Virus record (IMG/VR): IMGVR_UViG_3300022896_000002
Location: 1-42,270 of that record
Reading direction: 5' to 3' (one strand)
From: a virus
DNA: 42,270 nt
The notes below the pieces were generated by a model, which worked only from the letters and a program-made list of their open reading frames with translations, was not told the DNA's origin and made no database searches. Positions 1 to 42,270 of this stretch are shown piece after piece; positions within the stretch are counted from its first letter, which is position 1, and every line of letters begins with the position of its first letter. The position numbers and the translations under genes were made by a program.

Positions 1-127
1 CGTTCCATTTCCACCAAGTGATAAGAACTTTCCAGCTCCAGGGTCATAAATCATTACAGATGCACTGTCATAACCCCCGATTCCGTTGTCGAGTTTGGCT
101 GTAAATCCACCCTCTGATATGAGTCCA
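1..127. repeat. Terminal direct repeat copy 1, identical to 42144..42270. Indicates a closed or circularly permuted genome with a 42,143-bp unit.
   Basis: Bases 1-127 (cgttccatttccaccaag...ctctgatatgagtcca) recur exactly at 42144-42270. The repeat lies inside one continuous minus-strand reading frame. Confidence 0.95.
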
Positions 128-522
128 TTGAATCCGTCACTGTCATAATGAAGGTCACTGCTTGCTCTAAAGCCTCCCGACCCATCACTCAGTTGTACGT
201 CACCATCTGACCCGTCCGATCCGATAGCATCAAGCTTAGCCTCATCACTAGTCGTAAAGCTGGCGGTTGTTGCATCAAGTATGGCCTTGTTTGCATGGGT
301 ATGACGAGCAGAAGTATTTGCCGCTACATCAGTATTGTTCGATACCTCAGCATCAAAGTCAGATATGGTATTTGCGAGTTGTGTGCCAGTGTGGTTCGCG
401 CGATCAAACACATCGGCCTGTATGTCGTTTGGATCGTAAATGTCTGGAGACATCCCACCACCAGTATTAATCTGCTTCAACACGATCTTTATCGGTTTAC
501 TTGTGCCGATCTTTATATTCAT
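1..522 (-). CDS. Tail fibre protein, 5' part. The start codon is ATG at 522..520. The gene continues across the window junction into 39486..42270, for 1,059 aa in total.
   Basis: Hand translation of the minus strand from 522 gives MNIKIGTSKPIKIVLKQINTGGGMSPDIYDPND...SASVMIYDPGAGKF, in frame with the ORF-track protein that starts MIYDPGAGKF at 42197 (= position 54). The TAATG overlaps the stop of the upstream gene. Confidence 0.85.
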   Translation of the reverse strand, partial: MNIKIGTSKPIKIVLKQINTGGGMSPDIYDPNDIQADVFDRANHTGTQLANTISDFDAEVSNNTDVAANTSARHTHANKAILDATTASFTTSDEAKLDAIGSDGSDGDVQLSDGSGGFRASSDLHYDSDGFNGLISEGGFTAKLDNGIGGYDSASVMIYDPGAGKFLSLGGNGT

Positions 523-860
523 TATGAGATTGCCTTTACTCCGCTTTCAATTATTTTAAGTTCTGACACAGCTTCATCAACTATCCCAGGCCCAATTACC
601 TTAATAGCTCGCTTCCAGTACCCAGTAGGGAAGTTGACATTATCATCAGCAGATATGATAAAGGTGCATTCACCGGCACTGTTAAACGTCCTATCGTCTA
701 TGTATATAGCGTTTTCATCAGAGTCTTCGAAGTCTTTCTTTATGGCGAGGTAAACTTTGTAGGTGCTGTAGTCAACAGGGTCATTAAGCGTATCCTGGAT
801 GGTTATTGGGAAGATCCATGTCGTACCTTTGGTTACTTCGTCGTCATTTTTGTATGCCAT
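522..860 (-). CDS. Hypothetical virion-associated protein (112 aa) between the portal-MuF gene and the tail fibre gene
   Basis: ORF track. Its stop overlaps the tail-fibre start (TAATG) and it overlaps the portal gene end, so it is in an operon context. Confidence 0.65.
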   Translation of the reverse strand: MAYKNDDEVTKGTTWIFPITIQDTLNDPVDYSTYKVYLAIKKDFEDSDENAIYIDDRTFNSAGECTFIISADDNVNFPTGYWKRAIKVIGPGIVDEAVSELKIIESGVKAIS

Positions 861-3061
861 ATTACTCCTTGGTTATTAGCCGATAGGCTAGGTTCCGTTG
901 TTCCGCCGGGTGCTTCTGGAAGACCTGTTATCCCTGGCCTATCCTCTTCATCGTTCATTATCGCTACCCATATGCAGCGGCAGTTGAAATGTATTGGGGG
1001 CATCCATTTGGTGGCATAGTAAGTGGCCTCTTCAACCACGCTACTGTCCAGGTCGAGGCACACCTGACAGACCTTTGCATCTAATATAGCAGAGTATTGA
1101 TACGCATATATGTCCTTACTGAACTGTTGGAACACATCATCACGGCCAATATTTATGGCAGTTGTGATTATCGAACTAGCGGTAAGTGTCTCTTTCTCGT
1201 CAAAAAACAAGCTGAATGACGAAGCAATCAGAGAAAGTATATCACCAACAGACAGTTCTTGAACAGTGCTAAGTTTATTCTTCCTTACTGCGTCTGTAAC
1301 GATCGTCTTAAGGTTGAACAGCATATCAGCATACTGCTTCTCGACTATAGCTTTGGTGTGTTCTGCGATCAGTTCCTTTGACTTCTGCTTGTTAGATGGT
1401 GCGGATGCCTTTATCTCATCGGCTGCGCTATTCTTTGCGGCACTGTAGGCAGATACCATATGGTCTGACATTACCTTCTGGAGCTTGTCACCGAACTTTA
1501 GCTCAAACCCGTCGAGTGCTTTAGTACCCTTTTCTTCAAGCAAAGGCTTTAGACGGGTTGTGGCATCCTTGCTCATGTCAGTAAAGACAGGACGAAGATC
1601 ATCGATAAGCTTAGCCTCTTCGTCGTTCGCCTTCTTTTCGATTGATGAGAAGTTAACCTTTGATTCGGTGGTGGTCAGCTCGCGCCACCATTTAGATTTT
1701 GCGAGCTTAGTCACTTTTGTTGACTTGGATTGCTCAACTTTCTGGCCGGTGCCGTTTGTTGTATTGTCATTATCGTCGGGCTCTTCCTCGTCATCAGGCT
1801 TCTCTATGTCAAGTTGGTCGGCAACACGCTCAGCAATGCCATCTGTTATCCACTGAGGCAGAGTGCCCTTAGTTACCAGGGAGTTAAATGCTTCCCTAAG
1901 GAGCTTCTCATTTGCATCGCTTAAGTCATTAAATCTGAAAGATGAATATAAAGGCTTCTCGAAGTTATAATCATGAAGCTTTGGAATTAAGAAAGAATTA
2001 ATATGTTCTTCGATTGACATCATGGTCGATTTAATGCTGAGGATAAACAGGTCAGTATGGTTCTCGCTTAGCGCATAGCTACCACCGGCGCTGCTCTTTG
2101 TAGAGCCGAGCAAGAGCATCTGGGCAAGCAGTGATCGTGCCATTTGGGAGTCGTGGTGATCGATGTAAGGCAGCATGTCCATTGTCTGGCCAGGATTGTG
2201 TACGTTTAGCTTCCAGCCGAAGGGCAGAGATACACTTGGTCGTATAGCCATAGCATCTACTCTCGCAAGGTTAGCGGCCCTGACATCGTCGAGCACACCG
2301 TCTGGCTCTTCGAGACTCTTAGGGTTGATCGCTGAGGCCTGAGCCTGTTGATTTGCTAAGAAGTACAGCTTACGCTTATTAATGTAGTGCTTGTAGGCAG
2401 CAGTAAAGTTACTCATACCCTTAAGCTTCTTACGGTCCTTGCGGTTAGTGAACAGGAAGCAATATTGCAGGTCGATAGTTACTGTCGCTTGCTTGCCGTC
2501 TTTTGTCACTGTCTGCTTAACACCGCTAAAACCACCAGTGTCGTCGGCAAGTATGTCGACAGATCCATAGTCACGGCTAGCAAGCTTCTTGAATACTACA
2601 TTGCCATTATCATCGATCTTATAAACAATCTCGAAGAACTTATACCCCTGAGCGAGAGCAAGGAGCATCTCAGATAATACCAAGCTAAACGGAGTGGACA
2701 TGCCACCTTTGTGCTGTGGGTTACGAAATGCTGCCTCTGCTAAGTCTGCCTGAGGGTGTGTGATAGTCTCATCGCCGTTCTTGTCCTTAACCACAAGCTC
2801 ATCCTCAGGATCAGCGTCGATTCTCCATGAGGTTGCCAGCACCGGGAAGGTAATAACGCTGTAGAGCATGGCGGCAGTACCGTCAGTGTCAATCATATCC
2901 ATTATCTGGTGTACAGAGGGCTTCTTGCTCGTGTTAAAGTTCTCGTCAAGATAGTCCTGATATGATTTCGCGCCACTAGCTGCGCTGGAGCCCTGCTCTT
3001 TGCCAATATTTTTTGGTTGAGGTTCACGACTCAGTGTCACCTCATAGCCTAATATTTTCAC
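833..3061 (-). CDS. Portal protein (Mu gp29/DUF935-like) fused to a C-terminal MuF/SPP1 gp7-like minor head morphogenesis domain
   Basis: 742 aa. The GTG start is preceded by GGAGG. The N-terminal ~470 aa is portal-like and sits directly downstream of TerL. The C-terminus carries the MuF signature CQVCLDLD...WMPPIHFNCRCIWV. Confidence 0.85.
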   Translation of the reverse strand: MKILGYEVTLSREPQPKNIGKEQGSSAASGAKSYQDYLDENFNTSKKPSVHQIMDMIDTDGTAAMLYSVITFPVLATSWRIDADPEDELVVKDKNGDETITHPQADLAEAAFRNPQHKGGMSTPFSLVLSEMLLALAQGYKFFEIVYKIDDNGNVVFKKLASRDYGSVDILADDTGGFSGVKQTVTKDGKQATVTIDLQYCFLFTNRKDRKKLKGMSNFTAAYKHYINKRKLYFLANQQAQASAINPKSLEEPDGVLDDVRAANLARVDAMAIRPSVSLPFGWKLNVHNPGQTMDMLPYIDHHDSQMARSLLAQMLLLGSTKSSAGGSYALSENHTDLFILSIKSTMMSIEEHINSFLIPKLHDYNFEKPLYSSFRFNDLSDANEKLLREAFNSLVTKGTLPQWITDGIAERVADQLDIEKPDDEEEPDDNDNTTNGTGQKVEQSKSTKVTKLAKSKWWRELTTTESKVNFSSIEKKANDEEAKLIDDLRPVFTDMSKDATTRLKPLLEEKGTKALDGFELKFGDKLQKVMSDHMVSAYSAAKNSAADEIKASAPSNKQKSKELIAEHTKAIVEKQYADMLFNLKTIVTDAVRKNKLSTVQELSVGDILSLIASSFSLFFDEKETLTASSIITTAINIGRDDVFQQFSKDIYAYQYSAILDAKVCQVCLDLDSSVVEEATYYATKWMPPIHFNCRCIWVAIMNDEEDRPGITGLPEAPGGTTEPSLSANNQGVIWHTKMTTK

Positions 3062-3085
3062 TCTAGGGCCTCCATAATTTATGTT

Positions 3086-4597
3086 TTAGAATCCATTAAG
3101 ATTATTGTACAACTGATCGTAGGTTTGACCAACAGCAACCACAGCCTTTGCAGTGTCGTCAGTGAGACCGCTTATCATTCTTACCCAGTATGCAATCACT
3201 GCCGCATCTGCAATATCTGGACTGGCGCCGAGCCTCTTCTTGAGCTGGTCTTTGCTCTCCACTGCCAGTATTTTAGAACCGTTGTCGTATTCATGAAGCA
3301 ATAACTCTTTCTTTAAAGCGCTAATGAATGGACAACCGGAGTACATGAACATCATGCTGTTATCTGTATCCATTGCCCACTTATGGAACACCTGGGATCG
3401 AAGCATGTTGTATGGCGGCTTGATGTTTTTAGACTTCTCAGCTGGGGTCTGGTATGGTGCGTCACCTGCCCTAAACTGCCGAACCTTGTAGCCCTTCATG
3501 TGCATGTAGGTTAGCCACCCTTGACCGATTCCAACGACATCGCCTCCGATATGTGTATATCCTACACCTTCACGCTCTGCCATATCAATCGTAAGTCTAC
3601 CGATAATTGCACCCGGGTTGAATGGGTCAAGCTCAGCAGGAAGCGCTAGGCGCCTGAGGTCTTCCGTGGTGTACACTTCAATGTCGACAAACGTATCTTC
3701 TTCAAGCAACGCTATTACTGCACGGTCTTTACCACCGGCGTTAGGGTCAACACCTATATACCTTTGGCCGCGCTTAATGCGGTTTATGGTGAGGCTATCT
3801 AACGTCCTGCTCTTAAATAGCGACCCATCATCATCGAAATAGTTCCAGTTATTGTAGAGGAAACGCTGTTTCCAGCTCTCTGCATTCTGCATGAAGCCGT
3901 CATAGTATCCAGTGAGATACAGCGGGCTATCTTCCATCTCAAATTCGATTACCATAACGTTATCGGGTAGTGGATCGATAGCATCCCACTCGTCGACGCT
4001 CATGTTGTCTGGTCTGCGTCCTATCCTTTTAAGCCAGGGCAGATATACCTTTCGTTTAGTCCAGCCATCATTCGGGTTGCATGCCGAAAGCATCACACTC
4101 GGCGCGCCACCGTCGTTCCTGCGCCCTGTTCGTGACTGGAGCGTTATATATCCACCCTCGTCAACATCGTCCACCTCGTCAACGCCAGCAGTTGTAGCGG
4201 TGATCTTAAGCTTGGCCCAATCACGGTCGCGACTCTTGTTCATACCGATAAACTGTATGATAGAGCCCGTCTTAGTGAACTTTATTCTCAGATCATTGGC
4301 CGCCTGTCGTGTCGAGTAATGCTTTCCTGACACATATCCCATCTTGGAGAGTGCCTCCATGTAGACCTCCCAGGTACCAATCTGAGCTTCTGAGAGATCC
4401 TTACGTCCTACGGGTATGATTACGCGCTTGAACTGCTGGGCGATGCTGATATGAGTCATGGCCATAGCAAACGTCTTGGTGCTACCAATCGGTCCAATGA
4501 GGAATATCTCGGTAATGCCATTCTGTTTAGCATCACGAACCGCACACATTACCTCTGCTTGTTTAGGCCATGCACCAAATGGCAATTTTTCCTGCAT
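3086..4597 (-). CDS. terL: Terminase large subunit
   Basis: 503 aa. Walker A-like GPIGSTKT and Walker B-like TTAGVDEVDD. The C-terminal RNase-H-like nuclease has IGVDPNAGGKDRAV and SPDIADAAVIAYW. Position is between TerS and portal. Confidence 0.9.
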   Translation of the reverse strand: MQEKLPFGAWPKQAEVMCAVRDAKQNGITEIFLIGPIGSTKTFAMAMTHISIAQQFKRVIIPVGRKDLSEAQIGTWEVYMEALSKMGYVSGKHYSTRQAANDLRIKFTKTGSIIQFIGMNKSRDRDWAKLKITATTAGVDEVDDVDEGGYITLQSRTGRRNDGGAPSVMLSACNPNDGWTKRKVYLPWLKRIGRRPDNMSVDEWDAIDPLPDNVMVIEFEMEDSPLYLTGYYDGFMQNAESWKQRFLYNNWNYFDDDGSLFKSRTLDSLTINRIKRGQRYIGVDPNAGGKDRAVIALLEEDTFVDIEVYTTEDLRRLALPAELDPFNPGAIIGRLTIDMAEREGVGYTHIGGDVVGIGQGWLTYMHMKGYKVRQFRAGDAPYQTPAEKSKNIKPPYNMLRSQVFHKWAMDTDNSMMFMYSGCPFISALKKELLLHEYDNGSKILAVESKDQLKKRLGASPDIADAAVIAYWVRMISGLTDDTAKAVVAVGQTYDQLYNNLNGF

Positions 4598-4600
4598 AAT

Positions 4601-5065
4601 CTATTCTTTTTTGGTCTTTTTTGGCTTCTTAGCCTCAGCTGGGCGCATATTGAACACCATGAGCGGCACTATCTGCTCATCGTCGCTAGTAATATCCAGC
4701 CTGTCGCCATACTTCCTAGGTGCTAGTTTGGACATAAGCTTAAGCCTGGTATCTACCCTCAGCTTTGACCGTTGAACAACATCAAAGTCGGTCTTAACAT
4801 TGCCATTGCCATCAATGTAGGTATCGTTCTCGCCATCGTCAGCTATGTCAATAACCTGCTCGGCCCAGGCATCAGTCCGATCCTGGACAGCAAGGTCATA
4901 TTGGTTACGAAATTTCTGTAGTGAAGGCATCCCCCGCCATCTTAGTACTTGTGACTTCTCTGGCATGCCCTCTTCCTGGCAGATCTTACTCAAAGACTTG
5001 CCCGCGCGTATCCCCTGGCATATACGATCACCCATCGCTTTAGTAAAAACTGTATGACGTCCCAT
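4601..5065 (-). CDS. terS: Terminase small subunit (HTH type)
   Basis: 154 aa. N-terminal HTH-like ICQGIRAGKSLSKICQEEGMP...VLRW and C-terminal RSKLRVDTRLKLMSKLAPRKYGDR, typical of small terminase subunits. It lies immediately upstream of terL. Confidence 0.8.
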   Translation of the reverse strand: MGRHTVFTKAMGDRICQGIRAGKSLSKICQEEGMPEKSQVLRWRGMPSLQKFRNQYDLAVQDRTDAWAEQVIDIADDGENDTYIDGNGNVKTDFDVVQRSKLRVDTRLKLMSKLAPRKYGDRLDITSDDEQIVPLMVFNMRPAEAKKPKKTKKE

Positions 5066-5067
5066 TG

Positions 5068-5208
5068 CTACTGATTCCTAAGCTTTGACTCTGCCTGATG
5101 ACGAGCTGTCGTCGCGGTGTGCACAGTCATGTAAACGACAAATAACCATAAGAACATAATCCCTATGCCCGAAAATATAAATCCAATAATAACTAACAGT
5201 TGGTCCAT
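5068..5208 (-). CDS. Small membrane peptide (46 aa), below the ORF-track size cutoff
   Basis: Hand-translated: MDQLLVIIGFIFSGIGIMFLWLFVVYMTVHTATTARHQAESKLRNQ. GAGGAGA lies 7 nt upstream of the ATG. There is one hydrophobic helix, and the stop is 2 nt before the terS start. Confidence 0.55.
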   Translation of the reverse strand: MDQLLVIIGFIFSGIGIMFLWLFVVYMTVHTATTARHQAESKLRNQ

Positions 5209-5259
5209 TTGTTTGTTCTCCTCTAGCATGATTATACAACAGCCACGTTCAATGGACTA

Positions 5260-6048
5260 CTAGTCCTTGGCGTTAGCAACTGACTTGCCTGGTGGCTTCG
5301 CAGTAGGCGGTGGCGTCTCGTACTTATCAAACGCACCAGACTTCAAGCGTTTCTTCTGATCCTTAACGATCTCTGAATAGGGCTTAGCCGGTGTGAGTAC
5401 AGGCATGGGCTCTTCTTCTATATCGAGCGCATCGCTCACACTAGTGTTTATCTTCGCTATGCCCTTATCAATCTGCCTCTGCTCTTTTACGGCCCTACTG
5501 CGCGACTTGCACTCGTATGAACAGTAATCACCAGTCTTAAGGTTTATCTTATCGCACCACTTACACTTCTTCACGGGCTTAGTGACAGGCTGCTCTACAA
5601 CAGATCCCGATGTGGTTGGTATGTTATCAAGGATGGTCGCACCCCTCGGTGAAACAGTAACAGACTCTATCTTCTCTAACTCAACTGGCCTGGGTGTCGT
5701 TGAGACTTCATCTGGTTTTTGTTTGGCCTCAGACCTTCTTTTAGCGGCAAGTTCTCTCTTGTATTTGAGGGAACAGGATTTGCATCGTCCCTGAACTGCG
5801 TCACTACGGTTATTACGAATATAGAAGTCTATTACCGGCTTCTTCTCACCACACATGCTGCAGACAGCGTACTCTCTTGACTTGAGTGATTTAAGCTTCT
5901 TTATCATGTCTTCAAGAGATGCTATTGCCTGTTCTATGATTTTGTTTTTATCAACAATAAATTCATACCTCAATTCCTCATTTTCTGAATCAAGTGTGTG
6001 CTTTATCTCTTTGATAAGTGGCGCTAAAGCCTCTTTAGATATGTTCAT
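5260..6048 (-). CDS. Zn-ribbon protein of unknown function, first gene of the minus-strand arm
   Basis: 262 aa with two Cys4 clusters (CSMCGEKK...CKSCS and CKWCDK...CSYECK). No Shine-Dalgarno is seen upstream of the ATG at 6048. Confidence 0.7.
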   Translation of the reverse strand: MNISKEALAPLIKEIKHTLDSENEELRYEFIVDKNKIIEQAIASLEDMIKKLKSLKSREYAVCSMCGEKKPVIDFYIRNNRSDAVQGRCKSCSLKYKRELAAKRRSEAKQKPDEVSTTPRPVELEKIESVTVSPRGATILDNIPTTSGSVVEQPVTKPVKKCKWCDKINLKTGDYCSYECKSRSRAVKEQRQIDKGIAKINTSVSDALDIEEEPMPVLTPAKPYSEIVKDQKKRLKSGAFDKYETPPPTAKPPGKSVANAKD

Positions 6049-6240
6049 GAAGTCACTCTATACTAAAAAATAGACTTGCGCAAATCGCTTATATTTGTGT
6101 ATGATGATTCTAGAGTTTAAAGCCGCAACCGCGGATGTGTCTTATAAGCTCACAACCACTACAAATAATAAAACATCAACAAAAAACCCAAGCTATTACA
6201 CTTGGATTTGTTTGTAAGCTAAGCGAGTGCTTAAACTTGT

Positions 6241-6269
6241 TTGCTCACGAACTACTACTCATTTATAGT
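6241..6269 (+). promoter_or_regulatory. Candidate early promoter for the first plus-strand operon
   Basis: TTGCTC (6241-6246), 17-nt spacer, TATAGT (6264-6269). It is followed by GGGAGG and the ATG at 6300. Confidence 0.45.
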
Positions 6270-6299
6270 AGCATGGTTTGGTGTGGGAGGCAATAGTTA

Positions 6300-6629
6300 A
6301 TGCAGAGAATTTCGGAGATTCCCCTCTATAGATCTATAGAAACTAAGGTACTTAAATCTTCTATAGAAACTATAGATTCTATAGAGAAAGAACCTTCGAG
6401 TGAAGCTAAGTTACGACACGAGAGAGCAGACCTGATCATTGATTCAATGCCTGACTTAGTTGATAGTAAATACCGGCCATTCTTTTTTAAGAAACTATAT
6501 ACACTTGGTCCAGAGTTATTTATTAAACTAGCTGAGCATGCACGTAAGTACGGTACGCATAAGAATGGTCAGAAGCTCTTCGTAAAACTATTAAAAGAAC
6601 AGTGCTTAGCTGTTCAGGAGAAGGCATAG
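6300..6629 (+). CDS. Hypothetical early protein (109 aa). Its 5' coding region carries the TCTATAGA site cluster.
   Basis: ORF track. GGGAGG lies about 10 nt upstream. The N-terminal residues ...YRSIETKVLKSSIETIDSIEK are encoded by the repeated DNA sites. Confidence 0.65.
   Translation: MQRISEIPLYRSIETKVLKSSIETIDSIEKEPSSEAKLRHERADLIIDSMPDLVDSKYRPFFFKKLYTLGPELFIKLAEHARKYGTHKNGQKLFVKLLKEQCLAVQEKA
6325..6385. repeat. Cluster of five copies of the 8-bp palindrome TCTATAGA, one of them degenerate (ACTATAGA). Candidate operator or origin iterons.
   Basis: Copies at 6325, 6333, 6360, 6369 (ACTATAGA) and 6378. The 13-mer TCTATAGAAACTA occurs twice (6333, 6360). Confidence 0.8.
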
Positions 6630-7057
6630 TGAACTATATTGGCTCAAACGATAACAAACAACGGATACGGGCTATATACGAGCATATCGAGATTGCTACT
6701 AACCAGGCATTCCATGAAGGTCTAAAGCTTGGCGTGAAAATGAAAAAACCTACCCAGGAGGAGTTCCACGAGCAGCATCAGGAACCGATGGAGTACATGA
6801 CTGGCAAGCAGTCACTGGCAACGTATGTGATCAGTGGCAAACTCAAAAAAGAAACTGCGGTTAGTAGATTTGAAGCATTCCTAGTACGTAAGAATGGCGA
6901 GCTGCCCGCTGGATTCAATGTTAGTGATAATGTTGAGCCCTGGGGCATTACCCTGACGATCGATGATCGCGGTGAGCCTGATTTCTACCTAGCAAATGAT
7001 ATTGATGGAATCTACCCGGCGTGGATACTCGAAACTAAGAAATGGGAGACAAAGTAA
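6629..7057 (+). CDS. Hypothetical early protein
   Basis: Same frame as the ORF-track entry 6602..7057. I prefer the GTG at 6629: GGAGAAGG lies 4 nt upstream and there is a TAGTG overlap with the upstream stop. Confidence 0.65.
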   Translation: MNYIGSNDNKQRIRAIYEHIEIATNQAFHEGLKLGVKMKKPTQEEFHEQHQEPMEYMTGKQSLATYVISGKLKKETAVSRFEAFLVRKNGELPAGFNVSDNVEPWGITLTIDDRGEPDFYLANDIDGIYPAWILETKKWETK

Positions 7058-7305
7058 TGAGAAAAATGGTTGGATATAAGACTCTTGAATCTAGGCTTAG
7101 TGAGCACCTTGATGAGTTGGTCATGGAATCAATGGATGATGGATGGACAGTTTATGGCAAGCAAAATGTTGCTGCTGCACATGATGGCTTACGTATGACT
7201 TACGCTTTCTTTCAAGTCATGGTCAAATACGAGTTCACTGATACCACCCCACCATCATTCGTACCTGAGATTCGAACAAGCGGGGAGCAGTATCATCAAC
7301 GCTAG
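7057..7305 (+). CDS. Hypothetical small protein, possibly DUF1737-like
   Basis: Same frame as the ORF-track entry 7042..7305. The ATG at 7057 has GGGAGA 7 nt upstream and a TAATG overlap. MRKMVGYKTLES...LDELVMESMDDGWTVYG resembles the DUF1737 pattern, recalled from memory only. Confidence 0.6.
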   Translation: MRKMVGYKTLESRLSEHLDELVMESMDDGWTVYGKQNVAAAHDGLRMTYAFFQVMVKYEFTDTTPPSFVPEIRTSGEQYHQR

Positions 7306-7323
7306 TATGCATCGATGCTAAAT

Positions 7324-7379
7324 GAAATAGCAGTCCCGGAGACAAACGAATGGAATCGTAAGAGTGGGGCTGCTATTTC
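7324..7379 (+). other. Long stem-loop after the last gene of early operon 1 (14 bp including one G-U). No U-tract.
   Basis: GAAATAGCAGTCCC (7324-7337) pairs with GGGGCTGCTATTTC (7366-7379). There is an inner ACGA/TCGT helix, and the stem is followed by AAAAAT rather than a T-run. Confidence 0.5.
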
Positions 7380-7419
7380 AAAAATGAGTATATCAGACTT
7401 ACTATATTTAGGAAACTCA

Positions 7420-7448
7420 TTGACAAATAGCCGCAGGCGGTATACAAT
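7420..7448 (+). promoter_or_regulatory. Conserved early promoter, copy 1
   Basis: TTGACA (7420-7425), 17-nt spacer AATAGCCGCAGGCGGTA, TACAAT (7443-7448). It belongs to a 4-member near-identical family. Confidence 0.7.
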
Positions 7449-7454
7449 GAAAGA

Positions 7455-7582
7455 GTACATTAATAAACAGTTTTGACTAGCTAAATGGGAAGACAAGGAC
7501 GAAATGAATTATAATTTGAGGTTTTTAACTACTAACGCAAATATAGATTCATGCTTGGTCTTTGCCTTTCCAATCTATTGGG
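7455..7582 (+). ncRNA. AT-rich 5' leader of the candidate giant ncRNA (predicted transcription start to the first helix). Its status is unresolved, because a weak 53-aa ORF (7504..7665) with an AAGGA upstream begins here.
   Basis: The transcription start is predicted about 7 nt downstream of the -10 element at 7443-7448. I found no significant helices in this stretch, and the 53-aa ORF runs on into helix set 7583-7674. Confidence 0.3.
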
Positions 7583-8361
7583 CTGGACATTCTACGAAGC
7601 AAGAAATCCCAAAGTCGTGCAAGTCTCATCGGAGACCCTTTATCGCAAGGGTAGAGACTCTCTAGATTGTCCAGTTCATAGTTATGTCAGCAGGATCAAT
7701 TAAGCGTAGTAGTGCTGGTAGTAAGGAAAAACGACGACCGCACTCGTACAGGGGCTACTAGCGGAATGCCCCGACTTACTACTAGCACCATACGCTTAAT
7801 TGAACACATGGAAGGGTTGCCAAAAGAGTAATCTGCGGCATGGTGCGGCTTTCGAGCCAATCGCTTTGCTGACCCAGTCCATGACTGCTGACTGAATGCT
7901 GGTAATGAGTGGCGGAATAGGTAGACGCATACTTTGGCAACGGTAAGGAAGTAAAGTGGCGGGAAATCGTTGTGCAGGTTGTGGCCCGTCTTACAGCGCA
8001 AGTGACTCATACTTAAAGGTCGTAGTGTAAGCGGAGTGCATAGGCGAGCAGCCCAGAACATCATGCAGGGTGACTATACGAGTAATAGGGTTGAAAGTCC
8101 CGACGGCATGGAAAAGTGCCCAAACACTCGTCAAATCCCTGCCTCATTACCAGCACCAAGATATTGTGTAGTGACACATGGTAGTAAGAGTCCATTATTG
8201 GAGCTGGCGTAATAATCAATAGGCCAATGGCGCATGCTAGACCCTGCGTTATCTTGAAACTCCTGTAATGCTTACTACTAGCTGCTACTACACAATATTC
8301 CAGTTCTGGCTATATGGCGCCGCTAATAACGGTACTGCGTATGCCATATAGCCAGAACTGG
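7583..8361 (+). ncRNA. Structured core (~780 nt) of the candidate giant ncRNA; family not identifiable by eye
   Basis: No plus-strand ORF of 60 aa or more lies in 7306-8404. Nested helices: 7583-7589/7668-7674; 7697-7708/7791-7802 plus 7712-7725/7775-7788; 7898-7909/8143-8154 (12 bp perfect, 234 nt apart) enclosing 8065-8070/8137-8142; 8161-8172/8287-8298 plus 8181-8188/8271-8278; 8300-8318/8343-8361 (19 bp perfect). Confidence 0.55.
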
Positions 8362-8416
8362 CTAGTCAAATGCGAGAGTAAGGAGACAAAATGTTTAAAA
8401 ACTTATGGAGCCAAAT

Positions 8417-8647
8417 ATGCCAATAGACATCAACCTAGCAAACAGAGTCCACGATATAGCCCACCAGCTTACTATGCAGCCAATACGCTCAGGCTCTATA
8501 AAGGTTCGAAAGCCCCATCCACACGCGTACATGATAGGAGCAGAAGAGAGAATGACTATTAAGAAAGTTACTATCGAGATAGAGTTTTATGATAGCTCAG
8601 TGACCGATTGGCTCGATGGTATGTTCGGACAGGGTGCCAAAAAATGA
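8417..8647 (+). CDS. Hypothetical early protein
   Basis: Same frame as the ORF-track entry 8405..8647. The ATG at 8417 has GGAG 6 nt upstream. The strong AAGGAGA at 8380 instead serves an 11-codon mini-ORF (8391-8426) that overlaps this start. Confidence 0.6.
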   Translation: MPIDINLANRVHDIAHQLTMQPIRSGSIKVRKPHPHAYMIGAEERMTIKKVTIEIEFYDSSVTDWLDGMFGQGAKK

Positions 8648-8952
8648 GCTCCGATGCTTATGTATGTGTACTAAATATCTTTCTTGAATCCAAAAAGAAG
8701 GAGTTCCCAGATTGGCATATGCATCATAAATGGCCGATCAGGAAACAGAATAGTACTGCCATCAGCTTCACATCAGACACGCTGAAACGTTTTGGTGGGC
8801 TTGAGTCCGGGAAAGTAGTAAGTGTTAAGCTGTCCGGAGACGATGGATACATATCTATTAAACCCTACTATCGCAAGCGAATGGGCAATGACCTGCACAT
8901 ATTTGCAGTTGAAGTTCCTAGTGTTAAGGAAAGATTGGAAGGAAAAATCTAG
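8644..8952 (+). CDS. Hypothetical early protein
   Basis: Same frame as the ORF-track entry 8608..8952. I prefer the ATG at 8644 because of its ATGA overlap with the upstream stop. Confidence 0.6.
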   Translation: MSSDAYVCVLNIFLESKKKEFPDWHMHHKWPIRKQNSTAISFTSDTLKRFGGLESGKVVSVKLSGDDGYISIKPYYRKRMGNDLHIFAVEVPSVKERLEGKI

Positions 8953-8953
8953 C

Positions 8954-9145
8954 ATGGATATGAAAATGGTTGATAATGAGGATCAGCGTGACGACCGTAA
9001 GAAGGTACCGATTAATGGCCTGAACAGGATCACTCGACGAAAGCTTGCAAAGGCTGACCGCGTATTTCGAAAGAAAGGTTTGTGGAAGCACCTAAGTCGT
9101 GAGCATCGCAAGCGAAGCGGCCATACCGATAACGACAAAGACTAA
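8954..9145 (+). CDS. Hypothetical basic protein (63 aa)
   Basis: Same frame as the ORF-track entry 8822..9145. The ATG at 8954 follows the upstream stop by 1 nt. The protein is Lys/Arg-rich. Confidence 0.55.
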   Translation: MDMKMVDNEDQRDDRKKVPINGLNRITRRKLAKADRVFRKKGLWKHLSREHRKRSGHTDNDKD

Positions 9146-9163
9146 TATCTAAGAAAGGATGTC

Positions 9164-9496
9164 ATGAACCCTCATAGACATGAAATGGCTCAGGAGCTAA
9201 CAAAGACCTATTTCCCGGCTCTATGGGACATGCGCCAACACCAGATAGGAAACCAGCCGGTACTTATCGTGAAGTGCCAGAGCCCACAGATATATATATT
9301 AACCCAGACAGTTAAAATGTATAAAGCGATAATCGGGGGCGAGAATGATAATAGCGATGAAGCCGTACCCACTGAAGACAAAGAGCTTAGCAACTCTTAC
9401 TCAGTCGTGATACCTGCGCGCTATTTCTGCATACAGTGCTACAACTCATTCGATACCCTAAGAAACTTTAGACGTCACTTCTCTGACGATGACTAA
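9164..9496 (+). CDS. Hypothetical early protein with a C-terminal CxxC...H element
   Basis: ORF track (110 aa). AAGGA lies upstream. The C-terminus is FCIQCYNSFDTLRNFRRH. Confidence 0.65.
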   Translation: MNPHRHEMAQELTKTYFPALWDMRQHQIGNQPVLIVKCQSPQIYILTQTVKMYKAIIGGENDNSDEAVPTEDKELSNSYSVVIPARYFCIQCYNSFDTLRNFRRHFSDDD

Positions 9497-9527
9497 TTAA
9501 CAGACTCCCAAAAGCGGAGTCTGTTAA
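9497..9527 (+). terminator. Hairpin ending early operon 2 (12-bp perfect stem, weak U-tract)
   Basis: TTAACAGACTCC (9497-9508) pairs with GGAGTCTGTTAA (9516-9527) across a 7-nt loop. It starts directly after the stop codon and lies directly before the next promoter copy. Confidence 0.55.
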
Positions 9528-9532
9528 AGTTA

Positions 9533-9561
9533 TTGACAATTAGCCGCAGGCGGTGTAAACT
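9533..9561 (+). promoter_or_regulatory. Conserved early promoter, copy 2
   Basis: TTGACA (9533-9538), spacer ATTAGCCGCAGGCGGTG (17 nt), TAAACT (9556-9561). Confidence 0.7.
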
Positions 9562-9588
9562 AGAGCTATGGTAAAGGAGACAAACCAA

Positions 9589-9786
9589 ATGGAAAAAATA
9601 TTAAAACTTCTACGCGCTATCATTGCTAAGGCAGGTTATTGCGCGCACAGTAATTATGGGGCTATCGTTCATCAACCATATTTGTTCTGGGGCAAACTAG
9701 TCACACCAGAAACAAGGACTTGTGTTGATTGCGGAAAGACATACAAAACTAACTCTGAAGTGTCAGAGATAATTCTTGGAGAATAG
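9589..9786 (+). CDS. Hypothetical small protein with a CxxC motif
   Basis: Same frame as the ORF-track entry 9568..9786. The ATG at 9589 has AAAGGAGA 8 nt upstream, while 9568 would coincide with the predicted transcription start. Confidence 0.6.
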   Translation: MEKILKLLRAIIAKAGYCAHSNYGAIVHQPYLFWGKLVTPETRTCVDCGKTYKTNSEVSEIILGE

Positions 9787-9787
9787 T

Positions 9788-9904
9788 ATGGAAGAGTTCA
9801 AGAGATACGTTAAGGAGCTGTTCGCAGTCGCAGTCTTTGGTCTGCTCATTGGGACCGTCGTGCTTGCTGTAATAGTATATGTTAATTCTGTTGGTGGAGC
9901 TTAG
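9788..9904 (+). CDS. Small membrane peptide (38 aa), below the ORF-track cutoff
   Basis: Hand-translated: MEEFKRYVKELFAVAVFGLLIGTVVLAVIVYVNSVGGA. It fills the gap between neighbouring genes exactly. Confidence 0.45.
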   Translation: MEEFKRYVKELFAVAVFGLLIGTVVLAVIVYVNSVGGA

Positions 9905-9906
9905 GC

Positions 9907-10599
9907 ATGAAATACAAAGTCGGCCAAAAAGTGAGAATAAATGAAGATAACTTTATAGCAAACAGAAAATCTGACGGTACCTACCAGGAGGATGCTATAT
10001 ATGTATTCAGCAGCGGTACGGTTGTTGCCTACCAGGCTGGTAATGAACCCTACCTAGTCGAGATTGATATAGCTAGCCAAGATAGAACACTATCAAGTTA
10101 CTATGAATCCGACCTCGAACCACTCCTACCATCTGACCTCGAACCACTCGAAGAACCCAAAATGAAATACAAAGTTGGCCAAAAAGTAAGGATTATTGGT
10201 AATCATGACATCAATGGCGATGAACTATATTATCAATCAATGATTGGAGAAGTAGACACAATAGAGAGAGTTGACGAACAAAGTAGGTATCCTTATTATC
10301 TGTTTAACCAATACACCAACTTCCTAGAATCCGACCTAGAACCGGTCGAAGAGCCCAAAACACTAGACAACCTCCAGCCCGGTGATGAGCTATATAACGA
10401 TGGTAACAGGATAACCGTTTTGGCTAAAATACCGGCATACACTGTGAGATACGATGGTGGCCACGAGGGTGAGCTCACAACCAGGCTTCTTAAAGATTTT
10501 GGCTATGTCATCGCCCAAGACACTATCAAGATAGATGGCAAGACCTATAAGAAGCAAGCTGTAATGCAAGCGCTAAGTAATTTAGAGGAGATTAAGTAA
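9907..10599 (+). CDS. Hypothetical protein with a tandemly duplicated module
   Basis: 230 aa. MKYKVGQKVRI occurs at residues 1 and 86, and each module ends in ESDLEP(L/V)EEPK. The DNA repeat atgaaatacaaagtYggccaaaaagt occurs at 9907 and 10162. Confidence 0.7.
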   Translation: MKYKVGQKVRINEDNFIANRKSDGTYQEDAIYVFSSGTVVAYQAGNEPYLVEIDIASQDRTLSSYYESDLEPLLPSDLEPLEEPKMKYKVGQKVRIIGNHDINGDELYYQSMIGEVDTIERVDEQSRYPYYLFNQYTNFLESDLEPVEEPKTLDNLQPGDELYNDGNRITVLAKIPAYTVRYDGGHEGELTTRLLKDFGYVIAQDTIKIDGKTYKKQAVMQALSNLEEIK

Positions 10600-10601
10600 T
10601 T

Positions 10602-10958
10602 ATGGGAGTTGATGTTACGGCAATAATGGCCTTTGGAACAGCTAATGAGGGTAAGGGTCAAATGATCATCGAACTCCTTAATCAGGAGGATAAGAACGGT
10701 GATCGCCTCAAGTATTACCTAACTGGAGACATCCCTGAGGCTCACATAAAAGATCTAACTCCAGAACAACAACAGATTGTAAATGATTTCATGGGATTTG
10801 AGCTATGGGAGAACAGCTACAGTGGCGACTTTGAGGGGTTTGGGGTGGAAGACAATCCCAATACTCAAACCGAAGAAGATAAAAAGTCTACTATAGATCT
10901 ATTTAAAAAGTATAACCTTGGCGAGCCTGAATGGGTAAGCTTCTCTCACTGGTGGTAA
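10602..10958 (+). CDS. Hypothetical acidic protein
   Basis: ORF track (118 aa), tightly packed in the operon. Confidence 0.65.
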   Translation: MGVDVTAIMAFGTANEGKGQMIIELLNQEDKNGDRLKYYLTGDIPEAHIKDLTPEQQQIVNDFMGFELWENSYSGDFEGFGVEDNPNTQTEEDKKSTIDLFKKYNLGEPEWVSFSHWW

Positions 10959-10960
10959 TC

Positions 10961-11266
10961 ATGACCCCTCTAACTAAAGAAGAGCTACAGCAGGACATCC
11001 AAGCCATGCTTGAGAATCTCTACCTAGCTGGTTACAGGGACTCTACACGAAGAGCAAGCGGCAAAACACCGCAAGCTCATGCTACTACCAACAAAATCAT
11101 GTCCCTCATCGAGCAATATGGTGTGCAGGAGAGAATTGATGAGCTCAGCTGGGCACGTAACTACGCATTTACTGAGCTTCACGATTGTTGCTATATGACA
11201 AATGAGGAAATGATCGACGAAATCGATGAACGTATAGCCCAACTTAACCAGAAAGAGAGTAAATAA
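10961..11266 (+). CDS. Hypothetical protein
   Basis: Same frame as the ORF-track entry 10931..11266. The ATG at 10961 lies 2 nt after the upstream stop. Confidence 0.6.
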   Translation: MTPLTKEELQQDIQAMLENLYLAGYRDSTRRASGKTPQAHATTNKIMSLIEQYGVQERIDELSWARNYAFTELHDCCYMTNEEMIDEIDERIAQLNQKESK

Positions 11267-11493
11267 TGAGCAAAAGAATAACATTCACAGATTTTGAGGT
11301 AGAACAACTAATTAAGGGCTTAGAACACATGTGTAAAGAGACTTCCCTCGGATATGAGGTTGTCAATGTAGGGAAACGTTTCTATGCACAACTCATCAAA
11401 AAACTAAAAAACCAACATCCACGATCAGTCGAGATCTTAAACGTATCTGGTAATGGTGATGCTAATAGTGTGGCACAGAAGGGTAAGTCATGA
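11266..11493 (+). CDS. Hypothetical protein
   Basis: ORF track (75 aa), with a TAATG overlap with the upstream gene. Confidence 0.6.
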   Translation: MSKRITFTDFEVEQLIKGLEHMCKETSLGYEVVNVGKRFYAQLIKKLKNQHPRSVEILNVSGNGDANSVAQKGKS

Positions 11494-12062
11494 CCAAACC
11501 AATAGATGCTAACAACTCTGACTACATAAAAGACAAACTACCCACAGGTATAAAGATTAGTGGTGAGATTAAGAATACTGGTGAAATGACAATCGAAGGG
11601 GAAACAATGCCAAAGGATGACAATATTGAGAGTAAGCGCTTAGATGATATACTGCTTCAATTTGCTATGGACATAGCGGACGCTGATAGGTCGACTAAAC
11701 ACTGGCTCTTTGGTGCTGATAAAGACATTTTTGCCACCAAATGCGACGAAGCTATAGCTAAGGCAAAATATGCCTTTCAACAAATAAAGGCAAAACACAA
11801 GCCTAGCGGCAAGAACTCAGAGATCTGTAACTGTGATGGTTTTTGGCACGTAAGCATAAACGATAACACCCACTATATATCAGGGGTAGAAGCCAAGATT
11901 GCAGAAGCACGTTTAGATGAACGCAAACAGGTTGCTTTAGATAATTACCGCGGCCAGACATTCAGCGAATCGACTGACTGGAAGGGCAAGTTTGATAAGT
12001 TTGTTGAGAATAACGAACGCCGTATTGCCAACCTCACCCCCAACAATAAGGACAACAAATGA
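11490..12062 (+). CDS. Hypothetical protein
   Basis: ORF track (190 aa), with ATGA overlaps at both ends. Confidence 0.7.
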   Translation: MTKPIDANNSDYIKDKLPTGIKISGEIKNTGEMTIEGETMPKDDNIESKRLDDILLQFAMDIADADRSTKHWLFGADKDIFATKCDEAIAKAKYAFQQIKAKHKPSGKNSEICNCDGFWHVSINDNTHYISGVEAKIAEARLDERKQVALDNYRGQTFSESTDWKGKFDKFVENNERRIANLTPNNKDNK

Positions 12063-12277
12063 AACTATCACCAGCCACTGTTTGTAGATCAAAGGTAAAG
12101 TATCACACTGAGAGGTCAGCTATAAGGGCCGTTAGTGCTTTATCAGATGCATACAAAACAAGATTCATCTACTACAAATGTGGCACCTCAAGGCACTTTC
12201 ATTTAACCCATGCAAACATCTCAGAACGTATAGGATATGGCAATAAACTTATATTGGACAATAGGGAGACATCATGA
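12059..12277 (+). CDS. Hypothetical small protein
   Basis: ORF track (72 aa), translationally coupled (ATGA). Confidence 0.6.
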   Translation: MKLSPATVCRSKVKYHTERSAIRAVSALSDAYKTRFIYYKCGTSRHFHLTHANISERIGYGNKLILDNRETS

Positions 12278-12522
12278 TTCAAGTGCACAAACCCTACATG
12301 GCGGATATATCATTCCTCCAGCCAGTCATCGAGGCATATAAGTACGGAGCCTTTGATAACAAAAACCTCCCGTTAAGAGTACTAAATGCTCTAGATAGCC
12401 TTAGCTGGTATGGAAACGTAAAACAGACCACTTGGGTTGATGAGACTAGGATCGGTCGCCGTAAGAAATACACAAAGCGATCTGATTATTGGAAGGATAA
12501 AACAAACGAGGAGACATCATGA
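12274..12522 (+). CDS. Hypothetical protein
   Basis: ORF track (82 aa), ATGA overlap. Confidence 0.6.
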   Translation: MIQVHKPYMADISFLQPVIEAYKYGAFDNKNLPLRVLNALDSLSWYGNVKQTTWVDETRIGRRKKYTKRSDYWKDKTNEETS

Positions 12523-12827
12523 GCACACAGAATAGCGAGCCTGAATACTTTACACCACTACATCACAAGGTAGCTGAAATGCTCGGTTATCGGCAAACTC
12601 CGGGTTATGCAACTTGGGACAAAGTAGAAGCAACGGCTCCAGTGCAAGAGGTGGATAGAGTTGTTTATCTCATCAACCAAGAGGCACTAGCATTGTTGGA
12701 TAGGCTGGAGAAAAGAGCGGACGGTGATCTATGCACAGTACGTTACTCAGACGGAAGTGTCGCGCGTATGCGGGTTGTTGACCTAAAAGCTATCGAAGCA
12801 GAAAAGAGTAAATATGCAGGAGAATAA
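12519..12827 (+). CDS. Hypothetical protein
   Basis: ORF track (102 aa), ATGA overlap. Confidence 0.65.
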   Translation: MSTQNSEPEYFTPLHHKVAEMLGYRQTPGYATWDKVEATAPVQEVDRVVYLINQEALALLDRLEKRADGDLCTVRYSDGSVARMRVVDLKAIEAEKSKYAGE

Positions 12828-12831
12828 TACA

Positions 12832-13597
<766 letters not shown>

Positions 13598-13598
<1 letters not shown>

Positions 13599-13759
13599 TG
13601 CAAGACGAACTATTTGGCATTAGGATCATAGAGGACCCCCAACAACTTCCGTCCATCATAAAGTTCGTACACCCAGGTGGCCGCGAGGATGTATTCACGA
13701 CCGAAGGCGAACAGATTATCGAAGAAGAACCCTCTAACAAATCTAAGGAGTCCAGGTAA
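13598..13759 (+). CDS. Small hypothetical protein (53 aa), below the ORF-track cutoff
   Basis: Hand-translated: MQDELFGIRIIEDPQQLPSIIKFVHPGGREDVFTTEGEQIIEEEPSNKSKESR. TAATG overlaps occur at both ends. Confidence 0.5.
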
Positions 13760-14022
13760 TGCCCCACCCTACATTTGAAGAGAAGGTAAGAGGACTCATC
13801 GAATATTACGATAGCTATGATGAACACGAAAAGCTTCTAGAAGCCATCCTCGCCGCTCATAAGGAGGAGGTAGAGAGGGTTATCGGTGAAGACCTACCAA
13901 ACGATATTCACGGCTCATGGACACGACGGAGGGACGGCACAATGATACTTCTATCCGATGAGGTAATCGTTACGAATAATCTAAAACGTGAACAACGCCA
14001 GCGTGCGGGATTGGGGGAGTGA
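13759..14022 (+). CDS. Hypothetical protein
   Basis: ORF track (87 aa), coupled starts and stops. Confidence 0.6.
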   Translation: MPHPTFEEKVRGLIEYYDSYDEHEKLLEAILAAHKEEVERVIGEDLPNDIHGSWTRRRDGTMILLSDEVIVTNNLKREQRQRAGLGE

Positions 14023-14342
14023 TGTACGAGAAGCAGTTGAAGAACTTGAAGAACTTGCTATCCCTTATTGATATAAGAATAGCACGAGGGTCAGCAGTAA
14101 TGTGGGATGATGCCGAAAGGCTGGAGAAAGCGAACGCCATATCAGCAGAAGCAGAACAAGCGTTTCTAAGATCAATCACTAGCAACAGGGAATCACTGAG
14201 GCAAATACTCGTTGAATATCAGAAGTACGAGACGGAGCTACTGAAAAAAGAAATAGCTGATGGCGCACCCCGTCCAGCCGATGGGCCGCGCTTCAGCTTT
14301 GCGAGATTCTTTAACTGGATATTTGATTTGGAGCAGAAATGA
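14019..14342 (+). CDS. Hypothetical protein
   Basis: ORF track (107 aa), ATGA-type overlap. Confidence 0.65.
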   Translation: MMYEKQLKNLKNLLSLIDIRIARGSAVMWDDAERLEKANAISAEAEQAFLRSITSNRESLRQILVEYQKYETELLKKEIADGAPRPADGPRFSFARFFNWIFDLEQK

Positions 14343-14476
14343 TAGAACTAGATACATTCATTAAGTTATCCGGAGTAATGCCGCTGGTAGACCTTGTCAT
14401 AACACAGGTAATCTCGTGCATTTCAATCTGCACACTGATACTTGTTTATCGAATCTGGAATAGTCTAGATGACTAA
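14339..14476 (+). CDS. Small membrane peptide (45 aa), below the ORF-track cutoff
   Basis: Hand-translated: MIELDTFIKLSGVMPLVDLVITQVISCISICTLILVYRIWNSLDD. It has an ATGA overlap upstream and overlaps the next start. Confidence 0.45.
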   Translation: MIELDTFIKLSGVMPLVDLVITQVISCISICTLILVYRIWNSLDD

Positions 14477-14669
14477 CTACGAACACCAAGCCCACCGTGC
14501 TACAGAACTTACAGACTGTGAACTAAAACACACTTACAACAACTTAATAATAGAAGCTCATGAGCAGATACCTGCATCCAGCACAGCAGTGCAATGGTTG
14601 GGGTGGTTGGCTTTTGAGATGACGGAGAGAAGCAATCATGACACATTCACCTATACAACCAACACATGA
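14469..14669 (+). CDS. Hypothetical protein
   Basis: ORF track (66 aa). Confidence 0.55.
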   Translation: MTNYEHQAHRATELTDCELKHTYNNLIIEAHEQIPASSTAVQWLGWLAFEMTERSNHDTFTYTTNT

Positions 14670-14997
14670 TGCAGAGGAGCTATTTGAGAACTCCTTCTAT
14701 GAGTGGCTAGAGGCAAGTGGCGTTGATCTTAGCTCGATGCTTGTCGGTGATAAGTTTGTCGCTCATCTAGACATCAATAGGTTGAAGTCGGCTATCCTAG
14801 CCCGTGAGCAAACCATCAAAGACCAAGCTGCTATTGAGGCAAGGATTGATGAGAATAATTTCTGGATCGGTAATTACAGAACAACGCTTGATAGCCTCAG
14901 ACCTGGTGATACCTACGTCAAGCGCTCTATGCGCATAACCATCGATTTATTTGAAGAACGGAAAGACGGTCTTAAACAACAAAAGGAGTCACTATGA
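14638..14997 (+). CDS. Hypothetical protein
   Basis: ORF track (119 aa). GGAGAGAAG lies 7 nt upstream of the ATG. Confidence 0.65.
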   Translation: MTHSPIQPTHDAEELFENSFYEWLEASGVDLSSMLVGDKFVAHLDINRLKSAILAREQTIKDQAAIEARIDENNFWIGNYRTTLDSLRPGDTYVKRSMRITIDLFEERKDGLKQQKESL

Positions 14998-15176
14998 ACA
15001 TTCAAGCAGCCCTCCTATTCATAGCAGTAGTGTCCTTCGTAGCCTCCCTGCTTACCAGTGTATTTGTTATATCAGCTGTGCAAATGGAGGTACCATCTGG
15101 AAAGTGGAAATGGCTATTCTTTGGATCAGTAGCAATATTCATTGTTTGTGGCGTAGCGGCAGCAGGAATGATCTGA
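14994..15176 (+). CDS. Small two-TM membrane protein
   Basis: ORF track (60 aa), with two hydrophobic segments and an ATGA overlap. Confidence 0.6.
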   Translation: MNIQAALLFIAVVSFVASLLTSVFVISAVQMEVPSGKWKWLFFGSVAIFIVCGVAAAGMI

Positions 15177-15177
15177 T

Positions 15178-15372
15178 ATGCTGAGTAGATTCAGAAAGAA
15201 AGATTATCTGGCCATGAAGTGGTGTGCCGAAGAGCACAAGTATCGGCTGACCATGACCGTTTATCCTGAGGCAAGGTTTATAAAGCCTGATGGTACGGAG
15301 GTTAAAAGGGATATAATCGGTTTGGTTAATGAGCATAATCAGTGGAAGAAGAGGAAAACTGGATCAAGTTAA
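15178..15372 (+). CDS. Hypothetical protein, last gene of early operon 3
   Basis: ORF track (64 aa). It is followed by promoter copy 3. Confidence 0.6.
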   Translation: MLSRFRKKDYLAMKWCAEEHKYRLTMTVYPEARFIKPDGTEVKRDIIGLVNEHNQWKKRKTGSS

Positions 15373-15382
15373 ATAAATGTAA

Positions 15383-15411
15383 TTGATAAATAGCCGCAGG
15401 CGGTGTATAAT
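15383..15411 (+). promoter_or_regulatory. Conserved early promoter, copy 3
   Basis: TTGATA (15383-15388), spacer AATAGCCGCAGGCGGTG (17 nt), TATAAT (15406-15411). Confidence 0.75.
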
Positions 15412-15445
15412 AAAAACATTAACAACAGTCATGGAAGGAGACACT

Positions 15446-15679
15446 ATGGCAACAGATACAGAAGAAGAAAATCCAAGATACTTTGATCAGAGAAAACTAA
15501 AGGCAAGGGTGCTTGCTGGCTCAATAACAGACTTCACTGCATCTAAGGTGCGCGAGTTCATAAGTGCCGAAGTAGCAGACACAAATGTACCAGATAACGA
15601 AGCTTTAAAGAATATTCAGCGAGGTATGGATTTTTACGATCAGATAATCCGCGCGGTCCAGGAAGTCAACGGGTACTAG
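15446..15679 (+). CDS. Hypothetical acidic protein
   Basis: Same frame as the ORF-track entry 15383..15679, whose 5' end is the promoter itself. The ATG at 15446 has GGAAGGAG 5 nt upstream. Confidence 0.65.
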   Translation: MATDTEEENPRYFDQRKLKARVLAGSITDFTASKVREFISAEVADTNVPDNEALKNIQRGMDFYDQIIRAVQEVNGY

Positions 15680-15682
15680 GTT

Positions 15683-16459
15683 ATGGAAGCAGAGCGAATA
15701 AACTATCACAAGCGGCCCGAGTGGTCCTATTCATCAATGAAAAAAATCATTGATAGCGGCATAGACTACGCAGTGGCCGGCAAACTGGGTATGCTGCCGC
15801 AGCCACAAAGCCCATATATCGACCTTGGGCAGCTGACTCATATGATCATATTGGGCGGCGATGACACCTTCGCAATATCCGAGTTCCCCGACTTTAGGAC
15901 GAAGGCCGCTAGAGAGTGGCGCGATCTACAGATAGCGCTGGGCAAGAACATCGTTACCAACGACCAATTTGCCGCCGCTTCCGAGATTGTACGGAACATC
16001 GAAAACCACCCACACACCCCCAAGTACTTGATAGGGGACGACATCAAGCATGAGCAGGAAATGTTTGCAAAAACTGCAGAGGGCATTGCTATGCGCGGCA
16101 AGGCCGATGCTACACGTCTTATCAAGAACGCCGCTATTGTGACCGACATAAAAACAACGGCACAATTCGACAGGTTCTTTAAGTCTGCATCATGGAGCCA
16201 CTACGACCTGCAGGCGGCCGTCTATACACTCATTGCGGCATCACATCTGCAAGTTGACCCCAGCCTGGTAAACTTTTACTTCTGCGTGGCTGAGACGGTC
16301 GTACCCTACCGGGTGCAGTATTTCCACGCAGGTATTGATTTTGTCGAAGCTGGAGAGCGCAAGCTGCGGCAGTGTGTCGATGAGATCGTTGCGTTTGGTG
16401 ATAGAAAACCGAACTTCCTAATAGAAGACATAATGGAGCTAGGAGACTATAGCTTATGA
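15683..16459 (+). CDS. PD-(D/E)XK family nuclease (RecB/Cas4-like recombination exonuclease)
   Basis: 258 aa. Motifs are GKADATRL...IVTDIKTT (D...D-x-K) and YDLQAAVY (QxxxY). It is adjacent to the Sak4-like ATPase. Confidence 0.8.
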   Translation: MEAERINYHKRPEWSYSSMKKIIDSGIDYAVAGKLGMLPQPQSPYIDLGQLTHMIILGGDDTFAISEFPDFRTKAAREWRDLQIALGKNIVTNDQFAAASEIVRNIENHPHTPKYLIGDDIKHEQEMFAKTAEGIAMRGKADATRLIKNAAIVTDIKTTAQFDRFFKSASWSHYDLQAAVYTLIAASHLQVDPSLVNFYFCVAETVVPYRVQYFHAGIDFVEAGERKLRQCVDEIVAFGDRKPNFLIEDIMELGDYSL

Positions 16460-17274
16460 AAGTATTTAACAGTTTAGAACCAACAGAAAAGCCGTCAATC
16501 CTGATGGTAGTATACGGCGAAGGCGGCGTCGGAAAGACCACCTTTGCGGCAACTGCGCCCCGGCCAATTATTGCCGACTGTGAGAACGGGAGCAAGTACT
16601 TTGGTCTGCGCGGTATTGAGACCGACGTTGCCATGATCGATAGCTGGGCTGATATGCAGGAGTTCCTGGAGCTGGCATTAACCGACAAATATGACACTGT
16701 AGTGATTGACCCCATTGGTGAACTCATGGAGAAGCTTATACGCTACATGGTTACCAAGGCTGACAGTAAGCTGGTGCAGAAGGATGGCAATCCTACTATG
16801 GCTGGCTGGGGATGGCTCAAGCAGACTATGCGTACCTTCCTGAAGGTCATGCGTGATAGCGGCAAAAACATTGTCATTGTCGCCCACGTCCAAGAGAAGG
16901 ACGACGAGGGGAGGCTAGTCAAGCGTCCTATGGTGGCCACCAAGCTATCAGAGGAGCTTGTAAACCTTGTTGACGTAGTCGGTTACATGACTACAGTTAA
17001 CGATGCCAGTACGGGCGAAACAAAGCGGGTAATAATTGTAGACCCATCAAGCGATAAGTATGTCGCCAAGGACCGGACCGGCCGCCTTGGTAAATACATC
17101 GAACCTGACTTTACCAAGATCGTCGATGGTGTACGCGGAGATGCAGAATACATATGGATTAAGGGCGAGGTAGAGCCAGTGGGAAAGGACAAGATCAAGG
17201 AGGCCACCCAGCCCCACGTACCCAACTCACGTGTAGAAATGAAGAATCCATCACTCGGGATTGCCGAGAATTAA
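16456..17274 (+). CDS. Sak4-like RecA-fold ATPase (AAA_24 type single-strand annealing/recombination protein)
   Basis: 272 aa. Walker A is VYGEGGVGKTTFA, Walker B-like is YDTVVIDPIGEL, followed by NIVIVAHV. Confidence 0.85.
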   Translation: MKVFNSLEPTEKPSILMVVYGEGGVGKTTFAATAPRPIIADCENGSKYFGLRGIETDVAMIDSWADMQEFLELALTDKYDTVVIDPIGELMEKLIRYMVTKADSKLVQKDGNPTMAGWGWLKQTMRTFLKVMRDSGKNIVIVAHVQEKDDEGRLVKRPMVATKLSEELVNLVDVVGYMTTVNDASTGETKRVIIVDPSSDKYVAKDRTGRLGKYIEPDFTKIVDGVRGDAEYIWIKGEVEPVGKDKIKEATQPHVPNSRVEMKNPSLGIAEN

Positions 17275-17317
17275 CCCGACCATTTAGTAAAAATAGTTTA
17301 TTAACGGAGATAGAACA

Positions 17318-18151
17318 ATGCCAGATGCACAAAAATTAGACACCAACCTGCAAACTTATGCCGACCACAGCGTAGAGCTGATGTCGCCTATAAAGAAAGA
17401 GTCCACCGACATGAAGGACGAGGCAGAGAAGCTAAAAATTACCGATGCTGCCACGCTCAAGGCGGCCCTAGACCTCCGCAAGAAGGTCGTGAAGCATATC
17501 AACACTACTGACGACTATCGTAAGCAGTACACTCGCCCATTAGACGAGGTTACCAAGCAACTCATATCTGGTCAGCGCGATGTACTCGCCCCGGCCGAGG
17601 AAGCCAAAACAATCGTTGGTGAAAAGATAATGGACTATGAAGCCGAGCAGGAGCGATTAGCAAAGATTGAGCGCGACCGGGTTTCTACTATCATTGCGGG
17701 CTACACTACCCAGGAAGCCGTCAACAGCAGGAAGATTAAGGTAATTGATGAGCGGGGCGCCGAACTTAAAGCAGCCTACGGTAGTCTATGCCAGGAGGAT
17801 CAGCAAAACGTAGAAATCAAGTTGGCATTTACCGAAGCAATTAATCGCCTGCTAGATACAAGAGACGTCCTGAGTCGAGCGCAGGTTGATGAGGCTGAGC
17901 GGGCAAAGCAACAGGCAGAACGCGACGCCGAGGCTCTGAAAGTTCGACATGAGGCTGAAACCACCCCGAAGGCAACCGCTGCTCCACAGCCCAAGACCGG
18001 TGTAAAGATGGTCACTAAATTTGCTATTACCGATCCAGGCGCTGTGCCGCGCGAATACTGTAGTGTTAACGAATCTTTGATCCGCCAGGCTATTGCTGCA
18101 GGGGTTACCGAGATTGTCGGAGTAAGCATCTACAAGGAGCGCAGCTTCTAA
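17318..18151 (+). CDS. Coiled-coil protein of the recombination module, possibly DUF1351-like
   Basis: 277 aa. ACGGAGA lies 7 nt upstream. The charged helical sequence fits the general pattern of that family, but this was not verified. Confidence 0.65.
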   Translation: MPDAQKLDTNLQTYADHSVELMSPIKKESTDMKDEAEKLKITDAATLKAALDLRKKVVKHINTTDDYRKQYTRPLDEVTKQLISGQRDVLAPAEEAKTIVGEKIMDYEAEQERLAKIERDRVSTIIAGYTTQEAVNSRKIKVIDERGAELKAAYGSLCQEDQQNVEIKLAFTEAINRLLDTRDVLSRAQVDEAERAKQQAERDAEALKVRHEAETTPKATAAPQPKTGVKMVTKFAITDPGAVPREYCSVNESLIRQAIAAGVTEIVGVSIYKERSF

Positions 18152-18201
18152 TTGATCAGCACCAAGATAGTTAACAAAAACCGATAAAAGGAGTATGGCT
18201 T

Positions 18202-18456
18202 ATGCCAAGTACACCAGATGGCGCCAGAAAAATGGTAAAGACCCTGACAGAAAAAGACCCTGATTATTTCAGAAAGCTCAGTGCCAAAACTAAGAATAGG
18301 TTTGGAGGAAAGCGCGGCAGCTTTGCAAAAGGCAACAAGCACTCCATAAAGGGTGGTAAAATGCAAAGAAGAACATCCGGCAAGATACTCAGAGAGCAGG
18401 ATCTAAAGAATATTGATGACATAGAGATGTTTGATTTAACCTTTGAAGAAACCTAG
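18202..18456 (+). CDS. Hypothetical basic protein
   Basis: ORF track (84 aa). AAAGGAG lies 8 nt upstream. Confidence 0.65.
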   Translation: MPSTPDGARKMVKTLTEKDPDYFRKLSAKTKNRFGGKRGSFAKGNKHSIKGGKMQRRTSGKILREQDLKNIDDIEMFDLTFEET

Positions 18457-18472
18457 AAAGAGACTATAAAAT

Positions 18473-18658
18473 ATGATAACAAAAATAGCGGCTGCCGTGA
18501 TAATACTAATCCTTATGGCATCGGTAGCCACGTTTGTGGCACTTGGCATATTACTCATGGCTATTGGTGCATGGTCAGAGTTCGGCTTCTATGCCGGGCT
18601 CTGCGTTGTCATAGCGATGTGTTTTATCATGGCCCTATTGGTGGCTTCATGGAGGTGA
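18473..18658 (+). CDS. Small two-TM membrane protein
   Basis: ORF track (61 aa), almost entirely hydrophobic. Confidence 0.6.
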   Translation: MITKIAAAVIILILMASVATFVALGILLMAIGAWSEFGFYAGLCVVIAMCFIMALLVASWR

Positions 18659-18807
18659 ATTACTGCAAAGACTGTTACCACATAAAGCGATGGCTTGACT
18701 CCCTACCTACCTTTATGTGGACTGATGACCTATATTGCTATCTGATAGTTTCGAATGCACCTTACTACTGTAGATCCTATATCATAAAGGAGGGTATTGA
18801 CAAATAG
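18649..18807 (+). CDS. Cys-rich small hypothetical protein (52 aa)
   Basis: Same frame as the ORF-track entry 18571..18807. I prefer the ATG at 18649, which overlaps the upstream stop. The stop TAG lies inside the spacer of promoter copy 4. Confidence 0.45.
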   Translation: MEVNYCKDCYHIKRWLDSLPTFMWTDDLYCYLIVSNAPYYCRSYIIKEGIDK

Positions 18808-18825
18808 CCGCAAGCGGTGTAAGAT
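18797..18825 (+). promoter_or_regulatory. Conserved early promoter, copy 4
   Basis: TTGACA (18797-18802), spacer AATAGCCGCAAGCGGTG (17 nt, one substitution), TAAGAT (18820-18825). Confidence 0.7.
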
Positions 18826-18852
18826 GGTTTCATAAACAAAAAAAGGAAATAT

Positions 18853-19062
18853 ATGTTCAACAAAACAAAAAAAGATTCAAACAATAATAAACAGCGCAAC
18901 TTCATGCCAGTCCTATGGGTACTAACACTATTCTCTATTGGCAGCATAGTATTCTCAAGCTGCTACATAATCATGACCTCTACCGATCTATTGCCAAAAC
19001 TAATTATCTTGCCGCAGATTGTCTTCGCGGCTGCGCTAACTATTTACAAATTCGTAAAATAA
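18853..19062 (+). CDS. Small two-TM membrane protein
   Basis: ORF track (69 aa). AAGGA lies upstream, and there are two hydrophobic segments. Confidence 0.6.
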   Translation: MFNKTKKDSNNNKQRNFMPVLWVLTLFSIGSIVFSSCYIIMTSTDLLPKLIILPQIVFAAALTIYKFVK

Positions 19063-19080
19063 TAGGTTGCAGGGGGGATA

Positions 19081-19659
19081 ATGAACAAGGTGTTTTGCTT
19101 ACTGGCAGGAATGATTCTAGCGGGATACATAGTAGTGTCTGCTGAATACCTGTCATCAATTAAACCAGGTAACATAATGTACGAGACTAGTGCCCACGCT
19201 GTACGCGCTAGTCCAGCTAAGCCTCAGAGAAAGATTATTAAGAGCCAGCCATTAGAAAATATATCTGTTAGGAAGACTGCCGCCAGGAAACCGGTCGCAT
19301 ATTCTACGCATCAGAAATGGATGATTGCGGCTAAGATACCTCAGAGCGATTGGCAATACGTTGAGTGTGTTATAAACGGATGTGATGGTGTATCTGCCGA
19401 AGGCGGTTGGGACGGTACAATGAAGTATAACCAAGCTGGTTCTGGCGCCTATGGGTTATGTCAGTCACTACCAGCAAACAAGATGGAGTCAGCCGGAAGC
19501 GACTGGAGGACTAACCCTGTGACGCAGCTCAGGTGGTGCCATCAGTACGCCCAAGGCTACGGCGGATGGAAACAGGCATGGTCTTTTAGGAAGTGTCTCG
19601 GCAGCTGCTACAGCCACAGGACAATTGGTTACGTAGACAAGGACCATACATGGTGGTAA
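19081..19659 (+). CDS. Secreted cell-wall hydrolase-like protein (Apf C-terminal / SLT_2 transglycosylase-like domain)
   Basis: 192 aa. The N-terminal signal or anchor is MNKVFCLLAGMILAGYIVVSA. The C-terminal SGAYGLCQSLPANKMESAGSDWRTNPVTQLRWCHQYAQGYGGWKQAW matches the SGAYGIPQALPGSKM..G.DW.TN..TQI.W..YI..RYG pattern. Confidence 0.75.
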   Translation: MNKVFCLLAGMILAGYIVVSAEYLSSIKPGNIMYETSAHAVRASPAKPQRKIIKSQPLENISVRKTAARKPVAYSTHQKWMIAAKIPQSDWQYVECVINGCDGVSAEGGWDGTMKYNQAGSGAYGLCQSLPANKMESAGSDWRTNPVTQLRWCHQYAQGYGGWKQAWSFRKCLGSCYSHRTIGYVDKDHTWW

Positions 19660-19661
19660 GT

Positions 19662-19692
19662 AAAAAGGCACTGCTTGGGGCAGTGCCTTTTA
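19662..19692. terminator. Bidirectional intrinsic terminator where the early (+) and late (-) arms converge
   Basis: AAAAA-GGCACTGC-loop-GCAGTGCC-TTTT (stem 19667-19674 / 19680-19687), flanked by an A-run and a T-run. Confidence 0.8.
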
Positions 19693-19756
19693 AAAAACTA
19701 ATGTCGGCGGGCGCCGTTGTAAGTGCTTTGCCCGAAGGCAACTACTCACTATAGTA

Positions 19757-20047
19757 CTAGATAAGTGGTTTGTCTTCAACCATCTTTTTAACCAGCTGGT
19801 TATAGGTGATCGAGGCAATGACTGGAGTGCTGAGTGCTACGAAAATATAATCAAGCGTACTTATATTCTGACCGTTTAGCGCTGGCACAATACACACGAT
19901 TATTGAAGCGACGAAGCTGACTGCCAGGTTTGTCTGCACAGGGTACTTGTTTGCTACATTCGATGGCACAATATCCATCTTTAGAATTTGCACGGCAACC
20001 ACAACGCTTGCTGCGGCTAATACTGCTAGTGATGCTAATAGTTCCAT
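19757..20047 (-). CDS. Holin-like three-TM membrane protein
   Basis: 96 aa with three hydrophobic segments and a charged C-terminus. It has a TAATG overlap with the endolysin gene. Confidence 0.65.
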   Translation of the reverse strand: MELLASLAVLAAASVVVAVQILKMDIVPSNVANKYPVQTNLAVSFVASIIVCIVPALNGQNISTLDYIFVALSTPVIASITYNQLVKKMVEDKPLI

Positions 20048-20745
20048 TATAATACCTTTCTTAATTTGTTCTTAAAACTAGGGTCATTCGCCCCGAGTGA
20101 TTTTACTAAGTTTATTGCATACGACTGCGTATCGACGATACGCTTCTGATAACCATCGACTCTTGCCTTTTTTCCCAAGTCACTATCCGATCGAGCCTGC
20201 TCGTACTCTGGGCCATCAGCAAGAAGCCTTTCCATTCGCCCTACCATTATCTTCCCTAGGTATTTCGAAACCTCTGATGGCTTAGCCTTACGACCCCTAT
20301 ACCTTAAAAACATCCTATCTAGTTGTTCTCTATCTTCGAGCATGTCAATTGTCTCCTCTTTTATCTCTTTGCCAACCTCTACACCGATAACACTTGAAAG
20401 ATGGCAATAGAAGACGTTGACAGTGCCCACGCGCACACATACATACAGCCCCCATTGTGGGGCCTGGCCAACCTTAGCGACTATGCCTGGCTTGAATGTA
20501 TATGGTGTAGGATCGATGTCCTGCTGTGCCCATTCATCAAGTCCTGCCTGTATATGTAGGTGTGGTGCATATACTTGTCCCATGAAACTGCCGCTATTGC
20601 CACTGTAGCCAATAACGGTATCACCTACTTTGACCGCTGTGCCCATTGGCGTAGCGTAGTCTTTGCCCTTATGGTGGTGAACTCTGCTGTATGGCGCAGA
20701 CGTCGCTGCGTAGGCAAAGCTTATTGGATAATCTCTCGCTGTCAT
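20047..20745 (-). CDS. M23 family metallopeptidase (endolysin)
   Basis: 232 aa. HxxxD is present as HHKGKDY and HxH as APHLHIQ. It is flanked by membrane-protein genes. Confidence 0.85.
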   Translation of the reverse strand: MTARDYPISFAYAATSAPYSRVHHHKGKDYATPMGTAVKVGDTVIGYSGNSGSFMGQVYAPHLHIQAGLDEWAQQDIDPTPYTFKPGIVAKVGQAPQWGLYVCVRVGTVNVFYCHLSSVIGVEVGKEIKEETIDMLEDREQLDRMFLRYRGRKAKPSEVSKYLGKIMVGRMERLLADGPEYEQARSDSDLGKKARVDGYQKRIVDTQSYAINLVKSLGANDPSFKNKLRKVL

Positions 20746-21134
20746 AAGTTTCTCTCTTTCTCGTCCTGCTCATCGGTAAGAGTCTTCAGATCGATTCCGA
20801 ATAGTTTACTGAGCAGGTAATCGTAATTATACATTCCCATTATGATAAGTGGGACAGATAGATTGTAGAATCCAGCTACCAATCTGTTGATGTTCTCGAA
20901 GTTCAACACAGGCTTACCCATTATAAGGCCAGAGCTTACAATGTATGCGAAAGGGTAAAGCATGAATATAGTTATCAATGATCCAAGGCCAAGCAGCAAG
21001 ATACTCATCAGAGTGAACCAGTTGAGGGGCTTCAGTAAGTTACGGACCATCTTAGGCAGCACAAATACCAGCATTCCTAATATAGCAAGCGCCCTTAGTA
21101 CTAATCCAAAAACTACATAACCGTTAATTTCCAT
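20742..21134 (-). CDS. Four-TM membrane protein (holin candidate)
   Basis: 130 aa with multiple hydrophobic helices. It has an ATGA overlap with the M23 gene. Confidence 0.65.
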   Translation of the reverse strand: MEINGYVVFGLVLRALAILGMLVFVLPKMVRNLLKPLNWFTLMSILLLGLGSLITIFMLYPFAYIVSSGLIMGKPVLNFENINRLVAGFYNLSVPLIIMGMYNYDYLLSKLFGIDLKTLTDEQDEKERNL

Positions 21135-21321
21135 GCTTGTCCTCTCTAGTTGCCTTGTAAAAAATCATTGCATAGTCATCAGTCTTTAAAAGCCTCTTAT
21201 ACCTCTCAGTGGACTCTTTAGAAACTTGGATGGATTTGATATCTCTATCCTGCTTATCCTTGACCCTCTTATCACTATACTTGGGGTCGAACAGTTTTCT
21301 AAGAAGCTTAAAGATCTTCAT
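21124..21321 (-). CDS. Small basic hypothetical protein (65 aa)
   Basis: This is the 3' part of the ORF-track entry 21124..21579. The ATG at 21321 is preceded by GAGGGGGGAAAG. The upstream part of that ORF overlaps the better 21308..21544 gene in another frame. Confidence 0.5.
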   Translation of the reverse strand: MKIFKLLRKLFDPKYSDKRVKDKQDRDIKSIQVSKESTERYKRLLKTDDYAMIFYKATREDKHGN

Positions 21322-21544
21322 CTTTCCCCCCTCTGGGTACAATCTTCCTAACGATTTCCTGAAGCGTATCATGGACAGTATCAAGTGATTCAACAACTCG
21401 AGACTGTGATTTGTATACGTCCTCGATTCGCTTGTCTTTCTCGGCAAGTAATAATACACCCAACCTGATTGCAACAACTGATACGAGTATAAGAGCTGCG
21501 CCAAGCGTGCCTGAATCCAGAATCTTAGCAATGGCTGCATCCAC
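21308..21544 (-). CDS. Single-TM small membrane protein (holin/antiholin-like)
   Basis: 78 aa. The TM segment is GTLGAALILVSVVAIRLGVLLL, followed by a charged tail. Confidence 0.6.
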   Translation of the reverse strand: MDAAIAKILDSGTLGAALILVSVVAIRLGVLLLAEKDKRIEDVYKSQSRVVESLDTVHDTLQEIVRKIVPRGGKDEDL

Positions 21545-21545
21545 C

Positions 21546-21986
21546 CTATTCCTCCCGGCAACTCTCGTCCTGAGAGCAATCGATTATTATAAGTGCATTA
21601 CGATCATCTTCATGAATTACCTGATCATGCTTGCCATCGGGAGTCTTGCTATACGCGGCCTGACTAGCAGTCGGCGTTTCTTTCTGCTTGCTAACGGTTT
21701 TGACGGCGGATCTCGCAACAATGACTTCGGTAGGTGCTGGTTCAACGACCTTCTGAGGTTCGCTCTTAGCAGCCTTTGGCGATATCTTCTCGTCTGGTAG
21801 TGTCATTGGTGTAGGAGTGACACTGGTTGGGTTAGCTAAGGCCACCCTGCTAGTCTCCTTGGAAATATAAAATTGAGTATCCGGCTTAACGATGAAGAGC
21901 ACAAGTAACACCAAGAAAAACAATATTGTAACTGACATGGTTACGGCGACTATTCTTACTGCCCGGCGGTACCTGCGCTCTTGCAT
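21546..21986 (-). CDS. N-terminally anchored membrane protein
   Basis: 146 aa. The TM segment is VAVTMSVTILFFLVLLVLFIV, followed by a Pro/Thr/Lys-rich region. Confidence 0.6.
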   Translation of the reverse strand: MQERRYRRAVRIVAVTMSVTILFFLVLLVLFIVKPDTQFYISKETSRVALANPTSVTPTPMTLPDEKISPKAAKSEPQKVVEPAPTEVIVARSAVKTVSKQKETPTASQAAYSKTPDGKHDQVIHEDDRNALIIIDCSQDESCREE

Positions 21987-21994
21987 ATGATCAA

Positions 21995-22474
21995 CTACTT
22001 CACAATAATCAGAGGGTGCGTGTCGCCATCGCTCTGAGTAGTCGCCGCATTGGATGCGACTTTATTAGCAGTTGATATTGGAATGGGCGTACCAAAGGCC
22101 CTAAAGAATACTTGGTAACCAGCATCAGCCTTGATCGCGCGAAGGGTAATAGTATCACTAGCGATACTTAGAATTTTTGAGGCAACAATTTCCTGATATA
22201 CATTTGATTTCTTTGCCCAATGTGATACTGAACGCTCGTCAGGAGCTGTTTGGGTCTTAGTGGTAGAGGCATCCCCATAGAAGCTAGTACACACCTGGAT
22301 CACACCATCGTCTGAGGGAGTCGCATTACCAGTTGATTGGTGCGCACAGTTATTTACTACGCCATTGCGACGTGACCCTACTAAGAATTCCACGGTCGCT
22401 ATCTCTAGGCCTGGGAGTACTAATTGGAATACCCCCTCTTGTCCTAGTGTGAATGATCCACTCTCTGCTTTCAT
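21995..22474 (-). CDS. Hypothetical structural protein
   Basis: ORF track (159 aa). AGGAGA lies upstream. Confidence 0.65.
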   Translation of the reverse strand: MKAESGSFTLGQEGVFQLVLPGLEIATVEFLVGSRRNGVVNNCAHQSTGNATPSDDGVIQVCTSFYGDASTTKTQTAPDERSVSHWAKKSNVYQEIVASKILSIASDTITLRAIKADAGYQVFFRAFGTPIPISTANKVASNAATTQSDGDTHPLIIVK

Positions 22475-22509
22475 TGTTTTGTCTCCTATTTTGCTATAAC
22501 TATAGCATA

Positions 22510-22839
22510 TTATTGAATATCTGGACGTAACTTCATGACCATACTTAGATCATCAGGTAAATGATTGCCACAGTGCAGACACTTACTAGGCGAATCAGGG
22601 GCGTATAGACCGCAGTACTGGCAATTACCGCAAGCAACACATATAACCTGATACTGAGAGAATAGGGTATCACACCACAAACAGCTTCCAGTTGCGCACA
22701 CCTTATCTTCATAGATCATGACCTTGCGCGTAAAAAGAAAGCCATCAATGTTCATGGTTTTTTCTTTGCGTTTTCGCCCTGGAGCAGGTGGGTACTTTAC
22801 TGTATTCCCCGGGTAGTATAGATGAAGTCCACTTTCCAT
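22510..22839 (-). CDS. Cys-rich Zn-ribbon protein; start uncertain (alternative ATG at 22755)
   Basis: 109 aa. The Cys clusters are CATGSCLWC...CVACGNCQYC...CLHCG. There is no clear Shine-Dalgarno for either start. Confidence 0.5.
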   Translation of the reverse strand: MESGLHLYYPGNTVKYPPAPGRKRKEKTMNIDGFLFTRKVMIYEDKVCATGSCLWCDTLFSQYQVICVACGNCQYCGLYAPDSPSKCLHCGNHLPDDLSMVMKLRPDIQ

Positions 22840-23294
22840 AACACCATAGTACCATTGTGATCCTCTGTCATGCCAACATACTCTTCATCTTTTACGATAA
22901 GATTTATCTCTACAGTCGGTTGTCTGCCTGCTAGAAAGCTTTCCGAACTGTAGGTCAACTTATCGAGAAGATGGCTTATGTCAACTGACTTATCGATATG
23001 TCTTGATGAGTCGGCTGAGGCATTCAGAAACATCATCTTACTCTGAGTGGGATTAACCGAGAGTCCGCCTGCTATGGGTGTAGTCTCTGGCCTTCCTCCT
23101 ATCCACAGCAATTTTCTCCTACTTAAGACTGTCGCCTCATCGCATAGCATCACGATGCGGCAATACATATTCTTTATCTCTATCAAGTCCGATGGCAGAC
23201 TCAAGGTAAGAATTGAGTTATATCCACAATATACGGTATTGGCCACTGAGATTGACTTATACTGATGCGTATAATCTTCGTTTCTAGTCCTCAT
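22797..23294 (-). CDS. Hypothetical tail/baseplate-region protein
   Basis: ORF track (165 aa), ATGA-coupled to the upstream gene. Confidence 0.6.
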   Translation of the reverse strand: MRTRNEDYTHQYKSISVANTVYCGYNSILTLSLPSDLIEIKNMYCRIVMLCDEATVLSRRKLLWIGGRPETTPIAGGLSVNPTQSKMMFLNASADSSRHIDKSVDISHLLDKLTYSSESFLAGRQPTVEINLIVKDEEYVGMTEDHNGTMVLWKVDFIYTTRGIQ

Positions 23295-23842
23295 GGTCTA
23301 CCTTCCCAGTCAAGATTGATGGTTTTCATTGCTTCATGTGTCTGGATTATACCGCCCGTCATCAGGCCAGTGCTTGGCAATTTAATCGCGACCCAAATTC
23401 GCCTCTCATACAATGGATTAGTTGGCTGTGGAATTTGGTTCTTACTCAGGTCCGTTAAGCTACCTTCAAATGTCATATCAAATGGGAGGGTCACATTATT
23501 TGGCACCGACACATGTGATACCGCGGCCGATACGTCGAGACTTGCCACGGGTGCTTTATATAGCAGGTATACATCGAATGCCTGTTGTACGCCGTTAGAA
23601 TCTGGACAGGTGACATTTGATCCGGCATTCGTGTATGGCAAGAAGGTGGTATCACGTAAGATGAACTGCCTATTGAAAACAGAGAATGGACTAACCTTTA
23701 CTGGCCAATATATGTAATCGTAATCTGCGGGCAATATGCAGCTACCACCACCTAGTCCACCGCAGCCAGGGTTGTATGAATAATCAGCACCCTTTATCTG
23801 GCCTACAGGAAATGTTGGTATGAATCTTGATCTAGTGGTCAT
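23291..23842 (-). CDS. Hypothetical tail/baseplate-region protein
   Basis: ORF track (183 aa), with coupled start and stop. Confidence 0.65.
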   Translation of the reverse strand: MTTRSRFIPTFPVGQIKGADYSYNPGCGGLGGGSCILPADYDYIYWPVKVSPFSVFNRQFILRDTTFLPYTNAGSNVTCPDSNGVQQAFDVYLLYKAPVASLDVSAAVSHVSVPNNVTLPFDMTFEGSLTDLSKNQIPQPTNPLYERRIWVAIKLPSTGLMTGGIIQTHEAMKTINLDWEGRP

Positions 23843-24438
23843 TACTTTATGCCTGTCACACTTTGGTGTATGTTTAGGTAGTTGAATTTGTACGGTGCTG
23901 TTATTGTTGGCATTCTGTTGAATGCTACTATTAGCACAAAAGCGTCTGTCTTGAAGTCGGTTGATCCATATTCAGGCAGCGCAGGTAGCAGGTTAAGCAG
24001 ATCGGCCGATATTACCCCACTAACAGCCGCGAGTGGATCGGTAGTACCGTGTATCTTCAACCATGATGCACTAATGTAATCATCACTGTAATCAGTATTC
24101 GGGGTAAAGTACTGATCCTTAAAATAGCCTATAGCGAGCTTCATGGTCAGGTCACTATCCCCAGGACCGACGGTCATCATCACATCGGCGAAGCATTCTG
24201 ATATGTCGCCGTAGTGTGGATATAGTATACGCAAGATGTTGTTCTTGCTGGGGTAAGGGAGTATAGGCACGGTCTCATTCGGAGCCCCCGTTAGTGGCAG
24301 AGCGTCACTATCCAATCTTGATAGCTGGGTGCCAACTTCTGATATGTCTCTTTCTGTGGTATCGGTATAGTTTAAGCCAAATATGCTGCCACGAACGGGC
24401 ACAGAATATCCCCGGGATGATTTATCAAGTCTACCCAT
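23842..24438 (-). CDS. Hypothetical tail/baseplate-region protein
   Basis: ORF track (198 aa). Confidence 0.65.
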   Translation of the reverse strand: MGRLDKSSRGYSVPVRGSIFGLNYTDTTERDISEVGTQLSRLDSDALPLTGAPNETVPILPYPSKNNILRILYPHYGDISECFADVMMTVGPGDSDLTMKLAIGYFKDQYFTPNTDYSDDYISASWLKIHGTTDPLAAVSGVISADLLNLLPALPEYGSTDFKTDAFVLIVAFNRMPTITAPYKFNYLNIHQSVTGIK

Positions 24439-24441
24439 GGT

Positions 24442-25011
24442 TTATAGGGGTATAGCCCAAATCCTTCTATCCTCAAATAAAGCTGTTCCTGCTCCAGCCT
24501 TTCGCTTGTACTTGGCAGTTAGGGTAGTCGAGCCGGCAGTAAGTCCTGTGAGTAGAAAAACAGCTCCATGCCTAACCTCAGCGCCACCTGTTGATGCTTC
24601 CATGACGAGGCTCCTGTTGTCTGTAGCGACGGCAGCATTAGCACCGCTTAGTTCAAACCCCATGCTTGGTCGTGTGTCTGCTGTTCCGCTATCTTCGAGG
24701 GCATAGATCCCTACTAAGAGTAGTCCATTCACGCCTACAGCTACCGTCACAGCTGGCCCAACAGTCGCTAGGTTAGTAAATGAAGCGCTAGTTGTTGATT
24801 CATTAGTCGCAACAATGGCAGCATCAGGGTCTAAGTCTAACTTGCTAGCACTGATTTGACTGTTAGCGAAATGCCTAAGCGCTAGTATGCTGTCGTTGAA
24901 ACCATTTCCAGTATTGAAAGAAGCATCGTTAGCACCCATTAAGTTCATCTTGGTAGACGTTAATAGCTCGTCAGCTACAAATGTTATTGCCGTGTATCCA
25001 CTAGAAGGCAT
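24442..25011 (-). CDS. Putative minor tail / receptor-binding-type protein
   Basis: 189 aa. The N-terminal ITFVADELLTSTKMNLMGAN resembles the (F/V)xDGxxLTAxxxN opening of many minor tail proteins. The rest is Gly/Ala/Thr-rich and beta-type. Confidence 0.6.
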   Translation of the reverse strand: MPSSGYTAITFVADELLTSTKMNLMGANDASFNTGNGFNDSILALRHFANSQISASKLDLDPDAAIVATNESTTSASFTNLATVGPAVTVAVGVNGLLLVGIYALEDSGTADTRPSMGFELSGANAAVATDNRSLVMEASTGGAEVRHGAVFLLTGLTAGSTTLTAKYKRKAGAGTALFEDRRIWAIPL

Positions 25012-25550
25012 TATTTAACCCTTTCTACAATAAATGTTTCATAACGTTCAGTGTTGCCATCGGCCTCATAGTCAGGCGTGTAGCTATCACTAGCTTCTTT
25101 TGAGGCAACTTCACGGCGCATCTTGTCGCGCTCGAACGGACTGAGAGATGGAGGGGCAGGATCAGCATGTGTGATGTTGCCTGCCTTATCGTATAAGACG
25201 GTGCTGGTGGGTACGATACCCTTTTCGAGTGCTGATAATCGTGTATCATTACCGCATGCGCATTCATAACCGACCATTGGTTTGCCGGTTGGGGTTTTGT
25301 CAAGGCGGTTTCGGGTAGTCATGAACAATCCCTGATAGCCAAATATCTCTACACCGCGCTGGGTATTACCACCGCCAGGTTTAGGCACTTCGACAGCGAT
25401 GACGCGCTCACAGTTCATGCACCGGATAAAATATACCATACCGTATTGTTGCGCATAAAACTCAGCCATGCTGACGAGCTCTTCTTGACTCTGCTTAGGA
25501 TATCCTAGGATCTCCTCTTCTGGGGTCCCCTGTAAATCTTTTTTTTTCAT
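25011..25550 (-). CDS. Zn-ribbon protein within the tail module
   Basis: 179 aa, with CMNCERV...CACGND. Confidence 0.6.
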   Translation of the reverse strand: MKKKDLQGTPEEEILGYPKQSQEELVSMAEFYAQQYGMVYFIRCMNCERVIAVEVPKPGGGNTQRGVEIFGYQGLFMTTRNRLDKTPTGKPMVGYECACGNDTRLSALEKGIVPTSTVLYDKAGNITHADPAPPSLSPFERDKMRREVASKEASDSYTPDYEADGNTERYETFIVERVK

Positions 25551-25577
25551 ACTGTCTCCTTTGCGATAATTATAACA

Positions 25578-27173
25578 TTAAAGAGCTAATCTATCAGCAC
25601 CGTCTAGCTGTGAGTGGTCGAGCTGGAAGTAAGTCTGCAGTGTCCTTTGCTCAAGATTCAATTGCTGCGTAAGCTTTGCGGGATAGTCCATAGCGATTGT
25701 GTATCCCATCACCTGAGAGTCGTAAGACTCTGCGGTATCAGGGATGGTGATATTTATAGAGTCACCTATCTGCACTTGTGGCACGGCGAAGTTATTCAAC
25801 GTAAGACGCGCAAGCGGATTACTGAAGAACCTCACTAGCATATATCCCAGGGCGTTGGCGCTAGTAACGTCTTGAACTAGATTGTTCTCAATGACTATAG
25901 TTGATCCCCCATCGTCTGGGTTAAGACCGTACTCGTCGATGCTTGTTTGATCTCTCTGTGGCAATGAACTGACCGCGGTTACCTTAGCAGGCTGACCGTA
26001 CAGTTGGATATTAGTAATGTATATAGGTTGAGTGCCGCTGTTAGAGAACGTCATGCGGTATTTGCTACCAAAGTTGTAGGTACTATCAAGCGTAATGAAA
26101 GCGTTCCCAGCAGCACCGCTACCATCGATGCTAAGGTTCGTTGAGTAGACGCTTGTACCGACATTGCTAGAAACATACACTGGATCAGTCACACTTATTG
26201 CAACAAATTCCCCCTCATCGTCTCTGAACTCGGCGAATATATCTTTTGATCCGCCAGGAGGTATCATTGTCTCATCACTGGCGTCAGCAAGCTCGAACAT
26301 CTTATTATATGCAGCGGGCTTTAGAGGCCGGGCGTTAACTGACACGTCATTGATTATGCTCGTGGTATCCCATTCAATGCCTGCCGTATTATCATAGTCG
26401 AACGACCATTGTGTGGTCTGATTATATATAAAGTGCAATCGGTTCCACCATTGGATTATTCCCTGCTCATCAACAAAGGCTAGCGCACCCTCGGCCTCAC
26501 ACAGTTCCTGTATCATTTCGGTGACTATACGATCCTTGGGCATGAAGTAGCCAATCGGCTGCTGAATGCTTTCTTCGATATTAAACTGTGATGAAGTGAA
26601 CCCCTGTTCTATAAGCAGTTCCTCAATTATCTCATTAGCGCGCATGTTTATCATTGTGCCTAGCGAGCTTTTCTTGTTGCTAAGATAGCTCATAGCATCG
26701 AAGCACTGCAATACAGTCTTCCTGTTTGTGACGGTATTAATGGGACGTTCAGTGTAACCGGTAAAGAGATTTATGAACTCACCATTAAATCCGACGGATA
26801 GCTTAATAGGTCGGTCTCTTACGATATTACCGCCAATTATAGGATCATATCCGGGCATGAATCTCTTCGACGCGTTGTTAAGCACGACATCGGCTTGTGC
26901 CGTTATTACGCCCCATGGTCTAGAGCTGACTTTCTTAGTGATGCGAAAGCTATCAACATACTGGCTCTCGTTAATATAATCATAACGGTCGAAAAAGCTA
27001 ACGCTGCTCTCAACTCCCTTTAGCTTATCATTCCCATCAAGGTGTGAATGATCAAGCTGAAAGAACGTCGTAGAGGGGTCAATATTCTTTAGCCAAGATA
27101 TTAATACCCCGAACTGTGGCTCTCGGTAATTAGCGGCTGTCTCCGTACTGAAATTCATACTGACGGCTTGCAT
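25578..27173 (-). CDS. Tail tip / baseplate hub-like protein
   Basis: 531 aa, second gene after the tape measure. FQLDHS(H/Q)LDG(N/A)D(K/R)L occurs at both the N- and C-termini. Confidence 0.65.
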   Translation of the reverse strand: MQAVSMNFSTETAANYREPQFGVLISWLKNIDPSTTFFQLDHSHLDGNDKLKGVESSVSFFDRYDYINESQYVDSFRITKKVSSRPWGVITAQADVVLNNASKRFMPGYDPIIGGNIVRDRPIKLSVGFNGEFINLFTGYTERPINTVTNRKTVLQCFDAMSYLSNKKSSLGTMINMRANEIIEELLIEQGFTSSQFNIEESIQQPIGYFMPKDRIVTEMIQELCEAEGALAFVDEQGIIQWWNRLHFIYNQTTQWSFDYDNTAGIEWDTTSIINDVSVNARPLKPAAYNKMFELADASDETMIPPGGSKDIFAEFRDDEGEFVAISVTDPVYVSSNVGTSVYSTNLSIDGSGAAGNAFITLDSTYNFGSKYRMTFSNSGTQPIYITNIQLYGQPAKVTAVSSLPQRDQTSIDEYGLNPDDGGSTIVIENNLVQDVTSANALGYMLVRFFSNPLARLTLNNFAVPQVQIGDSINITIPDTAESYDSQVMGYTIAMDYPAKLTQQLNLEQRTLQTYFQLDHSQLDGADRLAL

Positions 27174-27174
27174 G

Positions 27175-27519
27175 CTAGACCTCTAGTATCGTCGCATTTA
27201 AGATTACTAAGGTATCACCACTGCTAAGGTAGTCCGACTTCTCAAACGTGGCAAGTCCTGTGAAGGCTAGTGTCCCAGCAGTAGCATCACTCAACGTATT
27301 CACATAATCCACAGTGCCCGCCTCAAACATATCCATAATCGTGCGCGCCTCAACAGTCGACAAATATTCCCATGATAAATCAACACGGTTCTTCTTGCCC
27401 ATTCTATCGCGTTGACGGCTACCAGATATAGATACTTGGTCAGTTTGAATCTGGTCTTGATTCTCGCGCACACGCGTGGGTTGTCTTATGGCTACAGCAT
27501 TTAGTGTTATAGGATTCAT
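27175..27519 (-). CDS. Putative distal/minor tail protein
   Basis: 114 aa, immediately downstream of the tape measure with a TAATG-type overlap. Confidence 0.6.
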   Translation of the reverse strand: MNPITLNAVAIRQPTRVRENQDQIQTDQVSISGSRQRDRMGKKNRVDLSWEYLSTVEARTIMDMFEAGTVDYVNTLSDATAGTLAFTGLATFEKSDYLSSGDTLVILNATILEV

Positions 27520-29477
27520 TATCGTAGTGCCCTCATATCAGCAACATTAAGTCCTTTTAATCCTTGGCTCCTTAAGGCGTCAGCAATCTTGTGAGCCATT
27601 CCGACTGCTTGAGAATCAGTAAAGCTCGTTCCATCATTCTCAACAGTGACGCTAACTGATATATTGAAGTTATTAACTCCACCACCTATCTGACCATTCG
27701 ACATAATATCCTCTGTCTGTTTTTTATTGTGTATCCTACTGCCCTTAGGAGCATCGATTATCTCTGGGCCGTTCTCGCCTACCAGGGTCCTGCCGCCAGG
27801 CCACCATGTGGTACCTGATGCATTCCTACCAATTGGTTTGGTAAATATATTACCGCCGGTTCCTCTTGGTGCCAGAAGGGGGACTGTATATTGCTTAACG
27901 CCAAGACTGCCGCGGCGTGCCTCAGCCACATTAGCAATTGAGTTAATGTTATTTATTTGTGACCTTGCTGTCCTGCTATCAGCGTCTTTAACTGCATTTA
28001 GAGCATCTTTTTGTCTTTTAAGCGCTTCGGTGGTTGCATCGACGGCCTTCTTAACTTGATTGTCGGCGTTCTTTACATCCTGTTTAGCACGCTCTAGATC
28101 TAGAGTTGCCTGTCGGGCTTCTAGAGATCCCCTACCATAGCGAGCTATTGCATCCTTAAGTCTAATCTCCGCACTCTCAACGGCTAGAGACGCCTGCCTA
28201 GAAGATAACTTAGCATTGGTCAAAGCAAGCTGCGAGTCATTGAGGCCTTGGTTAGCTAGCTTCAGTGAATCGGCAGCTGCTTTCTGTCGTTGTTGTGCGA
28301 TGGTCGCGGAGTTTGTCGTCGCTATATAAGTGCCCACTATAGCGGTTACTATCGTAATGGCAGCTCCTAGGGCCAGCATCCAAGGTCCACTAATGGCATT
28401 CTTCAACATCATTAGTACCGGTATGGCAGATCCTACATTACCGGCGAACCCTGCTACTGCTCCGGCCGCTGACAGCACGGGGCCACCAAAAGCAATAATG
28501 TTAGCAGTCACTACCTTAACCGCATCAGGGAGAGCGTTGAAGGTGCTCACCGCCCATATCTGCGCGTCAGCGAGTCGCTGCCACATGGGGAGGGCAGTTT
28601 GTCCAATAGCTAAAGTGAACGCTTGCTGCGCATCCTTAAGTTGCTTCTGTACGGCCACATATTTGCTGACTGCTTCGATGTTACTAGTAGTAATGGTTAT
28701 GCCTAATTTATCTGCCTGCTCCTCTAGCTTTTGTATACCATCACTACCTTGGTTGAGCACTTTTATAAGGTCTTTTCCTGATCGGCCAAACAGTTGCATT
28801 GACAATGTTGTCTTCTTAGCTCCATCTGGCAAAGCCTTGAAACGATCTGCTACCTCAAGTAATATGGCTGAGAATGATTTGCTCTCTCCCTTGGCGGTTT
28901 TAGTTTCAATACCCAATTTCTGTAGGGGTGTCTTAGCCTCGCCAAGCTCTTTTTTGTACTTGCTAATACTAATGTTCAGCGAATCAACCTGGTTTTTGTA
29001 CTTCCCAGACTCGTCGCCATTCTTCTTGATCTCTTGATTTATTTCCTTAATCTTTATCTTGGCAGCTTCTATCTTGTTTGCAATATCTTTATGCGCTGCT
29101 GAGCCTTTTTCTACAGCCTCATTGGTAGCACTAATTTGTTTTTGAAACACCCCGAATATAGTAGTCGACTGTTGAGCGGATATGCCTGATCGCTGTAGTA
29201 CGTATTGCAGACGAGACGTTTGTTCAACACTCTCCCCTGTAATACGTGCGACACCGGTCACAGACTTAACATAGTCAATATTGGCATTTGTTGCCATTTT
29301 AGAATAGGCCGTAAGACCTACGCCTACGGCCGCGACAGCAAGTGACGCCTTCTTTAGTTTCGATGAGAACGAGTCATGCTGCTTACCAGCTCGTTCAATC
29401 TGACTCGAGTAATTGCGTATCTTAGTGGATGCACCATCATCCTTCGCCCGAATGAGAGTGGTTAGGCTATTATCCAT
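27519..29477 (-). CDS. Tail tape measure protein
   Basis: 652 aa. Coiled-coil-rich ends flank a central hydrophobic Gly/Ala segment (IIAFGGPVLSAAGAVAGFAGNVGSAIPVLMML...). It follows the chaperone pair. Confidence 0.85.
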   Translation of the reverse strand: MDNSLTTLIRAKDDGASTKIRNYSSQIERAGKQHDSFSSKLKKASLAVAAVGVGLTAYSKMATNANIDYVKSVTGVARITGESVEQTSRLQYVLQRSGISAQQSTTIFGVFQKQISATNEAVEKGSAAHKDIANKIEAAKIKIKEINQEIKKNGDESGKYKNQVDSLNISISKYKKELGEAKTPLQKLGIETKTAKGESKSFSAILLEVADRFKALPDGAKKTTLSMQLFGRSGKDLIKVLNQGSDGIQKLEEQADKLGITITTSNIEAVSKYVAVQKQLKDAQQAFTLAIGQTALPMWQRLADAQIWAVSTFNALPDAVKVVTANIIAFGGPVLSAAGAVAGFAGNVGSAIPVLMMLKNAISGPWMLALGAAITIVTAIVGTYIATTNSATIAQQRQKAAADSLKLANQGLNDSQLALTNAKLSSRQASLAVESAEIRLKDAIARYGRGSLEARQATLDLERAKQDVKNADNQVKKAVDATTEALKRQKDALNAVKDADSRTARSQINNINSIANVAEARRGSLGVKQYTVPLLAPRGTGGNIFTKPIGRNASGTTWWPGGRTLVGENGPEIIDAPKGSRIHNKKQTEDIMSNGQIGGGVNNFNISVSVTVENDGTSFTDSQAVGMAHKIADALRSQGLKGLNVADMRALR

Positions 29478-29670
29478 TGTTCTTATCCCTCTCAGCGATT
29501 ATTTTCATATGTATTATGGTGAATAGCTTGTCCATGAAATCTGTGGGTTGACTCTTTGCCTGAGCGAGCGTCCAGTGCATATCGTGGCATACCATGATTA
29601 TAGCAAGCTCAGGTGAGATCTCGTTAATCTTGCCGGCTAAGAAGTCTCTGTACTCTTGCCGGAATCGTCT
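29470..29670 (-). CDS. -1 frame extension of the tail assembly chaperone (the T part of a G-T fusion)
   Basis: The -1 frame is open for 66 codons from the A-run to the TAA at 29472..29470 (RRFRQEYRDFLAGKINEISPELAIIMVCHDMHWTLAQAK...). Its end overlaps the tape measure start codon. Confidence 0.7.
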   Translation of the reverse strand, partial: RRFRQEYRDFLAGKINEISPELAIIMVCHDMHWTLAQAKSQPTDFMDKLFTIIHMKIIAERDKNNG

Positions 29671-29999
29671 TTTTTTTCCGCTACTTCCTCTTCTGTAGGA
29701 TTAGCGACTTTCTCTACTTCGTCCTTCACAAACTTGCAATCTCTAACAGCCATGTTGTACACAAGGTCAACGATACCTAGTGGCCTACCTTCACCATCGC
29801 TGCCGTCGACAGATACTACAATTCTTTTTATAGACTCCCTCATTGATTCTGCGAGCGATTTGCCGGTAACACTCTGGGGATCATCACTGAATAACGCTGT
29901 GTTAATAGCCTCGTCATCGAAACCAGTGATCGAACTCTTGAGTACAACCTTGTGTTTGTTTACGGGTGTTGTGATTGTGTGTGTAGTAATGTCTGGCAT
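29637..29999 (-). CDS. Tail assembly chaperone (G-like, zero-frame product)
   Basis: 120 aa, acidic, between the tail tube and tape measure genes. It contains the slippery site near its 3' end. Confidence 0.75.
   Translation of the reverse strand: MPDITTHTITTPVNKHKVVLKSSITGFDDEAINTALFSDDPQSVTGKSLAESMRESIKRIVVSVDGSDGEGRPLGIVDLVYNMAVRDCKFVKDEVEKVANPTEEEVAEKKDDSGKSTETS
29670..29677 (-). promoter_or_regulatory. Programmed -1 ribosomal frameshift slippery site
   Basis: The minus strand reads G GAA AAA AAA GAC (A8 run), giving the heptamer A_AAA_AAA at 29676..29670 in the zero frame of the chaperone gene. Confidence 0.7.
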
Positions 30000-30016
30000 G
30001 GTATCCCTTTTTATTA

Positions 30017-31012
30017 TTAGTATGCAGTCCCAGCGTAAGCATTTGTTACTCGGGCGGTAATCTGTGCGCCTGTAGCTAGGTTAAGTACTGCCTTGTAGTT
30101 AACGGTAATAACTTTGACATCGTTATTGTCAAAGCTAATCTCTGGGTATTCCAGTACGATCTCTGGCATTGTAAAGCGTAGCGCTGGGTTATGGCTACCC
30201 GAGGTACCAATGATGGTATCGGTGTTTATCATATCTACACGGCATGCTTGGTGGGTGTTGTTTGCAGCAAGCGTGTGGTAAGCGCGGTCATCGTAGAATA
30301 ATACGAATCGGCCGCCAACCTCAACCTGCTTGTTTCCGAAACCGTCAGGTTCGTTACTACCAAATACCATTTGTTCTTCCACATTCTTGTTGATATCCAG
30401 GGTGAATGAACTCATCTTTGCAGCCGTAACAGCATCAATCGTAGCGTCGTTAGCACCTGCTGCGGCTAGCTTAACAACCATATGCCTAGGAACAAACTCA
30501 TTCTCATCTGTGTACGCTGGAGTTTCAGAGGAACTAACACCCTTCTTTGACATGAGGCTAACTGTGCGACGGATGAAGTCACCGACCTCAGCCTCAAGCG
30601 ACCATGAACCGACCATGCCAAATGGATAGCGTGCAGTAAAGTTAGACTCGGCTTTCGCAATGGTAAGGCTAGCATGGGTGCTGTTCTGAGCCATGGTAAA
30701 TGAGTGATCATATACACCAGTCGTGGTTCTTTGGACAGAGACAGGTGACTGACCAAATACGCCTGTAAGCTCAATACCTACTGATTTGTCCTGAATCTTG
30801 CCTGAGTAATCGCCGTCTGCCCAAGCCTTGACTACTTGTGACCCTTGCGCGTCGGCGATATTTCCATACCCGCCTTCGTTGGCTTTGTTTTTTGTGCGGT
30901 CGTCAAACCCAAGATCAAGTACTGGAATCCAGAAGTCAGGCGCCTTCTCGGTGCCGCGAGGTGTCTCTTTGCCAAGACCAAGCTTTGTTAATCGTCCAAT
31001 GTCGCGTGCCAT
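30017..31012 (-). CDS. Putative major tail (tube) protein
   Basis: 331 aa. The call rests on position, directly upstream of the chaperone/tape-measure pair. No sheath gene was recognised. Confidence 0.65.
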   Translation of the reverse strand: MARDIGRLTKLGLGKETPRGTEKAPDFWIPVLDLGFDDRTKNKANEGGYGNIADAQGSQVVKAWADGDYSGKIQDKSVGIELTGVFGQSPVSVQRTTTGVYDHSFTMAQNSTHASLTIAKAESNFTARYPFGMVGSWSLEAEVGDFIRRTVSLMSKKGVSSSETPAYTDENEFVPRHMVVKLAAAGANDATIDAVTAAKMSSFTLDINKNVEEQMVFGSNEPDGFGNKQVEVGGRFVLFYDDRAYHTLAANNTHQACRVDMINTDTIIGTSGSHNPALRFTMPEIVLEYPEISFDNNDVKVITVNYKAVLNLATGAQITARVTNAYAGTAY

Positions 31013-31179
31013 TAGTTTGAACCCTCCTTGTTGGTCTTTTTCTTCATTTTAGTAAGAGCTTCTTCGTATGATGGAGCTTCAATCGTCACCTCTTGTTCAG
31101 GAAAATAGAATGGCAAATCCACTGGCTGGCGCTCATTACCATCATCATTAGATTTACTGGTTTTTTCAGGGGTAGTCAT
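31012..31179 (-). CDS. Small acidic hypothetical protein (55 aa), below the ORF-track cutoff
   Basis: Hand-translated: MTTPEKTSKSNDDGNERQPVDLPFYFPEQEVTIEAPSYEEALTKMKKKTNKEGSN. AAGGAGAGATAG precedes the ATG, and there is a TAATG overlap with the tube gene. Confidence 0.55.
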   Translation of the reverse strand: MTTPEKTSKSNDDGNERQPVDLPFYFPEQEVTIEAPSYEEALTKMKKKTNKEGSN

Positions 31180-31229
31180 CTATCTCTCCTTATGCTTGTT
31201 TAAAGTTTATCACTTATATTTCTTTTGCG

Positions 31230-31748
31230 CTACTCGTAGAACTCTGGGTTAGGCAGATGCGCCTTTACATTAAAACGAATGTTGGCCTCAACAGAAAATA
31301 TGCCCGGCCCTCTACGCTCAATGCCCATGCCATAGTTAATCGATAATGGGCTGCCAACGCCTATCCACAGGTTTGGTGCTAGCTGCTGAGCCTTGCCGAG
31401 CTGATATAGTATCGTATCGTTCTTAAGCCTAAACTGTCCATCGCGCGCCTCGCAGAATTCATACAACTCTGGCATGCCCTGAACTAAGTCGTGAGGCCCA
31501 TCAAGATCCTGCATTATGTCCAGTATGACCGTAAGCACCATTGAGATGTCGTGATTGTCCTCCATGTTGCTCGCAGGGGTGACGAGTACTGTATCTCTTG
31601 CGATATAGGCCATAGGAAACTCTGACTCGTTTGGCAAGAGCACATCACCATTAATGTACTTACCTTTGAGTTTGCTTGGGCCAGAGCTATCAAGCAGATC
31701 AATAACCTTCTGGGTGATAGGGTCCCGATATAAGTCGCTGTATTCCAT
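31230..31748 (-). CDS. Putative tail terminator / head-tail joining protein
   Basis: 172 aa. The call is by position only. Confidence 0.55.
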   Translation of the reverse strand: MEYSDLYRDPITQKVIDLLDSSGPSKLKGKYINGDVLLPNESEFPMAYIARDTVLVTPASNMEDNHDISMVLTVILDIMQDLDGPHDLVQGMPELYEFCEARDGQFRLKNDTILYQLGKAQQLAPNLWIGVGSPLSINYGMGIERRGPGIFSVEANIRFNVKAHLPNPEFYE

Positions 31749-32203
31749 TATCTACGTGATCTCATTAAACTTACCAGATATGCCTGGAATGCTTTTTGTA
31801 TATATTGCCTTCGCTCTTCATCTACCTTCATCATAACACGACGTGGCAGCTTGTACCGCGGCTTGTTACTTTGGTGATATACGAAGTAAGGTGCCTTGTT
31901 TGATATGGTCAGTGAGTTCTTATCAACTATGCTCTCAAAGCTTTGGCGCATCTCGCCTGTCTTCTGTAATAGTGGCCAGGTATCTATACGTATGCCGTCA
32001 CGATATTGTGGCTTACGTTCTCTCCAGCCACCGAACAGGCTACCTTCATCATCAAAGTTGTCATCAAATGTCTTCTTTAGCTCACCACCAATCTTATTGA
32101 GTGGGTCGGTAAAATCTGTTACGCCGTCGGCTACTATGAGTAACCGACGGCTAAGCTGCTTTTCACCTTCAAGCTCAACTGATAATTCAATGCCGCCTGG
32201 CAT
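31748..32203 (-). CDS. Virion morphogenesis protein (Mu gpG / tail-completion-like)
   Basis: 151 aa. The pattern ...PLNKIGGELKKTFDDNFDDEGSLFGGWRERKP... resembles the virion morphogenesis family, recalled from memory. Confidence 0.6.
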   Translation of the reverse strand: MPGGIELSVELEGEKQLSRRLLIVADGVTDFTDPLNKIGGELKKTFDDNFDDEGSLFGGWRERKPQYRDGIRIDTWPLLQKTGEMRQSFESIVDKNSLTISNKAPYFVYHQSNKPRYKLPRRVMMKVDEERRQYIQKAFQAYLVSLMRSRR

Positions 32204-32895
32204 TATTGTCTCCGCATGAAGAAGTCTTCATCATTAACGGCGCAGGAGTCGTCGTATTGCCTAGAGAAGATATTCGGGTCGGTTACAACCATTACAGAAT
32301 TATTTGCAGTATTGTCATCTGCCTTCTGCTCCTGAAGTTTGCTTTCGATAAAGGTATCGAGGAGCTTCTCTGCTAGCTTGATCTTTGCATATCCGTCTTT
32401 GGATGTATCTGAGCTATCAGTGCGAGAGCCCCAATCTCTGGTGAGTATGAGACCCGAGGCATATAGCTCGGCAACAGTCGATATGATAGTAGGCACGGTA
32501 TCTAGTGGTATCTTAAGCTTAGGCACAAACCGCGGCGTTCTCAGTTTGGTATCTATAAAGCTCTCGGCTTCTTCAGCTTTTCCCTTAACATAGTCAACGC
32601 TTATTGGGCTGTATGAATAGTCGAGCGTTACCTTAGAGCTTACTGCAGGTGCTAGGGTAAGAGTAACCTTTCCGGTCGCTTCCTCAACAGCTTGTATGAC
32701 GACCGGGATGCCGTTAACATACGCTGTGACATCTTCAATAGTCACTTCGTCGTCATTATCCCGGTCAGCTATCGGACGTCTCTTAGCAACAAAGATACGG
32801 TTTGAACCATCCACGATTCCATTAGGAGTCTCGTTATCCTGCCTCTTGAGCAAGCCTGAACTTTCCCTAATGGATTGTACGCTAGTATAGTGCAT
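32203..32895 (-). CDS. Putative head-tail adaptor / head completion protein
   Basis: 230 aa. The call is by position, downstream of the capsid gene block. Confidence 0.55.
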   Translation of the reverse strand: MHYTSVQSIRESSGLLKRQDNETPNGIVDGSNRIFVAKRRPIADRDNDDEVTIEDVTAYVNGIPVVIQAVEEATGKVTLTLAPAVSSKVTLDYSYSPISVDYVKGKAEEAESFIDTKLRTPRFVPKLKIPLDTVPTIISTVAELYASGLILTRDWGSRTDSSDTSKDGYAKIKLAEKLLDTFIESKLQEQKADDNTANNSVMVVTDPNIFSRQYDDSCAVNDEDFFMRRQ

Positions 32896-32897
32896 GG

Positions 32898-33206
32898 TTA
32901 CTTGGTAGCTGCTGGACTCTCGTCATCGTAGTTACGACCAGCCTGCTCGGCTTCTGGCTTTTGGTCTTCAGGCTGAGAACCACGTCTTCGTCGGGTTTTG
33001 GCCTGCTCGGCTTCTGGCTTTTGGTCTTCGTTTACAAACTCCAATGATGGGTCTAACTCAATGAGCTTGACCTGCTCCTCGGTTAGCTCGACTGTCTGTG
33101 GTTCAGGACCAGGGATAAAATGGTAGCCTGCGCGTCGGTGGCCGCTAGGCATAGGAAAGCCCTTAATAAGACGTACTTGGTATTCTTTGGTTGATTCTTT
33201 GCTCAT
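32898..33206 (-). CDS. Hypothetical protein with an internal 20-aa repeat
   Basis: 102 aa. EDQKPEAEQA occurs twice, encoded by an identical 29-bp direct repeat at 32941-32969 and 33001-33029. Confidence 0.6.
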   Translation of the reverse strand: MSKESTKEYQVRLIKGFPMPSGHRRAGYHFIPGPEPQTVELTEEQVKLIELDPSLEFVNEDQKPEAEQAKTRRRRGSQPEDQKPEAEQAGRNYDDESPAATK

Positions 33207-33223
33207 ATAATTCCTCTGTAGTT

Positions 33224-33246
33224 AAAAGGGGCGCTTTCTGCGCCCC
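33224..33246 (-). terminator. Intrinsic terminator or attenuator after the major capsid gene
   Basis: The minus strand reads GGGGCGC-agaaa-GCGCCCC followed by TTTTAA (plus-strand stem 33228-33234 / 33240-33246). Confidence 0.7.
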
Positions 33247-33261
33247 CTCGTTTGCTAGTTG

Positions 33262-34179
33262 TTAGGCGCCAACTGTGCCGGTAGCACCAGTAGATGCAAC
33301 AGACTTTTGGAACAGACCGTAACCTACAGCACCGCGCCAATAGGTACCAGTATAGACCTTACGTCGCATGAACTCTGCTTCAGACTGGTTGATAACACTT
33401 CCCTCTGTTGGTAAATGTCCAAGCACCGCTAGAGGTTCGTACTTACGGTTTAGTTTTACAAATGGAGCCACAACGCCTGATTTGTTAACAAGGTACCATG
33501 CGTTCACGTCTGTAAGCCATGGGTTAACACGTACTTCGGCGGTATTGTAGAACTCGTTTGCAACACCTGGGGCTAGTTCTGGTCGGCCTACAATTGCATA
33601 GGCTGCGCTTTCAAGCTCGGGTGGGACGATTAATACTAGGTCGAGTAGTGCATTTACAGGACGTCCTTGGTCGTCTTTGAACCGACGGAACAATGTACGA
33701 GCTGCACCATACGATGTCGGACCTAGCTTATCTGTTAGCAAGTTACTCTGTATCCCACTAGCACCTACGGAGTGATCGGTATCATAGAAGTATTGGCCGT
33801 CATATGCAAGCGATGAGAAGCCACCTGGCAATACCGTGCCGTAGAGAAGCTCATCAGGGAACATTGCTGAACTTTCACCAATTTGGGCAGCAAGTACTGC
33901 GTACTTGCCAGTCTGGTCATCGTCAACGTCCTTGAGGTCGATTGCGATAGATGATTCATATTCTTCGTTTTCGATACGGTACTTGTAGTTACCGAGCTGT
34001 ACAGGCTTGCGCTCACCGTTGAACAAACGCATGCGAGGTACTGATCCTAGCCACGCAAAGTCTTCAGACTGAGTTGTACTAGTAACATCCATCATTATGC
34101 CTCTATTATCGGCCTTATATGCGTCATAGGCTTCTTGGTATTCACTACGCAAGCCTTTGACAAATAGATCATCTAACAT
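33262..34179 (-). CDS. Major capsid protein (Mu gpT-like)
   Basis: 305 aa. DVTSTTQSEDFAWLGSVPRMRLFNGERKPVQLGNYKYRIENEEYESSIAIDLKDVDDDQTGKY fits the gpT-family pattern (S..e.y.WLg..P.mReW.GeR...l....y.i.N..fE..i.v...d..dD). Confidence 0.85.
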   Translation of the reverse strand: MLDDLFVKGLRSEYQEAYDAYKADNRGIMMDVTSTTQSEDFAWLGSVPRMRLFNGERKPVQLGNYKYRIENEEYESSIAIDLKDVDDDQTGKYAVLAAQIGESSAMFPDELLYGTVLPGGFSSLAYDGQYFYDTDHSVGASGIQSNLLTDKLGPTSYGAARTLFRRFKDDQGRPVNALLDLVLIVPPELESAAYAIVGRPELAPGVANEFYNTAEVRVNPWLTDVNAWYLVNKSGVVAPFVKLNRKYEPLAVLGHLPTEGSVINQSEAEFMRRKVYTGTYWRGAVGYGLFQKSVASTGATGTVGA

Positions 34180-34204
34180 TTATTTAAATCTCCAATTAAT
34201 TAGT

Positions 34205-34618
34205 TTACGCGTCAGGCGTAAGAGCTACAAATACTTTAGTCGCACTTACGAATTCAGTGACAACACCGACCAGGATGTCATTCGTAGTTGTAGCAGCAAG
34301 TGCTACGGTTTGGTTGTCAACTGCGTACACTTTTTGACCTACCCATGCTTGTGTAGCGCTTGCGCATGCTAAATCGATTACGCCCGTGGCCCACACGCGA
34401 ACAGTCTTCGCGCCTGCAGCACCAGCGGTGTTCTTCGAAGTCTTATCAGCAATACCTACAACTTTGGTGCTGGCAGTATCGGCTGCATTTACTGCGTATC
34501 CTGCTGCATTTACTGCAACTAACGCACCCGCAAGGATGTCAGTAGAAGCCGCGACTTTATATGGGCGAATGTAACCTTGCCCACGCTGAATTGCACGGGG
34601 AACTGTTAAGTTAGCCAT
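34205..34618 (-). CDS. Putative head decoration / DUF2190-like protein
   Basis: 137 aa, Ala/Gly/Val-rich, lying between the protease-scaffold and capsid genes. Confidence 0.6.
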   Translation of the reverse strand: MANLTVPRAIQRGQGYIRPYKVAASTDILAGALVAVNAAGYAVNAADTASTKVVGIADKTSKNTAGAAGAKTVRVWATGVIDLACASATQAWVGQKVYAVDNQTVALAATTTNDILVGVVTEFVSATKVFVALTPDA

Positions 34619-35913
34619 TATTCAATATCCTCCATTGTTATTGTCCCAGCCTTAAGCTGTTTCTTAAATGTTCCGGGATTAAAGCCCATCTTCACGATTT
34701 TAGCTTCATCCTCTTTGCTAAGCTCGACTTTTTTCTCTCCCCCAGCGCCTTTTTCACCGAATTTTACGTAATCCGGACCTGCCCCAAGAATAGCAGACAA
34801 AAGGCTAGTTACGCTAGTGCTTTGACCTTTTGACAAGTTAAGTGACTTAACATCAGTCGAAAGTGTTACTGCGCCTTGCTTAGCGAGGGCCATGAATAGG
34901 TCTTTTTGAGCAGGTGTGATTTTACCTTTAGCAAGAAGGGTTTGGTAATCCTTCTCTGCCTTAAGCGCAGCGTTCTCAGCCATCACTCGTGATAATTGCT
35001 CATCTTTAGATTCATTTTTCTTTCGTTCCTCTTCAGCCTCCTGCTCGCGCTTCTCTTCAGCTTCGCGATCAGCTGCTTCTTTTGCTTCACGGGCCTGCTT
35101 ATCTTCGTCAGTTTCCTGATTCTCATCGGCTGGCTTCTCAGCAGAGTTAACCTGATCGGTTACGGCTTGTCCCTGTTCGGTAGGAACTTCTAGCTCAGCT
35201 CCAGCTTCAAGGGTTTTCTTCTGCTCGTTGCCTTCAGCGTCAGTGTAGGTAACTTCAACTGGGTATTCTTTATCGTTGGTGATCTTAGAAAATTTCATAC
35301 GCCTCAACTCCTCTACTTTATCTTTACTCATCATTATAATGCTTGGCTGCAATTTACCAAATCCAGTATTTTCAGCGAACTCGTCAAATCGCTTCGAAAG
35401 CTCGAGGTTATCTGTCTTTTGGAAATCGTCCATGTCGTTCAGATATGGGTCAGTTACTAAGGCGACGTGTATCAATGTCGGGCCATAGTGCTTGCCGTCT
35501 TTCTGACTTACATAGTCCCAGTCAAAGCCCATGCTCACATCGAACACAAGACCTTTGTTTATCTTATCAAGGGCTCTCTCGTCCCGAATATCAAGGTAGG
35601 CCCACATGCCGCCTGGGCCTTTTTCCAGCTTCATTACTTCGCCCGCATTGGCAGTAACATCACCAGTGTGGTTGAGTGGCACGGACACACGTTTGCCATG
35701 TGTTTTCTTGTTAAAGTTTTCGATCATTTGATCTGCAATGTCTTCGCTGAGCTCCATCCAGAACTCTTCATCGAACCACCAGTTAGGGTTTACCCACTGG
35801 CCATAAGACATAATTTGTTTGCGAAATATAGTTCCAACAACCTGATCGGTCTTGCCAAGCTGGACTTGGCTAATTGCCGACCTCAATGTTGTATCTTTAG
35901 AGAGTGGATTCAT
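34618..35913 (-). CDS. Prohead protease-scaffold protein (Mu gpI-like)
   Basis: 431 aa. The N-terminal VSVPLNHTGDVTANAGEVMKLEKGPGGMWAYLDIRDERALDKINKGLVFDVSMGF fits the Mu I family. There is an acidic coiled-coil middle region (EAEEKREQEAEEERKK). Confidence 0.75.
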   Translation of the reverse strand: MNPLSKDTTLRSAISQVQLGKTDQVVGTIFRKQIMSYGQWVNPNWWFDEEFWMELSEDIADQMIENFNKKTHGKRVSVPLNHTGDVTANAGEVMKLEKGPGGMWAYLDIRDERALDKINKGLVFDVSMGFDWDYVSQKDGKHYGPTLIHVALVTDPYLNDMDDFQKTDNLELSKRFDEFAENTGFGKLQPSIIMMSKDKVEELRRMKFSKITNDKEYPVEVTYTDAEGNEQKKTLEAGAELEVPTEQGQAVTDQVNSAEKPADENQETDEDKQAREAKEAADREAEEKREQEAEEERKKNESKDEQLSRVMAENAALKAEKDYQTLLAKGKITPAQKDLFMALAKQGAVTLSTDVKSLNLSKGQSTSVTSLLSAILGAGPDYVKFGEKGAGGEKKVELSKEDEAKIVKMGFNPGTFKKQLKAGTITMEDIE

Positions 35914-35976
35914 AACCGTATTATGTCACAATGACTACCATTTTGATAGCAAAATGCTTAAAACCTAGCGATGCTA

Positions 35977-36005
35977 TTGACATTATATAGTCTTTGTGCT
36001 AATAT
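35977..36005 (+). promoter_or_regulatory. Orphan plus-strand sigma70-like promoter inside the late arm
   Basis: TTGACA (35977-35982), 17-nt spacer, TAATAT (36000-36005). An alternative TATAAT lies at 36003-36008. Confidence 0.45.
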
Positions 36006-36011
36006 AATAGT

Positions 36012-36128
36012 GTATCAGCTGAGAACGGTCCGCCCGCTGCTGGATACTACAAAGCCCCAATAGTCGGCATCGACAGCGTAAGGCTCCTAATGGCAACCAA
36101 ACCCTCGTAACTACAGCGAGGGTTTTAT
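36012..36128 (+). ncRNA. Candidate ~115-nt cis-antisense sRNA opposite the capsid-operon leader
   Basis: It is bounded by the promoter at 35977 and the terminator at 36101-36132. It contains no ORF longer than 6 codons and has a 5' hairpin (GTATCAGC pairing with GCTGGATAC, one bulge). Confidence 0.3.
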
Positions 36129-36132
36129 ATAT
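36101..36132 (+). terminator. Plus-strand intrinsic terminator
   Basis: ACCCTCG (36101-36107) pairs with CGAGGGT (36117-36123), followed by TTTTATATAT. Confidence 0.5.
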
Positions 36133-36135
36133 GGT

Positions 36136-36162
36136 ATTATAACTCAGGTTACTGCCTATCAA
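36136..36162 (-). promoter_or_regulatory. Candidate minus-strand promoter of the capsid/tail operon
   Basis: The minus strand reads TTGATA (36162..36157), 15-nt spacer (16 nt if the -35 is read as TTTGAT), TATAAT (36141..36136). It lies directly after the upstream terminator. Confidence 0.35.
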
Positions 36163-36193
36163 AAAAAGACCCTCGGCACTTGGGTCTTTTTTT
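36161..36193. terminator. Bidirectional intrinsic terminator ending the terminase/portal/tail-fibre operon
   Basis: AAAAAAAGACCC-tcggcactt-GGGTCTTTTTTT, located 15 nt downstream of the stop at 36208. Confidence 0.8.
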
Positions 36194-36207
36194 ATTTCAC
36201 CTCTTAG

Positions 36208-36720
36208 TTAACTTAACTCAATAGTGACATTCTCTACAGATATACTTGTGGTGCCACTAAGTAGTGAAAACTGGCTAGTAAGACTAAAGGTCTGATCAGC
36301 AGATGTATCTATTGCCCACTTCGCCGCTTTAAAGGAAGATGATACACCAAGCACCAATGGTGCTGAGGCGGTAGATTGTTCAATGCGTGCGTAAACTACT
36401 TGGCTGTTAACAGACTTATTAACTATCTTGCCTTTAAGGATAAAGGGCTCATTGGTCTGCGATACAGCTAGGGCTGTGCCTGAGGAGACTGTCAATACTG
36501 ATGCACCGTACTTAAGCCTTAGCGTGAGGGTTGGCAATGAAAGAAGGGGCGTAGTGAGCATACATAGTAGCTCGAATGACAACTCCTTCACAGCACCCAT
36601 CTTCCCTGCTGGTATGACCTGAGTAAATAGGTTTGTTTCTGCTGTTGTATTTGTAACCGTTGAACCAGAAAGTTCGGTGACCGCAAACCCTCTGCCTGTT
36701 TCTCGTTGAAGCTTTGCCAT
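36208..36720 (-). CDS. Hypothetical protein downstream of the tailspike (170 aa)
   Basis: Same frame as the ORF-track entry 36208..36897. I prefer the ATG at 36720 (MAKLQRETGRG...) because it lies 2 nt after the tailspike stop; the longer form overlaps the tailspike by 175 nt. Confidence 0.6.
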   Translation of the reverse strand: MAKLQRETGRGFAVTELSGSTVTNTTAETNLFTQVIPAGKMGAVKELSFELLCMLTTPLLSLPTLTLRLKYGASVLTVSSGTALAVSQTNEPFILKGKIVNKSVNSQVVYARIEQSTASAPLVLGVSSSFKAAKWAIDTSADQTFSLTSQFSLLSGTTSISVENVTIELS

Positions 36721-36722
36721 AG

Positions 36723-39125
36723 TTATACCGTTGTTAACGTCCCTCTCTGGTTTATTATTAGAAAATCTGTATTGGCTGTGATACATTCCACTGTCACACA
36801 GTCGTATCGGTTCTGGGCAGATAAGGAACCACCCGTACCTGTGGTGGTGTCTGTTGCACCGTGGATAGTCTGACCCGAGTTCTGCGCCAACCTCCATAGG
36901 CCCGCTCCTTTGCCGCGGATGATAAACTGATCACCTTGCGTGGCTGTTGTAGGGAGAGTGCCAGTCACTAGCGCAGCATTGTTCATAATGTATCGGATAT
37001 TAGGCGATAGGGCTTGGCTTGTGCCAGTCACTTCAACTATCTGCGACGATTGTGCCGAGATGTCTGATGCCCATATCTTCCAGGTTCCGCCTGACGAATA
37101 GAGCACGACATATCCATAGTTTTTATTGATAACCAGTGAAGACTGACCGTCGATTGTCTGCGAACTAGTCGTTGCGATATTTATATTATTTGTCGCAGCA
37201 GTTCCAAGACCGTCCTTAATTACATAGACCCGCCCTGCATTACCTGATGAGGAGGGTAGGGTTATAGTCCTGGCTGCAGTCTGAGCGCTGTACTCAACCA
37301 TGCAATGAAAACTACTCAGCGTGAAGTTTATGTCATTTATCTTGTGCAATGTCCATCCAACTGAACCAAATGACTGTACACTCGATGTATTTGTAGTAGT
37401 CACAGCACCAGATGTTACAGCTACGTTTGTCGCTGCCTCTGTGTAACCAAGACCGAAACGGTTGTTCACTGTATCGACATTAAATAGGTTTAATGTTTCA
37501 GCAGCATTAGTAATACCGAAAAAGTTAGTCAGATCTGTACCCGGGCTATGGAGTTCTCTACCCTGTCCCTGGGTTTTGTACTTACGAGTTATATTGGTGT
37601 CAGGCCCCTTAAGGATGTCTGTTACAGGCTGTCCTGTTATGCCGCTTGATACCACGGACTGGTTTAGTGACCCCGCATAGGTTGTATAGCCGTAGCTTCC
37701 GCCAACTTGCGATGTGTTGGTGAAGGCGGTTAGGGCTTCGTCGGTAGTATTCCCCTGGTAGTAGTTATTCTTAACTACACATGATGCATAACTCTGAAGG
37801 CTATCGCCATTCCAAGCCCGTACACCGGTAGGGCAATTGGAGACTCGGTTATTAGTAACAAACGCACCATCACGACGGTTAATGAGGATACCTGCACCGT
37901 CGGCACCTGTCTTGCCGCATGTATCAACCGTGTTCCCGCTACAGGTTAGATTTGGAGCATTCAGGTTAATGCCGGCACGTTGGTTAGAACCACCAGCCTG
38001 GCCGCATAGATATACATTATTGTTAGAAATTAATGTTCTTGAGAGAGTTGCACCTTGAATATTAATACCATCAGTTAGACAGTTATATATATTGTTACTA
38101 CTTACAACACCATCGGTTAGTGTTGTGCCACCATTTGAGGCAATGATCTTAATCCCAGCACCACCGTCGGTAGTGACTCCGCTAACATCGTTATCTCCAA
38201 CTGTGAAGAATGAGGTATTCTCAATACGAATTGCATTGCCTCGACCATCACCAGTTACCACATTGCCAGTAACAACAATATGGTTAGAGCGGACTGTGGA
38301 AGTATCAGAGAAATCATAGTCAACATCAATACAATCATCAGCATATACACCGCCGTTAACAATATTCCCATTTATAACGCCGTAATCTGTACTGGTCAGG
38401 GAAATACCGTTGCCGGTTAGATCATGGACATTGCAGCCCTGTACGACAACGTTACGACAATGCTGAATATAGATAGCTTGTCGTATAGGGCTCGCACCAG
38501 TAGGACTATTAAATGAGGCCTCACAGTTGACGATACGAACATCATCCGCATTGTTAATGAGAATACAGTTGCCGTAATTGCTTACGAAGGTAATGCCTTC
38601 GATGTGGATGTTACTATAGACTGTCTTTGTAGTACCAGAGAGGACTGTGTACAGTAATCGGTAATCAGTACTAGAGCCAGTGATCGTGACCGGGCCGTCG
38701 GCCACAAGACGCACATTACTCTTCATAACGATTGAACCGTTAGTGCTTAAGTTGCCGCGGAGTACCACGGTGCCACCTGTTGCGGTCACATCATTAATTG
38801 CCGAGTTGACTGCTGCCTGGTCACCTGTACCGGTATAGATATAATCAGCTGCCATACCAACCTGTCCGACAGTACGGGTGAATGCTCGGCTTTTCGTTAG
38901 GGGTACGCTGGCAGTCCCACCAAGATCGCCCGCTAACTGTACTCTTCCCTTGACTGATGCTGTTGCGTCTGCAGACACGACTACTTCCGCCCCATCTATG
39001 CCATAGGCCAAATCACCATTCAGCTTGGCGTACATCTTTGTCTTTCCGCCACTAATAGTTGGAGGAGGAGTAGATAACCTGTTAAATTCTACCGAATGCT
39101 TTATCTCAGTATTACCACTAGACAT
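36723..39125 (-). CDS. Tailspike with a right-handed parallel beta-helix (pectate-lyase-like, putative polysaccharide depolymerase)
   Basis: About 800 aa. It shows periodic PbH1-like repeats (VRIVNCEA, VVVQGCNVHDLTGNGISL, VTGNVVTGDGRGNAIRIEN, ISNNNVYLCGQ, VTNNRVSNCPTGV). I prefer the start at 39125 (MSSGNTEIK), with AAGGG upstream; the ORF track starts at 39185. Confidence 0.8.
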   Translation of the reverse strand: MSSGNTEIKHSVEFNRLSTPPPTISGGKTKMYAKLNGDLAYGIDGAEVVVSADATASVKGRVQLAGDLGGTASVPLTKSRAFTRTVGQVGMAADYIYTGTGDQAAVNSAINDVTATGGTVVLRGNLSTNGSIVMKSNVRLVADGPVTITGSSTDYRLLYTVLSGTTKTVYSNIHIEGITFVSNYGNCILINNADDVRIVNCEASFNSPTGASPIRQAIYIQHCRNVVVQGCNVHDLTGNGISLTSTDYGVINGNIVNGGVYADDCIDVDYDFSDTSTVRSNHIVVTGNVVTGDGRGNAIRIENTSFFTVGDNDVSGVTTDGGAGIKIIASNGGTTLTDGVVSSNNIYNCLTDGINIQGATLSRTLISNNNVYLCGQAGGSNQRAGINLNAPNLTCSGNTVDTCGKTGADGAGILINRRDGAFVTNNRVSNCPTGVRAWNGDSLQSYASCVVKNNYYQGNTTDEALTAFTNTSQVGGSYGYTTYAGSLNQSVVSSGITGQPVTDILKGPDTNITRKYKTQGQGRELHSPGTDLTNFFGITNAAETLNLFNVDTVNNRFGLGYTEAATNVAVTSGAVTTTNTSSVQSFGSVGWTLHKINDINFTLSSFHCMVEYSAQTAARTITLPSSSGNAGRVYVIKDGLGTAATNNINIATTSSQTIDGQSSLVINKNYGYVVLYSSGGTWKIWASDISAQSSQIVEVTGTSQALSPNIRYIMNNAALVTGTLPTTATQGDQFIIRGKGAGLWRLAQNSGQTIHGATDTTTGTGGSLSAQNRYDCVTVECITANTDFLIINQRGTLTTV

Positions 39126-39480
39126 TGTTAACCCTTGCCCCATAGAGCTGTATATATAGCTTTGATGTGCTTGTGCTGCCACCACCAGTAGCGGAACTTG
39201 CGACTAATTGATCACCTGTGGCCATGACAATGCCCTCAAGTTCTAAGAAGTCAGCCGCGGGCACTTCTTTATCGTATATCAGGTAGTCCCTATTACCAGT
39301 GGCACCATCTGCAGCCAGACGGTGCGCGAGGCGGATAGTATAGGGAGTAGTTGTGTCTATATTGGTAATCCTTAGCTTGCCTATCTGCCAAGTCTCACCT
39401 GCTGGCACGATCGATCCGGTAACAGTCGATAACGCAGTCGGTATGTTTGTCCCGATAATTCTTCCGTAAGTTGCTCTCAT
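39118..39480 (-). CDS. Hypothetical small protein between the tail fibre and tailspike genes
   Basis: ORF track (120 aa), coupled to both neighbours. Confidence 0.6.
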   Translation of the reverse strand: MRATYGRIIGTNIPTALSTVTGSIVPAGETWQIGKLRITNIDTTTPYTIRLAHRLAADGATGNRDYLIYDKEVPAADFLELEGIVMATGDQLVASSATGGGSTSTSKLYIQLYGARVNNV

Positions 39481-39485
39481 TTTAT

Positions 39486-42270
39486 TTAAAACCCTCCATA
39501 TTTTATGAACTCGTCATTATCGTAGCCCGAGTTATTTCGGCACTCGTCAATCGTTGATGAGTTTACCAATTCGATTGGCTTATACGTACCCTGTCCAGTA
39601 CCGATGACTGAGTTGCTGATCATTCTCTTTATATTGCAGCCCACTGCTCTAAGCGCTGCCGAGTCGCCTGAACCGCTTGAGGGAGCAATGTAGTTATCTT
39701 CTATATAGAAGCCGCTCACCTGTCCAGGTATCGTATCGTATCCCCTTAAGCTTATAGCACCTGTACTTACGCCAAACCATGAGAATACCTTATTGCCTCT
39801 GATGAACACCCTTCTGAGGAGGTTATTCGATAGGTTGTTACCTAGGGTTACAGCGTTTGTGCGTATATTTCTCATCTTGTTATCTTCAAAGACTATTTCA
39901 TCGAAGGCCATGGTATAAGTCGAATCAAGCGTCTGCGCCTGCAAGCCATAGTTAAACCCATCGATTGTATTTGCAGATATGGTTACGTTCTTCGTAGTCT
40001 CGATAATGTGGGCAAATCCATCAGGGCCGGGAACCCTGTCAAAGATGTGTACGAATCCATTTGAGTGCGAAACGTTGCTAGTTGAGGCAATATTATGAAC
40101 TACATCCACGTTCTGGCTGTTGATAATAGTGGCAAATTTATAGTTTGTGGTCGCGCTATAAAGGTTGTCGTGTATATTAACACCGTCACATTCCATGACA
40201 CCGACTGCATTAGCGTCGCCATTCTCGAATATATTACCGGATACGTCTACGTTTTGGTTATTGATGTAGCACATCAGCTCATATGCAAGCTGGTTGGCGT
40301 TGTTCTTCCAAACATTATTCTGGATATATCCATCAAGCTCGTTAATGAATAGGATTTGCTCATTGCTACCTGCATCGCTTGACTCAACAATATTGCTGTA
40401 GAAGCGATTATTCCTACTCTGGCCATTGTAGAGTTGGTAATTGAACACCCCAGTACCCGTATCGGTAATATCGATTGTGGTGCCGGCGAGGGCGTTAACG
40501 AGACTGGTTGCAAACTTTGTAGTAGTGTTTGTCTGCTTGACCATGTAGTACCAAGTCCCAGCTACCAAAGGCGCGGGCAATGTGCCAGTCGATGAGAATC
40601 TTACCTGTGTACCGGTTGCAAAGTTCTGGCTAATCGTTACTATGTCGGTTGTAGCATTAACTTCTACTGGTGAGAATGACGGCGTAAGAGTCATCGTACC
40701 TGTTCCCTGAGAAGTAATGTCTATGGCCGTACCAGTAGTTGCATCCGCGCTAGAAGCAGCTACCTTTATTATTAACGTATTAACATTGATCGCATAATAC
40801 TGAGTATTAGCTACCAACGGTGAAGGCAATGTGCCAGTCGATGAGAAGGTAAATTGTGTACCTGTGGCATAGTTCTTCTCAATATCCATCTGATCTGTGG
40901 CGGTATCAATGTCCGTCGATAAGAAAGATGCGTTCGTTTGCACATATGTACCCATGCGTATGCTCCAGTTACTCCTAGAAGGAATAATCGCATCCGCAAC
41001 AAGCGACCGTTGACCCTTGAAGTGACAGTCATGAATAGAAATGTTATCGCCTTGGTATAGGTGGATGTATCCCATGTTAGGGCGAAGTGACGCATCAAAT
41101 GTGAAACCAGCTATCTCAATGTCGCCTAGACCGACAGTCGAGTCTTGAAAGAATATAGGGCGGGTGTAGTTATAGTTTGCCACCACAACAGTGCGACCTA
41201 TCCCGTCACCGATAAGCTTGATCTTGCGGCGACCGAATGTTATAGCTGTGGAGCCTGTCCAGTCATAAAATCCATACTTAACTAAAATAGATGCGGCGGT
41301 ATCAAGAGGCACAGAGTTAATAGCGGCCTGTATTGTTGCACAGAGATTGTTGCTGTAGCTAGAGGTATTGAAATCAGCGCCACTTGCAGCCACCTTGATT
41401 ACTATGTCGGCCTTTGCAACCTCCCCCTGGACAAATGCGGTAGTGGCTAGAGAGGTATCGTTATCACCCGAAGCTGCTGTAGGCGCCGTAGGATTGCCCG
41501 TGAATACAGGTGATGCAAGCGGTGCCTTCTCAGTATCGAGCTCGTTAATAGCGGCTTGTACGTTGCTGGCGGCCACACCCCCCGCAGGAGTATTCGTAAT
41601 CTGGGTGGCTGTATAGTCACCAGTCTGTGCGATAACTGTTCCTGCGCGACCGAATACGGTGTTTACTTCTGAGGGGCTTACTTCAATATATGACGATCCG
41701 CTCCATCGGTACACCTTATTTGTGTTGGTGGCAACATAAATCTTGCCTATCTCACCAGTCACAGGGAAGGCTGCTAGATTGGCGTACGGCTCAACATCAT
41801 CAACATAAGATGGCAATTGCGTGCTTGGCACCTTACCACCGCTATCAAGGGTTGCAACACCGTTAGGAGTACCCTTTTCCGAATTATTGACCTTGGAGTC
41901 TAGCGCTGTTTGTAGGCCAGTAGTGTCAGCGATAGCGTGTGTATGTACTAAATCAGCCTTGCCGTCGAGTTTAGTATCAGTGTCATCTACTACCTCCTGC
42001 ACGTCAGACTGCATCGCTATTGTGCCGTCTTTATCAGGGAAGGTCGCTGTTCGGTTATCGGTAATCTGGGACAGGTCTATGTTTTCGTTGAGATCGTTAA
42101 GGTGGAAGCCACCACCACTTCCTAGGTTAAGATACGAGGGAACCGTTCCATTTCCACCAAGTGATAAGAACTTTCCAGCTCCAGGGTCATAAATCATTAC
42201 AGATGCACTGTCATAACCCCCGATTCCGTTGTCGAGTTTGGCTGTAAATCCACCCTCTGATATGAGTCCA
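39486..42270 (-). CDS. Tail fibre protein, 3' part. It continues from 522..1 across the junction and contains a beta-helix region and an internal ~83-aa duplication.
   Basis: The ORF-track protein of 903 aa starts at an internal Met (42197), and the frame stays open to the window edge. Motifs include HTHAIADTTGLQTALDSKV, beta-helix repeats (NISIHDCHF, VDVSGNIFENGDANAVG, VTISANTIDGF, IEDNYIAPS) and a duplicated ATGTQ..FSSTGTLP.PLVA.T.YY module. Confidence 0.85.
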   Translation of the reverse strand, partial: GLISEGGFTAKLDNGIGGYDSASVMIYDPGAGKFLSLGGNGTVPSYLNLGSGGGFHLNDLNENIDLSQITDNRTATFPDKDGTIAMQSDVQEVVDDTDTKLDGKADLVHTHAIADTTGLQTALDSKVNNSEKGTPNGVATLDSGGKVPSTQLPSYVDDVEPYANLAAFPVTGEIGKIYVATNTNKVYRWSGSSYIEVSPSEVNTVFGRAGTVIAQTGDYTATQITNTPAGGVAASNVQAAINELDTEKAPLASPVFTGNPTAPTAASGDNDTSLATTAFVQGEVAKADIVIKVAASGADFNTSSYSNNLCATIQAAINSVPLDTAASILVKYGFYDWTGSTAITFGRRKIKLIGDGIGRTVVVANYNYTRPIFFQDSTVGLGDIEIAGFTFDASLRPNMGYIHLYQGDNISIHDCHFKGQRSLVADAIIPSRSNWSIRMGTYVQTNASFLSTDIDTATDQMDIEKNYATGTQFTFSSTGTLPSPLVANTQYYAINVNTLIIKVAASSADATTGTAIDITSQGTGTMTLTPSFSPVEVNATTDIVTISQNFATGTQVRFSSTGTLPAPLVAGTWYYMVKQTNTTTKFATSLVNALAGTTIDITDTGTGVFNYQLYNGQSRNNRFYSNIVESSDAGSNEQILFINELDGYIQNNVWKNNANQLAYELMCYINNQNVDVSGNIFENGDANAVGVMECDGVNIHDNLYSATTNYKFATIINSQNVDVVHNIASTSNVSHSNGFVHIFDRVPGPDGFAHIIETTKNVTISANTIDGFNYGLQAQTLDSTYTMAFDEIVFEDNKMRNIRTNAVTLGNNLSNNLLRRVFIRGNKVFSWFGVSTGAISLRGYDTIPGQVSGFYIEDNYIAPSSGSGDSAALRAVGCNIKRMISNSVIGTGQGTYKPIELVNSSTIDECRNNSGYDNDEFIKYGGF
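42144..42270. repeat. Terminal direct repeat copy 2, identical to 1..127
   Basis: Exact 127-nt identity with the window start. Confidence 0.95.

Follow-up and report, generated by a model that had tools for sequence, protein, structure and literature searches.

Positions 7306-8416 of the window, by which we mean the entire 42,270-nucleotide stretch of viral DNA analysed here (IMG/VR record IMGVR_UViG_3300022896_000002), raise the question of what a phage may use a 1.1-kb locus for when that locus appears to encode no protein. The original prediction, made from the letters alone, proposed a giant structured non-coding RNA transcribed from its own promoter or, alternatively, a very long structured leader of the genes downstream. 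Neither the locus nor 25 kb of the window had a BLAST match among 50,697 phage records, searches with the flanking proteins in IMG/VR found no relatives, an exact look-up of the window proteins returned no recorded match, and the terminase large subunit, the capsid protein and the tape measure protein had remote matches only. A small terminase gene (4601-5065) is situated 2.3 kb from the locus, and an HNH gene adjoins.

Coding capacity, folding and predicted transcription start

The three plus frames of 7306-8416 contain 20, 26 and 23 stop codons, with TAA, TAG and TGA all represented, and the longest stop-to-stop gap on this strand is 207 nt. The longest plus-strand ORF at the locus has 58 aa, in agreement with the proposal that no ORF of 60 aa or more is present and that every plus frame is broken by mixed stops. 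On the minus strand, an ORF of 122 aa (7696-8064) was rejected as a gene, because it gave no Pfam or PHROG match and is not conserved in L001, the closest relative of the window locus; L001 lacks the small plus-strand ORFs as well.

All ten helices listed in the original prediction are present, nine of them as perfect Watson-Crick duplexes and one (7712-7725/7775-7788) as 13 Watson-Crick pairs plus one G-U. An independent repeat search recovered them and added the 10-bp closing helix, P0 (Table 1). When 7450-8400 (951 nt) was folded with RNAfold, the free energy was -349 kcal/mol, compared with -269 +/- 7 kcal/mol in dinucleotide shuffles (z = -11.4); the minus strand reached -312 kcal/mol (z = -7.7), the plus strand being more stable by 37 kcal/mol owing to G-U pairs. 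In a genome-wide scan of 176 segments of 240 nt, with a background z of -0.5 +/- 1.7, segments of the locus ranked first, second and fifth for low z (-8.1, -7.4 and -5.3), so the claim that its structure exceeds chance was well founded. These results favour a locus that codes for no protein and is exceptionally structured, on the plus strand more than on the minus.

The promoter suspected of firing into this region is indeed of consensus quality, and it is the best consensus match within 6000-10000. L001 has the same two hexamers around a spacer of diverged sequence, L099 has TTGACT-17-TACACT in the equivalent place, and GTACATTRATAA after the -10 box is common to the window, L001 and L099. 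The terminator-type hairpin upstream is also found in L001, where it is followed by TTTTCAATTTT. This arrangement of a terminator hairpin and then a promoter conserved in its hexamers supports the assignment of the RNA to a putative transcription unit of its own.

Table 1. Features of the locus and of its tRNA-Leu-like element (TLE); positions are those of the window.
Feature	Position	Strand	Description or basis
Terminator-type hairpin closing upstream operon 6300-7305	7323-7380	+	15-bp inverted repeat, 93% complementary
Sigma-70-type promoter, TTGACA-17-TACAAT	7420-7448	+	11/12 consensus positions
Predicted RNA 5' end, conserved start GTACATTAATAA	7455-7468	+	predicted start of transcription
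Closing helix P0, 5' strand	7472-7481	+	partner 8361-8370; 10 bp, perfect, arms 879 nt apart
Domain A, long irregular hairpin	7486-7572	+	minimum-free-energy fold
Domain B, branched hairpin, phage-specific	7575-7681	+	helices verified; holds 7583-7589/7668-7674 and inner hairpins
Helix P-E, 5' strand	7686-7693	+	partner 7885-7892; 8 bp, encloses domains C and D; minimum-free-energy fold
Domain C, hairpin, 13 bp + 14 bp	7696-7803	+	helices verified
Domain D, conserved motif	7806-7884	+	86% identity to L001
TLE, insertion type	7897-8155	+	fits family template position by position
TLE closing stem	7897-7909/8143-8155	+	13 bp, free sequence; abuts U8 (5') and T stem (3')
TLE U8, G9 and D arm	7910-7928	+	exact 19-mer, tRNA-Leu type (UG-GCG-GAAUAGGUAGA-CGC)
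TLE variable middle, replacing anticodon arm	7929-8064	+	
TLE T stem	8065-8070/8137-8142	+	GCAGGG with CCCTGC, 6 bp
TLE T loop UG...CAAAU, split by ACUAUA junction and hairpin	hairpin stem 8078-8083/8126-8131	+	
Domain F, long hairpin	8160-8299	+	stems 14 bp + 10 bp, variable tip; helices verified
Hairpin G	8300-8361	+	19-bp perfect stem, verified
Closing helix P0, 3' strand	8361-8370	+	repeat search and fold
Shine-Dalgarno AAGGAG (from 8380) and 11-codon ORF (ATG 8391)	8380-8426	+	read from sequence

Modules kept, lost and exchanged among six relatives

Six relatives of the large RNA were found (L001, L099, L088, L221, L225 and L229), about 0.5-0.9 kb in size and 0.57 kb in the case of L001; they include prophages in Arthrobacter and Antrihabitans as well as uncultured phages. 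Four features of the large modular RNA are all present in the window, each being common to at least two relatives: the closing helix, domain D (GGUGCGGCUUUCGAGCCAAU), the GUAGUAAG/CUUACUAC stems and a terminal hairpin (CCAGUUC...GAACUGG). The parts from which the family is built comprise a closing helix, hairpins with related stems (GCUGGUAGUAAG/CUUACUACUAGC), the UUCG-hairpin motif of domain D, the terminal hairpin and, in most members, a TLE. In five of the six relatives the folding z of the sense strand is lower than that of the antisense strand.

In P0, P-E, domain F and hairpin G, the window and L001 differ by replacement of A-U with G-U and of G-U with G-C, and some pairs have changed on both sides so as to preserve pairing. 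One A-U pair of P0 has become G-U in L001; L221, L229, L225 and L099 possess analogous closing helices of 17-18 bp and unrelated sequence. P-E, which in L001 reads GCCAGCAGG/CCTGCTGGC, shows a compensatory change from U-A to C-G. The stems of domain F are kept with G-U to G-C changes and an unrelated tip, and hairpin G differs by two compensatory pairs and three G-U pairs, a homologue of it being found also in L229 (CCAGTTCTGAGTAGGTG...GAACTGG). Compensatory changes in homologues, on which the original prediction had staked its helices, thus occur in the shared helices together with G-U changes, and they support selection that would act at the RNA level and on the plus strand.

Domain D comprises, in order, an outer stem, the tetranucleotide AGGG, a hairpin whose 4-bp stem closes a loop of 13-15 nt, and the invariant GGUGC-GGCU-UUCG-AGCC-AAUC. 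L088, L099, L097 and L221 have the domain too, and L225 has a variant of it; the inner stem covaries (TGCC/GGCA, GCGC/GCGC, GCCC/GGGC, AGCC/GGCT).

Other parts of the scaffold are far less constant. At the position of domain A, L001 carries a shorter hairpin of different sequence, and domains B and C are absent from it, the whole of 7496-7806 being represented there by only about 50 nt. Hairpins resembling domain C (TTGAGCGTAGTAG...ATACGCTYAAT) stand elsewhere in L099, L088 and L225, and their pairs form the series A-U, G-U, G-C. On the stem ACATGGACATATAAG/CTTATATGTTCA, L229 and L221 have a TLE where L099 has domain D, and the relatives differ from one another by insertion or deletion of entire hairpins. 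Thus, the nested helices of the predicted series are real, but domains 7575-7681 and 7696-7803 are best regarded as lineage-specific insertions that would lie outside the conserved core, and the picture of a single ornate fold has to give way to that of a composite of modules which are present, absent or swapped among relatives. Module content differs among the six relatives, so that the scaffold as a whole need not have one shared function. HNH endonuclease genes are found near several of the loci.

A tRNA-Leu-like element in the window and in other phages

Judging from its sequence, the module at 7897-8155 is a tRNA-like element derived from tRNA-Leu, with an exact D arm and a covarying T arm. 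The D-arm 19-mer is unique in the window, where its chance expectation is 0. The T stem conforms to the 6-bp pattern G-CARGG/CCYUG-C and is preceded by AU (CAT stands immediately 5' of it in the window), and the loop follows UG...CAAAU, starting with TG and ending with TCAAAT. The window belongs to an insertion subtype, in which the T loop consists of an ACUAUA junction, a hairpin with a CGAG/CUCG stem and one further nucleotide; the corresponding template, TGACTATA-CGAG-(44 nt)-CTCG-TCAAAT, is matched by the window and 23 other loci, and in L045 the inserted CGAG/CUCG stem is wholly swapped to CUCG/CGAG. Helices 7898-7909/8143-8154 and 8065-8070/8137-8142 had been correctly predicted to exist and to abut, but it went unnoticed that the former closes a tRNA-Leu-like element and that the latter is its T stem.

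Because the hairpin separates positions 55 and 56 of the window T loop, and G replaces U at 55, the canonical elbow face may not form in this type of element. Cleavage by RNase P or RNase Z would likewise be unfavourable in the window, since the closing stem is internal and 13 bp long. The ACCA 3' of the window stem was rejected as a true CCA end, because the helix continues through it in L027 and L039 and an identical GCACCA is found within paralogous stems.

At least 200 phage and prophage loci, distributed over many phyla, carry an unannotated TLE. Two independent probes gave at least 80 and at least 120 viral loci, and a D arm lies upstream in 107 of 120 among the T-arm probe matches listed. 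Membership was judged by template match and pair counts. Among the carriers are SPP1, whose TLE lies between genes 9 and 11, phi3T, and the Listeria phages PSA, B025 and B054, and the host range of TLEs is very broad; a TLE probe found no match in 5,426 E. coli genomes. The sites are unannotated in the GenBank records, ARAGORN reported no tRNA or tmRNA gene in the window and called no TLE in 12 loci, and a description of an element of this type in DNA phages was not found in the literature searched. The anonymous tRNA-like candidates obtained from IMG/VR by Fremin et al. (2023, PMC10690425) could overlap with it.

Throughout the family, U8, A14, A15, U48, G18, G19, C56, U54, A58 and the G53-C61 pair are kept, as is the coaxial helix of closing stem and T stem, and the closing stem covaries. 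In a set of 104 loci picked independently of the closing stem, this stem is exactly 7 bp long in 64 and is directly followed by A in 77. The middle, in contrast to these constant parts, is free sequence of 8 to 232 nt (8 nt in L111). Across 77 sequences, 97.6% of cells are paired and 14 of 17 pairs change on both sides, values that none of 500 shuffles reached, the figures being biased for the T stem, whose pairing the alignment parser demanded, and for the arm that each probe fixed.

Many TLEs follow an ORF at a distance of 0-40 nt. The family keeps to the coding strand throughout and sits at unrelated genome positions, with members also in tRNA clusters and immediately before terminators. 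A partner protein gene was rejected, as no protein neighbour is shared among 47 loci, and therefore any partner of the TLE should be a host factor. An origin as attP or as a tRNA fragment was rejected too, since the 5' D arm is the best conserved part and the elements covary. Integration sites usually keep the 3' part of a tRNA gene.

Interpretation and comparison with known RNAs

Search of Rfam 15 at E <= 10 with window 7200-8500 and with L001 2600-3260 returned only chance hairpin matches (miRNA models etc.), and the models for group I/II introns, RNase P RNA, OLE, HEARO and raiA had no match at the window. At the gathering score, 39 related loci gave only ordinary tRNA genes and one DUF3800-VIII motif, all outside the elements. 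The covariance-model search thus agrees with the suggestion that the class is uncatalogued. Since the locus is non-coding and structured, has its own promoter, falls in no Rfam family and shows compensatory changes, a large RNA class uncatalogued in Rfam is the best reading, and the window RNA is best read as a putative member of a small family of modular phage and prophage RNAs.

We assign a probability of roughly 0.6 to the interpretation that the locus produces a promoter-driven modular phage RNA with a closed multi-domain fold, whose TLE offers host factors a tRNA elbow. Structure, conservation, covariation, modularity and distribution are observed. As to transcription, processing, host partner and biological role, we infer the following course. 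The promoter would drive an RNA whose first ~0.9 kb (about 7455-8375), predicted to be non-coding, would fold into the closed multi-domain structure, and hairpins with related stems would act as sockets for different tips. The TLE would show its elbow to host factors that read the elbow or the acceptor and not the anticodon, candidates being RNase P, RNase Z, the CCA-adding enzyme and LeuRS. For the first three of these, recognition rests on the acceptor/T-arm helix and the elbow. E. coli LeuRS reportedly reads A73 and D-arm or tertiary features rather than the anticodon, and is said to charge a minimal tRNA-Leu devoid of anticodon and variable arms. The simple TLE of Firmicutes phages, with its 7-bp stem, discriminator A and U-rich trailer, would probably be excised like a tRNA and perhaps leucylated. 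The window TLE, locked in the scaffold by a 13-bp stem, is more likely to be a bound decoy or handle, or else a module through which the early transcript may be processed and stabilised.

A more far-reaching proposal is tentative, and we regard it as possible rather than probable: a new large modular RNA class with swappable modules might use an anticodon-less mimic of tRNA-Leu to engage a universal host tRNA-handling factor, and so tap, block or decoy host tRNA biology or tRNA-directed immunity by RNA only. In its free 7-bp form the mimic could carry leucine and yet be unusable by the ribosome. Cleavage of tRNA and modification of tRNA ends are frequent anti-phage strategies. A link to phage-host conflict over tRNA is possible, with tRNA decoys as a plausible counter-measure. 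If the reading of the TLE is true, a common phage-encoded RNA has been missed by standard annotation even in textbook phages, and its conservation pattern would point to a short list of host partners.

The RNA might instead be a purely cis-acting, very long structured 5' leader that tunes stability, processing or translation of the downstream early genes and has no role in trans, a reading which we consider unlikely but still deserving of weight. No terminator-like site was found in 7449-8400, no intrinsic terminator between the RNA and the ribosome-binding site (8380-8386), and no terminator 3' of the RNA in the window, L001, L099, L221 or L229, so that the RNA may never be a separate molecule and a long structured leader, co-transcribed with the downstream genes, is conceivable. 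Moreover, pairing is possible between leader segment 7464-7469 and 8392-8397, which would span the first start codon (a second start, GGAG-ATG, stands at 8417), and the frequent location of TLEs shortly after ORFs on the coding strand would suit a role in cis. However, this pairing is not evident in L001, the RNA of L088 closes with a terminator followed by a new promoter, and TLEs occur also in tRNA clusters and directly before terminators. The leader envisaged in the original prediction stands as a description of the predicted primary transcript, but the genes 3' of the RNA vary among relatives, which speaks against a leader dedicated to them.

It is improbable that the locus is a selfish or neutral pile-up, in which a decayed tRNA-Leu pseudogene and mobile palindromic hairpins have gathered in a permissive intergenic spot to no benefit of the phage. 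The lack of domains B and C in the closest relative, the differing positions of domain C-like hairpins among phages, the unusually long and perfect stems and the nearby HNH endonuclease genes would all fit such a history. Decay is nevertheless difficult to reconcile with a TLE that keeps all its tertiary nucleotides and changes in a compensatory manner over hundreds of divergent phages, with shared helices passing through G-U intermediates and double changes, with conservation of the promoter and the 5' start, or with an architecture that is always nested and closed by a long-range helix. An element acting as DNA (a replication origin, packaging site or recombination hot spot) through cruciforms or protein-bound inverted repeats is very improbable: inverted repeats are many, the small terminase and HNH genes are close and the minus strand also folds beyond chance, but G-U pairs give the plus strand its greater stability, alternation of G-U with G-C among relatives would be meaningless in duplex DNA, the conserved promoter is directed into the locus, and TLEs keep tRNA tertiary nucleotides and the coding strand at unrelated genome positions.

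There is hardly more to be said for a divergent member of a described family, be it GOLLD, ROOL, Y RNA/YrlA, tmRNA or an intron-containing tRNA-Leu, in view of the Rfam and ARAGORN results given above; the TLE middles are also too short and too variable for group I/II introns. Several features are shared with genuine tRNA-Leu, a class II tRNA. The TLE has U8-G9, a 3-bp D stem and an 11-nt D loop (GCG-GAAUAGGUAGA-CGC), and a 22-mer D-arm probe retrieved also about 13 genuine tRNA-Leu genes; A15/U48, G18G19, C56, U54/A58 and G53-C61 are shared, and A is frequent at the discriminator position. In contrast to tRNA-Leu, it is devoid of an anticodon arm, a regular variable arm and an encoded CCA, its T stem has 6 bp and not 5, and its T loop is UGCAAAU with G at 55, to which the window type adds the T-loop hairpin insert and the 13-bp closing stem. 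A functional decoding tRNA, with a 5-bp anticodon stem and a 7-nt anticodon loop, was rejected because ARAGORN was negative on the window and 12 loci, RF00005 matched no TLE and the variable middle can shrink to 8 nt. Among known elements, plant mitochondrial t-elements, MALAT1 mascRNA and minimal tRNA-Leu similarly keep the acceptor/T-arm helix and the elbow while dispensing with the anticodon domain, as is to be expected where RNase P, RNase Z, the CCA-adding enzyme or LeuRS does the reading, but these are eukaryotic, organellar or engineered, whereas TLEs belong to DNA phages.

In tmRNA, too, the 5' and 3' ends form a tRNA-like domain and a large insert replaces the anticodon arm; it was rejected, as the TLE has no G3-U70 of alanine identity (the third pair is U-A), no tag frame and no reduced D loop, and ARAGORN and Rfam were negative on the window. 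YrlA, which some phages also carry, does not decode but imitates the D arm, T arm and elbow of tRNA; RNase P, TruB and DusA act on it (Chen et al. 2014, PMC4201824). It is circularly permuted relative to tRNA, with the T arm before the D arm, a closed acceptor and a Ro-binding stem on the anticodon side, a Ro60/TROVE gene is found no more than ~4 kb away, and a GNCGAAN0-1G motif is present. The TLE, on the contrary, keeps the order of tRNA and has an open closing stem and no shared protein neighbour, and no TROVE domain was detected among the 30 proteins scanned, a set with part of the small ORFs. Membership in YrlA or bacterial Y RNAs was rejected on the grounds of this topology (D arm, then T arm) and of the Rfam result.

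The resemblance to GOLLD and ROOL that had been noticed at the outset is one of kind (phage-borne, large, with an embedded tRNA-like part and HNH genes nearby) and not of membership. ROOL is likewise a large phage-borne structured RNA, often beside tRNA genes, but its covariance model gave no match, and its size and motifs are different. GOLLD comes closer, being very large, highly structured, borne by phages and prophages, variable in its 5' part and modular; it occurs in Actinobacteria near HNH genes and tRNA islands. Its linker can embed a tRNA or pseudo-tRNA, whereas the window RNA embeds an anticodon-less mimic and not a decodable tRNA. The model of its conserved 3' domain matched neither the window nor the compact L001 at E <= 10, and GOLLD had no match in the 39 loci retrieved from domain D, GUAGUAAG stems or TLE. 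GOLLD forms a homo-oligomeric nanocage. With the window scaffold, large phage RNAs would number three kinds, GOLLD and ROOL being the others; unlike these two, the scaffold displays its modularity openly, one stem bearing different tips across phages; since such modules can be studied separately, the purpose of large phage RNAs may become more tractable.

Structure and conservation of the RNA locus

The phage genome is of siphophage type, complete-looking and ~42 kb long, with a portal and capsid resembling those of Mu, a small terminase of the Sf6 type and a tape measure protein; no close relative was found among 50,697 deposited phage records. From the end of an 87-aa gene (stop codon at 7305) to the ribosome-binding site at 8380, the longest plus-strand ORF is 58 aa and the three plus frames hold 20, 26 and 23 stops, in agreement with the original prediction of an ORF-free locus. 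The sole long ORF there, antisense to the RNA, was rejected as a gene on the grounds that it matched no Pfam or PHROG family and has no counterpart in L001, the nearest relative; it is almost certainly spurious.

The promoter proposed for this region proved to be the best consensus match in 6000-10000, and each of the predicted helices was found where it had been placed, nine being perfect and one containing a single G-U pair. A repeat search added a 10-bp helix (P0) which encloses the whole region. The folding energy of 7450-8400 (951 nt) is -349 kcal/mol (z = -11.4 relative to dinucleotide shuffles, which give -269 +/- 7), and that of the complementary strand is -312 kcal/mol (z = -7.7). In a plus-strand scan with 240-nt windows (background z -0.5 +/- 1.7), the two lowest values, -8.1 and -7.4, both fell at the RNA locus.

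Conservation of this promoter-proximal, nested structure could be followed in L001, one IMG/VR contig obtained by a terminase-based search, whose terminase large subunit is 80% identical to that of the window and whose gene order is the same, with an ORF-free gap of ~770 nt at the matching place. The terminator hairpin of the upstream operon (there with a proper T run), both promoter hexamers, separated by a diverged spacer, and the first transcribed bases, GTACATTAATAA, are all conserved. So are P0, with one A-U changed to G-U, and P-E, with a compensatory U-A to C-G change. The compensatory changes sought in the predicted helices were present in the 19-bp hairpin G, which has two double changes and three G-U pairs, and the stems of domain F show G-U to G-C changes. 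Since a G-U pair is an A-C mismatch on the opposite strand, this pattern argues for selection on the plus-strand RNA. The equivalent of 7496-7806 is only ~50 nt long in L001, thus domains B and C are insertions in the window phage.

Features of the RNA locus and its surroundings
Feature	Coordinates	Description
HNH / endonuclease VII-like gene	5260-6048	minus strand, 1.2 kb from the RNA locus
Promoter	7420-7448	TTGACA-17-TACAAT
5' leader	7464-7469	UAAACA
P0	7472-7481/8361-8370	closing helix
Domain B	7575-7681	
P-E	7686-7693/7885-7892	helix
Domain C	7696-7803	hairpin
ORF	7696-8064	minus strand, 122 aa
Domain D	7806-7884	outer stem, AGGG, hairpin with 4-bp stem, invariant GGUGC-GGCU-UUCG-AGCC-AAUC
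tRNA-Leu-like element (TLE)	7897-8155	insertion type
TLE closing stem	within 7897-8155	13 bp, UGCUGGUAAUGAG/CUCAUUACCAGCA
TLE U8-G9 and D arm		UG-GCG-GAAUAGGUAGA-CGC, bacterial tRNA-Leu type with one base changed
TLE middle		136 nt of unrelated sequence between D arm and T-arm-like stem
TLE T-arm-like stem		GCAGGG/CCCUGC; loop starts UG, ends UCAAAU, interrupted by ACUAUA and a hairpin
Domain F	8160-8299	
Hairpin G	8300-8361	19 bp
Shine-Dalgarno	8380-8426 region	strong, AAGGAG
Short ORF	ATG at 8391	11 codons, overlaps start of next gene
Second promoter	9533-9561	near-consensus TTGACA-17-TAAACT, same strand, ~2.1 kb downstream of the first
Exoribonuclease gene	13110-13598	Rv2179c-like / RNase T-family 3'-5' domain

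Several side observations concern the surroundings of the locus. The 5' leader is able to pair with UGUUUA across the start codon at 8391, a pairing not evident in L001. Other stable plus-strand windows are 18481-18720 (z = -6.2), 31921-32160 (z = -6.4) and 2881-3120 (z = -5.0); the last two sit among minus-strand genes, and transcription there may run on the strand opposite to that scanned. The exoribonuclease-domain protein may belong to the replication module as a DNA exonuclease.

A tRNA-Leu-like element

The most informative part of the large RNA is the segment 7897-8155, to which we assign a probability of about 0.8 of being, structurally, a tRNA-Leu-like element; the TLE is a widespread unannotated tRNA-Leu mimic. 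A 22-nt D-arm probe matched at least 80 loci in IMG/VR, and among the matches listed ~13 are ordinary tRNA-Leu genes while ~55 follow a separate common template. From 5' to 3' it consists of a closing stem of 6-26 bp whose sequence is free, the D arm, a variable middle that can shrink to 8 nt, AU, G-CARGG, the T loop, CCYUG-C and the 3' strand of the closing stem. The T loop is either UGCAAAU (simple type) or the same loop with an inserted hairpin (insertion type). The insertion-type template is fitted position by position by the window and 23 other loci. In L045 the two strands of the inserted hairpin's stem have completely changed places, CGAG/CUCG having become CUCG/CGAG.

An independent 19-nt T-arm probe matched more than 120 loci, and a D arm with at most five changes lies upstream in 107 of the 120 matches listed. 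The D stem covaries among these loci (G10-C25 to A-U or C-G, C11-G24 to U-A). Across 77 distinct core sequences, an alignment partly biased by its collection, 97.6% of cells are paired and 14 of 17 pairs change on both sides; none of 500 shuffles reached these values, and slid controls were ~40% paired. In the T-arm-probe set, where the closing stem was not selected for, this stem is exactly 7 bp long in 64 of 104 loci among the matches listed, and in 77 of these 104 the next base is A; a U-rich trailer follows, with no CCA encoded.

Positions U8, A14, A15, G18, G19, U48, G53-C61, U54, C56 and A58, which build the tRNA core and elbow, are invariant or nearly so. Unlike tRNA, the TLE has G at position 55, a T stem of 6 bp, so that stem and T stem together make 13 bp instead of 12, and no anticodon arm.

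The element is present, unannotated, in deposited phage genomes: in Bacillus phages SPP1 (between genes 9 and 11) and phi3T (after yonN), in Listeria phages B054, B025, PSA, LP-101 and many others, inside the tRNA cluster of Enterococcus EFP01 and its relatives, and in Lactiplantibacillus, Latilactobacillus, Weissella and Brochothrix phages. Genomes or MAG contigs that contain the insertion type bear the labels Arthrobacter, Antrihabitans, Salipiger, Sulfuricurvum, Aquaspirillum, Chitinophaga, Saccharibacteria, Gracilibacteria and others; a search of 5,426 E. coli genomes found no TLE. TLEs mostly occupy short gaps, where they lie on the coding strand. Many begin no more than 40 nt from a stop codon, some are directly followed by a terminator, and no neighbouring protein family was common to 47 loci. 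ARAGORN and Rfam recognised no TLE at the loci examined, and no description was found in the literature searched; it may be among the 10,006 anonymous phage RNA candidates catalogued in 2023 (PMC10690425).

Some deposited genomes carry further RNA features nearby. In SPP1 (X97918.2, ~1607-1665) a second hairpin directly follows the TLE, its tip resembling a canonical T arm (GCGGG-UUCAAUU-CCCGG); it is terminator-like owing to a U run after the stem, and weakly matches the Rfam tmRNA model (E = 0.018). In the B054 locus, 1408-1488 weakly matches rli62, a Listeria sRNA family (E = 0.12), and this match stops immediately short of the TLE; the TLE may therefore be part of, or adjacent to, a transcript known from Listeria prophage transcriptomes. 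A DUF3800-VIII motif at the Rfam gathering score occupies 3358-3423 of the phi3T locus, ~1.3 kb downstream of the TLE.

Modular composition of the large RNA

The original prediction of a giant structured noncoding RNA was largely right, but the RNA is composed of modules, some of them lineage-specific insertions, and is not a single ornate fold. Domain D, whose 4-bp stem covaries (TGCC/GGCA, GCGC/GCGC, GCCC/GGGC, AGCC/GGCU), served as a probe that retrieved loci L088, L099 and L097, and a genome scan for insertion-type TLEs retrieved L221 (Antrihabitans prophage), L225 and L229 (Arthrobacter prophage). All six are ORF-free stretches of 0.3-0.75 kb. In five of six folded relatives, L001 included, z was lower on the sense than on the antisense strand, the sense values being -14.4 (L001), -7.2 (L088), -6.6 (L229), -5.7 (L221), -4.3 (L225) and -2.5 (L099).

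The modules occur in different combinations. Domain D and a homologue of hairpin C occur without a TLE in L099 and L088; L229 has a TLE and a homologue of the terminal hairpin without domain D; L221 has a TLE, and domain D at the tip of a AGCUAGUAGUAAG/CUUACUACUAGCU stem. One closing stem (ACAUGGACAUAUAAG/CUUAUAUGUUCA; ACATGGACATATAAG/CTTATATGTTCA) holds the TLE in the Arthrobacter and Antrihabitans prophages (L229 and L221) and domain D in L099, which is direct evidence that modules are exchanged between RNAs. Related stems recur in three window hairpins (7712-7725, 7897-7909 and 8179-8188, with their partners), and with at most one mismatch the motif is found elsewhere in the genome only at 25622 (a single mismatch). 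In our reading, these stems are sockets and their tips are modules that can be exchanged.

In L088 a terminator closes the RNA and a new promoter comes after it, and the RNAs of the window, L001, L099, L221 and L229 run directly into a ribosome-binding site, with unrelated genes downstream. The 0.9-kb RNA may act either as a free noncoding RNA or as a leader.

Possible roles and relation to known RNAs

The TLE lacks the anticodon domain but retains the elbow of tRNA and the coaxial helix of stem and T stem; its host range is very broad, and no partner for it is phage-encoded. It could be read by host factors which recognise the elbow and the coaxial helix. RNase P, RNase Z and the CCA-adding enzyme recognise such parts of tRNA, and E. 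coli LeuRS reportedly uses A73 and D-arm/tertiary features, not the anticodon (Asahara 1993; Larkin 2002); any specific partner is unlikely to be the correct one. The 7-bp TLE, which has a discriminator A and a trailer rich in U, resembles a precursor that would be cut out, given CCA and possibly leucylated, and its 13-bp helix, G55 and absent anticodon would keep it away from decoding. In the window TLE, whose stem is long and internal and whose T-loop hairpin lies at the elbow face, excision is less likely. It would more probably serve as a handle or decoy to which a factor binds, or help to process or stabilise the early transcript.

At the gathering score, Rfam 15 gave nothing in the whole window, and on 7200-8500 a cut-off of E <= 10 yielded only miRNA models, matched by chance through their hairpin shape; ARAGORN found no tRNA or tmRNA in the window. 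Model searches ruled out tmRNA, introns and ROOL. The suggested likeness to GOLLD and ROOL holds in kind but not as membership; no model matched, and the GOLLD covariance model failed both on the window and on the compact L001 version. GOLLD is nevertheless the closest in kind, being giant, phage-borne, found in Actinobacteria, able to embed a (pseudo)tRNA and accompanied by HNH genes. In L088, L229 and L011 (another locus), too, the RNA or the TLE has HNH-type genes as neighbours, and together with the one near the window RNA they recall those reported beside GOLLD. Among bacterial tRNA mimics the closest is YrlA, which, unlike the TLE, is permuted and linked to Ro60.
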